31,444 nucleotides of DNA. It comes from Endomicrobiia bacterium. Its GTDB lineage: Bacteria > Elusimicrobiota > Endomicrobiia > PHAN01. Location: positions 1 through 31,444 of the forward strand of contig JASEHK010000001.1 in NCBI GenBank assembly GCA_030018875.1, written 5' to 3'. The notes below the pieces were generated by a model. That model did no database searches. It worked only from the letters and a program-made list of their open reading frames with translations, and had not been told where the DNA came from. Below are positions 1 through 31,444 of this stretch, piece by piece. Within the stretch, counting starts at the first letter, position 1; each line of letters begins with the position of its first letter. Position numbers and translations under genes: made by a program.

Positions 1-12
1 CTTATGTTTCAT
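1..12 (-). CDS. 5' end (MKHK...) of the next gene of the ArsR-DsrE-porin operon, truncated by the window edge
   Basis: On the minus strand, GGAG-aatattttca-ATG AAA CAT AAG follows the stop of the 31..1131 ORF. Confidence 0.4.
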
Positions 13-30
13 TGAAAATATTCTCCGTTC

Positions 31-1131
31 TTATCCCGCGTAACGATGGTATTTCCAAAAGTTAGAAGCGTACAAAACGACCGCCATAACGATGCTCAAA
101 TAACACACGAACAGCAGCGCCGTGTTCCGATAATAGTTACCGTAAACGTAACAGCCCAGAACTTCAAATCCCACAAGAGCGCACACAGGACTCCACAAAC
201 TCGGATAAAACTCTTTCTTGCCGAATTCCTCCAGAAAATATTCCTTGAGCAGATAAGATATAAACAAAATGCAGAATGCGGCGGCGGTGAAAGAGCCCGT
301 GACGACAAAAAACGAGAACGCGTTCAAATCATAAGCAAACGTATTTTTCAGATAAACATTGAACTTGTAGACGCTTACGCCGAACAGGCAGAGTATCGGC
401 ACGACGGTAAAATAACCGGGCAAAAAAGTTTTTTCGGGCAGTTTTTCCGCTCTCAACTGATGATAAACCAGTATGATAAGTTTGACGACAAAAAGAAACG
501 CTCCGGCGGCGAGCGCAGTCATCGTCATTAAAGCCGCGGCGGACGCGACATTATTTTTCGCCGACAAAGACGCTATGCCCGCTCCGACCAGCGATACCAT
601 TCCGAACGCAAAAACATCCAGTAGCCATCCGAAATTCAATTTATCGGTCTCCACGGGTTTTGTAACCCATGACTTAACCGCCCTTGCCTCGGCCAGAAGC
701 AGAAGAATCCATAGAATGGTCCATACGATAAAAGCGGGCAAAAGCGCGGATTGAACCGTTATGCCGAAGAAAAAAACCGCGGGGCCCATAAGGACGTTTA
801 TGCTCATTGCAAGCGAAATTATCGGAGAAAAAATACCGATATTCGTAGGATGCGAGTTCATAAAATCGCCGGATTCTTTTTTGTCCGAAATCCACAAAAC
901 CATATCTTTCAGATAAAACATCGTTAAAACGACATGCGCCGCCGCGAAAACCGCCATTATGCCGACGAGTATCGTTATGAAATAAGAACCCGACATCCCC
1001 GCGCCATAGATGTCGGCGAACCCGACTATTCCTTTTCCGTGCGGAACGGAAAACTGCAAATACACAAAAGGCATAAGAGCGACGCCGGCGGCTGCAAGGG
1101 CGGCCTGAAATTTAATCGGCGAGAATTTCAT
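31..1131 (-). CDS. Multi-pass membrane protein resembling the TsoY (seleno)protein family; possibly a TDT/SLAC1-like fold
   Basis: About 10 hydrophobic segments. The N-terminus FSPIKFQAALAAAGVALMPF..VPHGKG and the late motif LWSPVCALVGFEVLG resemble TsoY-like proteins as I recall them. SD-like GAGG upstream. Confidence 0.55.
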   Translation of the reverse strand: MKFSPIKFQAALAAAGVALMPFVYLQFSVPHGKGIVGFADIYGAGMSGSYFITILVGIMAVFAAAHVVLTMFYLKDMVLWISDKKESGDFMNSHPTNIGIFSPIISLAMSINVLMGPAVFFFGITVQSALLPAFIVWTILWILLLLAEARAVKSWVTKPVETDKLNFGWLLDVFAFGMVSLVGAGIASLSAKNNVASAAALMTMTALAAGAFLFVVKLIILVYHQLRAEKLPEKTFLPGYFTVVPILCLFGVSVYKFNVYLKNTFAYDLNAFSFFVVTGSFTAAAFCILFISYLLKEYFLEEFGKKEFYPSLWSPVCALVGFEVLGCYVYGNYYRNTALLFVCYLSIVMAVVLYASNFWKYHRYAG

Positions 1132-1198
1132 ATCGTTTACCCTCGTTATTCCGCCCGTAATGCGCGATGCGGCGCCGGGCGGAAATTTTTCTTTTTGC

Positions 1199-2371
1199 TT
1201 AAAACTGAATCTGAAAAGCGACGGTTATATCGGCATAGTCCCTGTTTACGCGGGGAGCGGTTCCTTCCGTGTCGTAATCTTTCAGCGCATACTCAAACTG
1301 CAGTTTTGAATCGTGGCCTTGCAGGTACCAGTTGACGCCGCCGGACATTTTCCTGTAATCCTCGCCGCCGACGACAGCGCCTTCTCTGTCGGATTTTTCA
1401 TATCGCAACGCGGGCTGGATATTTGACCCGGGCAAAAGATATGCCGCAAGAATATACCAACCCGATGTTTTTCCGACGGGAATATCCCTGTCGTAATTAA
1501 AATAAGCCGCCTCGCCCGTTACGGTTCCGCCATACAAACGCCGCTCGGCAAAGGCATCTATCGTCCATGCGGTATAAACCGGCGACAAAACGCCGGTTTT
1601 ATACTTGCCCGACAGATAACCCGCTCCCATGGAAAAGACGTCTCCGCCGCCGAGATAAGCGCCGCTATTGGCATAGCCTTTTTCGACGCCCGCTGGAGTC
1701 AGGGAAATCCGGGCGGAATAAAAAGACGCCGCGTCGTCGGCGACGGCTCCGATGGGATTGAGATTTGCGTCGAATATACCGGCATAATATTTGAACTTCC
1801 GGCTTGAAAGCTCACCTGTGAACGCCCAGCCCAAATTGCGAAAATCCGTCGTATCCCCGACGTAACCGGCTCCGCCTATGTCGGGCGAATGAGGCAGAAC
1901 GTAGGCAAATGAGTCCTGGAGCGCGACCCTTGAAAACGGTGTCCTGAAAAGTCCGGTCATTAACTTATATTCCGGAGCGAAATCGAACATTACCTGCGCA
2001 TCTCTTACCGTCGCGGCGTCCTTTGCGACGGCGGACCCGTCCCATGCGCCTTTTTGCCAATCCACATTCGCGCTGAATTGAGCCGGCGAATTTGTCCGGC
2101 CGGCGATATAAAACCTCATCGTTTTAACGGAGATATTCGCGGCGGGATGAGCTCCGTCGGGCGAGGCGTCCTGCGCCGATTGAAGCCAGTTCTGCATCTT
2201 GAACCCGAACTTTGCGGATGTCTCATCGCCCATTCTCATTTCATACCCCGCCGAAAAAAGAAAAGACCCCGGCATCCCGAGCAAAAACATCAACGTTGCG
2301 ATGAATAAAAACCATTTTGAAACGATGCGCGGGCGCACAAACTTTTTAAATCTGTTTTTTGTCGGCCTCAT
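1199..2371 (-). CDS. Outer-membrane beta-barrel porin, OprO/OprP/ExtI-like
   Basis: Signal peptide, alternating amphipathic strands (GWYILAAYLL, IQPALRYE, GVNWYLQGHDSKLQFEY) and C-terminal Phe (FQIQF). SD GGGGAG. Confidence 0.8.
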   Translation of the reverse strand: MRPTKNRFKKFVRPRIVSKWFLFIATLMFLLGMPGSFLFSAGYEMRMGDETSAKFGFKMQNWLQSAQDASPDGAHPAANISVKTMRFYIAGRTNSPAQFSANVDWQKGAWDGSAVAKDAATVRDAQVMFDFAPEYKLMTGLFRTPFSRVALQDSFAYVLPHSPDIGGAGYVGDTTDFRNLGWAFTGELSSRKFKYYAGIFDANLNPIGAVADDAASFYSARISLTPAGVEKGYANSGAYLGGGDVFSMGAGYLSGKYKTGVLSPVYTAWTIDAFAERRLYGGTVTGEAAYFNYDRDIPVGKTSGWYILAAYLLPGSNIQPALRYEKSDREGAVVGGEDYRKMSGGVNWYLQGHDSKLQFEYALKDYDTEGTAPRVNRDYADITVAFQIQF

Positions 2372-2398
2372 ACTTGCCTCCCCATTATATCCGAATTA

Positions 2399-2719
2399 TC
2401 AGAACGTCACTGTTTTGTCCGCTTCCTTTATGATATTGTGCAAATCCTTCATCGTGGAAATCGGGCACAATTGACTTCCGTCTTTCTGACGCAGTTTAAG
2501 ACAGGTGCCGCAGGCAAGAATCCTGCCGCCCGCGTCCAGAAACTTCTGCGCCTGCTCGACGATGTTGAATTTTTCTCCGGATAGTTTTTCATACTCAACG
2601 CCTTTTGCCAAAAGAAAAACATCGACGGAGTCCTTTTGTTCCAGCGCGAAGTTCCCCAGCCGGAACGCGTTCCAGACGAGTTCCGCGTCGGTCGAATAAA
2701 TGACTATACCGAGTTTCAT
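2399..2719 (-). CDS. DsrE/DsrF-like family sulfur-relay protein
   Basis: MKLGIVI..ELVWNAFRLGNFAL, VFLLAKGVE, ILACGTCLKLR and CPISTMKDL motifs. SD AAGGAG. Confidence 0.85.
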   Translation of the reverse strand: MKLGIVIYSTDAELVWNAFRLGNFALEQKDSVDVFLLAKGVEYEKLSGEKFNIVEQAQKFLDAGGRILACGTCLKLRQKDGSQLCPISTMKDLHNIIKEADKTVTF

Positions 2720-2738
2720 AAAGACGTCTCCTTAAGTT

Positions 2739-3056
2739 TTACTTTATTTTTTCAAGCAGCGCTTTGTCTCGCTTGAGTTTTTTAATCAAAATTTTTCGCA
2801 TTATGTCGCAGGCCTTGATTATATCCGGGTCGCTGAGTTCATAACAGACGTTCCTGCCTTTTCTTTCGGCCGTTACCACGCCCTGCTCCACGAGCAAAGA
2901 CATATGCTGCGAAAGTATCACCTTGTTGGTCTTTACCTTCCCGAGCAGTTCGGAGGCGCACAACTTTTTGTTCCTGAGAGCGTTTATTATCATCAGGCGC
3001 ACGGGATTGGCCAGCGTCTTACACACTTCGGCGTGCAGGCCGTAAATCTCTTCCAT
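2739..3056 (-). CDS. ArsR/SmtB family transcriptional regulator
   Basis: KTLANPVRLMII, LSQHMSLL and ERKGRNVCYEL winged-helix signature. SD AGGGAG. Confidence 0.93.
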   Translation of the reverse strand: MEEIYGLHAEVCKTLANPVRLMIINALRNKKLCASELLGKVKTNKVILSQHMSLLVEQGVVTAERKGRNVCYELSDPDIIKACDIMRKILIKKLKRDKALLEKIK

Positions 3057-3100
3057 AAGAAAACTCCCTTTATAAGATACTATTGTTTATTTACTTCTTA

Positions 3101-3129
3101 ACTATATAAAATAAAAAGCGGCGCGTCAA
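3101..3129 (-). promoter_or_regulatory. Sigma70-type promoter of the ArsR operon
   Basis: TTGACG (3129-3124), 17 nt spacer, TATAGT (3106-3101), upstream of the ArsR SD and ATG. Confidence 0.75.
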
Positions 3130-3269
3130 GATGGTCGGAGCGGAGGCGCGGTATCGGGGGTTTATGATAATGGCGGCTGGCGGAAATTTGCGGATGGAAC
3201 AAATGAATCCGGGGATTTTCCGTTGCCCCTCCTCCGACGCCCAAAAATAAAAACTTCACGGGGTGGACG

Positions 3270-3320
3270 ATCCCGCCTTTCCGCCTTTGGCGGAATCCGC
3301 CGCAGGCGTGATTGACGGGA
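3270..3320. repeat. Nested CCGCC-N3-GGCG(G) REP-like palindromes
   Basis: TCCGCC-TTT-GGCGGA (3280-3294) and CGCC-GCA-GGCG are enclosed by TCCCG/CGGGA. Confidence 0.5.
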
Positions 3321-3366
3321 CAAGTTGTTTGAACCTGGCTTGCGGGGGCGTGTATTCGAGGTCTTG

Positions 3367-3402
3367 GCTTGATTTTTGAGGGGTTTTTGGTAAAAATCAA
3401 GC
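3367..3402. repeat. Perfect 11-bp inverted repeat
   Basis: GCTTGATTTTT (3367-3377) / AAAAATCAAGC (3392-3402), 14-nt spacer. Confidence 0.7.
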
Positions 3403-3424
3403 AGGGGACGGGGATAGAGACGCG

Positions 3425-3646
3425 TTAAAACGTGATACGCGCCATGGATATTTTAACGTTGGGAACCCAAAGAAAAAAGATGTGCGCGGAATAACCCTTC
3501 TTTTTCAAAACTTTGAGGAAGTCCGCGTAAGATCTTCCGGCCAGAGTCGTCTCGAAAGAAAAGTCCTGACCCGTCCGCGCGAGGTTGTGAAGTTGTTCAA
3601 GAACGAGTTTCCCGGCTTTCAGCGCGGCGGTTTGAGGCGTTTTTAT
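3425..3646 (-). pseudogene. Internal fragment of a zeta-toxin-like / COG4185 P-loop ATPase
   Basis: Manual translation gives IKTPQTAALKAGKLVLEQLHNLARTGQDFSFETTLAGRSYADFLKVLKKKGYSAHIFFLWVPNVKISMARITF*. It carries the family's FETTL.G and GY..H.FFLW motifs but has no start codon and no Walker A. Confidence 0.75.
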
Positions 3647-4312
3647 TTATCCAAGTTTCGTACCGCACTCGCCGCAGAATCTCGTTCCGACAAAATTTTT
3701 CGCTCCGCATTTCGGGCATTTTATCAAGTCGAGCGGCCCGCCGCAGTTGTTGCAGAACTTACCCTCGCCGGCGGGTTTGCCGCATTGGGAACAGAGTGTT
3801 TGCTTGCTTTCAATTTCTCCGGTAAAGACCTGTGTGCCCGCCGCTTTTTCATGTATATCCTGAACCGCTTTTTGCGCTTTGGCGGCGGCCACTTCAACGT
3901 TTACTCTCGGAGCATCGTCCACACAAAGTCCTTCCTGTTCGTTCCAGTCGTTCTCGCAGACCCATTTTTTGCATTTCGGGCAACGATGAAAATGTTGTTT
4001 TGCTTCGTTCTGGGCAAGTTCAAACGCAACTTCATGTTCCTTGTGCCAGTCGGGGGACATACCCTGATAGCGTTCGGTGAGAATATCGGCTCCCCTTTCA
4101 ATCGTATAGCCCGTTCCATATTTTCCCAACAAAGACGTGCCTATTGACACCGCCCGGCCGAGGCCGCGAAGGAGACCGGCTTTTTTATGGGTTTTGGACT
4201 CCACAAATTTGGTCTTGTAACCTTCTCTGCACAGGTCGCAGAAAAAAGTAAACTGAAACCCCGCATCCGTGCTGTTATCCGCAAAATTACTCGTAAATGG
4301 TTGCAGCGACAT
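3647..4312 (-). CDS. Zinc-ribbon protein with C-terminal double zinc ribbon (DZR)
   Basis: GFQFTFFCDLC, HFHRCPKC, then CSQC/CNNC/CPKC/CGEC. SD AGGAGG. Confidence 0.85.
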   Translation of the reverse strand: MSLQPFTSNFADNSTDAGFQFTFFCDLCREGYKTKFVESKTHKKAGLLRGLGRAVSIGTSLLGKYGTGYTIERGADILTERYQGMSPDWHKEHEVAFELAQNEAKQHFHRCPKCKKWVCENDWNEQEGLCVDDAPRVNVEVAAAKAQKAVQDIHEKAAGTQVFTGEIESKQTLCSQCGKPAGEGKFCNNCGGPLDLIKCPKCGAKNFVGTRFCGECGTKLG

Positions 4313-4328
4313 GGTTTTATCCTCCTTT

Positions 4329-4688
4329 TTATTTTTCCGATATAAACGGAGCCGCTTTTGGCAAAAATGGCTTGCCGCATTTTATACATTTATCTCCAAT
4401 TGGCGGTTGCTCGGTTTTACATTTTGGATTAGGACAAACGACAACCAACCGAGCGTCGCAGTGTCCGCAGTAATCTCCGAAAAAAGTTGTCTTGCCGCAT
4501 TTCGGACAAGCAATTTCCAATGAGAGCCCGCAACTACCGCATTTCTTCCAGTCCTTCTGAATCGGATTCCGGCATTTGGGACAGCGGCTCGACCCAACTG
4601 GATTTATTTTACCACAAAATGGACATACATTTGAATCTTGCTCGATTAACTTCTCGCAATATTTACAAGGATGTTTATATCCCGGCAT
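4329..4688 (-). CDS. Small multi-zinc-ribbon (DZR) protein
   Basis: Eight CxxC/CxxxxC pairs. Start moved to ATG 4688 behind SD GGAGGTGA. Confidence 0.85.
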   Translation of the reverse strand: MPGYKHPCKYCEKLIEQDSNVCPFCGKINPVGSSRCPKCRNPIQKDWKKCGSCGLSLEIACPKCGKTTFFGDYCGHCDARLVVVCPNPKCKTEQPPIGDKCIKCGKPFLPKAAPFISEK

Positions 4689-4728
4689 AGTCAATCACCT
4701 CCGATATTTTAGTTTGTTTCTAATAAAT

Positions 4729-4758
4729 TTCATGGGCGGACAAATGCCCGCTCATGAA
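4729..4758. repeat. Intergenic hairpin
   Basis: TTCATGGGCGGACA / TGCCCGCTCATGAA, 14-position stem with one G-T pair and one mismatch. Confidence 0.5.
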
Positions 4759-4773
4759 CAGCCGGGCGGAATT

Positions 4774-5337
4774 TTAATCCGATGTCCAAATTTCCTCAAA
4801 TTTTTCCTTTGCTTTATCCCAATAATATAGCACCGAGGAGCATTCCACATAAACAATCTCCACTGCGGGCAACTTCAATATTATTTGTTTTCTATCCTTT
4901 TTGTCGGGTCCTGCCATTGTTTCTCTCACTAATCTTCCGGCTGGAATAAATGCTAAATACATATTCGAAAAAAGATAAGTGTCATAATACTCTTCCATGA
5001 TAACTATTGGTTCCAACGTTTTTCGCGTAGCGGTCGAAAGAAATATAACAAATTTTACTTTTACATCTTCTCTGATCTTCTTAAACAACAAAACCGCATA
5101 ATCATTAACCGCATCTCCATTAAAATCTGCTTTTACCCAACCCGGATGTGGAACATCTTTTGACCAGTTTTGCGAAGAATTACTTAAATTAGAGTATTGA
5201 AAAATTTCCCAGCCGGGATAAAAATGTTTTGCCAAAAACAGAACCGCCGACGGCATTGTATTTTTCTGACGCGCTTCAACATTCTGACAAATGATGAGAA
5301 ACGGAACAAATATGAAAAGCAGCGCCCCGTTTCTCAT
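4774..5337 (-). CDS. Exported protein with an FG-GAP/VCBS-like DxNxD motif; candidate immunity protein
   Basis: ATG at 5337 lies 1 nt after the upstream stop (TAA-A-ATG). Signal peptide MRNGALLFIFVPFLIICQNVEA; motif ADFNGDAVNDYAVLL. Confidence 0.7.
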   Translation of the reverse strand: MRNGALLFIFVPFLIICQNVEARQKNTMPSAVLFLAKHFYPGWEIFQYSNLSNSSQNWSKDVPHPGWVKADFNGDAVNDYAVLLFKKIREDVKVKFVIFLSTATRKTLEPIVIMEEYYDTYLFSNMYLAFIPAGRLVRETMAGPDKKDRKQIILKLPAVEIVYVECSSVLYYWDKAKEKFEEIWTSD

Positions 5338-5338
5338 T

Positions 5339-6487
5339 TTATTTATTAACTTTCGGGTCATACTCGATATGAATATGCGGTTCTTCCCCTTTTTCATATA
5401 TCGTATCATAATTTTCTCCCAATTTACTTTTGAGCATTTCCGTTATTCGGTTTATTTGTGAGGCCGCAAGGTCTTTCGTTCTTAAATCAACCGCATTGCC
5501 GGAATAATGACGCGAGTTTGAACCATGTTCACCGTTGGTAGTAAAGGTTACTATCCCATTGCGCCCGGCAATGGCGTTGAATGTATCATTTACTATACTT
5601 TCTATATCTTTGATATTTTGTGTCAAACCATCGCCGGATGTTTGGTCACCAGCATAAACCCATGCATCCCCTTTAAGCCGGGAAAAAATCTGCGCCAACA
5701 ATGACTGAACTTCTTCCCTATGAATAAACCCTTCGGCTTTCAATGTTGAACATTCGGGATGATTTTTGCAGGCGCCACACCCACATCGCTCATTGCGTTT
5801 ATGTTTTCTTCGCGTCATTTGGCATGAAGCGGAATGTATCTGTGTGTCGCCAGTCGGCAAAAAAGCGTAAAATAAAACATTTCCAGTTATTACAAAATTA
5901 TTGATTAAAACCGCCTGGCAAATCTTTTTCCCGTCTTTTCCGATAAGAAAAAGCGCTTTTTCTTCTAAAAATTTTCCTTTTTCAAGTTTAGCGCCGGATT
6001 GAGAGAGCGTCATGATGCCTTCGTCAAATGCTTTTTTGGCTTCTTCTACAAGTTCTTTCGGCGCAAATGCCTCCAACAAATCGCCTAAAGAAATACCTGT
6101 TGATGCGCCCGGTACGGGAGCATCGAAACCATAAGTCGGCGCTGTTTGATAACTTTCAAAAAATTGTTGCGCTGTTTTATTGTCCGGATAACCGGCAATG
6201 TGGAAATAGAGCAAATAATCATGTTTATCAGGGTCAAAGCCACTGACGTTATTAGCATCCTGTTGAGATTTAATTAATTCCGCCAATTGGCCCTTGCTAA
6301 CAAATGGATTTGAAGCAAGCGAATCTATAAAATCCTGCATCGTCCCGGAAAGGGGGCTGATATGACCTAATTTTACATTATGGGCGCCGTCTTGTAATAA
6401 GATATCCACCACTTCCCACCTTGGCGGCCACCGTGAAGGCAGAAGTTTTTTCATCTCTTCTTTTGTCGGCAACGAACTGTTCCTCAT
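5339..6487 (-). CDS. Protein with an unknown N-terminal region and a C-terminal M15/LAS-fold zinc peptidase domain
   Basis: C-terminal RHYSGNAVD (H-x6-D) and PHIHIE (HxH). Start moved to ATG 6487 behind GGAGGGGGG. Confidence 0.75.
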   Translation of the reverse strand: MRNSSLPTKEEMKKLLPSRWPPRWEVVDILLQDGAHNVKLGHISPLSGTMQDFIDSLASNPFVSKGQLAELIKSQQDANNVSGFDPDKHDYLLYFHIAGYPDNKTAQQFFESYQTAPTYGFDAPVPGASTGISLGDLLEAFAPKELVEEAKKAFDEGIMTLSQSGAKLEKGKFLEEKALFLIGKDGKKICQAVLINNFVITGNVLFYAFLPTGDTQIHSASCQMTRRKHKRNERCGCGACKNHPECSTLKAEGFIHREEVQSLLAQIFSRLKGDAWVYAGDQTSGDGLTQNIKDIESIVNDTFNAIAGRNGIVTFTTNGEHGSNSRHYSGNAVDLRTKDLAASQINRITEMLKSKLGENYDTIYEKGEEPHIHIEYDPKVNK

Positions 6488-6561
6488 GTTTTTGACCCCC
6501 CTCCCTGCTTTACGGAGACTTTTCCGCAAATACGCTCAATGGTTACACCTTGCAGCGCCAT
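6484..6561 (-). CDS. Candidate 25-aa micro-ORF MALQGVTIERICGKVSVKQGGGSKT (not in the ORF track)
   Basis: SD-like AAGGAAG before ATG 6561. Its TGA overlaps the next ATG (ATGA at 6487-6484). Confidence 0.45.
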   Translation of the reverse strand: MALQGVTIERICGKVSVKQGGGSKT

Positions 6562-6598
6562 TGGTCCGCACTTCCTTTATTATTTGAGTGAGTTAGTA

Positions 6599-8635
6599 TT
6601 ATCCCCTCGTTCCAGCGACAAAAGTCGGGCTTTTTATCCTAAATTTTCCCCGGCCGTTGTATATTACTATCTGCCTTATGCTATTGAAAGATTTTGCACT
6701 GAACGCGCCGGGGTTGGATTTCAGTAGCGTGAATTTCTGCGGTTCGTCGGCAGGGTTATAGATTTCGATTTCGGCGCCGGAAAAACCCTCGGTTTTTATC
6801 AGTTTCGCGCAAAGATTTGTCCCGGGGATCGGTTGCGGTATGATTTTTTCGGGCCATAACTCTGACGGTATCCCGCGCCACTCTTCATACTTTACGCTCT
6901 TATGGTTGTTTACTTCGGCATCGGCGCAGTCGTCAACCAAAAAGAGAAATTTGGTTTCATCCTCGCTAATCTCTTCAAAATTCGGTTTCCGGGCAAGATT
7001 CCATATTAGTTTCTGTTTAAAGTCATGGCCGACTTCAGGATGCAGGGAAAAGTATTTAAGGATTTTTAGATACATCGGGATGTCGCGCATTTCATAGCCG
7101 AAAACACAGGGCTCCTCCGCCTCGGGGCCGGGTTTTCCCTCGTCAAGACAAAACGCTTCCAGATTAAAACGAATCTTTGAACGCGGGGGAATCACGGTCT
7201 CTGTCGGGTCGTCTCGCAGCATCTTTTCCGCATCGGGAGAATCCGTGATATCGGCAAGTGAGTCCGGGTCAAAATCAAGTTCCGTGACGAATCCCGGCAC
7301 ATTATCAATGCCTCTTTTCGTCCATTTTTCAAGGTCGTTATTCGAAGTTACGTTAAACTTCAATAAATCCATCACATCTTTCTTCCACTGTTCCGTCGAG
7401 GAATGAATGACCCTTCCGATGAAAAGATGGCGCAACTCGCGGAGCGCCGGTATTTTAGCGATGGCGAAATTATATTTCTGATACTGCGGCTCTTTGAGCC
7501 GTTCGTCCGGTAAATAAATCGGTTCTCTCCTGAAGTTTATGGCAAGCATACAACGATTTATTCTTATGGTAAAATTGTCCGTCTCCTTGTGCAAATCTTC
7601 GATATTCTTAAAATTCGGGTAATCTTTCCTGCTTGCGATTCTGAAGAAATAAGTTGCCTTGCCGGCGCCTTCGCCGGAAATTGCCTCCATGGCGACCGCG
7701 TTGCCGGGTTCGTCGGGGTTTTTGCTATACATCGGAATCAAAAACCAGATATACTCCCCGGTCAAATCGCCCAGAAGTCCGCGTTTTAATCCGATACACA
7801 TTTTCTTTTCTTGGGCGAGAGATTTCAAAAAATCGTATTCTTCTTTTATCCCCGCCACCTCCAATTTCTTTTCTAATTCGGTCCAGAGTTCCGGAGAAAT
7901 TGATTCTATGTCGCTTCTTCGCGCCGCCTTGCCTTCTTTCATAAGTCGGGCGGCTCGTCTTATAACCGACGGGTCGGATTTAGGCAATAAATCTTTGAGC
8001 GACGATTGAACTTTGAGAGAAAGTTCGTTAATAGAGTCGGAGAGAGTTTTTGCAAACGGGTCGAATTGTCCGCCCATTTTTGAAAAGACAAATTTTTCTC
8101 CGAAGTCAGTTGTCATCGCAAGGATAAAATCTTCGCCGCAAATTTCTAAAATGTCGCTGTAAGGTATTCTTACGAGTTCTCCTTTTTCCGGTATCAATAC
8201 CAATGCAGTTTCATATAAACGCGGTTCGCATTTTCCTCTTTGTTTTTCATTGCCGCCGTCGTCAAAATAAACAAACTCCGCTTCCGCGGCGGATTTCTTG
8301 AGCGTTTCTTGCATCAACATATCTTTCAAGATTATTTCATTGCGCAAACGCGAAAGAACTCTCATAAAATCTTCGTGCTTGTAGCCGAGATTGAAAATTG
8401 TAAGTCTTTCTTTTGAAGTCAGGGCGAGATAAATTTTATAGTCGCCCCCGGAAATTTCAAGAATATCCCTCAGAGAAAAAAATAACGGCTCGCCGAACTT
8501 CGGCATGACGACAATGTTTTCTTCCTTCAATATGACTTGAGCATCGTTGCTCGCCGCCGTTTGGCTTGCCTCATCACTCAAAGAATAACTCGCGCGGCAT
8601 TCCATAATGATTTCTTGTTTATTTTCTTCGCTCAT
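6599..8635 (-). CDS. 678-aa protein: two tandem PH-like repeats, an unknown middle region and a C-terminal thioester-domain-like module
   Basis: Long ORF. Internal repeat ENIVVMPKFGEPLFFSLRDILEI / ETALVLIPEKGELVRIPYSDILEI. C-terminal FCLD and QKLIW motifs. Confidence 0.75.
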   Translation of the reverse strand: MSEENKQEIIMECRASYSLSDEASQTAASNDAQVILKEENIVVMPKFGEPLFFSLRDILEISGGDYKIYLALTSKERLTIFNLGYKHEDFMRVLSRLRNEIILKDMLMQETLKKSAAEAEFVYFDDGGNEKQRGKCEPRLYETALVLIPEKGELVRIPYSDILEICGEDFILAMTTDFGEKFVFSKMGGQFDPFAKTLSDSINELSLKVQSSLKDLLPKSDPSVIRRAARLMKEGKAARRSDIESISPELWTELEKKLEVAGIKEEYDFLKSLAQEKKMCIGLKRGLLGDLTGEYIWFLIPMYSKNPDEPGNAVAMEAISGEGAGKATYFFRIASRKDYPNFKNIEDLHKETDNFTIRINRCMLAINFRREPIYLPDERLKEPQYQKYNFAIAKIPALRELRHLFIGRVIHSSTEQWKKDVMDLLKFNVTSNNDLEKWTKRGIDNVPGFVTELDFDPDSLADITDSPDAEKMLRDDPTETVIPPRSKIRFNLEAFCLDEGKPGPEAEEPCVFGYEMRDIPMYLKILKYFSLHPEVGHDFKQKLIWNLARKPNFEEISEDETKFLFLVDDCADAEVNNHKSVKYEEWRGIPSELWPEKIIPQPIPGTNLCAKLIKTEGFSGAEIEIYNPADEPQKFTLLKSNPGAFSAKSFNSIRQIVIYNGRGKFRIKSPTFVAGTRG

Positions 8636-8883
8636 AATTATTTCCTACCGAATATCTTGATTCGTCCCCAAAACTCTTTCCCCTTATAGCGGGCGAAGGA
8701 GCGCCCGGACATAAGTAAATTATATAAAAAAAGGATGCGCCAAACGTGATTACGGGCGGGAGCGCGGGCGGTAGGTACGGGTGTTTCCGTGGGAGAAATG
8801 GTGGTTTGAATATGTCTCCGAGGATTTTTCCGTTTTGAAAAAGTGGGGAAGGGGAGGACTTTATGGTTAGGTTGCCAGATGAT

Positions 8884-8912
8884 TTGAAAAGCGAAATGGA
8901 CTTTGATATAAT
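8884..8912 (+). promoter_or_regulatory. Sigma70-type promoter with extended -10 for the cyclophilin-PfpI gene
   Basis: TTGAAA (8884-8889), 17 nt spacer, TG-a-TATAAT (8905-8912). Confidence 0.7.
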
Positions 8913-8982
8913 CGTTTCGAAGTTTGAAATAAACTCTGCGAAAATCATTTGACATTATCGTGAAAATCATAGGGAGGTTTTT

Positions 8983-10131
8983 ATGAGGAAACTAATAAAA
9001 TGCGCGGCGACGGCGGCGGCTTTTTTTGCGGCGGCCAACTCGGCGGGCGCGAAAGAGGGTGTTAAAATGAAAGCGATAATAGACACTACGATGGGCAAGA
9101 TAACGGTTGAACTTTTCGACGACAAAGCTCCGGTTACCGTGGAAAATTTCGTGGGTTTGACCGAGGGCACGAAGGAGTTTGCGGATTCCAAAACGGGGCA
9201 GCCGTCGAAACGCCGCTTTTACGACGGGCTGAAGTTTCACAGGGTCATACCGGAGTTTATGATTCAGGGAGGATGTCCTCTCGGCGCCGGAACCGGCGGG
9301 CCGGGGTATCGTTTCAAAGACGAGATATCGGACTTAAAATTCGACAGGCCCGGGCGTCTGGCGATGGCCAACTCGGGGCCCGGCACCAACGGCAGTCAGT
9401 TTTTCATCACGGAAGTTCCGACCCCGTGGCTCGACGGAAGACACACCATATTCGGGCAAGTGACGGAGGGACAGGATATAGTCAACAGGATAGCCCGCGT
9501 TCCGAAAGGCCCGCGCGACGCGCCTGCGTCGGATGTGGTTGTAAAATCAATCAGGATAATACGAGGTATGAGCGCCGCCGCCGGACTCAAGGGCAAGACC
9601 GATGCGCCGAAAGAGACCGCGAGATTGAAAAAGGTCATTTTTGTTACGGCTCCGGTAAATTTCCGCGACGAAGAATACTTCGAGCCCAAAAAAATAATCG
9701 AGGCAGCGGGAATAAAGGTCGTGACGGTATCGTTAAAAACCGGAACACTTGCGGGTATGATGGGCGGCAAGACCGAATCCGACGGAATTATTCAGGACAT
9801 CAATCCGTCGGAGTACGAGGGCGTGGTTTTTATCGGCGGCTCGGGCGCCGAGATATTCTGGGACAACCCCTCGGCTCATGCGCTTGCGAGGCACTTCGCC
9901 GAAAACTCAAAGACCGTCGGGGCCATTTGCGCAGCGCCCGTGACGCTTGAAAAAGCCGGCGTGCTCAAAGGCAAAAAAGTCGCCGCGTTTCCGTCGGTCA
10001 AAAAGGAGTTCAAGAGTGGAACATACACCGGCAACAGGATTGAAACCGACGGAAGGATAGTAACCGCCGCAGGTCCTGAAGTCGCGGCCGACTTCGCAAA
10101 AGCTGTTCTCGAATCGCTGTCGAAGCAGTAA
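8983..10131 (+). CDS. Exported cyclophilin-type peptidyl-prolyl isomerase fused to a DJ-1/PfpI domain
   Basis: Signal peptide. Cyclophilin motifs [30 protein letters not shown] and [10 protein letters not shown]. PfpI motifs FRDEEY, FIGGSG and GAICAAP. SD GGGAGG. Confidence 0.92.
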
Positions 10132-10235
10132 ACTCCGCGCCATTAGTCTACTGCGAAATAATTTACTTGTAGAAAGCGGCAATTGTGCCGGAAGGTTTCA
10201 AAAAGATGGAAGGCAGGAAGGAATAAAGAGAGAAT

Positions 10236-10841
10236 CTATTTCTTAATAAGATACACGGCCTCTTCGGCAAAGAGATTCGGCAGAACTCCCACGCGGCGCG
10301 CGCCGGTGAAAAATTCCCTTTTTTCCACGATTATTTTCTTTTCTTGAAGATAATCCTCAAAATCACGGACGCTCAAAAAATGAAGATTCGGAGTGTCGTG
10401 CCATTTGTACGGCAGAGACGGCGTAACCGGCGCTCTGCCCGAAAAGAATATCTGGGCGCGGGATTTTAGATGAGCGAAATTGGGAAAGCCCGCGACGACT
10501 TTTCTGCCCACGCGAAGCGCCTCGTCAAGAATCACCGACGGACGCCTGACCTGCTGGAAAGTGTCAAGCAAAATCACGTAGTCGAAGGACTTATCGGCGA
10601 AATCCTTCAATCCTCCCTCAATATCCTCATGCAAAACGCTTAACCCCCGCGCGACGCATTCGTATATCGCTCGCTCGTCTATCTCTATGCCCGTTGCGCG
10701 GGCTTTTTTTTCGCCCGCGAGACGCGCCAGAAGCTCCCCTGAACCGCATCCCAAATCAAGCACTGATGATTTTTCGCCAACCCACAACACCACGGCGTCG
10801 TAGGTAGGATTCTTTTTTTCAAATGGCATGGTTGTCCTCAT
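10236..10841 (-). CDS. metW: Methionine biosynthesis protein MetW
   Basis: [18 protein letters not shown] and [11 protein letters not shown] motifs. ATGA overlap with metX; an alternative start lies at 10829. Confidence 0.92.
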
Positions 10842-11995
10842 TCCTTAATTTCTCGGCTTAAACGGCTCTCGGATTTGCCGACGCGCTCAAGAAAGTGTCC
10901 GATAAGATGTGTCTCTTCCTCGGTCTCCAAAAGAAAAGCGTCGTGGCCGTAGGTTGACTCTATCTCACAATAGGTAACGTCCGCGCCGGCTATTTTAAGC
11001 GCCCGCACGATGTTCTGCGTTTGGTAAGACGGATAAAGCCAGTCGGACTTAAACGAAATGGCCAACACCTTGGCCTTAAGCCCCTCGAAAACCTCGGCTA
11101 ACGGACGGCCTCCAGCGGGATCGAAATAGTCAAGGGCCTTGGTTATGTAAAGGTAAGAGTTCGCGTCAAAGCGCTTAACGAAACTCTCGCCTCTGTATTT
11201 AAGGTATCCCTCCACCTCGAAATCCGGCTCGAATTTGAAAGCCGGCCGCCCACCCGGTTTGGAGCGTCGCCCGAACTTTTCGGCCATAGAGACGTCGGAC
11301 ATATAAGTGATATGCCCGAGCATGCGGGCGACGGAGAGCCCCCTGGACGGAAAAGATATTCCGTAGTAATCGCCGCCGCGCCAATCGGGGTCGGCCATCA
11401 CGGCCTGCCTGCCCACCTCGGAAAAAGCTATCTGCTGCGGCGAATGTTTCGCGGTAGTGGCTATCGGTATGGCCGATGCGATTTTGTCGGGGTGGTAAGC
11501 GAGCCACTCAAGAGTCTGCATCCCGCCCATCGAGCCTCCGGCGACGGACAAAAGTTTTTCTATTCCAAGATAATCTATAAACCTCAACTGCGCGGCGACC
11601 ATGTCTTTTATAGTTATCGTCGGAAATGCCGCCCCATATGGCCGCCCCGTGACCGGATCCACGCAAGACGGGCCGGTCGTGCCCATACATCCGCCCAAAA
11701 CATTCAGGCATATCACAAAGTATTTGTCGGTGTCGAACGCCTTGCCGGGGCCTATCATATCGTCCCACCAGCCGGGTTTTTCGTCGCCTTTGTGATACCC
11801 CGCCGCGTGAGCGTCGCCCGTAAGCGCGTGTTCGATGAGAATGGCGTTGGATTTTTTTTCATCGAGACTGCCGTAGGTTTCGTAGGCGAGCGTGACGGAA
11901 GATAATTTTTCCGACGATTCAAGCTCCAAACCGTCTGAAAAAGTAAAATATTTAGTCTCGACTATGCCGAGACTGCTGTCTTTTGTCTTATCCAT
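10838..11995 (-). CDS. metX: Homoserine O-acyltransferase MetX
   Basis: [16 protein letters not shown] nucleophile elbow, RFDANSY and GHDAFL. Confidence 0.95.
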
Positions 11996-12069
11996 TTTTC
12001 GTTCTCCCGCCCGTTTTATAGAAGATACTTCTTGCTTCTTGTCCCTCGATTATCTCAACTTCTTGCTTT

Positions 12070-12996
12070 TTATTTTTCAAAAAGCCACGTGGATAAATAT
12101 CTTTCGCCGGTGTCGGGCAAAATAACCAAAACGGTCTTGCCGGAGTTCTGGGGCCTGCGCGCGACCTCTACGGCCGCGTACAGAGCCGCGCCCGACGATA
12201 CGCCGGCGAGTATTCCCTCTTCACGCGCAAGACGACGAGCGATGGCGCCGGCATGCTCGTTTGAAACCGTGAATATCTCGTCTATTACCGAGCGGTTCAG
12301 AATATCGGGGACGAAACCTGCGCCGATGCCTTGTATTTTGTGTGGTCCGGGTTTTTCTCCGGAGAGAACCGCCGAATCTTTGGGCTCGACGGCAACCACG
12401 CGGATGGAGGGTTTTCTCTTCTTCAATACTTCGCCCACGCCGGTTATGGTGCCGCCGGTGCCCACACCCGCTACGAAAATATCCACCGCGCCGTCGGTGT
12501 CGCGCCAGATTTCCTCGGCGGTTGTCGTCCTGTGTATCTGCGCATTGCTCTTATTCTTAAACTGTTGCGGCAGAAAACTTCCCGGGAGCGCGCGCGCAAT
12601 CTCCCCGGCTTTCTCGACGGCGCCGCGCATTCCTTTGGCGCCCTCGGTGAGCACAAGTTCCGCGCCGAATATTTTCAGAAGTTGCCTGCGTTCCACGCTC
12701 ATAGTATCCGGCATCGTCAGTATAAGGCGATAGCCCTTTGCCGCGGCCGTAAAAGCAAGAGCCACGCCTGTATTGCCCGACGTCGGCTCGACGATGACCG
12801 AGCCCTTTTTGAGAAGACCTTTTTTTTCGGCGGCTTCTACCATCGAGACGCCTATGCGGTCTTTGACGCTCGACAAAGGGTTGAACGATTCGAGTTTCGC
12901 CAGAACCGTGGCGCACGGAGCCGATGCGATATGATTTATTCTGACTATGGGCGTGTTACCCGTTGTTTTTGTTATGTCTTCAAAAATTCTTGACAC
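12070..12996 (-). CDS. cysK: Cysteine synthase A
   Basis: NPLSSVKDR (PLP lysine), [15 protein letters not shown] and [13 protein letters not shown] start behind SD GGAGG. Confidence 0.95.
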
Positions 12997-13036
12997 AAAT
13001 TGCCTCCGTTTAACGACACTGAATAGCGAGTAGTTT

Positions 13037-13108
13037 GCAGCGGCGCAACTTATCCCGATTTATCGGGATGTAAATTCGCTAAATTCGTCGGCTTGCGCCG
13101 ACCGCTGC
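13037..13108. repeat. Structured intergenic element containing the palindrome ATCCCGAT-TT-ATCGGGAT
   Basis: Outer stem GCAGCGGCGCAA / TTGCGCCG-AC-CGCTGC; perfect 8-bp inner inverted repeat at 13052-13069. Confidence 0.65.
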
Positions 13109-13129
13109 CACTTCCCACTTCCCGCATTT

Positions 13130-14431
13130 TTACCCCAGCGCCTGTTCGATGTCGGCTATTATATCGTCGGGATGTTCCAGCCCGACAGAAAGCCGCACAA
13201 AGTCCGGCGTTACGCCGGTTGCGAGTTGTTCCTCTTGCGACAACTGCTGGTGTGTGGTCGAAGATGGATGAATCGCAAGCGTCTTTGCGTCTCCTATGTT
13301 GGCCAGATGTGAAACGAGTTTAAGAGAGTCAATGAACTTGCGCCCCGCCTCAAGCCCCCCTTTTATCCCGAAACCGACTATGGCGCCGGCGCCAAACGGC
13401 AGATATTTATTAGTCCGCGCGTATTCCGGGCTCGATTTGAGGCCCGGATAATTGACCCATGCGACCTTCGGGCGCTTTCCGAGATACTCGGCGACTTTGA
13501 GCGCGTTTTCCGAGTGGCGCGCCATTCTTAAATGAAGCGTCTCAAGCCCCTGCAAAAATAAAAACGCGTTAAAGGGCGACAGCGCGGGGCCGATATCGCG
13601 CAGCAACGTAACGCGCGCCTTTATAATGTAGGCGATGTTGCCCAGGGTCTTCAACGCCTCCACGAAGTTTATGCCGTGATAGCTCGGCTCCGGGTCGGCT
13701 ATCGTCGGGAACTTCGATTTGCCGTTCTCTTTTACGGTCCAGTCGAACTTTCCGGAATCCACTATGAGCCCGCCTATCGAAGTGCCGTGCCCGCCGATGA
13801 ACTTCGTCGCGGAATAAACGGATATGTCCACTCCGAAATCGAACGGTTTCAAGAGATAAGGCGACACCGTGTTATCGAGGATAAAAGGCAGATTCGCGGC
13901 GTGAGCGATTTTTGATATGCCCTCGAGGTCGGCGACGTCGAGCTTCGGATTGCCGATGGACTCGGCGTAAACGGCTTTCGTCGCGGGCGTGATGGCTTTG
14001 CGCAAAGCGTCGAGGTCGTTCGATTTCACGAACTTTACTTTAATGCCGAAACGCGGGAGCGTATAGTGAAATAAATTATAGGTTCCGCCGTATAGATTGT
14101 CGGCCGAGACGATTTCGTCGCCTGCGCGGGTGAGATTCAATATCGCCAACGTTATGGCCGATTGCCCCGACGCGACTGCAAGCGCCCCCGCCCCGCCGTC
14201 AAGAAGCGCGAGACGCCTCTCAAGCACGTCGGTCGTCGGGTTCATTATTCGCGTGTAGATATTTCCGAACTCTTTTAACGCGAATAAATTTGCCGCATGC
14301 TCCGTGTCGCGGAACTGATACGACGTCGTCTGATAAATCGGCACGGCGCGCGCTCCCGTGGCGGTATCCGGCGTTTGCGCGCCATGCAAAAGAATCGTTT
14401 CGGGCCTCAACTGCTGTTTTTCGTTTGACAT
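13130..14431 (-). CDS. metY: O-acetylhomoserine aminocarboxypropyltransferase (sulfhydrylase)
   Basis: [31 protein letters not shown] (PLP lysine) and [19 protein letters not shown]. Confidence 0.95.
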
Positions 14432-14510
14432 TTTAATTCCTCCCGACCCGCGCTTTGGCTGGGCATTAAATTATATTCTCCGTCGAAATAATAGACAAGT
14501 ATGCGAAAAA

Positions 14511-14957
14511 TTATATCGCGTAATCCGGCTCCGTCGTTTCGATTATTTTGACGCGATCGAGCATATCGGCGAAAGTCGTATGGTCCACGATACGATTTGT
14601 GTAATCTCGGATGTCGCGCCACATATCCACGAACGGACATCCGGCGAAGGCGCGGCACGACGATGGCTCGGTCTTGCTTACACAGGTTATCGGCGATGTC
14701 GCCCCGTCCGTCAGGCGAATAATCTCGCCGAGACGGATTTTTTCGGGCGGTTTCGCCAGAGCAATTCCTCCGTCGGGACCACGACGGCTTCTGACATAGC
14801 CCGCGCCTTTTAATATAAGTATTATCTGTTCCAGATATTTCTTGGGTATGTCTTGACGCTCCGATATGTCTTTCACGCGCACAAGTCCCTTTTCGTAATA
14901 CTGAGCAAGGTCGAGAATTATTTTAAGCGCGTAATCGCCTTTGTAAGTAAGTTTCAT
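14511..14957 (-). CDS. Rrf2 family transcriptional regulator (CymR/IscR-like) with three Cys
   Basis: KGDYALK, IPKKYLEQI, SRRGPDGG and C-x8-C-x5-C. Confidence 0.93.
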   Translation of the reverse strand: MKLTYKGDYALKIILDLAQYYEKGLVRVKDISERQDIPKKYLEQIILILKGAGYVRSRRGPDGGIALAKPPEKIRLGEIIRLTDGATSPITCVSKTEPSSCRAFAGCPFVDMWRDIRDYTNRIVDHTTFADMLDRVKIIETTEPDYAI

Positions 14958-15023
14958 TTTTTCTTCGGCATCGCCGCGGAATGTTCAGCGCGTTTTTTTC
15001 GCGCCAATTAAGTTAAAATACGA

Positions 15024-15053
15024 TTGACTACTTTCTCTATCGTTTAGATAGAG
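15024..15053. promoter_or_regulatory. Probable Rrf2 operator
   Basis: Inverted repeat CTCTATC-N5-GATAGAG (15035-15053) abuts the -10 box, next to an IscR-like TTGACTA (15024-15030). Confidence 0.55.
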
Positions 15054-15080
15054 TATATAAAAAAAACGCCCATCTGTCAA
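15052..15080 (-). promoter_or_regulatory. Sigma70-type promoter of the Rrf2-met/cys operon
   Basis: TTGACA (15080-15075), 17 nt spacer, TATACT (15057-15052). Confidence 0.85.
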
Positions 15081-15116
15081 GTTTTTTAGTTTTTGTCTGT
15101 TTTCCTCGCGCGCTAT

Positions 15117-15259
15117 GCCATTCGCTTCTTGTTATTTTGAGTCTCCGCATCGTTAAGTCGGGGCGGACAACATACATTGTCACCATGAGCGACGCGAAAG
15201 GCGACGGTGGCGAATGCCTCGGAATGATAAGAAGCGATTGGCGGTCACTCGAAAGGTGA
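15117..15259 (+). ncRNA. Candidate structured non-coding RNA or ssDNA element; family not recognised
   Basis: 25-position stem 15117-15141 / 15218-15242 (24 paired, 4 G-U), internal multiloop, and two C-GAAA-G tetraloop hairpins. Confidence 0.5.
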
Positions 15260-15277
15260 AAAATAAAACCAAAAAAA

Positions 15278-15286
15278 TGTTATAAT
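15278..15286 (+). promoter_or_regulatory. Extended -10 promoter for glyS (short or no leader)
   Basis: TG-t-TATAAT ends 9 nt before the glyS ATG. No SD sequence. Confidence 0.6.
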
Positions 15287-15295
15287 CTTCGAGTT

Positions 15296-17473
15296 ATGAC
15301 CCCATCACAAAAGGCCGCCGAAACACCGTCGGACATCATCATTGAAATAGGCGCGGAAGAGTTGCCCGCTTTGTATATCGAACCGGCCGCTGAAGAGTTT
15401 GCGCGGATGGTCTCGGAACTTCTCGACGCAAAAAACGTCCGACACGGGGACTTTTCATATACCCACACACCGCGCCGTCTTACCGTTATTGTTCCGGAAG
15501 TCGCCGCCAAGGCGACCGATAAAACTGAAGAATTCATAGGCCCGGCCGTAGGAGCCGGACGATCCAATGACGGCTCCTTCAAAATCCCCGCGCTCGGCTT
15601 CGCGCGAAAACTCGGCATACCTCCCGAAAAACTCATCATCAAAAAACTTCCCAAAGGCGAATACTTCGCGGCAGAAATAAATATCCCCGGGGGGAAAACC
15701 GAAAAAATAATAAACGACGCCATGCCCGGCATCATCGCCCGCATTAAATTCCCGAAGTCAATGGTCTGGAACGACACCAAGTTTCGATTTGCCAGACCCA
15801 TAAGAAATATTCTGGCCATTTACGGCAAAAAAGTCCTGAAATTCGAGGTCGCCGCAATAAAATCGTCCAACAAAACTTTCGGGGCGGGTCCTGGATTCGG
15901 CAAAAAGATCGTCATAACCACCGCCTCCAAATACTTTCAAACGCTCAAAAACACCTGTGTTCTGGCCGACCACAAAGAACGCGAAAAACTCCTGAGGCGG
16001 GCGTTGGAAGCCGCCGCGGGGTCCGTCAAGGCCAGGGCTATCTTCGATGAAGATCTCGCGCGCGAAGTAAATTCTCTCGTGGAATATCCCACCGCTCTCG
16101 TCGGCAGATTCGATAAAAAATATCTTGCCCTGCCGGAAGAGATATTAGTCACGTGCATGAAGAAAAAACAGAAGTTCTTCGCCCTCAGAACAGCCAAGGA
16201 CGGGAGCCTTACGGAGAATTTTATCGCCGTCAAAAACGGTATATCGGCCGGCGTGGACAGAATCGTGGCTGGCTACGAAAAAGTGCTCGCAGCCAGGCTC
16301 GAAGACGCTTTGTTTTTCTACAATAATGATTTGAAACTAGGGCAGTCGCCGATGGCCTCAAAACTTGACGGCATAACCTTCCGCGAAGGCCTTGGCTCTA
16401 TAGCCGGCAAAACCGCGCGGGTAAAAGAGCTTGCCGTATCGTTTGCCGGCGTTCTCGGACTCGACGGCGATGCCGTAAAAAACATAGCCAGGGGAGCGGA
16501 ACTCTCCAAGGCCGATTTATCGAGCGAGATAATATTCGAATATCCGGAGCTTTCAGGAATCGCGGGCGCTATTTACGCAAAAAACGCCGGTGAAAACGAC
16601 AAGGTCTGCTCGATAATCCGCGAGCATTACTACCCTGCCTTGGCAGGCGACGGCGCTTTGCCCTCGACGACAGAGGCGGCCGTAGTAGCCATCGCCGACA
16701 AGGCGGATACTATCGCGTCGGATTTCTATCTGGGTATAATTCCGACGGGCTCCGAAGATCCCTACGGGTTAAGAAGAGTAGCCGCGGGGTTGCTCAGGAT
16801 TCTTCTTGACAAGAAAATCGGGCTCGCCGTTTACGGGGAAAATGTCCGCGGGATTTTCTCGGAAGCCGTGGATAAGATTGTTCCCGCCGGCGAAAAGCGC
16901 GCAAATGTCCGCGCTGAAATTCTCGTAAAGATACAGGATTTTTTAAGACAACGACTCGAAACAATTTTTCAGGAGCGAGGGTTCGCCGCCGACGAAATAA
17001 GAGCGGCGCTTGCCGCCGGATTCGACGATATTCCCGACACCGCAGCGCGGATTGAGGCCTTGAGCGTCGCCAAACGCGAGAGCGCTTTCGAGCAGATAAT
17101 CATACCGGTGAAACGCGCCGCCAATATATTGCGCGTCGCTCGCGGAGAGGACAATAAAGCCGCGAAAACGCCCGAGGCCGTCAACTATGGCGCGGCGACC
17201 GACGAGGCGTTGTTCGTCGAGATTGAGGAAAAGGAACTCTCGGCGGCCGTTGATTCTCTCATAGAAAAATTCAATTACTTCAAAAAATCAAAAGACTATC
17301 TTGGCGCGCTCAATCTTTTGTCCGGTCTGGCCGCCCCGCTGGAAAATTTTTTCAATAAGGTGAAGGTAATGGCGCCCGAGGAAAATCTCAGGCGTAACAG
17401 GCTGGCTTTGCTGAACAGAATCGTCGAGCGCTATCGGGCGATAGCCGACTTTTCCGAACTGAAAATCGGTTAA
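15296..17473 (+). CDS. glyS: Glycine-tRNA ligase beta subunit
   Basis: EIGAEELP, TPRRL, FARPIRNILA, EYPELSGIAG, GSEDPYGLRR and NRLALL motifs. Confidence 0.95.
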   Translation: MTPSQKAAETPSDIIIEIGAEELPALYIEPAAEEFARMVSELLDAKNVRHGDFSYTHTPRRLTVIVPEVAAKATDKTEEFIGPAVGAGRSNDGSFKIPALGFARKLGIPPEKLIIKKLPKGEYFAAEINIPGGKTEKIINDAMPGIIARIKFPKSMVWNDTKFRFARPIRNILAIYGKKVLKFEVAAIKSSNKTFGAGPGFGKKIVITTASKYFQTLKNTCVLADHKEREKLLRRALEAAAGSVKARAIFDEDLAREVNSLVEYPTALVGRFDKKYLALPEEILVTCMKKKQKFFALRTAKDGSLTENFIAVKNGISAGVDRIVAGYEKVLAARLEDALFFYNNDLKLGQSPMASKLDGITFREGLGSIAGKTARVKELAVSFAGVLGLDGDAVKNIARGAELSKADLSSEIIFEYPELSGIAGAIYAKNAGENDKVCSIIREHYYPALAGDGALPSTTEAAVVAIADKADTIASDFYLGIIPTGSEDPYGLRRVAAGLLRILLDKKIGLAVYGENVRGIFSEAVDKIVPAGEKRANVRAEILVKIQDFLRQRLETIFQERGFAADEIRAALAAGFDDIPDTAARIEALSVAKRESAFEQIIIPVKRAANILRVARGEDNKAAKTPEAVNYGAATDEALFVEIEEKELSAAVDSLIEKFNYFKKSKDYLGALNLLSGLAAPLENFFNKVKVMAPEENLRRNRLALLNRIVERYRAIADFSELKIG

Positions 17474-17510
17474 ACAGTTACCGGCGAAAAACACTATCTC
17501 AAAAAAAACC

Positions 17511-17706
17511 TTACTCCGACTCAAATTTCAGTCCCCCGCCCTTTGCTGAATCTCTAATAGATATTTTAGACCTTTCCCTTATCTCGCCGGCGAGAAGTTT
17601 CCTGCTCAAAGCGTCCACTATTTCTTTCGGAATCGCGGCCGACCACGGGGTCGAGTTTTTCCTTGCGGGCGAGTTCGGTCGAATCCCTTGTGTATTTTTC
17701 GAGGGG
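17511..17706 (-). pseudogene. clpB: Internally deleted clpB/clpC remnant: start of NBD1 fused to the C-terminal tail
   Basis: Frame 1 reads PLEKYTRDSTELARKEKLDPVVGRDSE. After a frame change at about 17628-17636 it reads AIPKEIVDALSRKLLAGEIRERSKISIRDSAKGGGLKFESE*. Confidence 0.8.
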
Positions 17707-17758
17707 TTTTTCCCCGCCCCCTTACTACTAATCCCTGTCTACTTTTTTATTATGCAGG

Positions 17759-19318
17759 TCAGACGACGAACTTGTCAAGGGAGCGGTAAGACACGGCTTC
17801 GGCGATATGAGACGGCTCGATATCGCCGGAGACAGAGAGGTCGGCTATGGTGCGCGCTACCTTTACGACTTTGTCACAGCCCCGAGCCGACAGCCCGAGT
17901 TTTTCGACAGCGGCCAGAAGGAGATTTTTGCAATCGCCCGACAGGCGACAATGTTTTTTTAGGCCCCGCGGCGACAGAGAGGCGTTCGTTTGCGAATGGG
18001 CCCCGTTACGGCGGAATTGAATCTCTCTGGCGCGCTCGACGCGAAGGCGGATATTGGAAGAAGATTCCGTCGCAGGCGTTCCGGATGAATCCTGAGAATT
18101 AAGGGCCGGCATCTCGGAGGCTTTTAGCGCGGGCACCTCTACGTGAATGTCTATCCTGTCTAAAAGCGGACCGGATATCTTGGCGAGATATTTTCTTATA
18201 CTCCACGGAGTGCAAACGCATTCCTTTTCGGGATGGCCATAGTTCCCGCAAGGGCACGGATTCATTGCGGCGATGAGCATAAATGAGGCGGGAAAGCTCA
18301 GCGTGTTTTTCGCCCGAGCGATGGTCACGCGACGGTCTTCAAGAGGCTGTCTGATAGCCTCCAAAACATTTCTGTCGAACTCGGGCAGTTCGTCCAAAAA
18401 AAGAACTCCGCGATGGGCCAGCGAGACCTCGCCGGGACGCGGATTCTGTCCGCCGCCTATCAGAGCTGCGTCGGAAACGGTGTGATGGGGAGAGCGGAAC
18501 GGCCGCGCCTGAATAAGCCCTTCGCGCGACAAATGCCCCGATACAGAGTGAATCTTCGTAACCTCGACGGCCTCGTCGTAAGAGGGCGGAGGCAGTATGC
18601 CGGCTATCCGTCGGGCGATCATCGTCTTGCCGGATCCGGGAGGTCCGATCATAAGCATATTGTGCCCTCCGGCGACGGCCACCTCCGCGGCGCGCTTGGC
18701 ATAGCTCTGGCCTTTTATTTCCGAGAAGTCAATATCATACTCTCCTTCGGGCGCGACGCGCGAAAAACCCCGACGCGGCGTCGGCTCGATGGATTTTTCT
18801 CCGCGCAGAAACTCGGCGACCTCGCGCAACGATTCGGCGCCGATTATTTTTATATCTTCGACGAGCGCGGCCTCTGCGGCGTTGGCCGCCGGCACCACGA
18901 AACTTTCGATTCCGCGTTTTTTCAGAGCCAGCGCCATAGGTAAAACGCCCCTTACGGGGCGCAGCCGACCGTCGAGCGCGAGCTCGCCGATGACGGCTAC
19001 ATTCTCCAAACTCAGCGACGATGAGCCGCCAGACAGAGCGCCTTCGGCCGCCAGGATTCCGAGCGCTATCGGCAAATCGAAAATCGCCCCTTCTTTTTTT
19101 ATCGAAGCCGGCGCCAGGTTTACGGTAATTTTTCTGACGGGGAATCCGAAGCCGGAGTTTCTCAAGGCCGCCGTGACGCGCTCCTTGGATTCTCTCACCG
19201 CCGCGTCGGGCAGTCCCACCGTGGCAAAAACGGGAAAACCAGGCGCCATATCCACTTCTACGGTAACGAGATAGCCGTCTATGCCTTCGACAGCGCAGGA
19301 AAATATTTTGGAAAGCAA
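17759..19318 (-). CDS. comM: YifB/ComM family Mg-chelatase-like AAA+ ATPase
   Basis: VGLPDAAVRESKER, GPPGSGKT, PFRSPHH, GEVSLAH, FLDELPEF and AAMNPCPCG. Start moved to TTG 19318 behind AGGGGG. Confidence 0.93.
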   Translation of the reverse strand: MLSKIFSCAVEGIDGYLVTVEVDMAPGFPVFATVGLPDAAVRESKERVTAALRNSGFGFPVRKITVNLAPASIKKEGAIFDLPIALGILAAEGALSGGSSSLSLENVAVIGELALDGRLRPVRGVLPMALALKKRGIESFVVPAANAAEAALVEDIKIIGAESLREVAEFLRGEKSIEPTPRRGFSRVAPEGEYDIDFSEIKGQSYAKRAAEVAVAGGHNMLMIGPPGSGKTMIARRIAGILPPPSYDEAVEVTKIHSVSGHLSREGLIQARPFRSPHHTVSDAALIGGGQNPRPGEVSLAHRGVLFLDELPEFDRNVLEAIRQPLEDRRVTIARAKNTLSFPASFMLIAAMNPCPCGNYGHPEKECVCTPWSIRKYLAKISGPLLDRIDIHVEVPALKASEMPALNSQDSSGTPATESSSNIRLRVERAREIQFRRNGAHSQTNASLSPRGLKKHCRLSGDCKNLLLAAVEKLGLSARGCDKVVKVARTIADLSVSGDIEPSHIAEAVSYRSLDKFVV

Positions 19319-19386
19319 TAGTCCCCCTTTTGTTTGATATGAAACTTCAAAACGCCGCAATCGAAATCACTGCGCGGAATATCGCG

Positions 19387-19749
19387 CTATGCAAAAGCGT
19401 TTTCGAAATGTTTGATGCCAGACGGCTTCACGCTTACGACGTCGAACCTCATATAAGCATCGCCGAGTTTGTAACGCTCTATGTATGTCCATGCGGCCTT
19501 TTTCATGCGCTCGATTTTTCTGCGGGTCACGAACTCGTGAGGCGCGCCGAAACCGGAGACCTTGCGGTACTTGACCTCGACAAAAACGAGCGCGCCGCCG
19601 TCCAGAGCGATTATATCGAGTTCGCCGAATCTCGTTCTAAAGTTTCTGGCCAGAACGCGCATGCCGAGCGCCAAGAGATAACGCGCCGCCGCTTCTTCCG
19701 CCAGAGCGCCTGATTTTTGCGACGGACCCGAATATTCCTTCACTCCCAC
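19387..19749 (-). CDS. yraN: YraN family (UPF0102) endonuclease-like protein
   Basis: GALAEEAAARYL, RNFRTRFGELDII and LVFVEVK. Confidence 0.9.
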   Translation of the reverse strand: MGVKEYSGPSQKSGALAEEAAARYLLALGMRVLARNFRTRFGELDIIALDGGALVFVEVKYRKVSGFGAPHEFVTRRKIERMKKAAWTYIERYKLGDAYMRFDVVSVKPSGIKHFENAFA

Positions 19750-19788
19750 CCCCCGACAAATCTCATTACCGATACCACTGAAAAAGCA

Positions 19789-20418
19789 TCACACTATATT
19801 TTTCAGAAAAGTTTTTCTGTGAACGGAACACGCGCCAATCTTCTTTATGGCCGCGATGTGCTCCCGCGTGCCGTAGCCCTTGTGTTTGGCAAAACCGTAG
19901 TCGCGATATTTTTTGTCGAGCCGCGTCATTATCCTGTCTCTGGTGACTTTGGCTATGATGGACGCGGCGGCCGTCGAGGCCGACAGGCCGTCGCCGCCGA
20001 CGACGGTTATCTGAGGAACGCCGAGGCCGGGGATTTCGAGATTGCCGTCGAAAATGACGAGCCCCAGGCGACGGCGACCGAGTTTTTTTTCAAGCCCCCG
20101 CGCCGCGCGACGGCAAGCCGCAAAGGTCGCGCGAAGTATCCCGACGCGGTCTATCTGACGATGCGAAGAGACGGCCGCCGATACCGCGACGGCGTTGGCG
20201 CGGATGAGCATGAAAAGTTCTTCGCGCTTTCTTGCTGATAATTTTTTGGAATCGTTTACGCCCGGAATGGGCCGGCTGCGGTCAAGCGCCACGGCGGCGA
20301 CGGCCACCGGACCGGCAAGAGGCCCCCGCCCCGCCTCGTCAACCCCCGCCATCACGACGCCCGACGATATCCCGCGCTCTGAAGCCACTACTTCGTCAAA
20401 AAAATACAGCGGCGACAT
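19789..20418 (-). CDS. rnhB: Ribonuclease HII
   Basis: GVDEAGRGPLAGPV, DSKKLS, AAASIIAKVTRD and KHKGYGT. Confidence 0.95.
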   Translation of the reverse strand: MSPLYFFDEVVASERGISSGVVMAGVDEAGRGPLAGPVAVAAVALDRSRPIPGVNDSKKLSARKREELFMLIRANAVAVSAAVSSHRQIDRVGILRATFAACRRAARGLEKKLGRRRLGLVIFDGNLEIPGLGVPQITVVGGDGLSASTAAASIIAKVTRDRIMTRLDKKYRDYGFAKHKGYGTREHIAAIKKIGACSVHRKTFLKNIV

Positions 20419-20421
20419 ACT

Positions 20422-20440
20422 GCCCCGACGATGTCGGGAC
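20422..20440. repeat. CCCGAC/GTCGGG palindrome directly upstream of the rnhB start
   Basis: GCCCCGAC-GAT-GTCGGGAC. Confidence 0.55.
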
Positions 20441-20462
20441 GACGCGCGTTTGGAAACAGTCT

Positions 20463-20966
20463 TTATTTCTTTTCTCCGTCGGCAAAAGGCGTTTTTCCCG
20501 ATTTGGTTTTCACGACGGAGTCCGCCGCCGCCGGAACAGTCGCAACGACTCGCGCCTCACCGACGGATGACAAAGAGGCGTCGGCAGACGGCTCGACGTG
20601 AGCGGCAAGAGCATCGCCGACCGAGAGTTTACCATCTTCTATTCTGGCCGCCTTGCCCGAGAGCTTCCTGAGATAGTAGAGTTTTGCTCGACGCACCTTG
20701 CCCGATTTTACGAGCTCGATTTTATGAATGAGCGGAGATTCCATCGGAAATATGCGCTCCACACCCACGCCGAAAGAGTTTTTTCTGACGGTGAATGTCC
20801 GCGACACGCCGGAGCCCTTTATTCTTATTACCACGCCTTCGAATACCTGAATTCTCTGACTGTCTCCTTCTTTAATTTTGAAAGAAACCTTTATCTGGTC
20901 TCCGTATGAAAAAATCTCTTTTGAGTCGGCGCCGGTCTTTGTCTTAATTGTTGTAGTCGTCGTCAT
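20463..20966 (-). CDS. rplS: 50S ribosomal protein L19 with a C-terminal extension
   Basis: [26 protein letters not shown] and [12 protein letters not shown]. Confidence 0.95.
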
Positions 20967-20969
20967 TGT

Positions 20970-21737
20970 TTATTTCTCCTTTTTGGGTTCTTTAAGCAAA
21001 TCGGGTCGCTTTTTGCGCGTGGCTTCAAACGCTTTTTCGCGTCGCCACTCTTTGATTTTACCGTGGTCGCCGCTTAAAATCGCCGCAGGGACTTTGCGTC
21101 GGCGCCACACGCGCGGCCTTGTGTAATGCGGACAGTCGAGGAGTCCTGAATAAAAAGAGTCATTCTCGACGGAAGCCGACTCTTTTACCACGCCGCCCGC
21201 GAGCCTTGAGACGGCGTCGGCCACAGCCATCGCGGCTATCTCGCCTCCGGTCATTACGAAATCGCCCAGCGAGATTTCCTCATCAACAAAATCCATTATT
21301 CTTTCGTCAACGCCCTCGTAGCGTCCGCATATAAGAAAAATTTTTTCGTACGAGGCGAGCCGGCGAGCGCAATCATGGTCGAATCTTTGTCCCTGAGGCG
21401 ACAAAAGTATGACTCGCGCGCGGGCGGACATTGCGCGCGCGACGGGCGCGGATTTCCGCGGGACTCGAATGGGTGTTTTGGGAGACGAAACAACGCGCTT
21501 AAAACGCTCGGGCAGGCGCTTTTTCAAAGCCAGATAAATCGGCTCGGCTTTCATTACCATACCGGGACCGCCGCCGAAAGGTCTCTCGTCGGTGATACGA
21601 TGGCGGTCAAGCGCAAAATCCCGAAGATTGATGATGTTTATATTTATCGAGCCTCGCTCTATCGCGCGAGCCACCACACCGTCGGACAGAAAACCTCCGA
21701 AATAGTCGGGAAAAAGAGTCAAAATATCAAAGATCAT
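20970..21737 (-). CDS. trmD: tRNA (guanine-N1)-methyltransferase
   Basis: RPFGGGPGMVMK, LLSPQG, CGRYEGVDER, SLGDFVMTGGE and PHYTRP. Confidence 0.95.
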   Translation of the reverse strand: MIFDILTLFPDYFGGFLSDGVVARAIERGSININIINLRDFALDRHRITDERPFGGGPGMVMKAEPIYLALKKRLPERFKRVVSSPKTPIRVPRKSAPVARAMSARARVILLSPQGQRFDHDCARRLASYEKIFLICGRYEGVDERIMDFVDEEISLGDFVMTGGEIAAMAVADAVSRLAGGVVKESASVENDSFYSGLLDCPHYTRPRVWRRRKVPAAILSGDHGKIKEWRREKAFEATRKKRPDLLKEPKKEK

Positions 21738-21790
21738 TGTTTATAAGTAACTCGGTAAGGCGGGCGGTTTTTGATTAAAAAATCCGGTTA

Positions 21791-21819
21791 ATTTTACATT
21801 ATTTGATTTTTTTTGTCAA
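21791..21819 (-). promoter_or_regulatory. Sigma70-type promoter for the trmD-rplS operon
   Basis: TTGACA (21819-21814), 17 nt spacer, TAAAAT (21796-21791). Confidence 0.8.
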
Positions 21820-21862
21820 TTATATATTATTGATAGCGTAACGGGGCGGGCAGCGTATCAAA

Positions 21863-21941
21863 GTAAATAGTGACTATTAAAATACCTCTTGCTTAATCGC
21901 TATTCGTCCCGATGTAACGTCGGGACTATTCGCTTTATTTA
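21863..21941. repeat. Intergenic hairpin element with an embedded GTCCCGA/TCGGGAC palindrome flanked by CTATTCG direct repeats
   Basis: GTCCCGA-TGTAACG-TCGGGAC at 21906-21926; outer GTAAATA / TATTTAC pairing. Confidence 0.6.
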
Positions 21942-22007
21942 CGTCGCAACGACTGTCCACAGGGTTACTTTTCTTGATGACTTGACAGGGCGTCCCGCCA
22001 AAACATT

Positions 22008-24308
22008 ATGTTTTTCCTTATATACATAGCGGCATTCGCATTTTATATTTTTCATATGGCTCCGTCGGTTACCGTCGGCGACGCAGGCGAGTTTATAGCC
22101 TCGGCGAAGATTCTGGGCATAGCCCACGCTCCGGGCTATCCGTTTTTCTCTCTGACGGGGAAAATAGTTTCATTGATGATACCGTGGGGGAGCGCGGCGT
22201 TCCGAATTAATATATTGAGCGCGGCGGCGGGGGCGGGGGCGGCGGCGGTCGTTTATAAATTGATAAGAGAAAATCTTACGCCCGACCGAGAGCGCTTCGC
22301 GTCGTGGGCGGCCGTTGGCGCGGCGGCGGTATTCGCATCGTCCATTGCAGTGGCGCGCTCCGCGACCCAAACGGAGGTATTCACGCTCAACGCCCTTTTT
22401 GCCTCGATGATAACTTGGGCATTGCTGTCGTTCGCGCAAAGGCGCGAATATGTCGGCGACACGGCAAGAATTTTATCGGGCGGAGGCGGAAAATCGGAAC
22501 GATTTTTATATCTGGCGTCATTTCTTTTCGGGCTGGGGGCTTCAAATCATCAGACGATAATTCTTTTGCTTCCGGCTGCGGTCTGGCTGATATTGCGCGA
22601 GCGCGCGGCGCTATTGCTGCGACGCGCGCCCATACTATTATTATTCGCGGCTCTGGGCTTTTCGCTCAACTTTTATCTGCCGATAAGGGCGACGGCAAAG
22701 CCCGCGCTCAACGTGGGCGACCCGTCCACCCCACGCAATTTCGTAAGAGTCCTTCGCCGCGCGGACTACGGAACGCTTAAACTCACCGCCGGAGAAAAGC
22801 CGGTATATTCGACGGCCGCGCTCATCAGACAGTCGCGTCGGGTCATAAGCGGAATCGCAAGGGAATTCGGCGTTGCGGGCGCAATTGTTATTTTGACGGG
22901 CGCGGGGGCTATTGCGGCGGGGAAGATTATTCTGCCCGCCGGCGCGGCGGGTTTTTGGTTTATTCTCTACCTGTTCGCCGTGCCGTTTTTTATTTTCATG
23001 GGAAACCTTCCGTTCGACGCGGAATCGGAGGGAATACTCGAGCGTTTTTACGTGATGGGAAACATCCCGCTTGTTTTTCTTTTGGCCGCGGGAGCCGAAG
23101 CGACGCGAAAAATAATCGTGAAAATGTCGTCAAAAAAAATATCGCCCGAGAAGCAAACTCCCGGACGGGATGCAGAAGCGATGCCCGTCGCGGGCCGCAT
23201 TTTACAAGCCGTTCCGGCGGCGGCGATATTCGCTTTCGCTTTTTTTAACGCCGTCGCCAATCGAAAAGATTTCGATTTAAGGCATTATTTCCTGGCGCAC
23301 GATTACGGCAGAAATGTGCTGAAAACCGTCGAGCCGCGCGGAGCTCTTTTTATGGACGGCGGCGACGACACATTTTACACTACGGCTTATTTCGTCTTCG
23401 CCGAAAAACTGCGAGAGGACGTATCCCTTTTCGACAGAGGCGCGGTGGTTTTTCAATCCCCTTACGGCGCGGACTTCAGGCGCTTGACGCGGGACGAAAA
23501 AGACATCAGACGCTCGACGGTCGAAAAACTGTTCGCGGCGCGACGGCCGGTATATTTTTCAACTTTCAACAAGGATATAATGGGACGCGGGGGAGTGAGC
23601 CAGACGGGAATTTTATATCGGGCGCGCAACGGGCTGAAAACATCCGACGCGATAATGGCCGCGATAAAAGACGGCGGCCTCAAAACGGCGGGCGACTGGT
23701 TTTTCAATTTCTATTCGATGAGAAACGTCTTCGAAGAGTTGACGGATTCCAGGTCCAGGGCGCTGCAGCCGATATATCCGTTTCTTGAGGCGTCCGCGAT
23801 GGCGGAAGAGGCATCCAAATCCGCCGTCGGGAACACCGCCATCGGCGGAATCACCGTGAAATCCGCCTCGATTTTAGATTACTGCCTCAAACGATGGCCC
23901 GAGGTTTCATGGCTTGAAACCAACGCTGCCATCGAAGCGGAGCACATCGCCTATTCACGTTTTATCGTCGGAGATTTTGAAACGGCAAAAGGCCTGTATG
24001 AAATGATAACGCGGCACAATCCGATGAACTATTCGGCGTGGACGAATATGGGGGTCGTGTTCGAAAGGATGGGCCGAGGCGACAAGGCGCTTGAATGCTA
24101 CGCGCGCGCATATCAGGCCAATCCCAGACATACTTCGGCTTATTATAACGCCGCGGTGATTTACTGGAAAAGGGGGGACTGGGAGAAGGTGGCGGAGTTT
24201 TTCGGGGAGGTCGTGGAAATAGAGCCTCGAAATGACAAGGCCAGGGGATATCTTGATGCTGCCCGCTCAAAAATCGTCAAACAACCTACCGTCTTAAAAA
24301 CACCATAA
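22008..24308 (+). CDS. DUF2723 / TMEM260-like GT-C membrane glycosyltransferase with C-terminal TPRs
   Basis: VGDAGEF, GIAHAPGYP, EVFTLN, FLFGLGASNHQT and GDPSTP motifs; multiple TM helices; TPR motifs (AWTNMGVVF, AYYNAAVIY). Confidence 0.85.
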   Translation: MFFLIYIAAFAFYIFHMAPSVTVGDAGEFIASAKILGIAHAPGYPFFSLTGKIVSLMIPWGSAAFRINILSAAAGAGAAAVVYKLIRENLTPDRERFASWAAVGAAAVFASSIAVARSATQTEVFTLNALFASMITWALLSFAQRREYVGDTARILSGGGGKSERFLYLASFLFGLGASNHQTIILLLPAAVWLILRERAALLLRRAPILLLFAALGFSLNFYLPIRATAKPALNVGDPSTPRNFVRVLRRADYGTLKLTAGEKPVYSTAALIRQSRRVISGIAREFGVAGAIVILTGAGAIAAGKIILPAGAAGFWFILYLFAVPFFIFMGNLPFDAESEGILERFYVMGNIPLVFLLAAGAEATRKIIVKMSSKKISPEKQTPGRDAEAMPVAGRILQAVPAAAIFAFAFFNAVANRKDFDLRHYFLAHDYGRNVLKTVEPRGALFMDGGDDTFYTTAYFVFAEKLREDVSLFDRGAVVFQSPYGADFRRLTRDEKDIRRSTVEKLFAARRPVYFSTFNKDIMGRGGVSQTGILYRARNGLKTSDAIMAAIKDGGLKTAGDWFFNFYSMRNVFEELTDSRSRALQPIYPFLEASAMAEEASKSAVGNTAIGGITVKSASILDYCLKRWPEVSWLETNAAIEAEHIAYSRFIVGDFETAKGLYEMITRHNPMNYSAWTNMGVVFERMGRGDKALECYARAYQANPRHTSAYYNAAVIYWKRGDWEKVAEFFGEVVEIEPRNDKARGYLDAARSKIVKQPTVLKTP

Positions 24309-24342
24309 ACAGCACGGTCATCAGGGCGACCTGTCCGGCCCA

Positions 24343-24467
24343 GTAGGGGCGAAAAATCTTTCGCCCTCGGAAGTTTTTCGCCGTCGGGGTTCTGCGTCAC
24401 CGGAAAATGAAGTAGGGGCGAAAAATCTTTCGCCCTCGGGGGCGAAAAATCTTTCGCCCCTACTTCA
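24343..24467. repeat. Cluster of three GTAG-type REP palindromes (GGGCGAAAAATCTTTCGCCC core)
   Basis: Copies at 24343-24367, 24412-24436 and about 24438-24463. Copies 2 and 3 are bounded by a perfect 16-bp inverted repeat (24408-24423 / 24452-24467). They lie between convergent genes and may also act as a terminator. Confidence 0.85.
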
Positions 24468-25947
24468 ACAAATCTTTCAGTATGGCATTGACCGCGGAGG
24501 GATTCGCGCGGCCCGAAGATTTTTTCATTGCCGCGCCGACGAGAGCCCCGAGCGCGCGTTCTTTGCCGGAACGGTATTCTCCGACGGCGACGGGGTTTTC
24601 TGTTATAGCGTCTTGGCAATACTTTTTTATGGCTCCCTCGTCGGTTATCTGGACGAGATTTTTTTCTTTTACGATGTCGGCCACGGTTTTGCCGCGAGAA
24701 CCCCCCGCAATTTCTTCAAAAACGATTTTCGCCGCTTTGCCGGATATTGCGTTCGAGGATATTAAATTGACTATTTCGGCGAGCGAGGCGGACTGTATCA
24801 AATCGTCGTATTGCGAAAAGTTCCCTCCCTTGGGTATGACGTCGCGCGCGTTGAAGCGTCCGAGCAGTTCGTTTATGACCCAGTTGGCGAGAAGTTTGTA
24901 AGTTTCGGGTTTCTTGTCCGCCAACGCGCGGGCTGCGGCTTCGAAATAATCCGCCAGAGTTTTTTGGGCGGTGAGAATGCCCGCGTCATAATCGGAAAGT
25001 CCGTATTCCGACACGAAACGTCCGCGCTTTGCCGACGGAAGCTCGGCTACCTGCTTGGCGACCATCGTCAAAAATTCCTCGGAAAGCTCCAGCGGCGGCA
25101 AATCAGGCTCGGGAAAATAACGGTAGTCGTTGGCTTCTTCCTTGGCGCGCATAAGGCGGGTTTCTTGGGCCGCCGTATCCCAAAGCCTCGTCTCCTGAAA
25201 TATCAATCCCCCCGACGACAAAACCTCCGTCTGCCTTTTTATCTCATATCCGAGCGCGTCGCGCACACCCTTGGTGGTGTTCATGTTTTTAAGTTCGGTC
25301 TTTACACCAAGCGCGGTTTGACCGACGGGACGGATGGACACGTTGGCGTCGCAACGGAATTTTCCCTCCTCCATATTACAATCGGAAACTTCGCAGTATT
25401 CGAGCACTGATTTAAGGGCGTTGAGATAAAGCCACGCCTCCTCGGGCGAGGCGATGTCGGGCTCGGTGACTATCTCCATAAGAGGAATGCCGGCGCGATT
25501 GTAGTCCACGAGCGTGTGGTCGAGTTCGCGCGATCCGACGGCGTGAAGAAGTTTTCCGGTGTCTTCTTCGAGATGAATTCTTTTTATGCGGATTTTTTTC
25601 GGCGGCGCTTTTTCATCGGATTTTATTTCGAGAAAGCCGTCCTCGGCCACGGGAAGTTCGTACTGCGATATCTGAAAGTTTTTAGGCAGGTCGGGATAAA
25701 AATAATGCTTCCGCGCGAATATTGATTTTTTGTTTATGCGACAGCCGAGCGCGAAGGCCGAGCGCGCTATGAGCTCTACGGCGCGCCCGTTCAATACCGG
25801 CAGAACCCCGGGCTGACCGGTGCATACGGGACAGATATTGGTGTTCGGCGGCGAGGCGAACTCCGTCGAGCAAGAGCAAAATGCCTTGCTTGAAGTTTTG
25901 AGGTGAGTGTGGACTTCAAGACCTATGACGGCTTCGTAGTTATTCAT
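24460..25947 (-). CDS. gatB: Asp-tRNA(Asn)/Glu-tRNA(Gln) amidotransferase subunit B
   Basis: IGLEVH, YFYPDLPKNFQISQ, HLEEDTGK, RCDANVS and YRYFPEPDLPP. Confidence 0.96.
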   Translation of the reverse strand: MNNYEAVIGLEVHTHLKTSSKAFCSCSTEFASPPNTNICPVCTGQPGVLPVLNGRAVELIARSAFALGCRINKKSIFARKHYFYPDLPKNFQISQYELPVAEDGFLEIKSDEKAPPKKIRIKRIHLEEDTGKLLHAVGSRELDHTLVDYNRAGIPLMEIVTEPDIASPEEAWLYLNALKSVLEYCEVSDCNMEEGKFRCDANVSIRPVGQTALGVKTELKNMNTTKGVRDALGYEIKRQTEVLSSGGLIFQETRLWDTAAQETRLMRAKEEANDYRYFPEPDLPPLELSEEFLTMVAKQVAELPSAKRGRFVSEYGLSDYDAGILTAQKTLADYFEAAARALADKKPETYKLLANWVINELLGRFNARDVIPKGGNFSQYDDLIQSASLAEIVNLISSNAISGKAAKIVFEEIAGGSRGKTVADIVKEKNLVQITDEGAIKKYCQDAITENPVAVGEYRSGKERALGALVGAAMKKSSGRANPSAVNAILKDLLK

Positions 25948-26282
25948 TGCGCGGATTTTTTCCCGACGGTCGTCGCGGCCACGGAACCATGGACATAGGA
26001 TTTCAGGCGCCCGCCGGAGCCGAATCTGTATTCGACCTCGCCAGGCTTCAGCATCCCCAATTCCCGTCGGATGGTCGCGGAGCAGTAGGCGTCGTTCGTT
26101 TCAAGAAGTTTTATTTCGTCGGCCAGGCGCTCGTTTTCTTTTTCTAATCGCAAGATATTGTCGAGCATTTTTCTTCTGCCTATCTCCTGCCTGATCAAAC
26201 GCCTTGAATTCGGATTGACGACGAGATAAACCAGCGCCGAGGCGATCAATATCTTCCTTATCGTCGAGGCGCGGATCTTCAT
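25944..26282 (-). CDS. ftsB: Septum formation initiator (FtsB/DivIC family)
   Basis: Single N-terminal TM, coiled coil, RRELGMLKPGE, and the conserved position after eno. Start set to ATG 26282. Confidence 0.85.
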   Translation of the reverse strand: MKIRASTIRKILIASALVYLVVNPNSRRLIRQEIGRRKMLDNILRLEKENERLADEIKLLETNDAYCSATIRRELGMLKPGEVEYRFGSGGRLKSYVHGSVAATTVGKKSAQ

Positions 26283-26286
26283 AAAG

Positions 26287-27648
<1,362 letters not shown>

Positions 27649-27684
27649 TCAATATCGCGCCGCTTACGTTTCCCGACTTCAAAG

Positions 27685-27713
27685 ATTCTATCAAATGGCT
27701 CCGTGATTTTAAA
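27685..27713 (-). promoter_or_regulatory. Possible internal promoter for eno-ftsB-gatB
   Basis: TTTAAA, 17 nt spacer, TG-a-TAGAAT (extended -10). It overlaps the upstream stop codon. Confidence 0.4.
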
Positions 27714-29085
27714 AAACCCACTCCGCTTCGCGGAGCGCCTCCGATACCGCTCCGGCAAGGCGCGCGGCGGATTTATCGTCCAGAGAGACTGCGCCTCGGC
27801 GAACGGCGTCGCGCAGACGCTTCAATTCCCGAAGCGCTTCCCGTCGAACTTTGGGAGATTTGTCGCGCCACAGCCCGACGAGAAGTTCCAATGTGTCGTC
27901 GTTGGCGAGACCGGCCAGCGACTTGGCTATGTTAGCGCGGATGAGTGGGTTTAAGTTCGTTGACATCTCTTTAAGAAACGTCAGGCATCCGTTCGGCGAG
28001 ACCGAATAAAGCTCGCGCGCATGAGACGCTATGCGCTCCCTTGCAGCATCAAGCGCGACCGATGAATCTTCGTCTATATAGGTGGCGTCGCCTATGCTTT
28101 CAAGCACTTTGGCCCGACCGCCGTGGACAGCCGCGTTCTGAGAGTCCGACGGAAAAAGCGCCCCGCCCTTGAGTATCTCTTCAATCTGTCTTTGTCTTAT
28201 GTCGAGCCCGAGTCGAAGTTGTTCCTCAAAATGTCTGTTCTTGATATTTTTTTCTTCTTTGAGTTCCCCTATTGCGCGAATGGAGTTTTCCTTTTCGTAC
28301 TTCAAGGCCTCTTTCATCCTTTCGAGTTCCACCGCGCGGGCGGCGGCGACGTTTTTGAGTTTTTCATTTTCTTCGACGACAATCGCGACTTTGCGCTCAT
28401 ATTTTTTGATTCGGCCCGGCATTATGAAAACAATGACGATATTGACGATAATAAACGCCGCCGCCGCGGCTGCAAACAAAGCGGCGGTCGCCTTCGTGAC
28501 GGCATACATCGGCGGAGGCGGCGGCTCGGCGACGATGGGAAAATGCGGGGCGAGCGGTGGCGCGGGCTTAACGGCCGCGGCGGGTTTTGCGGCCGACGAC
28601 GCCGGAGCCGACTTCGGTGAGGCGGAAGGCGGAGCGGTACGCTCCATTATATTTTTCGTTACATCGTAAAGGTTGGCTATTCTGGCGTCGGAAGGGTTGT
28701 AAACCCTCGCCTTTTCAAGATAGCCGAGCGCTTTTTTGTAATCGCGGGCGTTATGCGCATCCTGCGCGCCGTCGTAAAAAATCCTGGCCGCGAACTCCGC
28801 TATCTTGGTATTGCCCGGCTCAAGAGCCGCGGCATGAGCGGCATTTGAAGCCGCCGATTCTATATCGCCTTGGATGTATTTTTCCATGGCGGCGTTAAAA
28901 TATATGGCGGCGTCGGTTTCATTCTGCGTTAATTGTGCCGACGCGCGGGGCACAAACGCCGCGAACATTATCAGCAGGCACGCGAAAAAACGACGCGGGC
29001 GCGGCGCGTGGATATTTACCGATGGCCGCAACGATAACCGCCGGCAAACGGGTGAGTAAGCCCTTGAATAAATGTTGTTTTTCAT
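27709..29085 (-). CDS. Membrane-anchored hypothetical protein: signal, TPR, Pro/Ala linker, TM, coiled coil, HEAT repeats
   Basis: TPR-like helices at the N-terminus, a PA-rich linker, a hydrophobic segment, a heptad-rich region and HEAT-like NPLIRANIAKSL / SPKVRREAL. ATGA-coupled to the upstream gene. Confidence 0.75.
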   Translation of the reverse strand: MKNNIYSRAYSPVCRRLSLRPSVNIHAPRPRRFFACLLIMFAAFVPRASAQLTQNETDAAIYFNAAMEKYIQGDIESAASNAAHAAALEPGNTKIAEFAARIFYDGAQDAHNARDYKKALGYLEKARVYNPSDARIANLYDVTKNIMERTAPPSASPKSAPASSAAKPAAAVKPAPPLAPHFPIVAEPPPPPMYAVTKATAALFAAAAAAFIIVNIVIVFIMPGRIKKYERKVAIVVEENEKLKNVAAARAVELERMKEALKYEKENSIRAIGELKEEKNIKNRHFEEQLRLGLDIRQRQIEEILKGGALFPSDSQNAAVHGGRAKVLESIGDATYIDEDSSVALDAARERIASHARELYSVSPNGCLTFLKEMSTNLNPLIRANIAKSLAGLANDDTLELLVGLWRDKSPKVRREALRELKRLRDAVRRGAVSLDDKSAARLAGAVSEALREAEWVF

Positions 29086-30548
29086 CGTCCCTCCATATCC
29101 ATAACCGTCTGAATGCGCCGCAAAAATCCCAGCGCCTCGGAATTGGTCGGCTGTATTTTTATGACTTCGAAAAGCTCGCCTTTGGCGTCGGTATATTTTT
29201 TTTCGGCGGCAAAAAGACGCGCGCGCGCCAAATAAGAGTAAATCCGCGCCTTTTCGTTGTCGGGCTGGGCGCCTATTATCCAGAGGGCGTTCTCGACGAC
29301 ACTCGCATAATCTCCCTTTTTGTAATCCGTCTCCATCTCGAACATTTTTCTTTTTACTATGGCCTCGCTCGTGATGGCTTTGATTTCGGCAAGCATTCTG
29401 CGGGCATCCTCGTTGCGAGGATCTATCTTGAGTATCTGACCCAACTTTGCTTCGGCGCGGGCATATTTTTTTTCGCCGAAGTCCCGAGCGGCCGATAAAT
29501 ATATTGACGATATTTTTCTTTCTCTGGCGAGGCGGTCGCGCTCGTCGGAGAGAAATTTTCTTTCGAGCGCCGCGCTCCTTGATATGGCGGCGCGCTCGTA
29601 CTCGAGATTTCTGAGTTCCTCTTCGGCGCGAAGCTCGGCCGCCGTCGGCTCGACGGAAAACCGCGTCGTGACCGTGAAAATGTGCGCTATGCCCAAAGGA
29701 TGATAAAACATCCCGTAGTCAAAACTCGCGCGGCGAAACTCCAGGCCGAATCCCGCGGATACGGATTTTTTGTTGAGGCCGGCGCGCCATGTGATTCCGC
29801 GCGGATATTCGTACCGGGCGCCGACGAACCACTTAAGCGCGGCGGAAGCGGAGAAAGCCGCCTGATAAAGCAAATCGAAACTCGCCGATGCGCGGCGATG
29901 AGCAAAATAATGCTTGATGCCGCCGCGCAGCGACGGCCGTATCTCGTCGGCGCCGACATAAGACGGCGCCGCGCTTTGGACGGCGAGGCCGGCCTCGACA
30001 TCGTCCAGATAGAACATCGCGCCCAAATCGCACGTAACGGCTGACGCGGAGTAATCGGCCACGCTTTTGGTGTAATATTTCAGGGCTCCGGCGGCCACAC
30101 AACCTCCGCCGATGTCGCGCGAATATCCCGTCTTCATCATTATTTCCGAGGCGCCGAAACTGCCGGTGTCCTCGCCGAGTTCATTGGTGCCCGGCACGTC
30201 GCCAACGGACACGCCGGAGACGGAAGTCCACAGCGTGCGACACCCCTTAAAAGATGAAAGAGTGGTCTCAAGAGGTAAAACGTAAACGGCCGAATACCGG
30301 TTCGCGCCCTCGAAAAGCGGCGAAAATGTCAGCGATACTTCCTCTCGAAATCTCGACGAAAAACCGGCGGGATTATAATATTCGAACCCCGTGCCGCCCG
30401 CGCCGAGGGCGTCCGCGGATTGTCCGGAGGACTCCATGTTTTCGAGGGCGTGCCCCGACGAGCCGCGTTCCTGGAACCACGCGAAAGACCTTCCCGTGAA
30501 AGATAGCGCCAACGCGGCAAGAAAAGCGGCCGCGCGATGTTTTTTCAT
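29082..30548 (-). CDS. PorV/PorQ-like beta-barrel protein with a C-terminal coiled coil and TPRs
   Basis: Signal peptide, YYNPAG motif, amphipathic strands (TCDLGAMFY, FDYGMFYHPLG) and TPR motifs. Confidence 0.7.
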   Translation of the reverse strand: MKKHRAAAFLAALALSFTGRSFAWFQERGSSGHALENMESSGQSADALGAGGTGFEYYNPAGFSSRFREEVSLTFSPLFEGANRYSAVYVLPLETTLSSFKGCRTLWTSVSGVSVGDVPGTNELGEDTGSFGASEIMMKTGYSRDIGGGCVAAGALKYYTKSVADYSASAVTCDLGAMFYLDDVEAGLAVQSAAPSYVGADEIRPSLRGGIKHYFAHRRASASFDLLYQAAFSASAALKWFVGARYEYPRGITWRAGLNKKSVSAGFGLEFRRASFDYGMFYHPLGIAHIFTVTTRFSVEPTAAELRAEEELRNLEYERAAISRSAALERKFLSDERDRLARERKISSIYLSAARDFGEKKYARAEAKLGQILKIDPRNEDARRMLAEIKAITSEAIVKRKMFEMETDYKKGDYASVVENALWIIGAQPDNEKARIYSYLARARLFAAEKKYTDAKGELFEVIKIQPTNSEALGFLRRIQTVMDMEGR

Positions 30549-30913
30549 TTTTTGGCCAGTTGGGCGATTTTTTCTATAAGCGTCGCGATAGGAAACGGCT
30601 TCTCAAGATAGGCCGCCACATTAAGCTCGCTCTTGCTCTCGAGAAGCTCTTTGAGTTTGGCGTGGGCGGTAATCACTATCACCGGCGCCGAGGCCGTCAA
30701 CGGATCGCTCTTGATTTTTGCGGCGAACTCTCTGCCGTCCATTTTGGGCAGCATCAAATCAAGCACCACGACATCGGGGAGGAATGAAGTCATCTTCTCG
30801 AGAGCGTCCTCTCCGTCGAGCGAGATTTCGACTTCGTGGCCCGCATGTTCGAGCGCCATCGCCACAATCTCGGCGATGTCTTGTTCGTCTTCGACAACGA
30901 GTATTTTGGACAT
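30545..30913 (-). CDS. Single-domain response regulator (receiver)
   Basis: LVVEDE, VVLDLMLP (phospho-Asp), VITA and EKPF. SD AGGAGG. Confidence 0.92.
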   Translation of the reverse strand: MSKILVVEDEQDIAEIVAMALEHAGHEVEISLDGEDALEKMTSFLPDVVVLDLMLPKMDGREFAAKIKSDPLTASAPVIVITAHAKLKELLESKSELNVAAYLEKPFPIATLIEKIAQLAKK

Positions 30914-30933
30914 AAACGCGCCTCCTAATGTCG

Positions 30934-31003
30934 GGATTAAGTGGTAAGGATTAAGTTTTGTATTTTTTGCCTAATCCTTATCACTTAATCCTTAATCCTA
31001 ATT
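30934..31003. repeat. Long inverted repeat built from degenerate CTTAATC heptamers
   Basis: GGATTAAGTGGTAAGGATTA (30934-30953) pairs with 30972-30991 with one G-T. Tandem CTTAATC at 30984-30997. Confidence 0.75.
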
Positions 31004-31008
31004 GTAAA

Positions 31009-31444
31009 TCATCTTTTTATGACGGCAATTTTTCTTCTCAATTTTTCGCCCGCGGCGGCGACCTCCAGAATGTACACGCCCGACGCCACCGTCATACCGT
31101 CGTCATTCTTTCCGTCCCACAAAATCTCGTTGGCGTATCCGGACTCTTGACTCCTTGCGCCGTCGGCGGCGGCCGCGTATTTGCGAACTTTTACAAGATC
31201 TCCGGCCAGAGTGTAAATTCTTATTTCGACGTCCGATGCGACGGTAAGCGTGTAAATTATTCTTGTTTTTTCCCTGAGCGGATCGAACGGATTAGGATAG
31301 TTGGCCAGGGACATAACGCCGCGGGATGGGGCAAGCGCCGCCAAAACCGAAACGTATCCGACGCCGCGGAGCACAAAACGCAAACGGCCGCCGGACGCAA
31401 CCGGAAGAGTAGGCGCCAAAATCCAGCGGGAAGCGTTTTCGTCG
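31009..31444 (-). CDS. C-terminal part of a secreted protein with a FlgD-Ig / T9SS-type C-terminal sorting-like domain; truncated by the window edge
   Basis: NYPNPF, EIRIYTLAGDLVK, WDGKNDDG, VASGVYI and KIAVIK. The frame stays open to the window end. Confidence 0.85.
   Translation of the reverse strand, partial: DENASRWILAPTLPVASGGRLRFVLRGVGYVSVLAALAPSRGVMSLANYPNPFDPLREKTRIIYTLTVASDVEIRIYTLAGDLVKVRKYAAAADGARSQESGYANEILWDGKNDDGMTVASGVYILEVAAAGEKLRRKIAVIKR

Follow-up and report, generated by a model that had tools for sequence, protein, structure and literature searches.

A cysteine-only TsoY-DsrE operon with an ExtI-like porin in an Endomicrobiia bacterium, a candidate chalcogen-handling variant of a selenium-linked module

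Members of the SLAC1/TDT family handle tellurite (TehA) and sulfite (yeast Ssu1), and in thiosulfate uptake by TsuA-TsuB (YeeE-YeeD) essential cysteines in the permeation path lead to a small cytoplasmic cysteine carrier. For selenium, the pair YedE-YedF was described as a candidate transporter and a SirA/DsrE-like redox protein encoded next to selD, with YedF's DsrE-like domain carrying a CGxC motif (Lin et al. 2015, PMC5322559). The name TsoY comes from the neighbourhood of the Tso "three selenoprotein operon", as given in the entry for Haft & Tolstoy 2025 in a review (PMC13188914) that also lists a "DsrE-like" UxxC selenoprotein family. Loss of the porin-family protein ExtI in Geobacter lowers selenite and tellurite reduction (PMC5877670), although this phenotype may be indirect, via haem proteins. 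Here we describe an operon in which relatives of several of these proteins are encoded side by side.

The window analyzed here is the whole of contig JASEHK010000001.1 (31,444 nt; hereafter C111) from an Endomicrobiia bacterium (assembly GCA_030018875.1), whose genome is 89.7% complete and was compared with that of a sister species (96% complete). An earlier note on this DNA had described one promoter, four co-oriented genes led by Shine-Dalgarno sequences and a fifth gene starting at position 12, and all five features are present. Genes for an ArsR-family repressor (2739–3056, 105 aa), a DsrE-like protein (2399–2719, 106 aa), an ExtI-like porin (1199–2371, 390 aa) and TsoY (31–1131, 366 aa) follow one another on the minus strand behind the promoter, and then comes the truncated fifth gene (positions 1–12, minus strand, ATG at position 12, MKHK), which is cut by the contig end. 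The gaps are 19 nt between ArsR and DsrE-like genes, 27 nt between DsrE-like and porin genes, 67 nt between porin and TsoY genes, and 18 nt between TsoY and the fifth-gene ATG; the genes form the single operon that had been claimed. The ribosome-binding sites listed 5′ of the starts are AAAGGGAG, TAAGGAGA, GGGGAGG, CGAGGGT, and ACGGAGAA.

The promoter is of the sigma-70 type (3101–3129, minus strand), with TTGACG (3129–3124), a 17-nt spacer and TATAGT (3106–3101), matching at 10 of 12 positions. Matches of this grade are equally frequent in shuffled sequence and in the real region, but we rank this promoter above chance because, in an alignment, it is kept 5′ of the ArsR gene together with an overlapping inverted-repeat-like element in the host, the sister species and the related genome G057. 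This element (3082–3105, minus strand) consists of ATAGTTAA (3105–3098), 8 nt, and TAAACAAT (3089–3082), and overlaps the −10 box; in G057, it is a perfect ATAGTTAA-N8-TTAACTAT, and the second arm in the host matches at 6 of 8 positions. It is a candidate operator to which ArsR would bind. The 67-nt spacer between porin and TsoY genes (RNA fold of −23 kcal/mol) holds a stable hairpin (1149–1184, minus strand), which is followed by no U-tract and has no second full copy in the genome. A search of positions 1–3600 against Rfam gave nothing above chance level, the sole match (17 bits, E 0.88) lying inside the DsrE gene.

Profile searches upheld the four gene identities proposed earlier, i.e., ArsR, DsrE-like protein, ExtI/OprO-like porin and a TsoY-like membrane protein of the SLAC1 family. 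TsoY scored above the cut-offs of both family models, "selenoprotein TsoY" (NF047643, 404.7 bits vs 250) and "TsoY family (seleno)protein" (NF047644, 262.9 vs 150), over model positions 1–366. In its W-x-x-V-[U/C]-A-L-V-G motif, Cys317 (WSPVCALVG) occupies the site that is Sec in 56 and Cys in 19 of 75 resolved homologues; the gene has no in-frame TGA and lacks the Sec at the UxxV motif that marks the selenoprotein form, which places the protein among the Cys-form members of the "(seleno)protein" family. Cys248 in helix 7 and Cys/Sec317 in helix 9 are invariant among 40 TsoY sequences. The AlphaFold2 model (pLDDT 91.4, pTM 0.91) has 10 long helices, and only SLAC1/TehA chains match it in Foldseek at E ≤ 0.02 (TM 0.55–0.75; TM 0.59–0.75 at probability 1.0); together with a PF03595 score of 30.1 bits against a threshold of 27.9, this identifies the ten-helix SLAC1/TehA fold. 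Going by the helix numbering of TehA/SLAC1, the helices that carry the two cysteines would be inner, pore-forming ones. TsoY differs from TehA/SLAC1/TDT proteins (PDB 3M71–3M7C, 7EN0, 8GW7) in sequence (12–15% identity only) and in the invariant Cys/Sec pair, and the TehB partner of TehA is absent from the operon. The locus also differs from the Tso operon: none of the four operon proteins matched TsoA, TsoB, TsoC, or TsoX, Cys stands for Sec, the regulator is not the TsoR equivalog, the host lacks SelD, and an outer-membrane porin is added. The match to TsoY thus names a family, not a mechanism.

The DsrE-like protein is a stand-alone DsrE fold (PF02635, 35.7 bits vs 22.7). Its AlphaFold2 model (pLDDT 91.6) is closest to YchN (1JX7, TM 0.86), TusD (2D1P_A, 0.83), and DsrE (2HY5_A, 0.81), and it carries a C70-G-T-C73 motif and a third cysteine, Cys85. 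Cys70 aligns with the cysteine of Escherichia coli TusD (...NIC-VAA...), which we take to be the catalytic Cys78, and with the Sec of selenoprotein homologues, as in the "DsrE-like" UxxC family. Score, fold and active-site cysteine place the protein with DsrEFH/TusBCD/YchN, from which it differs in being a single gene without DsrF/DsrH (TusC/TusB) partner subunits in the operon, in the extra CxxC cysteine and Cys85, and in its tight linkage to a membrane channel. The CGxC motif is that of the YedF C-terminal domain, the only part of YedF that the protein matches; assignment to YedF itself (TIGR03527) was rejected at 23.7 bits vs 110, over model positions 123–193 only and without the SirA-like domain. 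A sequence search of solved structures returned no match for the DsrE-like protein, TsoY, or the porin.

The porin belongs to Porin_O_P (PF07396, 41.2 bits vs 20.9) and starts with a signal-like segment and ends in Phe. ExtI of Geobacter sulfurreducens (PMC5877670), of the same superfamily, is its nearest named family, with a full-length score of 95 bits (102 bits for the G057 orthologue), but the equivalog cut-off of NF040900 is 150, and neither ext cytochrome genes nor the ExtH rhodanese is found here; we call it ExtI-like. Its orthologues (57–63% identity) occur only within ArsR-DsrE-NifS/TsoY modules, and porin and ArsR-DsrE-(NifS/TsoY) genes stand together in every related genome with readable context: in G057 and at the locus L092, the porin is inside an ArsR-DsrE-NifS-porin module, and in Elusimicrobia RIFOXYA2_FULL_40_6, it and TsoY are two locus tags apart on a single 7.7-kb contig (A3J83_09210 and A3J83_09220). 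A metagenome scan with the porin gave three loci, i.e., one with the G057 arrangement, one cut at the contig start and one (L094) with a 38%-identical porin in unrelated context. Neither the sister species nor any of the 79 TsoY loci examined outside the phylum has the porin, and porin and TsoY each occur in 2 of 401 genomes of the phylum. As a part of the module, the porin is confined to a few related genomes.

The repressor falls in the ArsR/SmtB metalloregulator subfamily (NF033788, 68.2 bits vs cut-off 55). Its assignment as the TsoR equivalog (39 bits vs 115), as a persulfide/sulfite sensor of the BigR/SqrR type (NF040642, 43.7 vs 155), or as CmtR was rejected on score. Cys12, Cys33, and Cys83 are conserved within the TsoY-adjacent ArsR subgroup, at positions that presumably differ from those of the BigR cysteine pair.

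The fifth gene, of which the window holds only the start, is a decayed NifS-type cysteine desulfurase. Another contig of the host (C290) has DYNATAP... at its end and shares 67% identity with the intact NifS of G057 over residues 7–90 only, so that the gene probably continues there with residues 7–90 surviving, the join of C111 and C290 being judged from the gap, which is some two codons long, rather than from an assembly result. Downstream, C290 carries further gene fragments. At the position of the fifth-gene start, the sister species has MKHIYLDYNATTP, and the NifS remnants of the two species are unlike; NifS has decayed independently in the sister species.

Having characterized the operon, we compared the neighbourhoods of TsoY across genomes. 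The co-occurrence in other genomes on which the earlier note had staked its proposal was found for part of the gene set: a DsrE-like gene neighbours TsoY in 36 of 79 loci, mostly directly upstream on the same strand, and an ArsR-type regulator accompanies 39 of the 79, but the full four-gene set recurs nowhere. SelD, NifS, or LysR_Se is encoded within 6 kb of TsoY in 45 of the 79 loci, the gene order in Bacillaceae being LysR_Se, selD, dsrE, tsoY, dsrE2, methyltransferase, and nifS; rhodanese and MBL-fold genes lie near some loci. Of 49 other genomes with TsoY, 47 encode SelD (including 12 of the 13 with a confirmed Cys form), a co-occurrence that is inevitable in part, since TsoY with Sec depends on SelD. 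For the family, the comparative evidence of these neighbours, of the Sec in TsoY and of the co-occurrence with SelD favours selenium over sulfur. YedE-YedF is similar in pairing a membrane protein with a CGxC DsrE-like domain and in its links to SelD, NifS/Sec-lyase, and LysR_Se in other genomes; TsoY, however, has the SLAC1/TehA fold and is not of the YeeE/YedE family, and the DsrE-like protein here lacks the SirA/TusA-like N-domain, so that YedE-YedF is an analogue and not the same family. The likeness to TsuA-TsuB is one of logic only, the folds of both parts being unrelated to those of TsoY and the DsrE-like protein.

Taken together, we read the operon, with a confidence that falls a little short of even, as a cysteine-only version of the selenium-linked TsoY-DsrE module that is extended to the outer membrane, in which a conduit and thiol relay for some chalcogen species is repressed by ArsR. 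Mechanistically, ArsR would occupy the inverted repeat that overlaps the −10 box, and modification of the repressor's conserved cysteines by a chalcogen species would release it. At the outer membrane, the ExtI-like porin would let a small chalcogen anion (candidates are selenite, tellurite, sulfite, and hydroselenide/hydrosulfide) through, and TsoY, as a SLAC1/TehA-fold channel, would carry it across the inner membrane, its Cys248/Cys317 pair probably binding the anion covalently in a short-lived Se-S or S-S adduct. In the cytoplasm, the DsrE-fold protein would give or take the chalcogen on Cys70 of its CGTC motif. We lean slightly to efflux as the direction of transport, as with other SLAC1/TDT-family members. 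Since the lineage has no SelD and the NifS partner is dying, the purpose is most likely protection from, disposal of, or scavenging of reactive selenium or tellurium (or sulfur) species, and not selenoprotein supply. The inducible envelope route for sulfur or selenium species that had been claimed before fits this evidence and is sharpened here to selenium over sulfur for the family.

The alternative that survives best, unlikely as we consider it, is sulfur acquisition, in which sulfite, thiosulfate, or polysulfide would enter through porin and TsoY, the carrier of sulfane sulfur would be the DsrE-like protein, and sulfide would pass to CysK and MetY. DsrE-fold proteins and NifS are classical parts of sulfur relays, rhodanese and MBL-fold genes lie beside some TsoY loci, and SelD is absent from the host; host and sister species have a NIR_SIR-domain protein and lack an ATP sulfurylase of the Sat type (PF01747), the one type that the search covered. 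The met/cys genes that the earlier note had supposed to be fed by the module are also real (10236–14957; MetW, MetX, CysK, MetY, and an Rrf2 regulator, 7–12 kb from the module). However, the module has no CysK, MetY, or MetX gene in its vicinity in the sister species, G057, or L092, which speaks against such feeding, and in the window an unrelated accessory operon separates the two. Moreover, the neighbours of TsoY across the family are selenium genes and not sulfur-assimilation genes, and ArsR-type repressors are unusual for nutrient-uptake operons. In a host without SelD, the selenium link may be irrelevant, and sulfur chemistry is equally apt for every component.

We consider it improbable that porin and TsoY form a general anion pair (for chloride, nitrate, organic acids, or phosphate) without chalcogens, next to a redox protein with an unrelated role. 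Members of the SLAC1/TDT family transport many different anions, and Porin_O_P members are, as we gather from the Pfam names, phosphate/pyrophosphate porins; yet the invariant Cys248 and Sec/Cys317 in membrane helices would be unexpected in a plain anion channel, as would the tightly linked CGxC/UGxC DsrE-like partner and the selenium-gene neighbours. That the module takes up selenium and delivers it to selenophosphate synthesis in the host, as the selD-operon context in Firmicutes would imply, is very improbable. Elsewhere TsoY does belong to selD-dsrE-tsoY-nifS operons and co-occurs with SelD, and no more than 4 of 49 TsoY genomes have a selenium-type YedE, a count that fits TsoY replacing YedE but, taken without a background frequency, has little weight. 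However, no SelD (TIGR00476) scored above cut-off in G057 or in any of 41 genomes of the class (host, sister species, and 39 relatives), the best score in the host being 38 bits vs 125; tblastn of the host genome gave no match with four SelD queries and none to LysR_Se; and in each of the two species the NifS partner has been deleted. That the operon is a decaying, functionless relic of a horizontally acquired selenium module is scarcely credible despite the rarity of the module in the phylum, the decay of NifS in both species and the gene fragments on C290, given that the promoter is conserved and that ArsR, DsrE-like protein, and TsoY are intact in both species and under purifying selection (dN/dS 0.07, 0.06, and 0.16, respectively, at dS 0.8–1.8).

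For the family as a whole, it is possible, if doubtful, that TsoY and its DsrE-like partner form a system devoted to selenium transport and delivery, one that is not homologous to YedE-YedF but serves in its place, in which the Sec/Cys317-Cys248 pair of the channel would pass selenium covalently to the UGxC/CGxC carrier and on to NifS/SelD; the Elusimicrobial loci would then reveal an ExtI-like porin as the matching outer-membrane part, and would show the same machine kept for protection against selenium and tellurium in bacteria that have abandoned selenoproteins. The route by which selenium specifically enters bacteria and safely reaches selenophosphate synthetase is still open, with YedE/YedF only candidates, and TsoY has so far been named without a function. 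In this locus and the 79 loci compared with it, TsoY is habitually paired with a CGxC/UGxC DsrE-fold carrier, a pair often inside selD operons. The module studied here is probably a variant of that selenium-linked pair which handles a chalcogen anion and does not serve to make selenoproteins. In a host without SelD, it is under selection without selenoprotein synthesis, which allows a role in protection or handling to be told apart from one in supply, and its all-cysteine form is easy to express in E. coli. In diderm bacteria, the TsoY-DsrE pair can recruit an ExtI-like porin, and the pairing, its frequent place in selD operons and this recruitment together provide a concrete, testable three-compartment model.

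The module is read from the minus strand of the window, which comprises an entire contig (C111) of a 341-contig assembly that is 89.7% complete. Its first element is a sigma-70-like promoter identified by consensus scan (TTGACG-17-TATAGT, 3129-3101), followed by genes for an ArsR regulator (2739-3056), a DsrE-like protein (2399-2719), a porin (1199-2371), and the ten-helix membrane protein TsoY (31-1131), each with its own ribosome-binding site and separated by gaps of 19, 27, and 67 nt, respectively. A fifth gene on the same strand begins with an ATG at position 12 (MKHK...), 18 nt past the TsoY stop, and is cut by the contig end (12-1). The promoter scan was no better than chance by consensus alone; both promoter boxes (-35 and -10), together with an inverted repeat overlapping the site, are nonetheless conserved 5' of the orthologous ArsR genes of two other genomes, the sister species (G001) and a more distant member of the phylum (G057). 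This repeat is perfect in G057 (ATAGTTAA-N8-TTAACTAT), and its second arm is preserved at 6/8 positions in the window. An Rfam search of window positions 1-3600 returned nothing above chance (sole match 17 bits, E 0.88). The porin-TsoY spacer, whose 67 nt fold at -23 kcal/mol, contains a stable hairpin (1149-1184, minus strand) that lacks a trailing U-tract, is single copy in the genome, and belongs to no Rfam family; it may serve in processing or stability, or be what porin insertion left behind.

The ArsR protein clears the ArsR/SmtB subfamily model (68 bits, cut-off 55) and falls below every named sensor equivalog (e.g., TsoR, 39 vs 115 bits; BigR, 44 vs 155 bits). The DsrE-like protein clears the Pfam DsrE/DsrF model (35.7 vs 22.7 bits), and its predicted structure (pLDDT 91.6) matches the YchN, DsrE, and TusD folds at TM 0.81-0.86. 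In the alignment, Cys70 of its C70-G-T-C73 motif shares a column with the E. coli TusD cysteine, which we take to be the persulfide-carrying Cys78, and with the TGA (selenocysteine) of early-stopping homologue ORFs. The porin is a member of Porin_O_P (41 vs 21 bits) whose closest named family is ExtI (95 bits, below the cut-off of 150), and by these scores it is an ExtI relative without being an equivalog. Loss of the ExtI porin in Geobacter leads to less selenite and tellurite reduction (PMC5877670).

TsoY matches the curated "selenoprotein TsoY" model from end to end and clears its cut-off (404.7 vs 250 bits). Database homologues of 321 aa stop right before the position of Cys317, and reading past this stop recovered W-x-x-V-U-A-L-V-G in 56 loci and cysteine in 19. 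As the TsoY gene in the window has no in-frame TGA and carries Cys317 at the selenocysteine position of the 56 loci, it encodes a cysteine-form TsoY. The predicted structure (AF2; pLDDT 91.4, pTM 0.91) has ten long helices and structural matches to SLAC1/TehA only. Both Cys248, located in helix 7 three residues past an invariant proline, and Cys/Sec317, in helix 9, are invariant in a 40-sequence alignment. Since the odd-numbered helices line the pore in TehA and SLAC1, we infer that both residues face the pore. The TsoY tree, which requires at least four Sec/Cys switches overall, placed the window protein in an all-Cys clade with its relatives, outside the large Sec clade.

We clustered and then named the neighbors within 6 kb of 79 TsoY loci, with one genome per species. 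The co-occurrence of the module genes elsewhere, the check proposed in the earlier note, held for the DsrE-like protein (36/79 loci, mostly immediately upstream on the same strand) and ArsR (21/79), but not for the porin, which was found at none of the TsoY loci outside the phylum. At least one of SelD, a NifS-type desulfurase, and a "selenium metabolism-associated" LysR (24/79 loci each) was near TsoY in 45 of the 79 loci, and an ArsR-rhodanese fusion in 20. The gene order in Bacillaceae is the LysR gene (divergent), selD, dsrE, tsoY, dsrE2, methyltransferase, and nifS. TsoY hosts include Mesobacillus selenatarsenatis, Anaerobacillus arseniciselenatis, and Desulfosporosinus, Desulfitobacterium, Thermincola, and Geobacter species; the selenate-respiring isolate M. 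selenatarsenatis SF-1 (L017, L018) carries the LysR-selD-dsrE-tsoY cluster twice and three SelD genes and, being cultivable, would suit genetic work. A UbiE/ArsM/TehB-like SAM methyltransferase near TsoY in 10/79 loci (e.g., L014 5689-6387, L017, L046, L062, L063) is reminiscent of the TehA-TehB pair, a hint that some forms of the module methylate chalcogens. A CGGC-domain protein (PF08821, ~110 aa, many conserved cysteines; 14/79 loci, L007 6542-6889 and 13 others) lies up- or downstream of TsoY depending on the locus, and is another uncharacterised cysteine-rich partner of the TsoY channel. At the betaproteobacterial Cys-form loci L046, L051, L055, and L061 (Rhodocyclaceae and relatives), a methionine-gamma-lyase/cystathionine-gamma-synthase-family gene and NifS adjoin TsoY, and SelD does not.

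At the genome level, SelD was present in 47 of the 49 genomes of the TsoY comparison loci, including 12 of the 13 with confirmed Cys-form TsoY, where the link is not forced by selenocysteine decoding. Selenium-type YedE exceeded its cut-off in 4/49 genomes (TsoY genomes alone were counted), which fits a replacement of YedE by TsoY. Within the class, 0/41 genomes, this genome and the sister species included, had SelD above the curated cut-off; G057 had none above the cut-off either, and four SelD queries against this 89.7% complete genome returned zero matches. Judging from gene content, the module in this organism cannot feed selenophosphate synthesis. Going by its closest named relatives, the organism is probably an Elusimicrobium.

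At the position of the fifth gene, the sister species reads MKHIYLDYNATTP. This is the beginning of a NifS/IscS-type cysteine desulfurase to which a C-terminal piece is fused; residues 1-13 and 324-371 alone are retained (L004 9299-9483). A second remnant, on contig C290 of this genome (L084 8038-8409), where the contig ends in DYNATAP..., retains residues 7-90 at 67% identity to the intact G057 NifS and then breaks off. Contig C290 is therefore very probably the continuation of the window, with roughly two codons missing in between, and the module NifS was evidently lost through different deletions in the two species. Three further NifS/IscS paralogues occur elsewhere in this genome (contigs C269, C33, and C133). 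Just downstream of the remnant, two adjacent short ORFs of 130 and 79 aa (L084 7354-7989, minus strand) resemble fragments of one larger broken gene, which suggests a stretch of gene decay. In contrast to NifS, the ArsR, DsrE-like, and TsoY genes are maintained, as indicated by dN/dS between the two species (0.07, 0.06, and 0.16, respectively; dS 0.8-1.8). Accessory genes, which encode zinc-ribbon proteins of 678 and 221 aa, are found upstream of ArsR in the window (3647-8635), whereas the sister species has them downstream of TsoY (L004 10127-14513); the module has been inverted or moved relative to them.

The porin is missing from the sister species, and in the phylum sample it and TsoY were each found in 2/401 genomes, from which we conclude that the module is rare and was probably acquired horizontally. 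The window has the porin between the DsrE-like gene and TsoY; in Elusimicrobia RIFOXYA2_FULL_40_6, porin and TsoY sit two locus tags from each other on one 7.7-kb contig; and G057 and a metagenome locus (L092) carry ArsR-DsrE-NifS-porin with an intact NifS and without TsoY. Close porin orthologues with readable context always keep company with the same module genes, and this constant gene set in differing orders argues for functional coupling over inherited synteny.

What, then, might the module do? Because selenophosphate supply is impossible, yet repressor, carrier, channel, and porin are maintained, we propose that it would be an inducible route for dealing with a reactive chalcogen anion, either selenite, tellurite, or sulfite, or hydroselenide/hydrosulfide. 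This substrate would be held through thiols, as an intermediate bound to Cys248/Cys317 of TsoY and Cys70 of the DsrE-like protein. A channel and cytoplasmic carrier under a chalcogen-responsive repressor, as proposed in the earlier note, fits the family-wide evidence, which points to selenium over sulfur. Sulfur acquisition is the leading alternative. A small NIR_SIR-domain protein is encoded in this genome (contig C80 835-1428), and no PF01747 (Sat-type) ATP sulfurylase was found in the whole genomes of this organism and the sister species; the genus may begin sulfur assimilation at sulfite or a more reduced source. CysK and MetY also lie 9-11 kb from the module, in a real met/cys cluster (10236-14957, minus strand) of Rrf2 (CymR-like), O-acetylhomoserine sulfhydrylase, CysK, MetX, and MetW. 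In G001, G057, and L092, these genes are absent from the surroundings of the module, so the suggestion that the module feeds the cluster is unsupported. As for direction, the chalcogen-handling route leans slightly toward export or protection, since ArsR-type derepression is typical of resistance operons and the SLAC1/TDT relatives SLAC1, TehA, and yeast Ssu1 release or resist anions.

Overall, TsoY and the DsrE-like selenoprotein are already catalogued families (PMC13188914). New here are an all-cysteine version of the module in a lineage that lacks SelD, an ExtI-like porin recruited to it, and a NifS partner that decayed independently in two species.

Follow-up and report, generated by a model that had tools for sequence, protein, structure and literature searches.

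An operon of five genes and a micro-ORF

The window analysed here, a 31,444-nucleotide stretch of DNA from an Endomicrobiia bacterium (contig JASEHK010000001.1), carries on its minus strand an operon running from position 8635 to 3647, with five co-oriented genes and a 25-codon ORF. Gene A (6599..8635, 678 aa) is followed by the micro-ORF (6484..6561), whose stop codon overlaps the start of gene B in an ATGA sequence. The B ORF (6487-5339, 382 aa) begins with an ATG at 6487 behind AGGGAGG; a TTG at 6529 was also considered as its start and rejected. Gene C (4774..5409, 211 aa), with GGGAG 6 nt upstream of its start, comes directly after B, either overlapping it or, if the alternative ATG at 5337 is used to give a protein of 187 aa, separated from it by 1 nt. 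The operon ends with gene D (~119-121 aa), which starts behind GGAGGTG at an ATG (4688) or a TTG (4694) and ends at 4329, and with gene E (3647..4312, 221 aa) behind AAGGAGG. The starts that we inspected, all on the minus strand, agree with the closely packed arrangement with Shine–Dalgarno sites or coupled starts described in the first-pass annotation.

The same annotation had called the operon more AT-rich than its flanks, and a check of GC content and codon usage bears this out: the cassette contains 43.8% GC versus 52.7% in the remaining window, with a sharp fall at 4500-6000. The GC content at third codon positions (GC3) is depressed to 35-40% in B, C and D and to 49-54% in A and E, compared to 55-67% in the flanking genes; B and C have the lowest values of the operon (35-38%). 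At the left boundary, where a gene remnant had been noted, 73 aa encoded on the minus strand at 3428..3646 match positions 79-132 of 199 of Zeta_toxin (PF06414) with an E-value of 1.9e-4; the score, 21.4 bits, stays just under the cut-off of 22.3. This stretch has no start and a stop codon lies at its end; it is an internal gene fragment.

A conserved core of tandem-PH and zinc-ribbon proteins

The core cassette is made up of residues 1-440 of the tandem-PH protein A together with the zinc-ribbon proteins D and E. The first PH domain of A (aa 9-105; 8321..8611, minus strand) is modelled by AlphaFold with a pLDDT of 92.4 and gives VIA Z scores of 12-13 to PH, GLUE and EVH1 domains. The model of the second (aa 112-216; 7988..8302, minus strand) matches the double-PH proteins Pob3M, BBS5, CheF (7ovp) and Rtt106 in Foldseek with E-values of about 1e-5, so that the model and both structural comparisons agree on the PH-PH organization guessed from the sequence. 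The helical linker and alpha/beta domain that follow in the model secondary structure (aa 217-440; 7316..7987, minus strand) contain the most conserved columns of the family alignment (KRGL, ATYFFR, FRREP, GRVIH). D is an array of zinc ribbons (4329..4694, minus strand; Pfam DZR, E 7.5e-14) and E combines an N-terminal Cys-containing domain with a C-terminal double zinc ribbon (DZR, E 9.8e-9), as predicted for both. Neither a signal peptide nor a transmembrane segment was detected in A, and Pfam and sequence analysis revealed no enzyme domain or membrane part in the core.

Two consecutive PH-like domains also serve as a protein-binding platform in CheF (7ovp), Pob3/Spt16/Rtt106 and BBS5, and Vps36 resembles the cassette in combining a PH fold with zinc fingers. 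Unlike these scaffolds, the cassette encodes its zinc ribbons as separate proteins and A contains an extra domain of 220 aa without a fold match. A was rejected as a CheF protein because it shares only the tandem-PH fold with 7ovp (Foldseek E 3.8e-5), has no match to PF04283 (Pfam, E 0.1 or better) and lies among unrelated genes, with no che or archaellum neighbours. Despite its likeness to Vps36-type GLUE domains (2cay, Z 12.0; 2dx5, Z 12.1), it was likewise rejected as an ESCRT-II Vps36 protein, given the separate zinc-ribbon genes and no ESCRT genes nearby. Apart from the PH fold and the zinc ribbons, Pfam, PADLOC and PDB contain no family that the core matches, and we found no proposal for the function of the cassette in the literature searched.

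More than 1000 relatives of A exist (702 clusters at 50% identity), most of them ~445 aa long and 65-82% identical over residues 1-440. In tblastn comparisons with loci from MAGs of Actinomycetota, Stahlbacteria, Bacillota, Saccharicenans and Thermoplasmata, identity to the window is 66-86% for the N-terminal part of A and 70-82% for both D and E. D retains 70-82% identity across seven loci from six phyla, and the mean column identity of E is 82% in an alignment of bacterial and archaeal sequences. Gene exchange between the two domains of life at such levels of identity is rare. Neighbourhood searches placed A, D and E together in nearly all loci examined rather than scattered: where enough flanking sequence was available, D was linked to A at 15 and E at 17 of 18 loci, and the order A-D-E or D-E-A recurs in ten further genomes. 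Each of five genomes checked has a single copy, its neighbours are unrelated housekeeping genes, and the cassette is scarce, with 5/301 and 8/401 genomes in two phyla containing it. It occurs in one of two genomes of the same family and no other full-length copy was found among 60 relatives. By these comparisons the core is old, very conserved and horizontally moving, and kept together in bacteria and archaea. Since the operon combines low GC with patchy presence among relatives and 75-82% identity to copies in other phyla and archaea, it is a horizontally acquired copy of this widespread, undescribed cassette, as far as acquisition goes in line with the original proposal.

A possible thioester-domain module at the C-terminus of A

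In some lineages only, A extends into an additional module (aa 441-678; 6602..7315, minus strand), which had been tentatively compared to thioester domains (TEDs). It contains an FCLD sequence whose cysteine (C56 of the module) is invariant in 20/20 sequences and lies at the end of strand 46-56, an invariant Q101/W105 pair in a helix, and Q193 (PQKF) in strand 193-196, which is kept in 13/14 fused forms and absent from the paralogues of the module, which are lipobox lipoproteins. The model (pLDDT 85) has a beta/three-helix/beta topology. TED structures account for six of the 50 best VIA matches among 48,161 chains (6fx6, Z 3.7; 5a0g, 3.4; 6fwv, 3.4; 5a0l, 3.3; 5dcq, 3.1; 2xi9, 2.8), with no match above Z 4.1, and 6fwv ranks first in Foldseek at a non-significant E-value of 0.44. 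Compared to the TEDs that Gram-positive adhesins carry (SfbI, Cpa, TIE proteins; Walden et al. 2015, PMC4450167), from which the [YFL]CΦζ motif definition is taken, the module has this motif (Cys, hydrophobic, hydrophilic) at a strand end, QxxΦW in the central helix and, in a later strand, a candidate for ΦQζΦΦ, in the same order of secondary structure elements. It differs from them in having no signal peptide, LPXTG or stalk repeats and in belonging to a diderm, where its fusion partner is a PH protein that looks cytoplasmic; the structural similarity reaches only Z 2.8-3.7 and the thioester is putative. The motifs fit and the fold support is weak, which suggests a thioester-domain-like C-terminus.

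The variable slot between A and D

A blastn comparison of the window with the cassette of a sister species aligned only 6732-8646 and 3647-4702, leaving a slot (4703..6731) without nucleotide similarity; in the sister species the slot is occupied by a gene for a CHASE2 protein that runs in the opposite direction. B1 and/or B2 family genes lie between A and D at 10-11 of 22 loci, and the slot is usually home to one or two of these FecR-domain proteins. The micro-ORF, MALQGVTIERICGKVSVKQG, matches the starts of B2 genes at three loci (L013:6495, L014:3918, L016:6812) with 58-65% identity and 26.6-27.7 bits, compared to a maximum of 22.7 bits for shuffled sequences (n=100). Instead of a gene in its own right, as first annotated, it is a 5′ stump that remains from a B2-family (FecR-like/DUF4352) gene after deletion.

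A peptidase tip on B and its probable partner C

The N-terminal 283 aa of B (5639..6487, minus strand) constitute a B1 domain with 28-54% identity (mostly 40-54%) to 27 proteins over their N-terminal 280 aa; 23 of these proteins contain a C-terminal FecR domain (Pfam PF04773). It includes a Cys-rich motif (C..C.C..C..HPEC), and we found no transmembrane segment or signal peptide in it. In an alignment of B with 26 other sequences homology stops at aa 283, directly after a conserved ...IFSRLKG helix, where the FecR head has been swapped in frame: the 26 go on into FecR and the window protein into a peptidase. None of the 24 other full-length B1 relatives found has a peptidase, and 23 of them have FecR in that place; the fusion is seen on one MAG contig only. 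Although relatives from the B1 and B2 families that occupy the slot carry the FecR beta-sandwich, a role as FecR anti-sigma regulator was rejected: B itself has lost FecR, its relatives have no transmembrane helix, and no sigma gene, whether ECF or other, nor a TonB-transducer partner is linked.

The C-terminal tip of B (aa 284-382; 5342..5638, minus strand), ~100 aa long, resembles hedgehog/M15_3-type (LAS) zinc peptidases. It aligns to structures of the Sonic hedgehog N-domain (E 0.003), with H327, D334, H371/H373 and E365 falling on SLHYEGRAVD...YES.KAHIH, columns which we take to be the zinc-site and catalytic positions of that domain. These columns are conserved in an alignment of five Microviridae and window sequences, and Microviridae ORFs of 100-120 aa are 34-45% identical to the tip end to end, its terminal HIHIEYDP included (tblastn E down to 5e-14). 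The matched ORFs are annotated as hypothetical; their M15_3 identity derives from Roux et al. (2012, PMC3394797), where the microviral M15_3 gene is described as a likely endolysin, and from the Atlas lead. The Pfam matches of the tip (HH_signal, E 0.026; Peptidase_M15_3, E 0.15) both stay under the family cut-offs, unlike those of known LAS peptidases, with which it shares its length and the H-x6-D, H-x-H and Glu motifs. It departs from the microviral proteins in two respects, as a non-phage domain of 283 aa precedes it in the fusion and an exported protein is paired with it. On this evidence the tip, correctly recognized as a peptidase in the first-pass annotation, is predicted to be a zinc peptidase of the hedgehog/M15_3 type, complete and of the same kind as the putative endolysins of Microviridae.

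C had been annotated as an exported partner, consistent with its signal-like N-terminus, a hydrophobic segment followed by VEA|RQ. Its two closest relatives (L024:853-1470 and L025:680-1288; 24-31% identity, with an invariant HPGWVKADFNGD) sit directly behind Rhs C-termini, in the position of an immunity gene, and a third (L045:1339-2010) follows a secreted protein bearing the same two zinc-peptidase motifs. The paired motifs read SRHYSGNAVD...GEEPHIH in the window, RAHKEGRAVD...GKDPQYH at L025 and SAHRYGNNAD...GENPHYH at L045. Compared directly, the tips upstream of C relatives show no significant similarity to that of B, with BLASTP E-values of 0.15 or more and a small-profile E-value of 0.04, so that the tie between them exists at the motif level only; four weaker C-family matches in the same phylum have no adjoining peptidase. 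Because its closest relatives stand right behind Rhs ends or a motif-sharing secreted protein, C is probably the exported immunity partner of the peptidase.

As in polymorphic toxins such as Rhs and the T6SS peptidoglycan effectors (Tse1-Tsi1; Zhang et al. 2012, PMC3482391), a conserved N-terminal part has received a different C-terminal enzymatic tip. The effector is likewise devoid of a signal peptide, and the gene of a small protein that has one follows directly. In contrast to these systems, the N-terminal part is a B1 domain and a Pfam search detected no Rhs, PAAR, LXG or other known trafficking domain in B, no T6SS sheath (VipB), phage-type sheath (Phage_sheath_1) or PAAR gene was found in this genome (89.7% complete), and the arrangement occurs once.

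Origin and possible function of the operon

B and C are absent from the sister species, where A, D and E persist. Together with their having the lowest GC3 of the operon this argues for a recent arrival, and it agrees with the earlier idea of an exchangeable peptidase/partner cassette. The six ORFs did not evolve together as a single system, A(1-440), D and E being an old core, the B tip and C a recent insert and the micro-ORF a deletion scar. We consider it reasonably probable that a recent conflict-type insert has joined an old mobile core, which makes the operon a mosaic. In this genome the B2 gene was cut down to its 25-codon stump and the FecR head of B1 was replaced in frame by the zinc peptidase, with C arriving alongside. 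The tip may cleave peptide bonds of peptidoglycan, and C, exported by its N-terminal signal, might shield the wall of the producer in the periplasm. The B1 domain could tie the peptidase to an A/D/E complex as it would the FecR heads, and the core could act as a cytoplasmic platform for exchangeable heads. A peptidase/immunity pair alone is a known kind of module; the A/D/E core is unusual. Its proteins have no enzymatic domain and yet stay together in a dozen phyla of bacteria and archaea with an identity of 65-85%, and a slot that can accept a toxin tip and a likely immunity gene provides the first functional hint for this cassette, also extending thioester-like domains and microvirus-type M15 peptidases to a new setting.

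An alternative is that the tip and C form a selfish toxin-immunity cassette that entered the slot by homologous or illegitimate recombination and uses only the transcription of the operon, in which case the fusion to B1 is meaningless and the core cassette is decaying in the genus. The B2 stump, the unrelated CHASE2 gene in the sister species, the confinement of the peptidase to this one full-length B1 protein, the low GC3 of B and C and the adjoining zeta-toxin fragment would all fit. That the slot is damaged in both species of the genus also speaks against the mosaic reading as set out above, since the insert may be functionally detached from the core. However, the swap is in frame and coincides with the domain linker, leaving the B1 domain whole (283 aa) with its conserved residues, and A to E are all intact with their ribosome binding sites or coupled starts, which makes this explanation rather unlikely.

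Some heads carried by the slot are of kinds whose usual place of action is outside the cell. FecR, DUF4352, TED-like and peptidase heads, the last with a likely periplasmic antidote, belong to families that are otherwise extracytoplasmic, and no signal peptide was found on any of them in the cassette. We also envisaged, as an improbable reading, that the core works in the cytoplasm as a platform on which cargo is loaded or presented for signal-peptide-independent release, by a route common to bacteria and archaea. Cargo in the B1/B2 slot and at the C-terminus of A could then leave through vesicles, lysis-coupled release or a new exporter.

A role in abortive infection, with A, D and E (and FecR-type heads) as sensors of a phage component and the endolysin-like tip of B as the agent that lyses the infected cell, seems very improbable. 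The phage affinity of the tip, the zeta-toxin remnant and the patchy, mobile and GC-poor nature of the cassette, reminiscent of defence islands, are compatible with it. Yet none of the five proteins matches a PADLOC-DB 2.0 family at E 0.1 or better, and a core without enzyme, membrane part or PADLOC match lends no direct support to defence. The ordinary cassette also lacks a nuclease, ATPase or membrane effector, its identity of 65-85% across phyla is unlike that of fast-evolving defence genes, no holin would bring a cytoplasmic lysin to the wall, and the position of C relatives behind Rhs toxins is easier to reconcile with immunity than with a helper in lysis.

Envelope signalling or wall remodelling, with FecR heads and CHASE2 as signalling parts and B as a housekeeping D,D- or L,D-peptidase, would accommodate the FecR domains of B1 relatives, the CHASE2 gene of the sister species and the participation of M15 peptidases in wall turnover (PMC3394797). 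It remains a long shot: A, B1, D and E are all devoid of transmembrane segments and signal peptides, the genes linked to the cassette include no sigma factor, kinase or cyclase, and it is also found in archaea, which lack murein. Finally, mis-joining of the B/C stretch to the cassette during assembly is barely credible, even for a fusion seen once in a 341-contig MAG with a GC drop at this place, because a chimeric join would have had to preserve the reading frame, hit a domain linker and recreate the ATGA overlap with the stump, and the first 283 aa of B belong to the cassette family.

Composition and boundaries of the cassette

The cassette (8635-3647, minus strand) comprises five co-oriented ORFs, A (678 aa, starting at 8635), B (382 aa, with its ATG start at 6487), C (211 aa, between B and D), D (~120 aa, between C and E) and E (221 aa, stop at 3647), together with a 25-codon micro-ORF on the same strand between A and B (6561-6484). 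All of them have Shine–Dalgarno sites or overlapping starts. A TTG at 6529 was rejected as the start of B because a Shine–Dalgarno sequence serves the ATG at 6487 and the N-termini of the family align from there. The GC content of the cassette is 43.8% versus 52.7% in the remaining window. GC3 rises from 35-40% in B, C and D through 49-54% in A and E to 55-67% in the flanking housekeeping genes. Directly after the E stop lies an internal piece of a Zeta_toxin-family gene (3428-3646; PF06414 positions 79-132 of 199, E 1.9e-4). The co-oriented ORFs, the AT-richness and the gene remnant at the left boundary were thus accurately described in the first-pass annotation.

The flanks consist of ordinary genes, an ArsR-DsrE-porin-SLAC1 operon on one side and a cyclophilin/DJ-1 fusion, metW/metX and cysK on the other. 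The ArsR-DsrE-SLAC1 operon is downstream of E in the window and upstream of A, without the porin gene, in the sister species of the same genus (L010:5465-7274, compared with window 2399-3056 and 31-1131). Either the cassette has changed its position with respect to this operon, or a rearrangement took place here.

A widespread and conserved core

The N-terminal part of A (A_N, aa 1-440) has more than 1000 relatives, mostly of ~445 aa and 65-82% identical, whose stated sources are Actinomycetota, Fervidobacterium, Saccharicenans, Anaerolineae, Methanomicrobiales, Thermoplasmatota and Njordarchaeota, and none of which carries a Pfam domain. An exhaustive HMMER search resolved the A family into 702 clusters at 50% identity. 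In loci from species genomes (Actinomycetota-type, Stahlbacteria, Bacillota, Saccharicenans and Thermoplasmata MAGs), D and E follow A with 70-82% identity. A profile search added ten further genomes, with the orders A-D-E (six loci), A-B1N-D-E, D-E-A, E-A (two distant loci) and A-B1-B2 cut at a contig end. Where the flank was long enough to judge, linkage to A was seen for E in 17 of 18 loci and for D in 15 of 18, so that the neighbourhood searches proposed earlier did not find the homologues scattered. The genes outside vary by locus (tRNA-guanine transglycosylase, Mnh antiporter, ParB, purine synthesis), and no conserved neighbours were found beyond the cassette; a giant gene adjoining one locus (L017) was dropped as a candidate partner since it was not repeated in L019 or L020. 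In two distant Actinomycetota loci (L039:2436-4614 and L040:2371-4274) the order is E-A, with a longer A (open frame of 616-681 aa) of 22-35% identity, and the A family is hence much broader than its highly conserved subgroup.

The cassette occurs once in each of five genomes checked and is rare (5/301 and 8/401 sampled genomes of two phyla); of 60 relatives of the MAG, the same-genus genome alone has it in full-length form. The A_N of the window shares 85.7% identity with the sister species copy and still 81.6% with that of an Actinomycetota MAG. Such identities across phyla, and the higher AT content of the A gene relative to its neighbourhood in several hosts, point to recent transfer of the cassette between phyla and domains, in keeping with the horizontal acquisition first suggested from its depressed GC content. 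Searched against IMG/VR contigs, 72,556 plasmids and 50,697 phage records, A_N had no match.

A(1-440) was modelled confidently by AlphaFold (pLDDT 92.4, pTM 0.88), which predicts two PH domains (aa 9-105 and 112-216; VIA Z 12-13 to PH, GLUE, EVH1 and PTB domains), followed by a predicted helical plus alpha/beta domain (aa 217-440) which holds the most conserved motifs of the family. The best whole-chain Foldseek matches are double-PH proteins (Pob3M, BBS5, CheF 7ovp, Rtt106 and Spt16M; E ~1e-5). D is a zinc-ribbon array, and in E an N-domain containing Cys precedes a double zinc ribbon; the PH-PH and zinc-ribbon assignments made from the sequence were thereby borne out. No core protein has a transmembrane segment, signal peptide or enzymatic domain. 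PADLOC and NCBIfam gave no match and PHROGs only zinc-ribbon noise, while sequence searches of the PDB returned nothing for A or the B1 family and only zinc-ribbon matches for E. The core matches no described system, as had been surmised: CheF, Vps36 GLUE, FecR regulators, TED adhesins and the PADLOC systems each fail or leave undecided a defining feature.

The slot between A and D

In many loci the region between A and D is occupied by one or both of two families, B1 and B2. B1 proteins (420-550 aa) have an N-domain that starts ...LPTKEEMEKLLPxxWPxxWE and is Cys-rich (C..C.C..C..HPEC), and a C-terminal Pfam FecR domain; B2 proteins (380-420 aa) have a FecR-like N-terminus (MALQGTNIS.ITGEVFVKQG) and a weak DUF4352 match at the C-terminus. 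The operon in the window is a mosaic. Residues 1-283 of its B are 28-54% (most 40-54%) identical to 27 B1 proteins, of which 23 carry FecR; homology ends right after ...IFSRLKG, and window B alone among the full-length B1 proteins has had its C-terminal head exchanged.

The micro-ORF, listed in the first-pass annotation as a gene of its own, aligns in three loci with the opening 20-24 codons of B2 genes, exactly from their start codons. Since these matches (26.6-27.7 bits) exceed the maximum from shuffled sequences (22.7, n=100), it is the stump of a deleted B2 gene. B2 comes directly after A in the cassettes of a Bacillota and a gammaproteobacterial MAG, in which A likewise carries the C-terminal module A_C (aa 441-678), and the ancestor here was likely A with A_C, followed by B2, D and E. 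Nucleotide similarity to the sister species is confined to 6732-8646 and 3647-4702. In place of the intervening 2.0 kb, the sister species has an oppositely oriented CHASE2 gene (L010:10223-11224, minus strand; PF05226 E 2e-27), whose product has an N-terminus resembling a signal or lipobox sequence. Because FecR-domain proteins are frequent partners of CHASE2 sensors, its presence in the slot may not be chance. In a Saccharicenans MAG the slot holds another head variant, a 298-aa protein (L020:11082-11978) whose N-terminus is short and B1-like (KEMLKLLPQQWPEGF) and whose C-terminus is a double zinc ribbon instead of FecR; two small signal-bearing proteins are encoded upstream of it. In the window, the 79-nt gap between C and D (4695-4773) contains a GC-rich hairpin that lacks a T-run (CCGCCCGG...GAGCGGGC) and may represent the right-hand junction of the insert.

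A predicted peptidase head and its exported partner

Residues 284-382 of B align with Sonic hedgehog N-domain structures over 87 residues (E 0.003), and H327, D334, E365 and H371/H373 fall on the zinc-site and catalytic positions. A tblastn search matched this tip to ORFs of 100-120 aa from 14 Microviridae genomes and a further phage record, at 34-45% identity and with E values reaching 5e-14, and an alignment of five sequences is colinear from the ITS.TDGKH...HY.G.A.D.R block through the terminal HIH.EYDP. Microviridae M15_3 peptidase genes have been described and argued to act as endolysins (Roux et al. 2012, PMC3394797), and the Atlas lead agrees. Neither HH_signal nor Peptidase_M15_3 reaches its Pfam cut-off, and membership in the LAS (hedgehog/M15-type) superfamily is thus predicted from the intact zinc-peptidase motifs and the microviral relatives. 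The peptidase tip initially proposed is borne out to this extent.

The partner C was correctly called exported: its N-terminus is basic, then hydrophobic, and continues into VEA|RQ. No relatives were found among 60 related genomes or in plasmids. A metagenome scan yielded two true relatives, 24-31% identical with an invariant HPGWVKADFNGD..D.AVLL, both of which have signal-like N-termini and are encoded immediately behind the C-terminal end of Rhs/YD-repeat proteins (...YSPxxxRFxSEDP...DPxG[WR]), where an immunity gene is canonically found (PMC3482391). Within the phylum of the MAG, a profile search gave five weaker relatives, four with unrelated neighbours and one (L045) lying 8 nt after a signal-peptide protein that ends SAHRYGNNAD...GENPHYHL. 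Two LAS-type motifs are common to the upstream partners of the C family in the window, in L025 (an Rhs protein) and in L045. No significant overall similarity links the B tip to the tips of the Rhs proteins or of L045, and the latter two receive no Pfam name. Judging from this sequence context, C is probably a periplasmic immunity protein. In L024 a second, 5′-truncated Rhs/YD-repeat ORF (1597-2301) follows the C-like gene, which is the layout of an orphan toxin-immunity array.

How the insert might work with the core

The peptidase/immunity insert alone is a known kind of module; its carrier is new. The reading that we infer as most likely is that the B tip would cut peptidoglycan cross-links and C would shield the wall of the producer, with the B1 domain of B docking on A/D/E as the FecR-headed B1 proteins presumably do. 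The insert might instead be hitch-hiking, functionally unconnected to the core, which we consider unlikely. The B1-peptidase fusion was seen once only. A complex prediction of A(1-440) and E with B(1-283) as partner scored 0.01 without controls, which is evidence neither way.

Every head seen in the cassette (FecR, DUF4352, TED-like, peptidase) belongs to a family otherwise working outside the cytoplasm, despite which the cassette proteins bearing them have no signal peptide. This is the basis for regarding the core as a cytoplasmic loading or presentation platform for signal-peptide-independent release, a quite unlikely reading. Genes for a T6SS sheath, phage-type sheath or PAAR protein, which might bring a signal-less B to a wall, were not found in the MAG (341 contigs, 1.77 Mb, 89.7% complete). 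An abortive-infection system in which B acts as a suicide lysin is very unlikely, PADLOC giving no match. Envelope signalling or wall remodelling is highly improbable for a core devoid of transmembrane segments and signal peptides, and an assembly chimera is extremely improbable. Whatever the role of the core, its conservation and its spread across bacteria and archaea are striking, and the window lends itself to a practical assay.

The C-terminal module of A

A_C is fused to A only in this genus, the Bacillota and gammaproteobacterial MAGs, a Roizmanbacteria record and a few metagenome proteins. C56 (FCLD), Q101 and W105 (QxLIW) are invariant in 20 sequences, and of the 14 fused forms, 13 have Q193 (PQKF). 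The model (pLDDT 85) places C56 at the end of a strand, Q101 and W105 in the second of the central helices and Q193 in a later strand; this motif set and topology match those of the thioester domain (TED; Walden et al., PMC4450167). Support from structure for the TED-like assignment is weak: no PDB chain scored above Z 4.1, six of the 50 best among 48,161 chains are thioester-domain adhesins (Z 2.8-3.7, ~100 residues aligned), and the first Foldseek row, a B. anthracis TIE protein, is not significant. Overall we lean slightly towards a TED-like module with a putative thioester.

Paralogues of A_C in the MAG and related genomes are lipobox lipoproteins. Several have a C-terminal DUF6973 (PF22322; E 1e-18 to 1e-25), namely L004:36-1418, L006:655-2106 (minus strand), L008:36-1442, L009:1195-2655 and L005:793-1842 (minus strand); L007:1396-2322 and, on contig C163 of the MAG itself, L002:145-561 also belong to this group. 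By profile, DUF6973 resembles a Bacteroides fragilis T6SS effector (9uu0, E 0.0015), and these lipoproteins may constitute a surface-anchored toxin family.

Follow-up and report, generated by a model that had tools for sequence, protein, structure and literature searches.

A hairpin element between the divergent Rrf2 and glyS genes of an Endomicrobiia bacterium as a probable mosaic of palindromic DNA repeat modules

In Neisseria, GTCAT-headed hairpins named NTS or SRM flank genes encoding single-domain GIY-YIG proteins of approximately 94 aa (Chenal et al. 2025, Nat Commun, PMC11893778). The hairpins are bound and cleaved by these Ssn proteins in single-stranded DNA form, whereas RNA and duplex are not substrates; a role of Ssn in moving or maintaining the repeats was left unproven in the same study (PMC11893778). 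The published SRM pattern reads HGTCWY..YYVSBRH..WNVSBRG..RNCYNB. Two further kinds of repeats are used for comparison below: BIMEs, which are REP clusters with RAYT in enterobacteria and pseudomonads, together with the neisserial NIMEs, and MITEs of the Correia/NEMIS type.

The window, i.e. the whole analyzed stretch of 31,444 nt, contains an Rrf2-family regulator gene and glyS in divergent orientation, and the 338-bp spacer between them holds a hairpin element of 126 nt. The features of the locus are listed in Table 1. In our judgment, the element is quite probably a mosaic of palindromic DNA repeat modules that is specific to its lineage and has decayed, and not a dedicated RNA gene. Under this reading, the long closing stem would have arisen from two copies of one repeat arm, inverted and head-out, each arm comprising a GTCAT-type head and a 12-nt extension, and two further repeat-derived hairpins would be enclosed between them.

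Table 1. Genes, putative regulatory signals and hairpin modules around the Rrf2–glyS spacer (window positions; a dot stands for no strand)
Feature	Position	Strand	Basis or remark
Rrf2-family regulator gene	14511..14957	-	PF02082, E 3.2e-35
Probable Rrf2 operator palindrome CTCTATC-N5-GATAGAG	15035..15053	.	surrounding block conserved in sister genome
Rrf2 gene promoter TTGACA-17-TATACT	15052..15080	-	11/12 matches
Whole hairpin element (closing stem and two inner hairpins), probable mosaic palindromic repeat	15117..15242	.	inverted repeat I1, folds
Left arm: outer extension GCCATTCGCTTC, then degenerate repeat head	15117..15141	+	paralogous to C330, C146
Left head TTGTTATTTTGAG, 1 mismatch from TTGTCATTNNGAG	15129..15141	+	GTCAT core mutated to GTTAT
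Inner hairpin 1	15145..15166	+	15151-15163 (CGTTAAGTCGGGG) = decayed copy of 19-nt palindrome CCCCGACGTTACGTCGGGG
Inner hairpin 2, starting with second head TTGTCACCATGAG (15177-15189)	15175..15216	+	contains GC-GAAA-GGC mini-hairpin
Right arm: inverted head CTCGGAATGATAA (15218-15230), then extension GAAGCGATTGGC	15218..15242	+	near-copy on C146
Small GAAA-loop hairpin directly outside the element	15245..15259	+	direct repeat D3, 85% to inner 15192-15204 motif
Extended -10 box TGtTATAAT	15278..15286	+	9 nt before glyS ATG (15296)
glyS, glycyl-tRNA synthetase beta subunit	15296..17473	+	PF02092, E 6.7e-165

The arms of the inverted repeat are 25 nt long each, with 76 nt between them, and 80% of their positions form Watson-Crick pairs. 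The closing stem (P1) thus consists of 25 bp, with 20 Watson-Crick, four G-U and one U-U pair, and lies exactly where a preliminary description of this DNA, made from the sequence alone, had drawn it. Folding of the region 15105–15270 as plus-strand RNA yields −62.5 kcal/mol (z −3.90; none of 200 dinucleotide shuffles was equal), against −50.7 kcal/mol (z −2.15) for minus-strand RNA; for single-stranded DNA the z-scores are −2.17 (plus) and −1.39 (minus). The plus-strand RNA of the element therefore folds clearly better than either DNA or the minus strand. The closing stem and the small downstream hairpin, described earlier as TCACTC-GAAA-GGTGA, are kept in all suboptimal folds within 3 kcal/mol. 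The interior had been drawn with helices P2–P4 and a mini-hairpin. Of this drawing the GC-GAAA-GGC mini-hairpin survives within inner hairpin 2, but otherwise the interior favors the two local hairpins of Table 1, and a partial rebuild of the former structure (P1, P3, P4 and the mini-hairpin, without P2) reaches −44.2 compared to −61.6 kcal/mol.

All parts of the element have counterparts among repeats of the same genome. The left arm is identical to C330:1422–1446 at 22 of 25 positions (22 of 24 over C330:1423–1446) and is also paralogous to a segment of contig C146; its local alignment score is 40, with 17.8 ± 2.5 for shuffled sequences. The right arm matches C146:174–195 at 21 of 22 positions and is also similar to C330:1423–1446. 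Taken together, the alignments of the arms with C330 and C146 score 39–40 against approximately 17.6 ± 2.4 for shuffles. Both sites are intergenic, the one on C330 being located in a gap between convergent genes. The inner head TTGTCACCATGAG has only two copies in the genome, at 15177–15189 and at C330:1398–1410, each time situated after the arm module and before a GC-rich hairpin. The element and C330 also have a T-rich flank module in common, the complexity of which is too low to count on. The convergent gap itself (C330:1063–1577, 515 bp) is packed with repeats, among them, in addition to the arm module, one GTCACCATGAG unit and a number of A-rich GACAAAAAAAG units.

The segment CGTTAAGTCGGGG of inner hairpin 1 is identical at 12 of 13 positions to the core of the palindrome CCCCGACGTTACGTCGGGG, which has about 30 copies (as a 12-mer count) and is found within loops belonging to five or more repeat families. 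In canonical repeat copies on C86 and C302 this palindrome directly follows the head, a place matching that of inner hairpin 1. The right head, like the left one, differs from TTGTCATTNNGAG by a single mismatch. The outer heads have GTTAT and ATCAT in place of GTCAT, and since the GTC core is lost from both, the present copy is likely to be inert and decayed. The inner head, TGTCAC (15178–15183), remains intact, with a hairpin after it. Only one full copy of the element exists in the 1.77-Mb assembly (341 contigs, 89.7% complete), while the parts recur elsewhere; any mobility of the composite would thus be hypothetical.

The head TTGTCATTNNGAG belongs to an abundant repeat class. The commonest 12-mer in the genome is TGTCATTGCGAG, with 59 exact copies, and the class TGTCA-N4-GAG has 82 matches versus 13 in the reversed control. 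There are 33 head-out pairs of the form TGTCATTGCGAG...CTCGCAATGACA with lengths of 52–171 nt; 29 of them are non-nested, and the range is 77–171 nt if a short nested pair is set aside. The pairs fold into a 12-bp closing stem enclosing three hairpins, of which the central one, GAAGCAATCTC/GAGATTGCTTC, is constant and the outer two are swappable cassettes. Examples of canonical elements are C295:122–224, C302:1199–1292 and C60:2923–3023, and there are sub-types where ATTGC/GCAAT gives way to ACCCT/AGGGT or ATTCT/AGAAT, with the pairing kept. The heads are enriched outside long open reading frames (48% versus 13.5% of the genome). Across the class, 114 copies of the head were counted in the same-genus genome G001 and 155 in G009; most other genomes have 0–1 copies, and the controls are near zero. 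Rfam models, applied at both gathering and permissive scores to 16 canonical repeat loci, gave nothing relevant, nor did the literature, queried with the repeat words and with the peptides that they typically encode.

The relation of the element to this class was assessed in three ways. A head-out pair was defined as two TTGTCATTNNGAG heads, with at most one mismatch each, in inverted orientation and 40–200 nt apart, and the reversed sequence served as a control. The pair formed by the outer heads of the element (15129–15230) is among the 29 pairs found by this definition genome-wide, with none in the control. The covariance model R1, built from 20 canonical copies, hits the element at 15128–15231 on the plus strand in the right register, at a noise-level score (10.3 bits, E 1.3, rank 5 among matches at background level). 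The pairwise score against canonical copies is 27, a marginal value given 19.9 ± 2.3 for shuffles and a shuffle maximum of 27. The element is hence a divergent relative of the canonical GTCATTGCGAG repeats and not a canonical member. Like the canonical TGTCATTGCGAG...CTCGCAATGACA pairs, it has inverted heads that form a closing stem enclosing hairpins, a size within 52–171 nt and a hairpin of the 19-nt palindrome type right after the left head. Unlike them, it lacks the central GAAGCAATCTC/GAGATTGCTTC hairpin and has a closing stem of 25 bp with the 12-nt extension.

Other palindromic sequences of the genome were noted along the way. An FMN riboswitch at C81:168–319 (92.3 bits, above the gathering score) has as its variable hairpin the 19-nt palindrome CCCGACGTAACGTCGGGG, which appears to land in hairpin tips, or to take their place, even where the RNA is functional. 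Long hairpins with arms of tandem heptamers (GGTAGAR, TTAAGGA, CTTCTTG and others) were seen at C88:800–920, C293:7100–7230 and, in the window, at 12028–12065 and 30934–31003. Some of them carry the 19-nt palindrome at the tip, and 12-mers of the AAGAAGT type rank among the genome's most frequent ones.

The genome also encodes a candidate partner of such repeats. The gene C25:4592–4894 codes for a single-domain GIY-YIG protein of 100 aa (PF01541, 66.7 bits) resembling Ssn and has GTCAT-stem-ATCTC hairpins on both sides; the protein could not be given a specific name by searches of PDB and NCBIfam. A second GIY-YIG match, on C333, is a stop-interrupted remnant without flanking hairpins, and neither PF13366 nor TnpB-type genes were found in the assembly. 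Homologues of the GIY-YIG protein occur in 25 of 61 genomes (the genome under study, G000, and 60 relatives), and at five checked loci of relatives they are flanked by GTCAT hairpins. At a sixth locus, G009:C20, hairpins of the GTCATTGCGAG type are seen downstream only, the contig ending just upstream of the gene. Among the hairpins at the relatives' loci some are of the exact Neisseria type, and others are of the GTCATTGCGAG type. The published SRM pattern has 20 matches in the genome versus 8 in the reversed control, and most of these are the Neisseria-type TGTCATTCCCGCGAAAGCGGGAATCCAG; it has no match on the contig of the window and also misses the abundant GTCATTGCGAG type.

Two observations from the relatives concern these genes. 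In G001, Ssn-like genes at C16:110700–111700 (L161) and on C7 (L162) have on their flanks hairpins that match the Neisseria NTS consensus TGTCATTCCCGCGAAAGCGGGAATCCAG exactly, so that the motif occurs in a very distant phylum. In the complete genome CP009498.1 (G025), an Ssn-like GIY-YIG gene lies directly 3' of glyS between GTCAT hairpins (717008–719307, L166). Its location beside glyS is probably a coincidence with respect to the glyS context of the window. We take CP009498.1 to be Endomicrobium proavitum, which places the genome of the window in the same class.

In comparison with SRM, including the NTS/dRS3 repeats of Neisseria that are linked with SsnA-family nucleases (Chenal et al. 2025, PMC11893778), the locus has in common, as far as its intact inner head goes, the GTCAT or GTCAC head followed by a stem-loop, further a wider family with many intergenic copies and, elsewhere in the same genome, a single-domain GIY-YIG gene (~100 aa) with such hairpins on either side; true NTS-type copies occur in this genome as well. 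It differs in that the element, with its outer heads GTTAT and ATCAT, falls outside the published degenerate pattern and is a 126-nt multi-module composite instead of a hairpin of 20–50 nt; cutting by a nuclease would here be assumed by analogy. The GTCAT-headed hairpins of this genome share the architecture of the Ssn-related motifs, and the modules may have been propagated in the form of single-stranded DNA hairpins, assisted by the GIY-YIG nuclease. The copy in the window would then be an inert fossil, left untranscribed between two divergent promoters.

The distribution of the element among relatives is consistent with an origin within its own lineage. A blastn search against 60 related genomes returned short chance matches only, and thus no homologue of the kind sought in the preliminary description. 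A scan of species-representative genomes with a 21-nt arm motif gave two matches, one in a coding region and one in a heptamer-repeat tract, with about two expected by chance. In G001, which belongs to the same genus and has a GlyS protein 71% identical, the Rrf2 gene and glyS are still divergent neighbors. The alignment of its spacer is confined to the Rrf2 start, operator and promoter block, and nothing aligns to 15117–15242. Instead, the G001 spacer carries a 288-bp element with 17-nt terminal inverted repeats, in which three GTCATTCTGAG heads in tandem, a pair of GCGAAGAATCTC tails and one GTCACCCTGA unit are present. This is the one orthologous spacer found, and with the element absent from it, a gain after the split from the sister species is the best explanation. 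An exact look-up of the Rrf2 protein gave no match. Relatives of this protein in metagenomes are at most 62% identical and lack the synteny with glyS, and therefore provide no orthologous spacers for the analysis of covariation. The gene arrangement is absent from the two nearest metagenome Rrf2 loci and from the glyS locus of G002, the only other relative whose glyS upstream region was examined.

Both genes flanking the spacer have candidate promoters. The TGTCAAGT stretch of the Rrf2 promoter region is also found in the G001 spacer. Immediately 3' of the Rrf2 promoter, and overlapping its start region, is the palindrome CTCTATC-N5-GATAGAG. It is conserved in G001 (L022, approximately 4095–4115) and is likely an autoregulatory Rrf2 operator. 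The genes downstream of Rrf2 code for two enzymes, one of the Cys/Met PLP type and one of the PALP type, and a CymR-like cysteine regulon is suggested by them. The operator and the −10 region are bracketed by a perfect inverted repeat with arms of 10 nt, GCGTTTTTTT/AAAAAAACGC (14990–14999 and 15060–15069, 60 nt apart). On the side of glyS, the extended −10 box was not called by the consensus promoter scan, as it has no −35 box. Its distance from the start codon implies that the glyS leader would be very short or absent and would exclude the element. The same scan found no promoter-like site on the plus strand upstream of the element. The element thus appears to lie upstream of both divergent promoters and outside their transcripts, as the preliminary description had it.

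The best surviving alternative, though an unlikely one, is a species-specific structured RNA recruited from repeat DNA, either a plus-strand small RNA or a long glyS leader, the stem of which is kept by G-U-compatible substitutions. Genes of the glyS class are often under the control of leader RNAs, and the element is directly upstream of glyS. The strong plus-strand fold, in excess of that of the minus strand, and the GAAA loops also speak for an RNA. All four wobble pairs of the closing stem are G-U on the plus strand, corresponding to C-to-T or A-to-G changes on that strand, and could point either to selection for pairing on that strand or to deamination with a strand bias. The preliminary description had taken them as typical of a selected RNA; all four do favor the plus strand, but they are four substitutions, and the chance of four transitions agreeing in strand is 1/8 (p ~0.125, either strand counted). 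The absence of a preceding plus-strand promoter-like site and the extended −10 box, which implies a transcript start past the element, argue against this alternative, as do the conserved synteny without the element in the sister genome and the lack of an Rfam match. Further, all parts of the element are shared DNA repeat modules, some of which lie in the convergent gap on C330. In the window, Rfam 15 covariance models gave nothing at gathering scores, and at E up to 10 only noise (snR67, E 1.6); ARAGORN detected neither tRNA nor tmRNA. The earlier statement that no T-box, glycine riboswitch, SRP, tmRNA or RNase P is recognizable agrees with this, the Rfam set including 6S as well. A novel selected ncRNA or a 6S-like RNA, both proposed there, found no support, given the lack of a homologue in 60 genomes, the absence from the G001 spacer, the lack of a promoter-like site on the plus strand and the origin of the parts. 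The third proposal, the RNA part of a mobile element, came closest. It is very improbable that the mosaic itself was recruited as a plus-strand RNA (sRNA or long glyS leader) with selection allowing only G-U-compatible changes of the stem; if true, this would be a functional RNA born from Ssn-type hairpin repeats.

Mobilization of a REP/BIME-type element by RAYT or an IS200-like Y1 transposase, with no link to GIY-YIG proteins, is decidedly unlikely. As in BIMEs and the neisserial NIMEs, short palindromic modules are reordered across intergenic sites in a species-specific manner, and a mosaic build is typical of BIMEs. The genome does have a Y1 transposase gene (Y1_Tnp, C161:2–418; PF01797, 38.8 bits; its HxH motif and YYEHIIR tail are evident on direct reading) and separate families of palindromes tagged with GTAG/CTAC. 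However, the arms of the element bear GTCAT-type heads and lack the GTAG/CTAC tetranucleotide of REP, the flanks of the Y1 gene carry repeats of other types, and the GTCAT hairpins flank GIY-YIG genes, here and at the five checked loci of relatives, so that the association is with GIY-YIG instead of RAYT. The coding region of the RAYT/IS200-like Y1 gene (L078), which runs off the contig end, appears to contain a small CTAC-tagged palindrome, CCGACCAAGGTCGG followed by CAACTACAA.

The element was also compared with MITEs. It is similar to them in its size (MITEs: ~100–150 bp), in having terminal inverted repeats, in being non-coding and intergenic and in its absence from the orthologous site of a relative. 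It departs from them in spite of its 25-nt inverted arms: no target-site duplication can be seen, the sequences on either side, GCGCTAT and GGTCACT, not being a direct repeat, there is one full copy, and the arms also occur singly elsewhere.

We give least credence to a functional site at the DNA level, a cruciform or protein-binding spacer insulating the divergent Rrf2 and glyS promoters and selected in place: the position between two promoters, the bulky palindromic mosaic also present in the spacer of the sister genome and the binding of IHF and gyrase by enterobacterial REP/BIME elements would suit it, but the mosaics of the two species are unrelated and fit a permissive landing site equally well, no motif is common to them past the Rrf2 operator block, and the arrangement is missing at the G002 and metagenome loci mentioned above.

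With a mosaic of repeat modules as the preferred reading, the finding matters little for biology at large: a striking hairpin would be repeat debris, and a false ncRNA lead is spared. A long stem with strand-specific G-U pairs is insufficient to argue for a selected RNA when its arms copy a genomic repeat. For the organisms concerned, a genome of the class containing CP009498.1 abounds in hairpin repeats with GTCAT heads and in Ssn-like genes. The dominant GTCATTGCGAG type escapes the published search pattern, and the repeats are often head-out doublets, in which a closing stem encloses three swappable hairpins.
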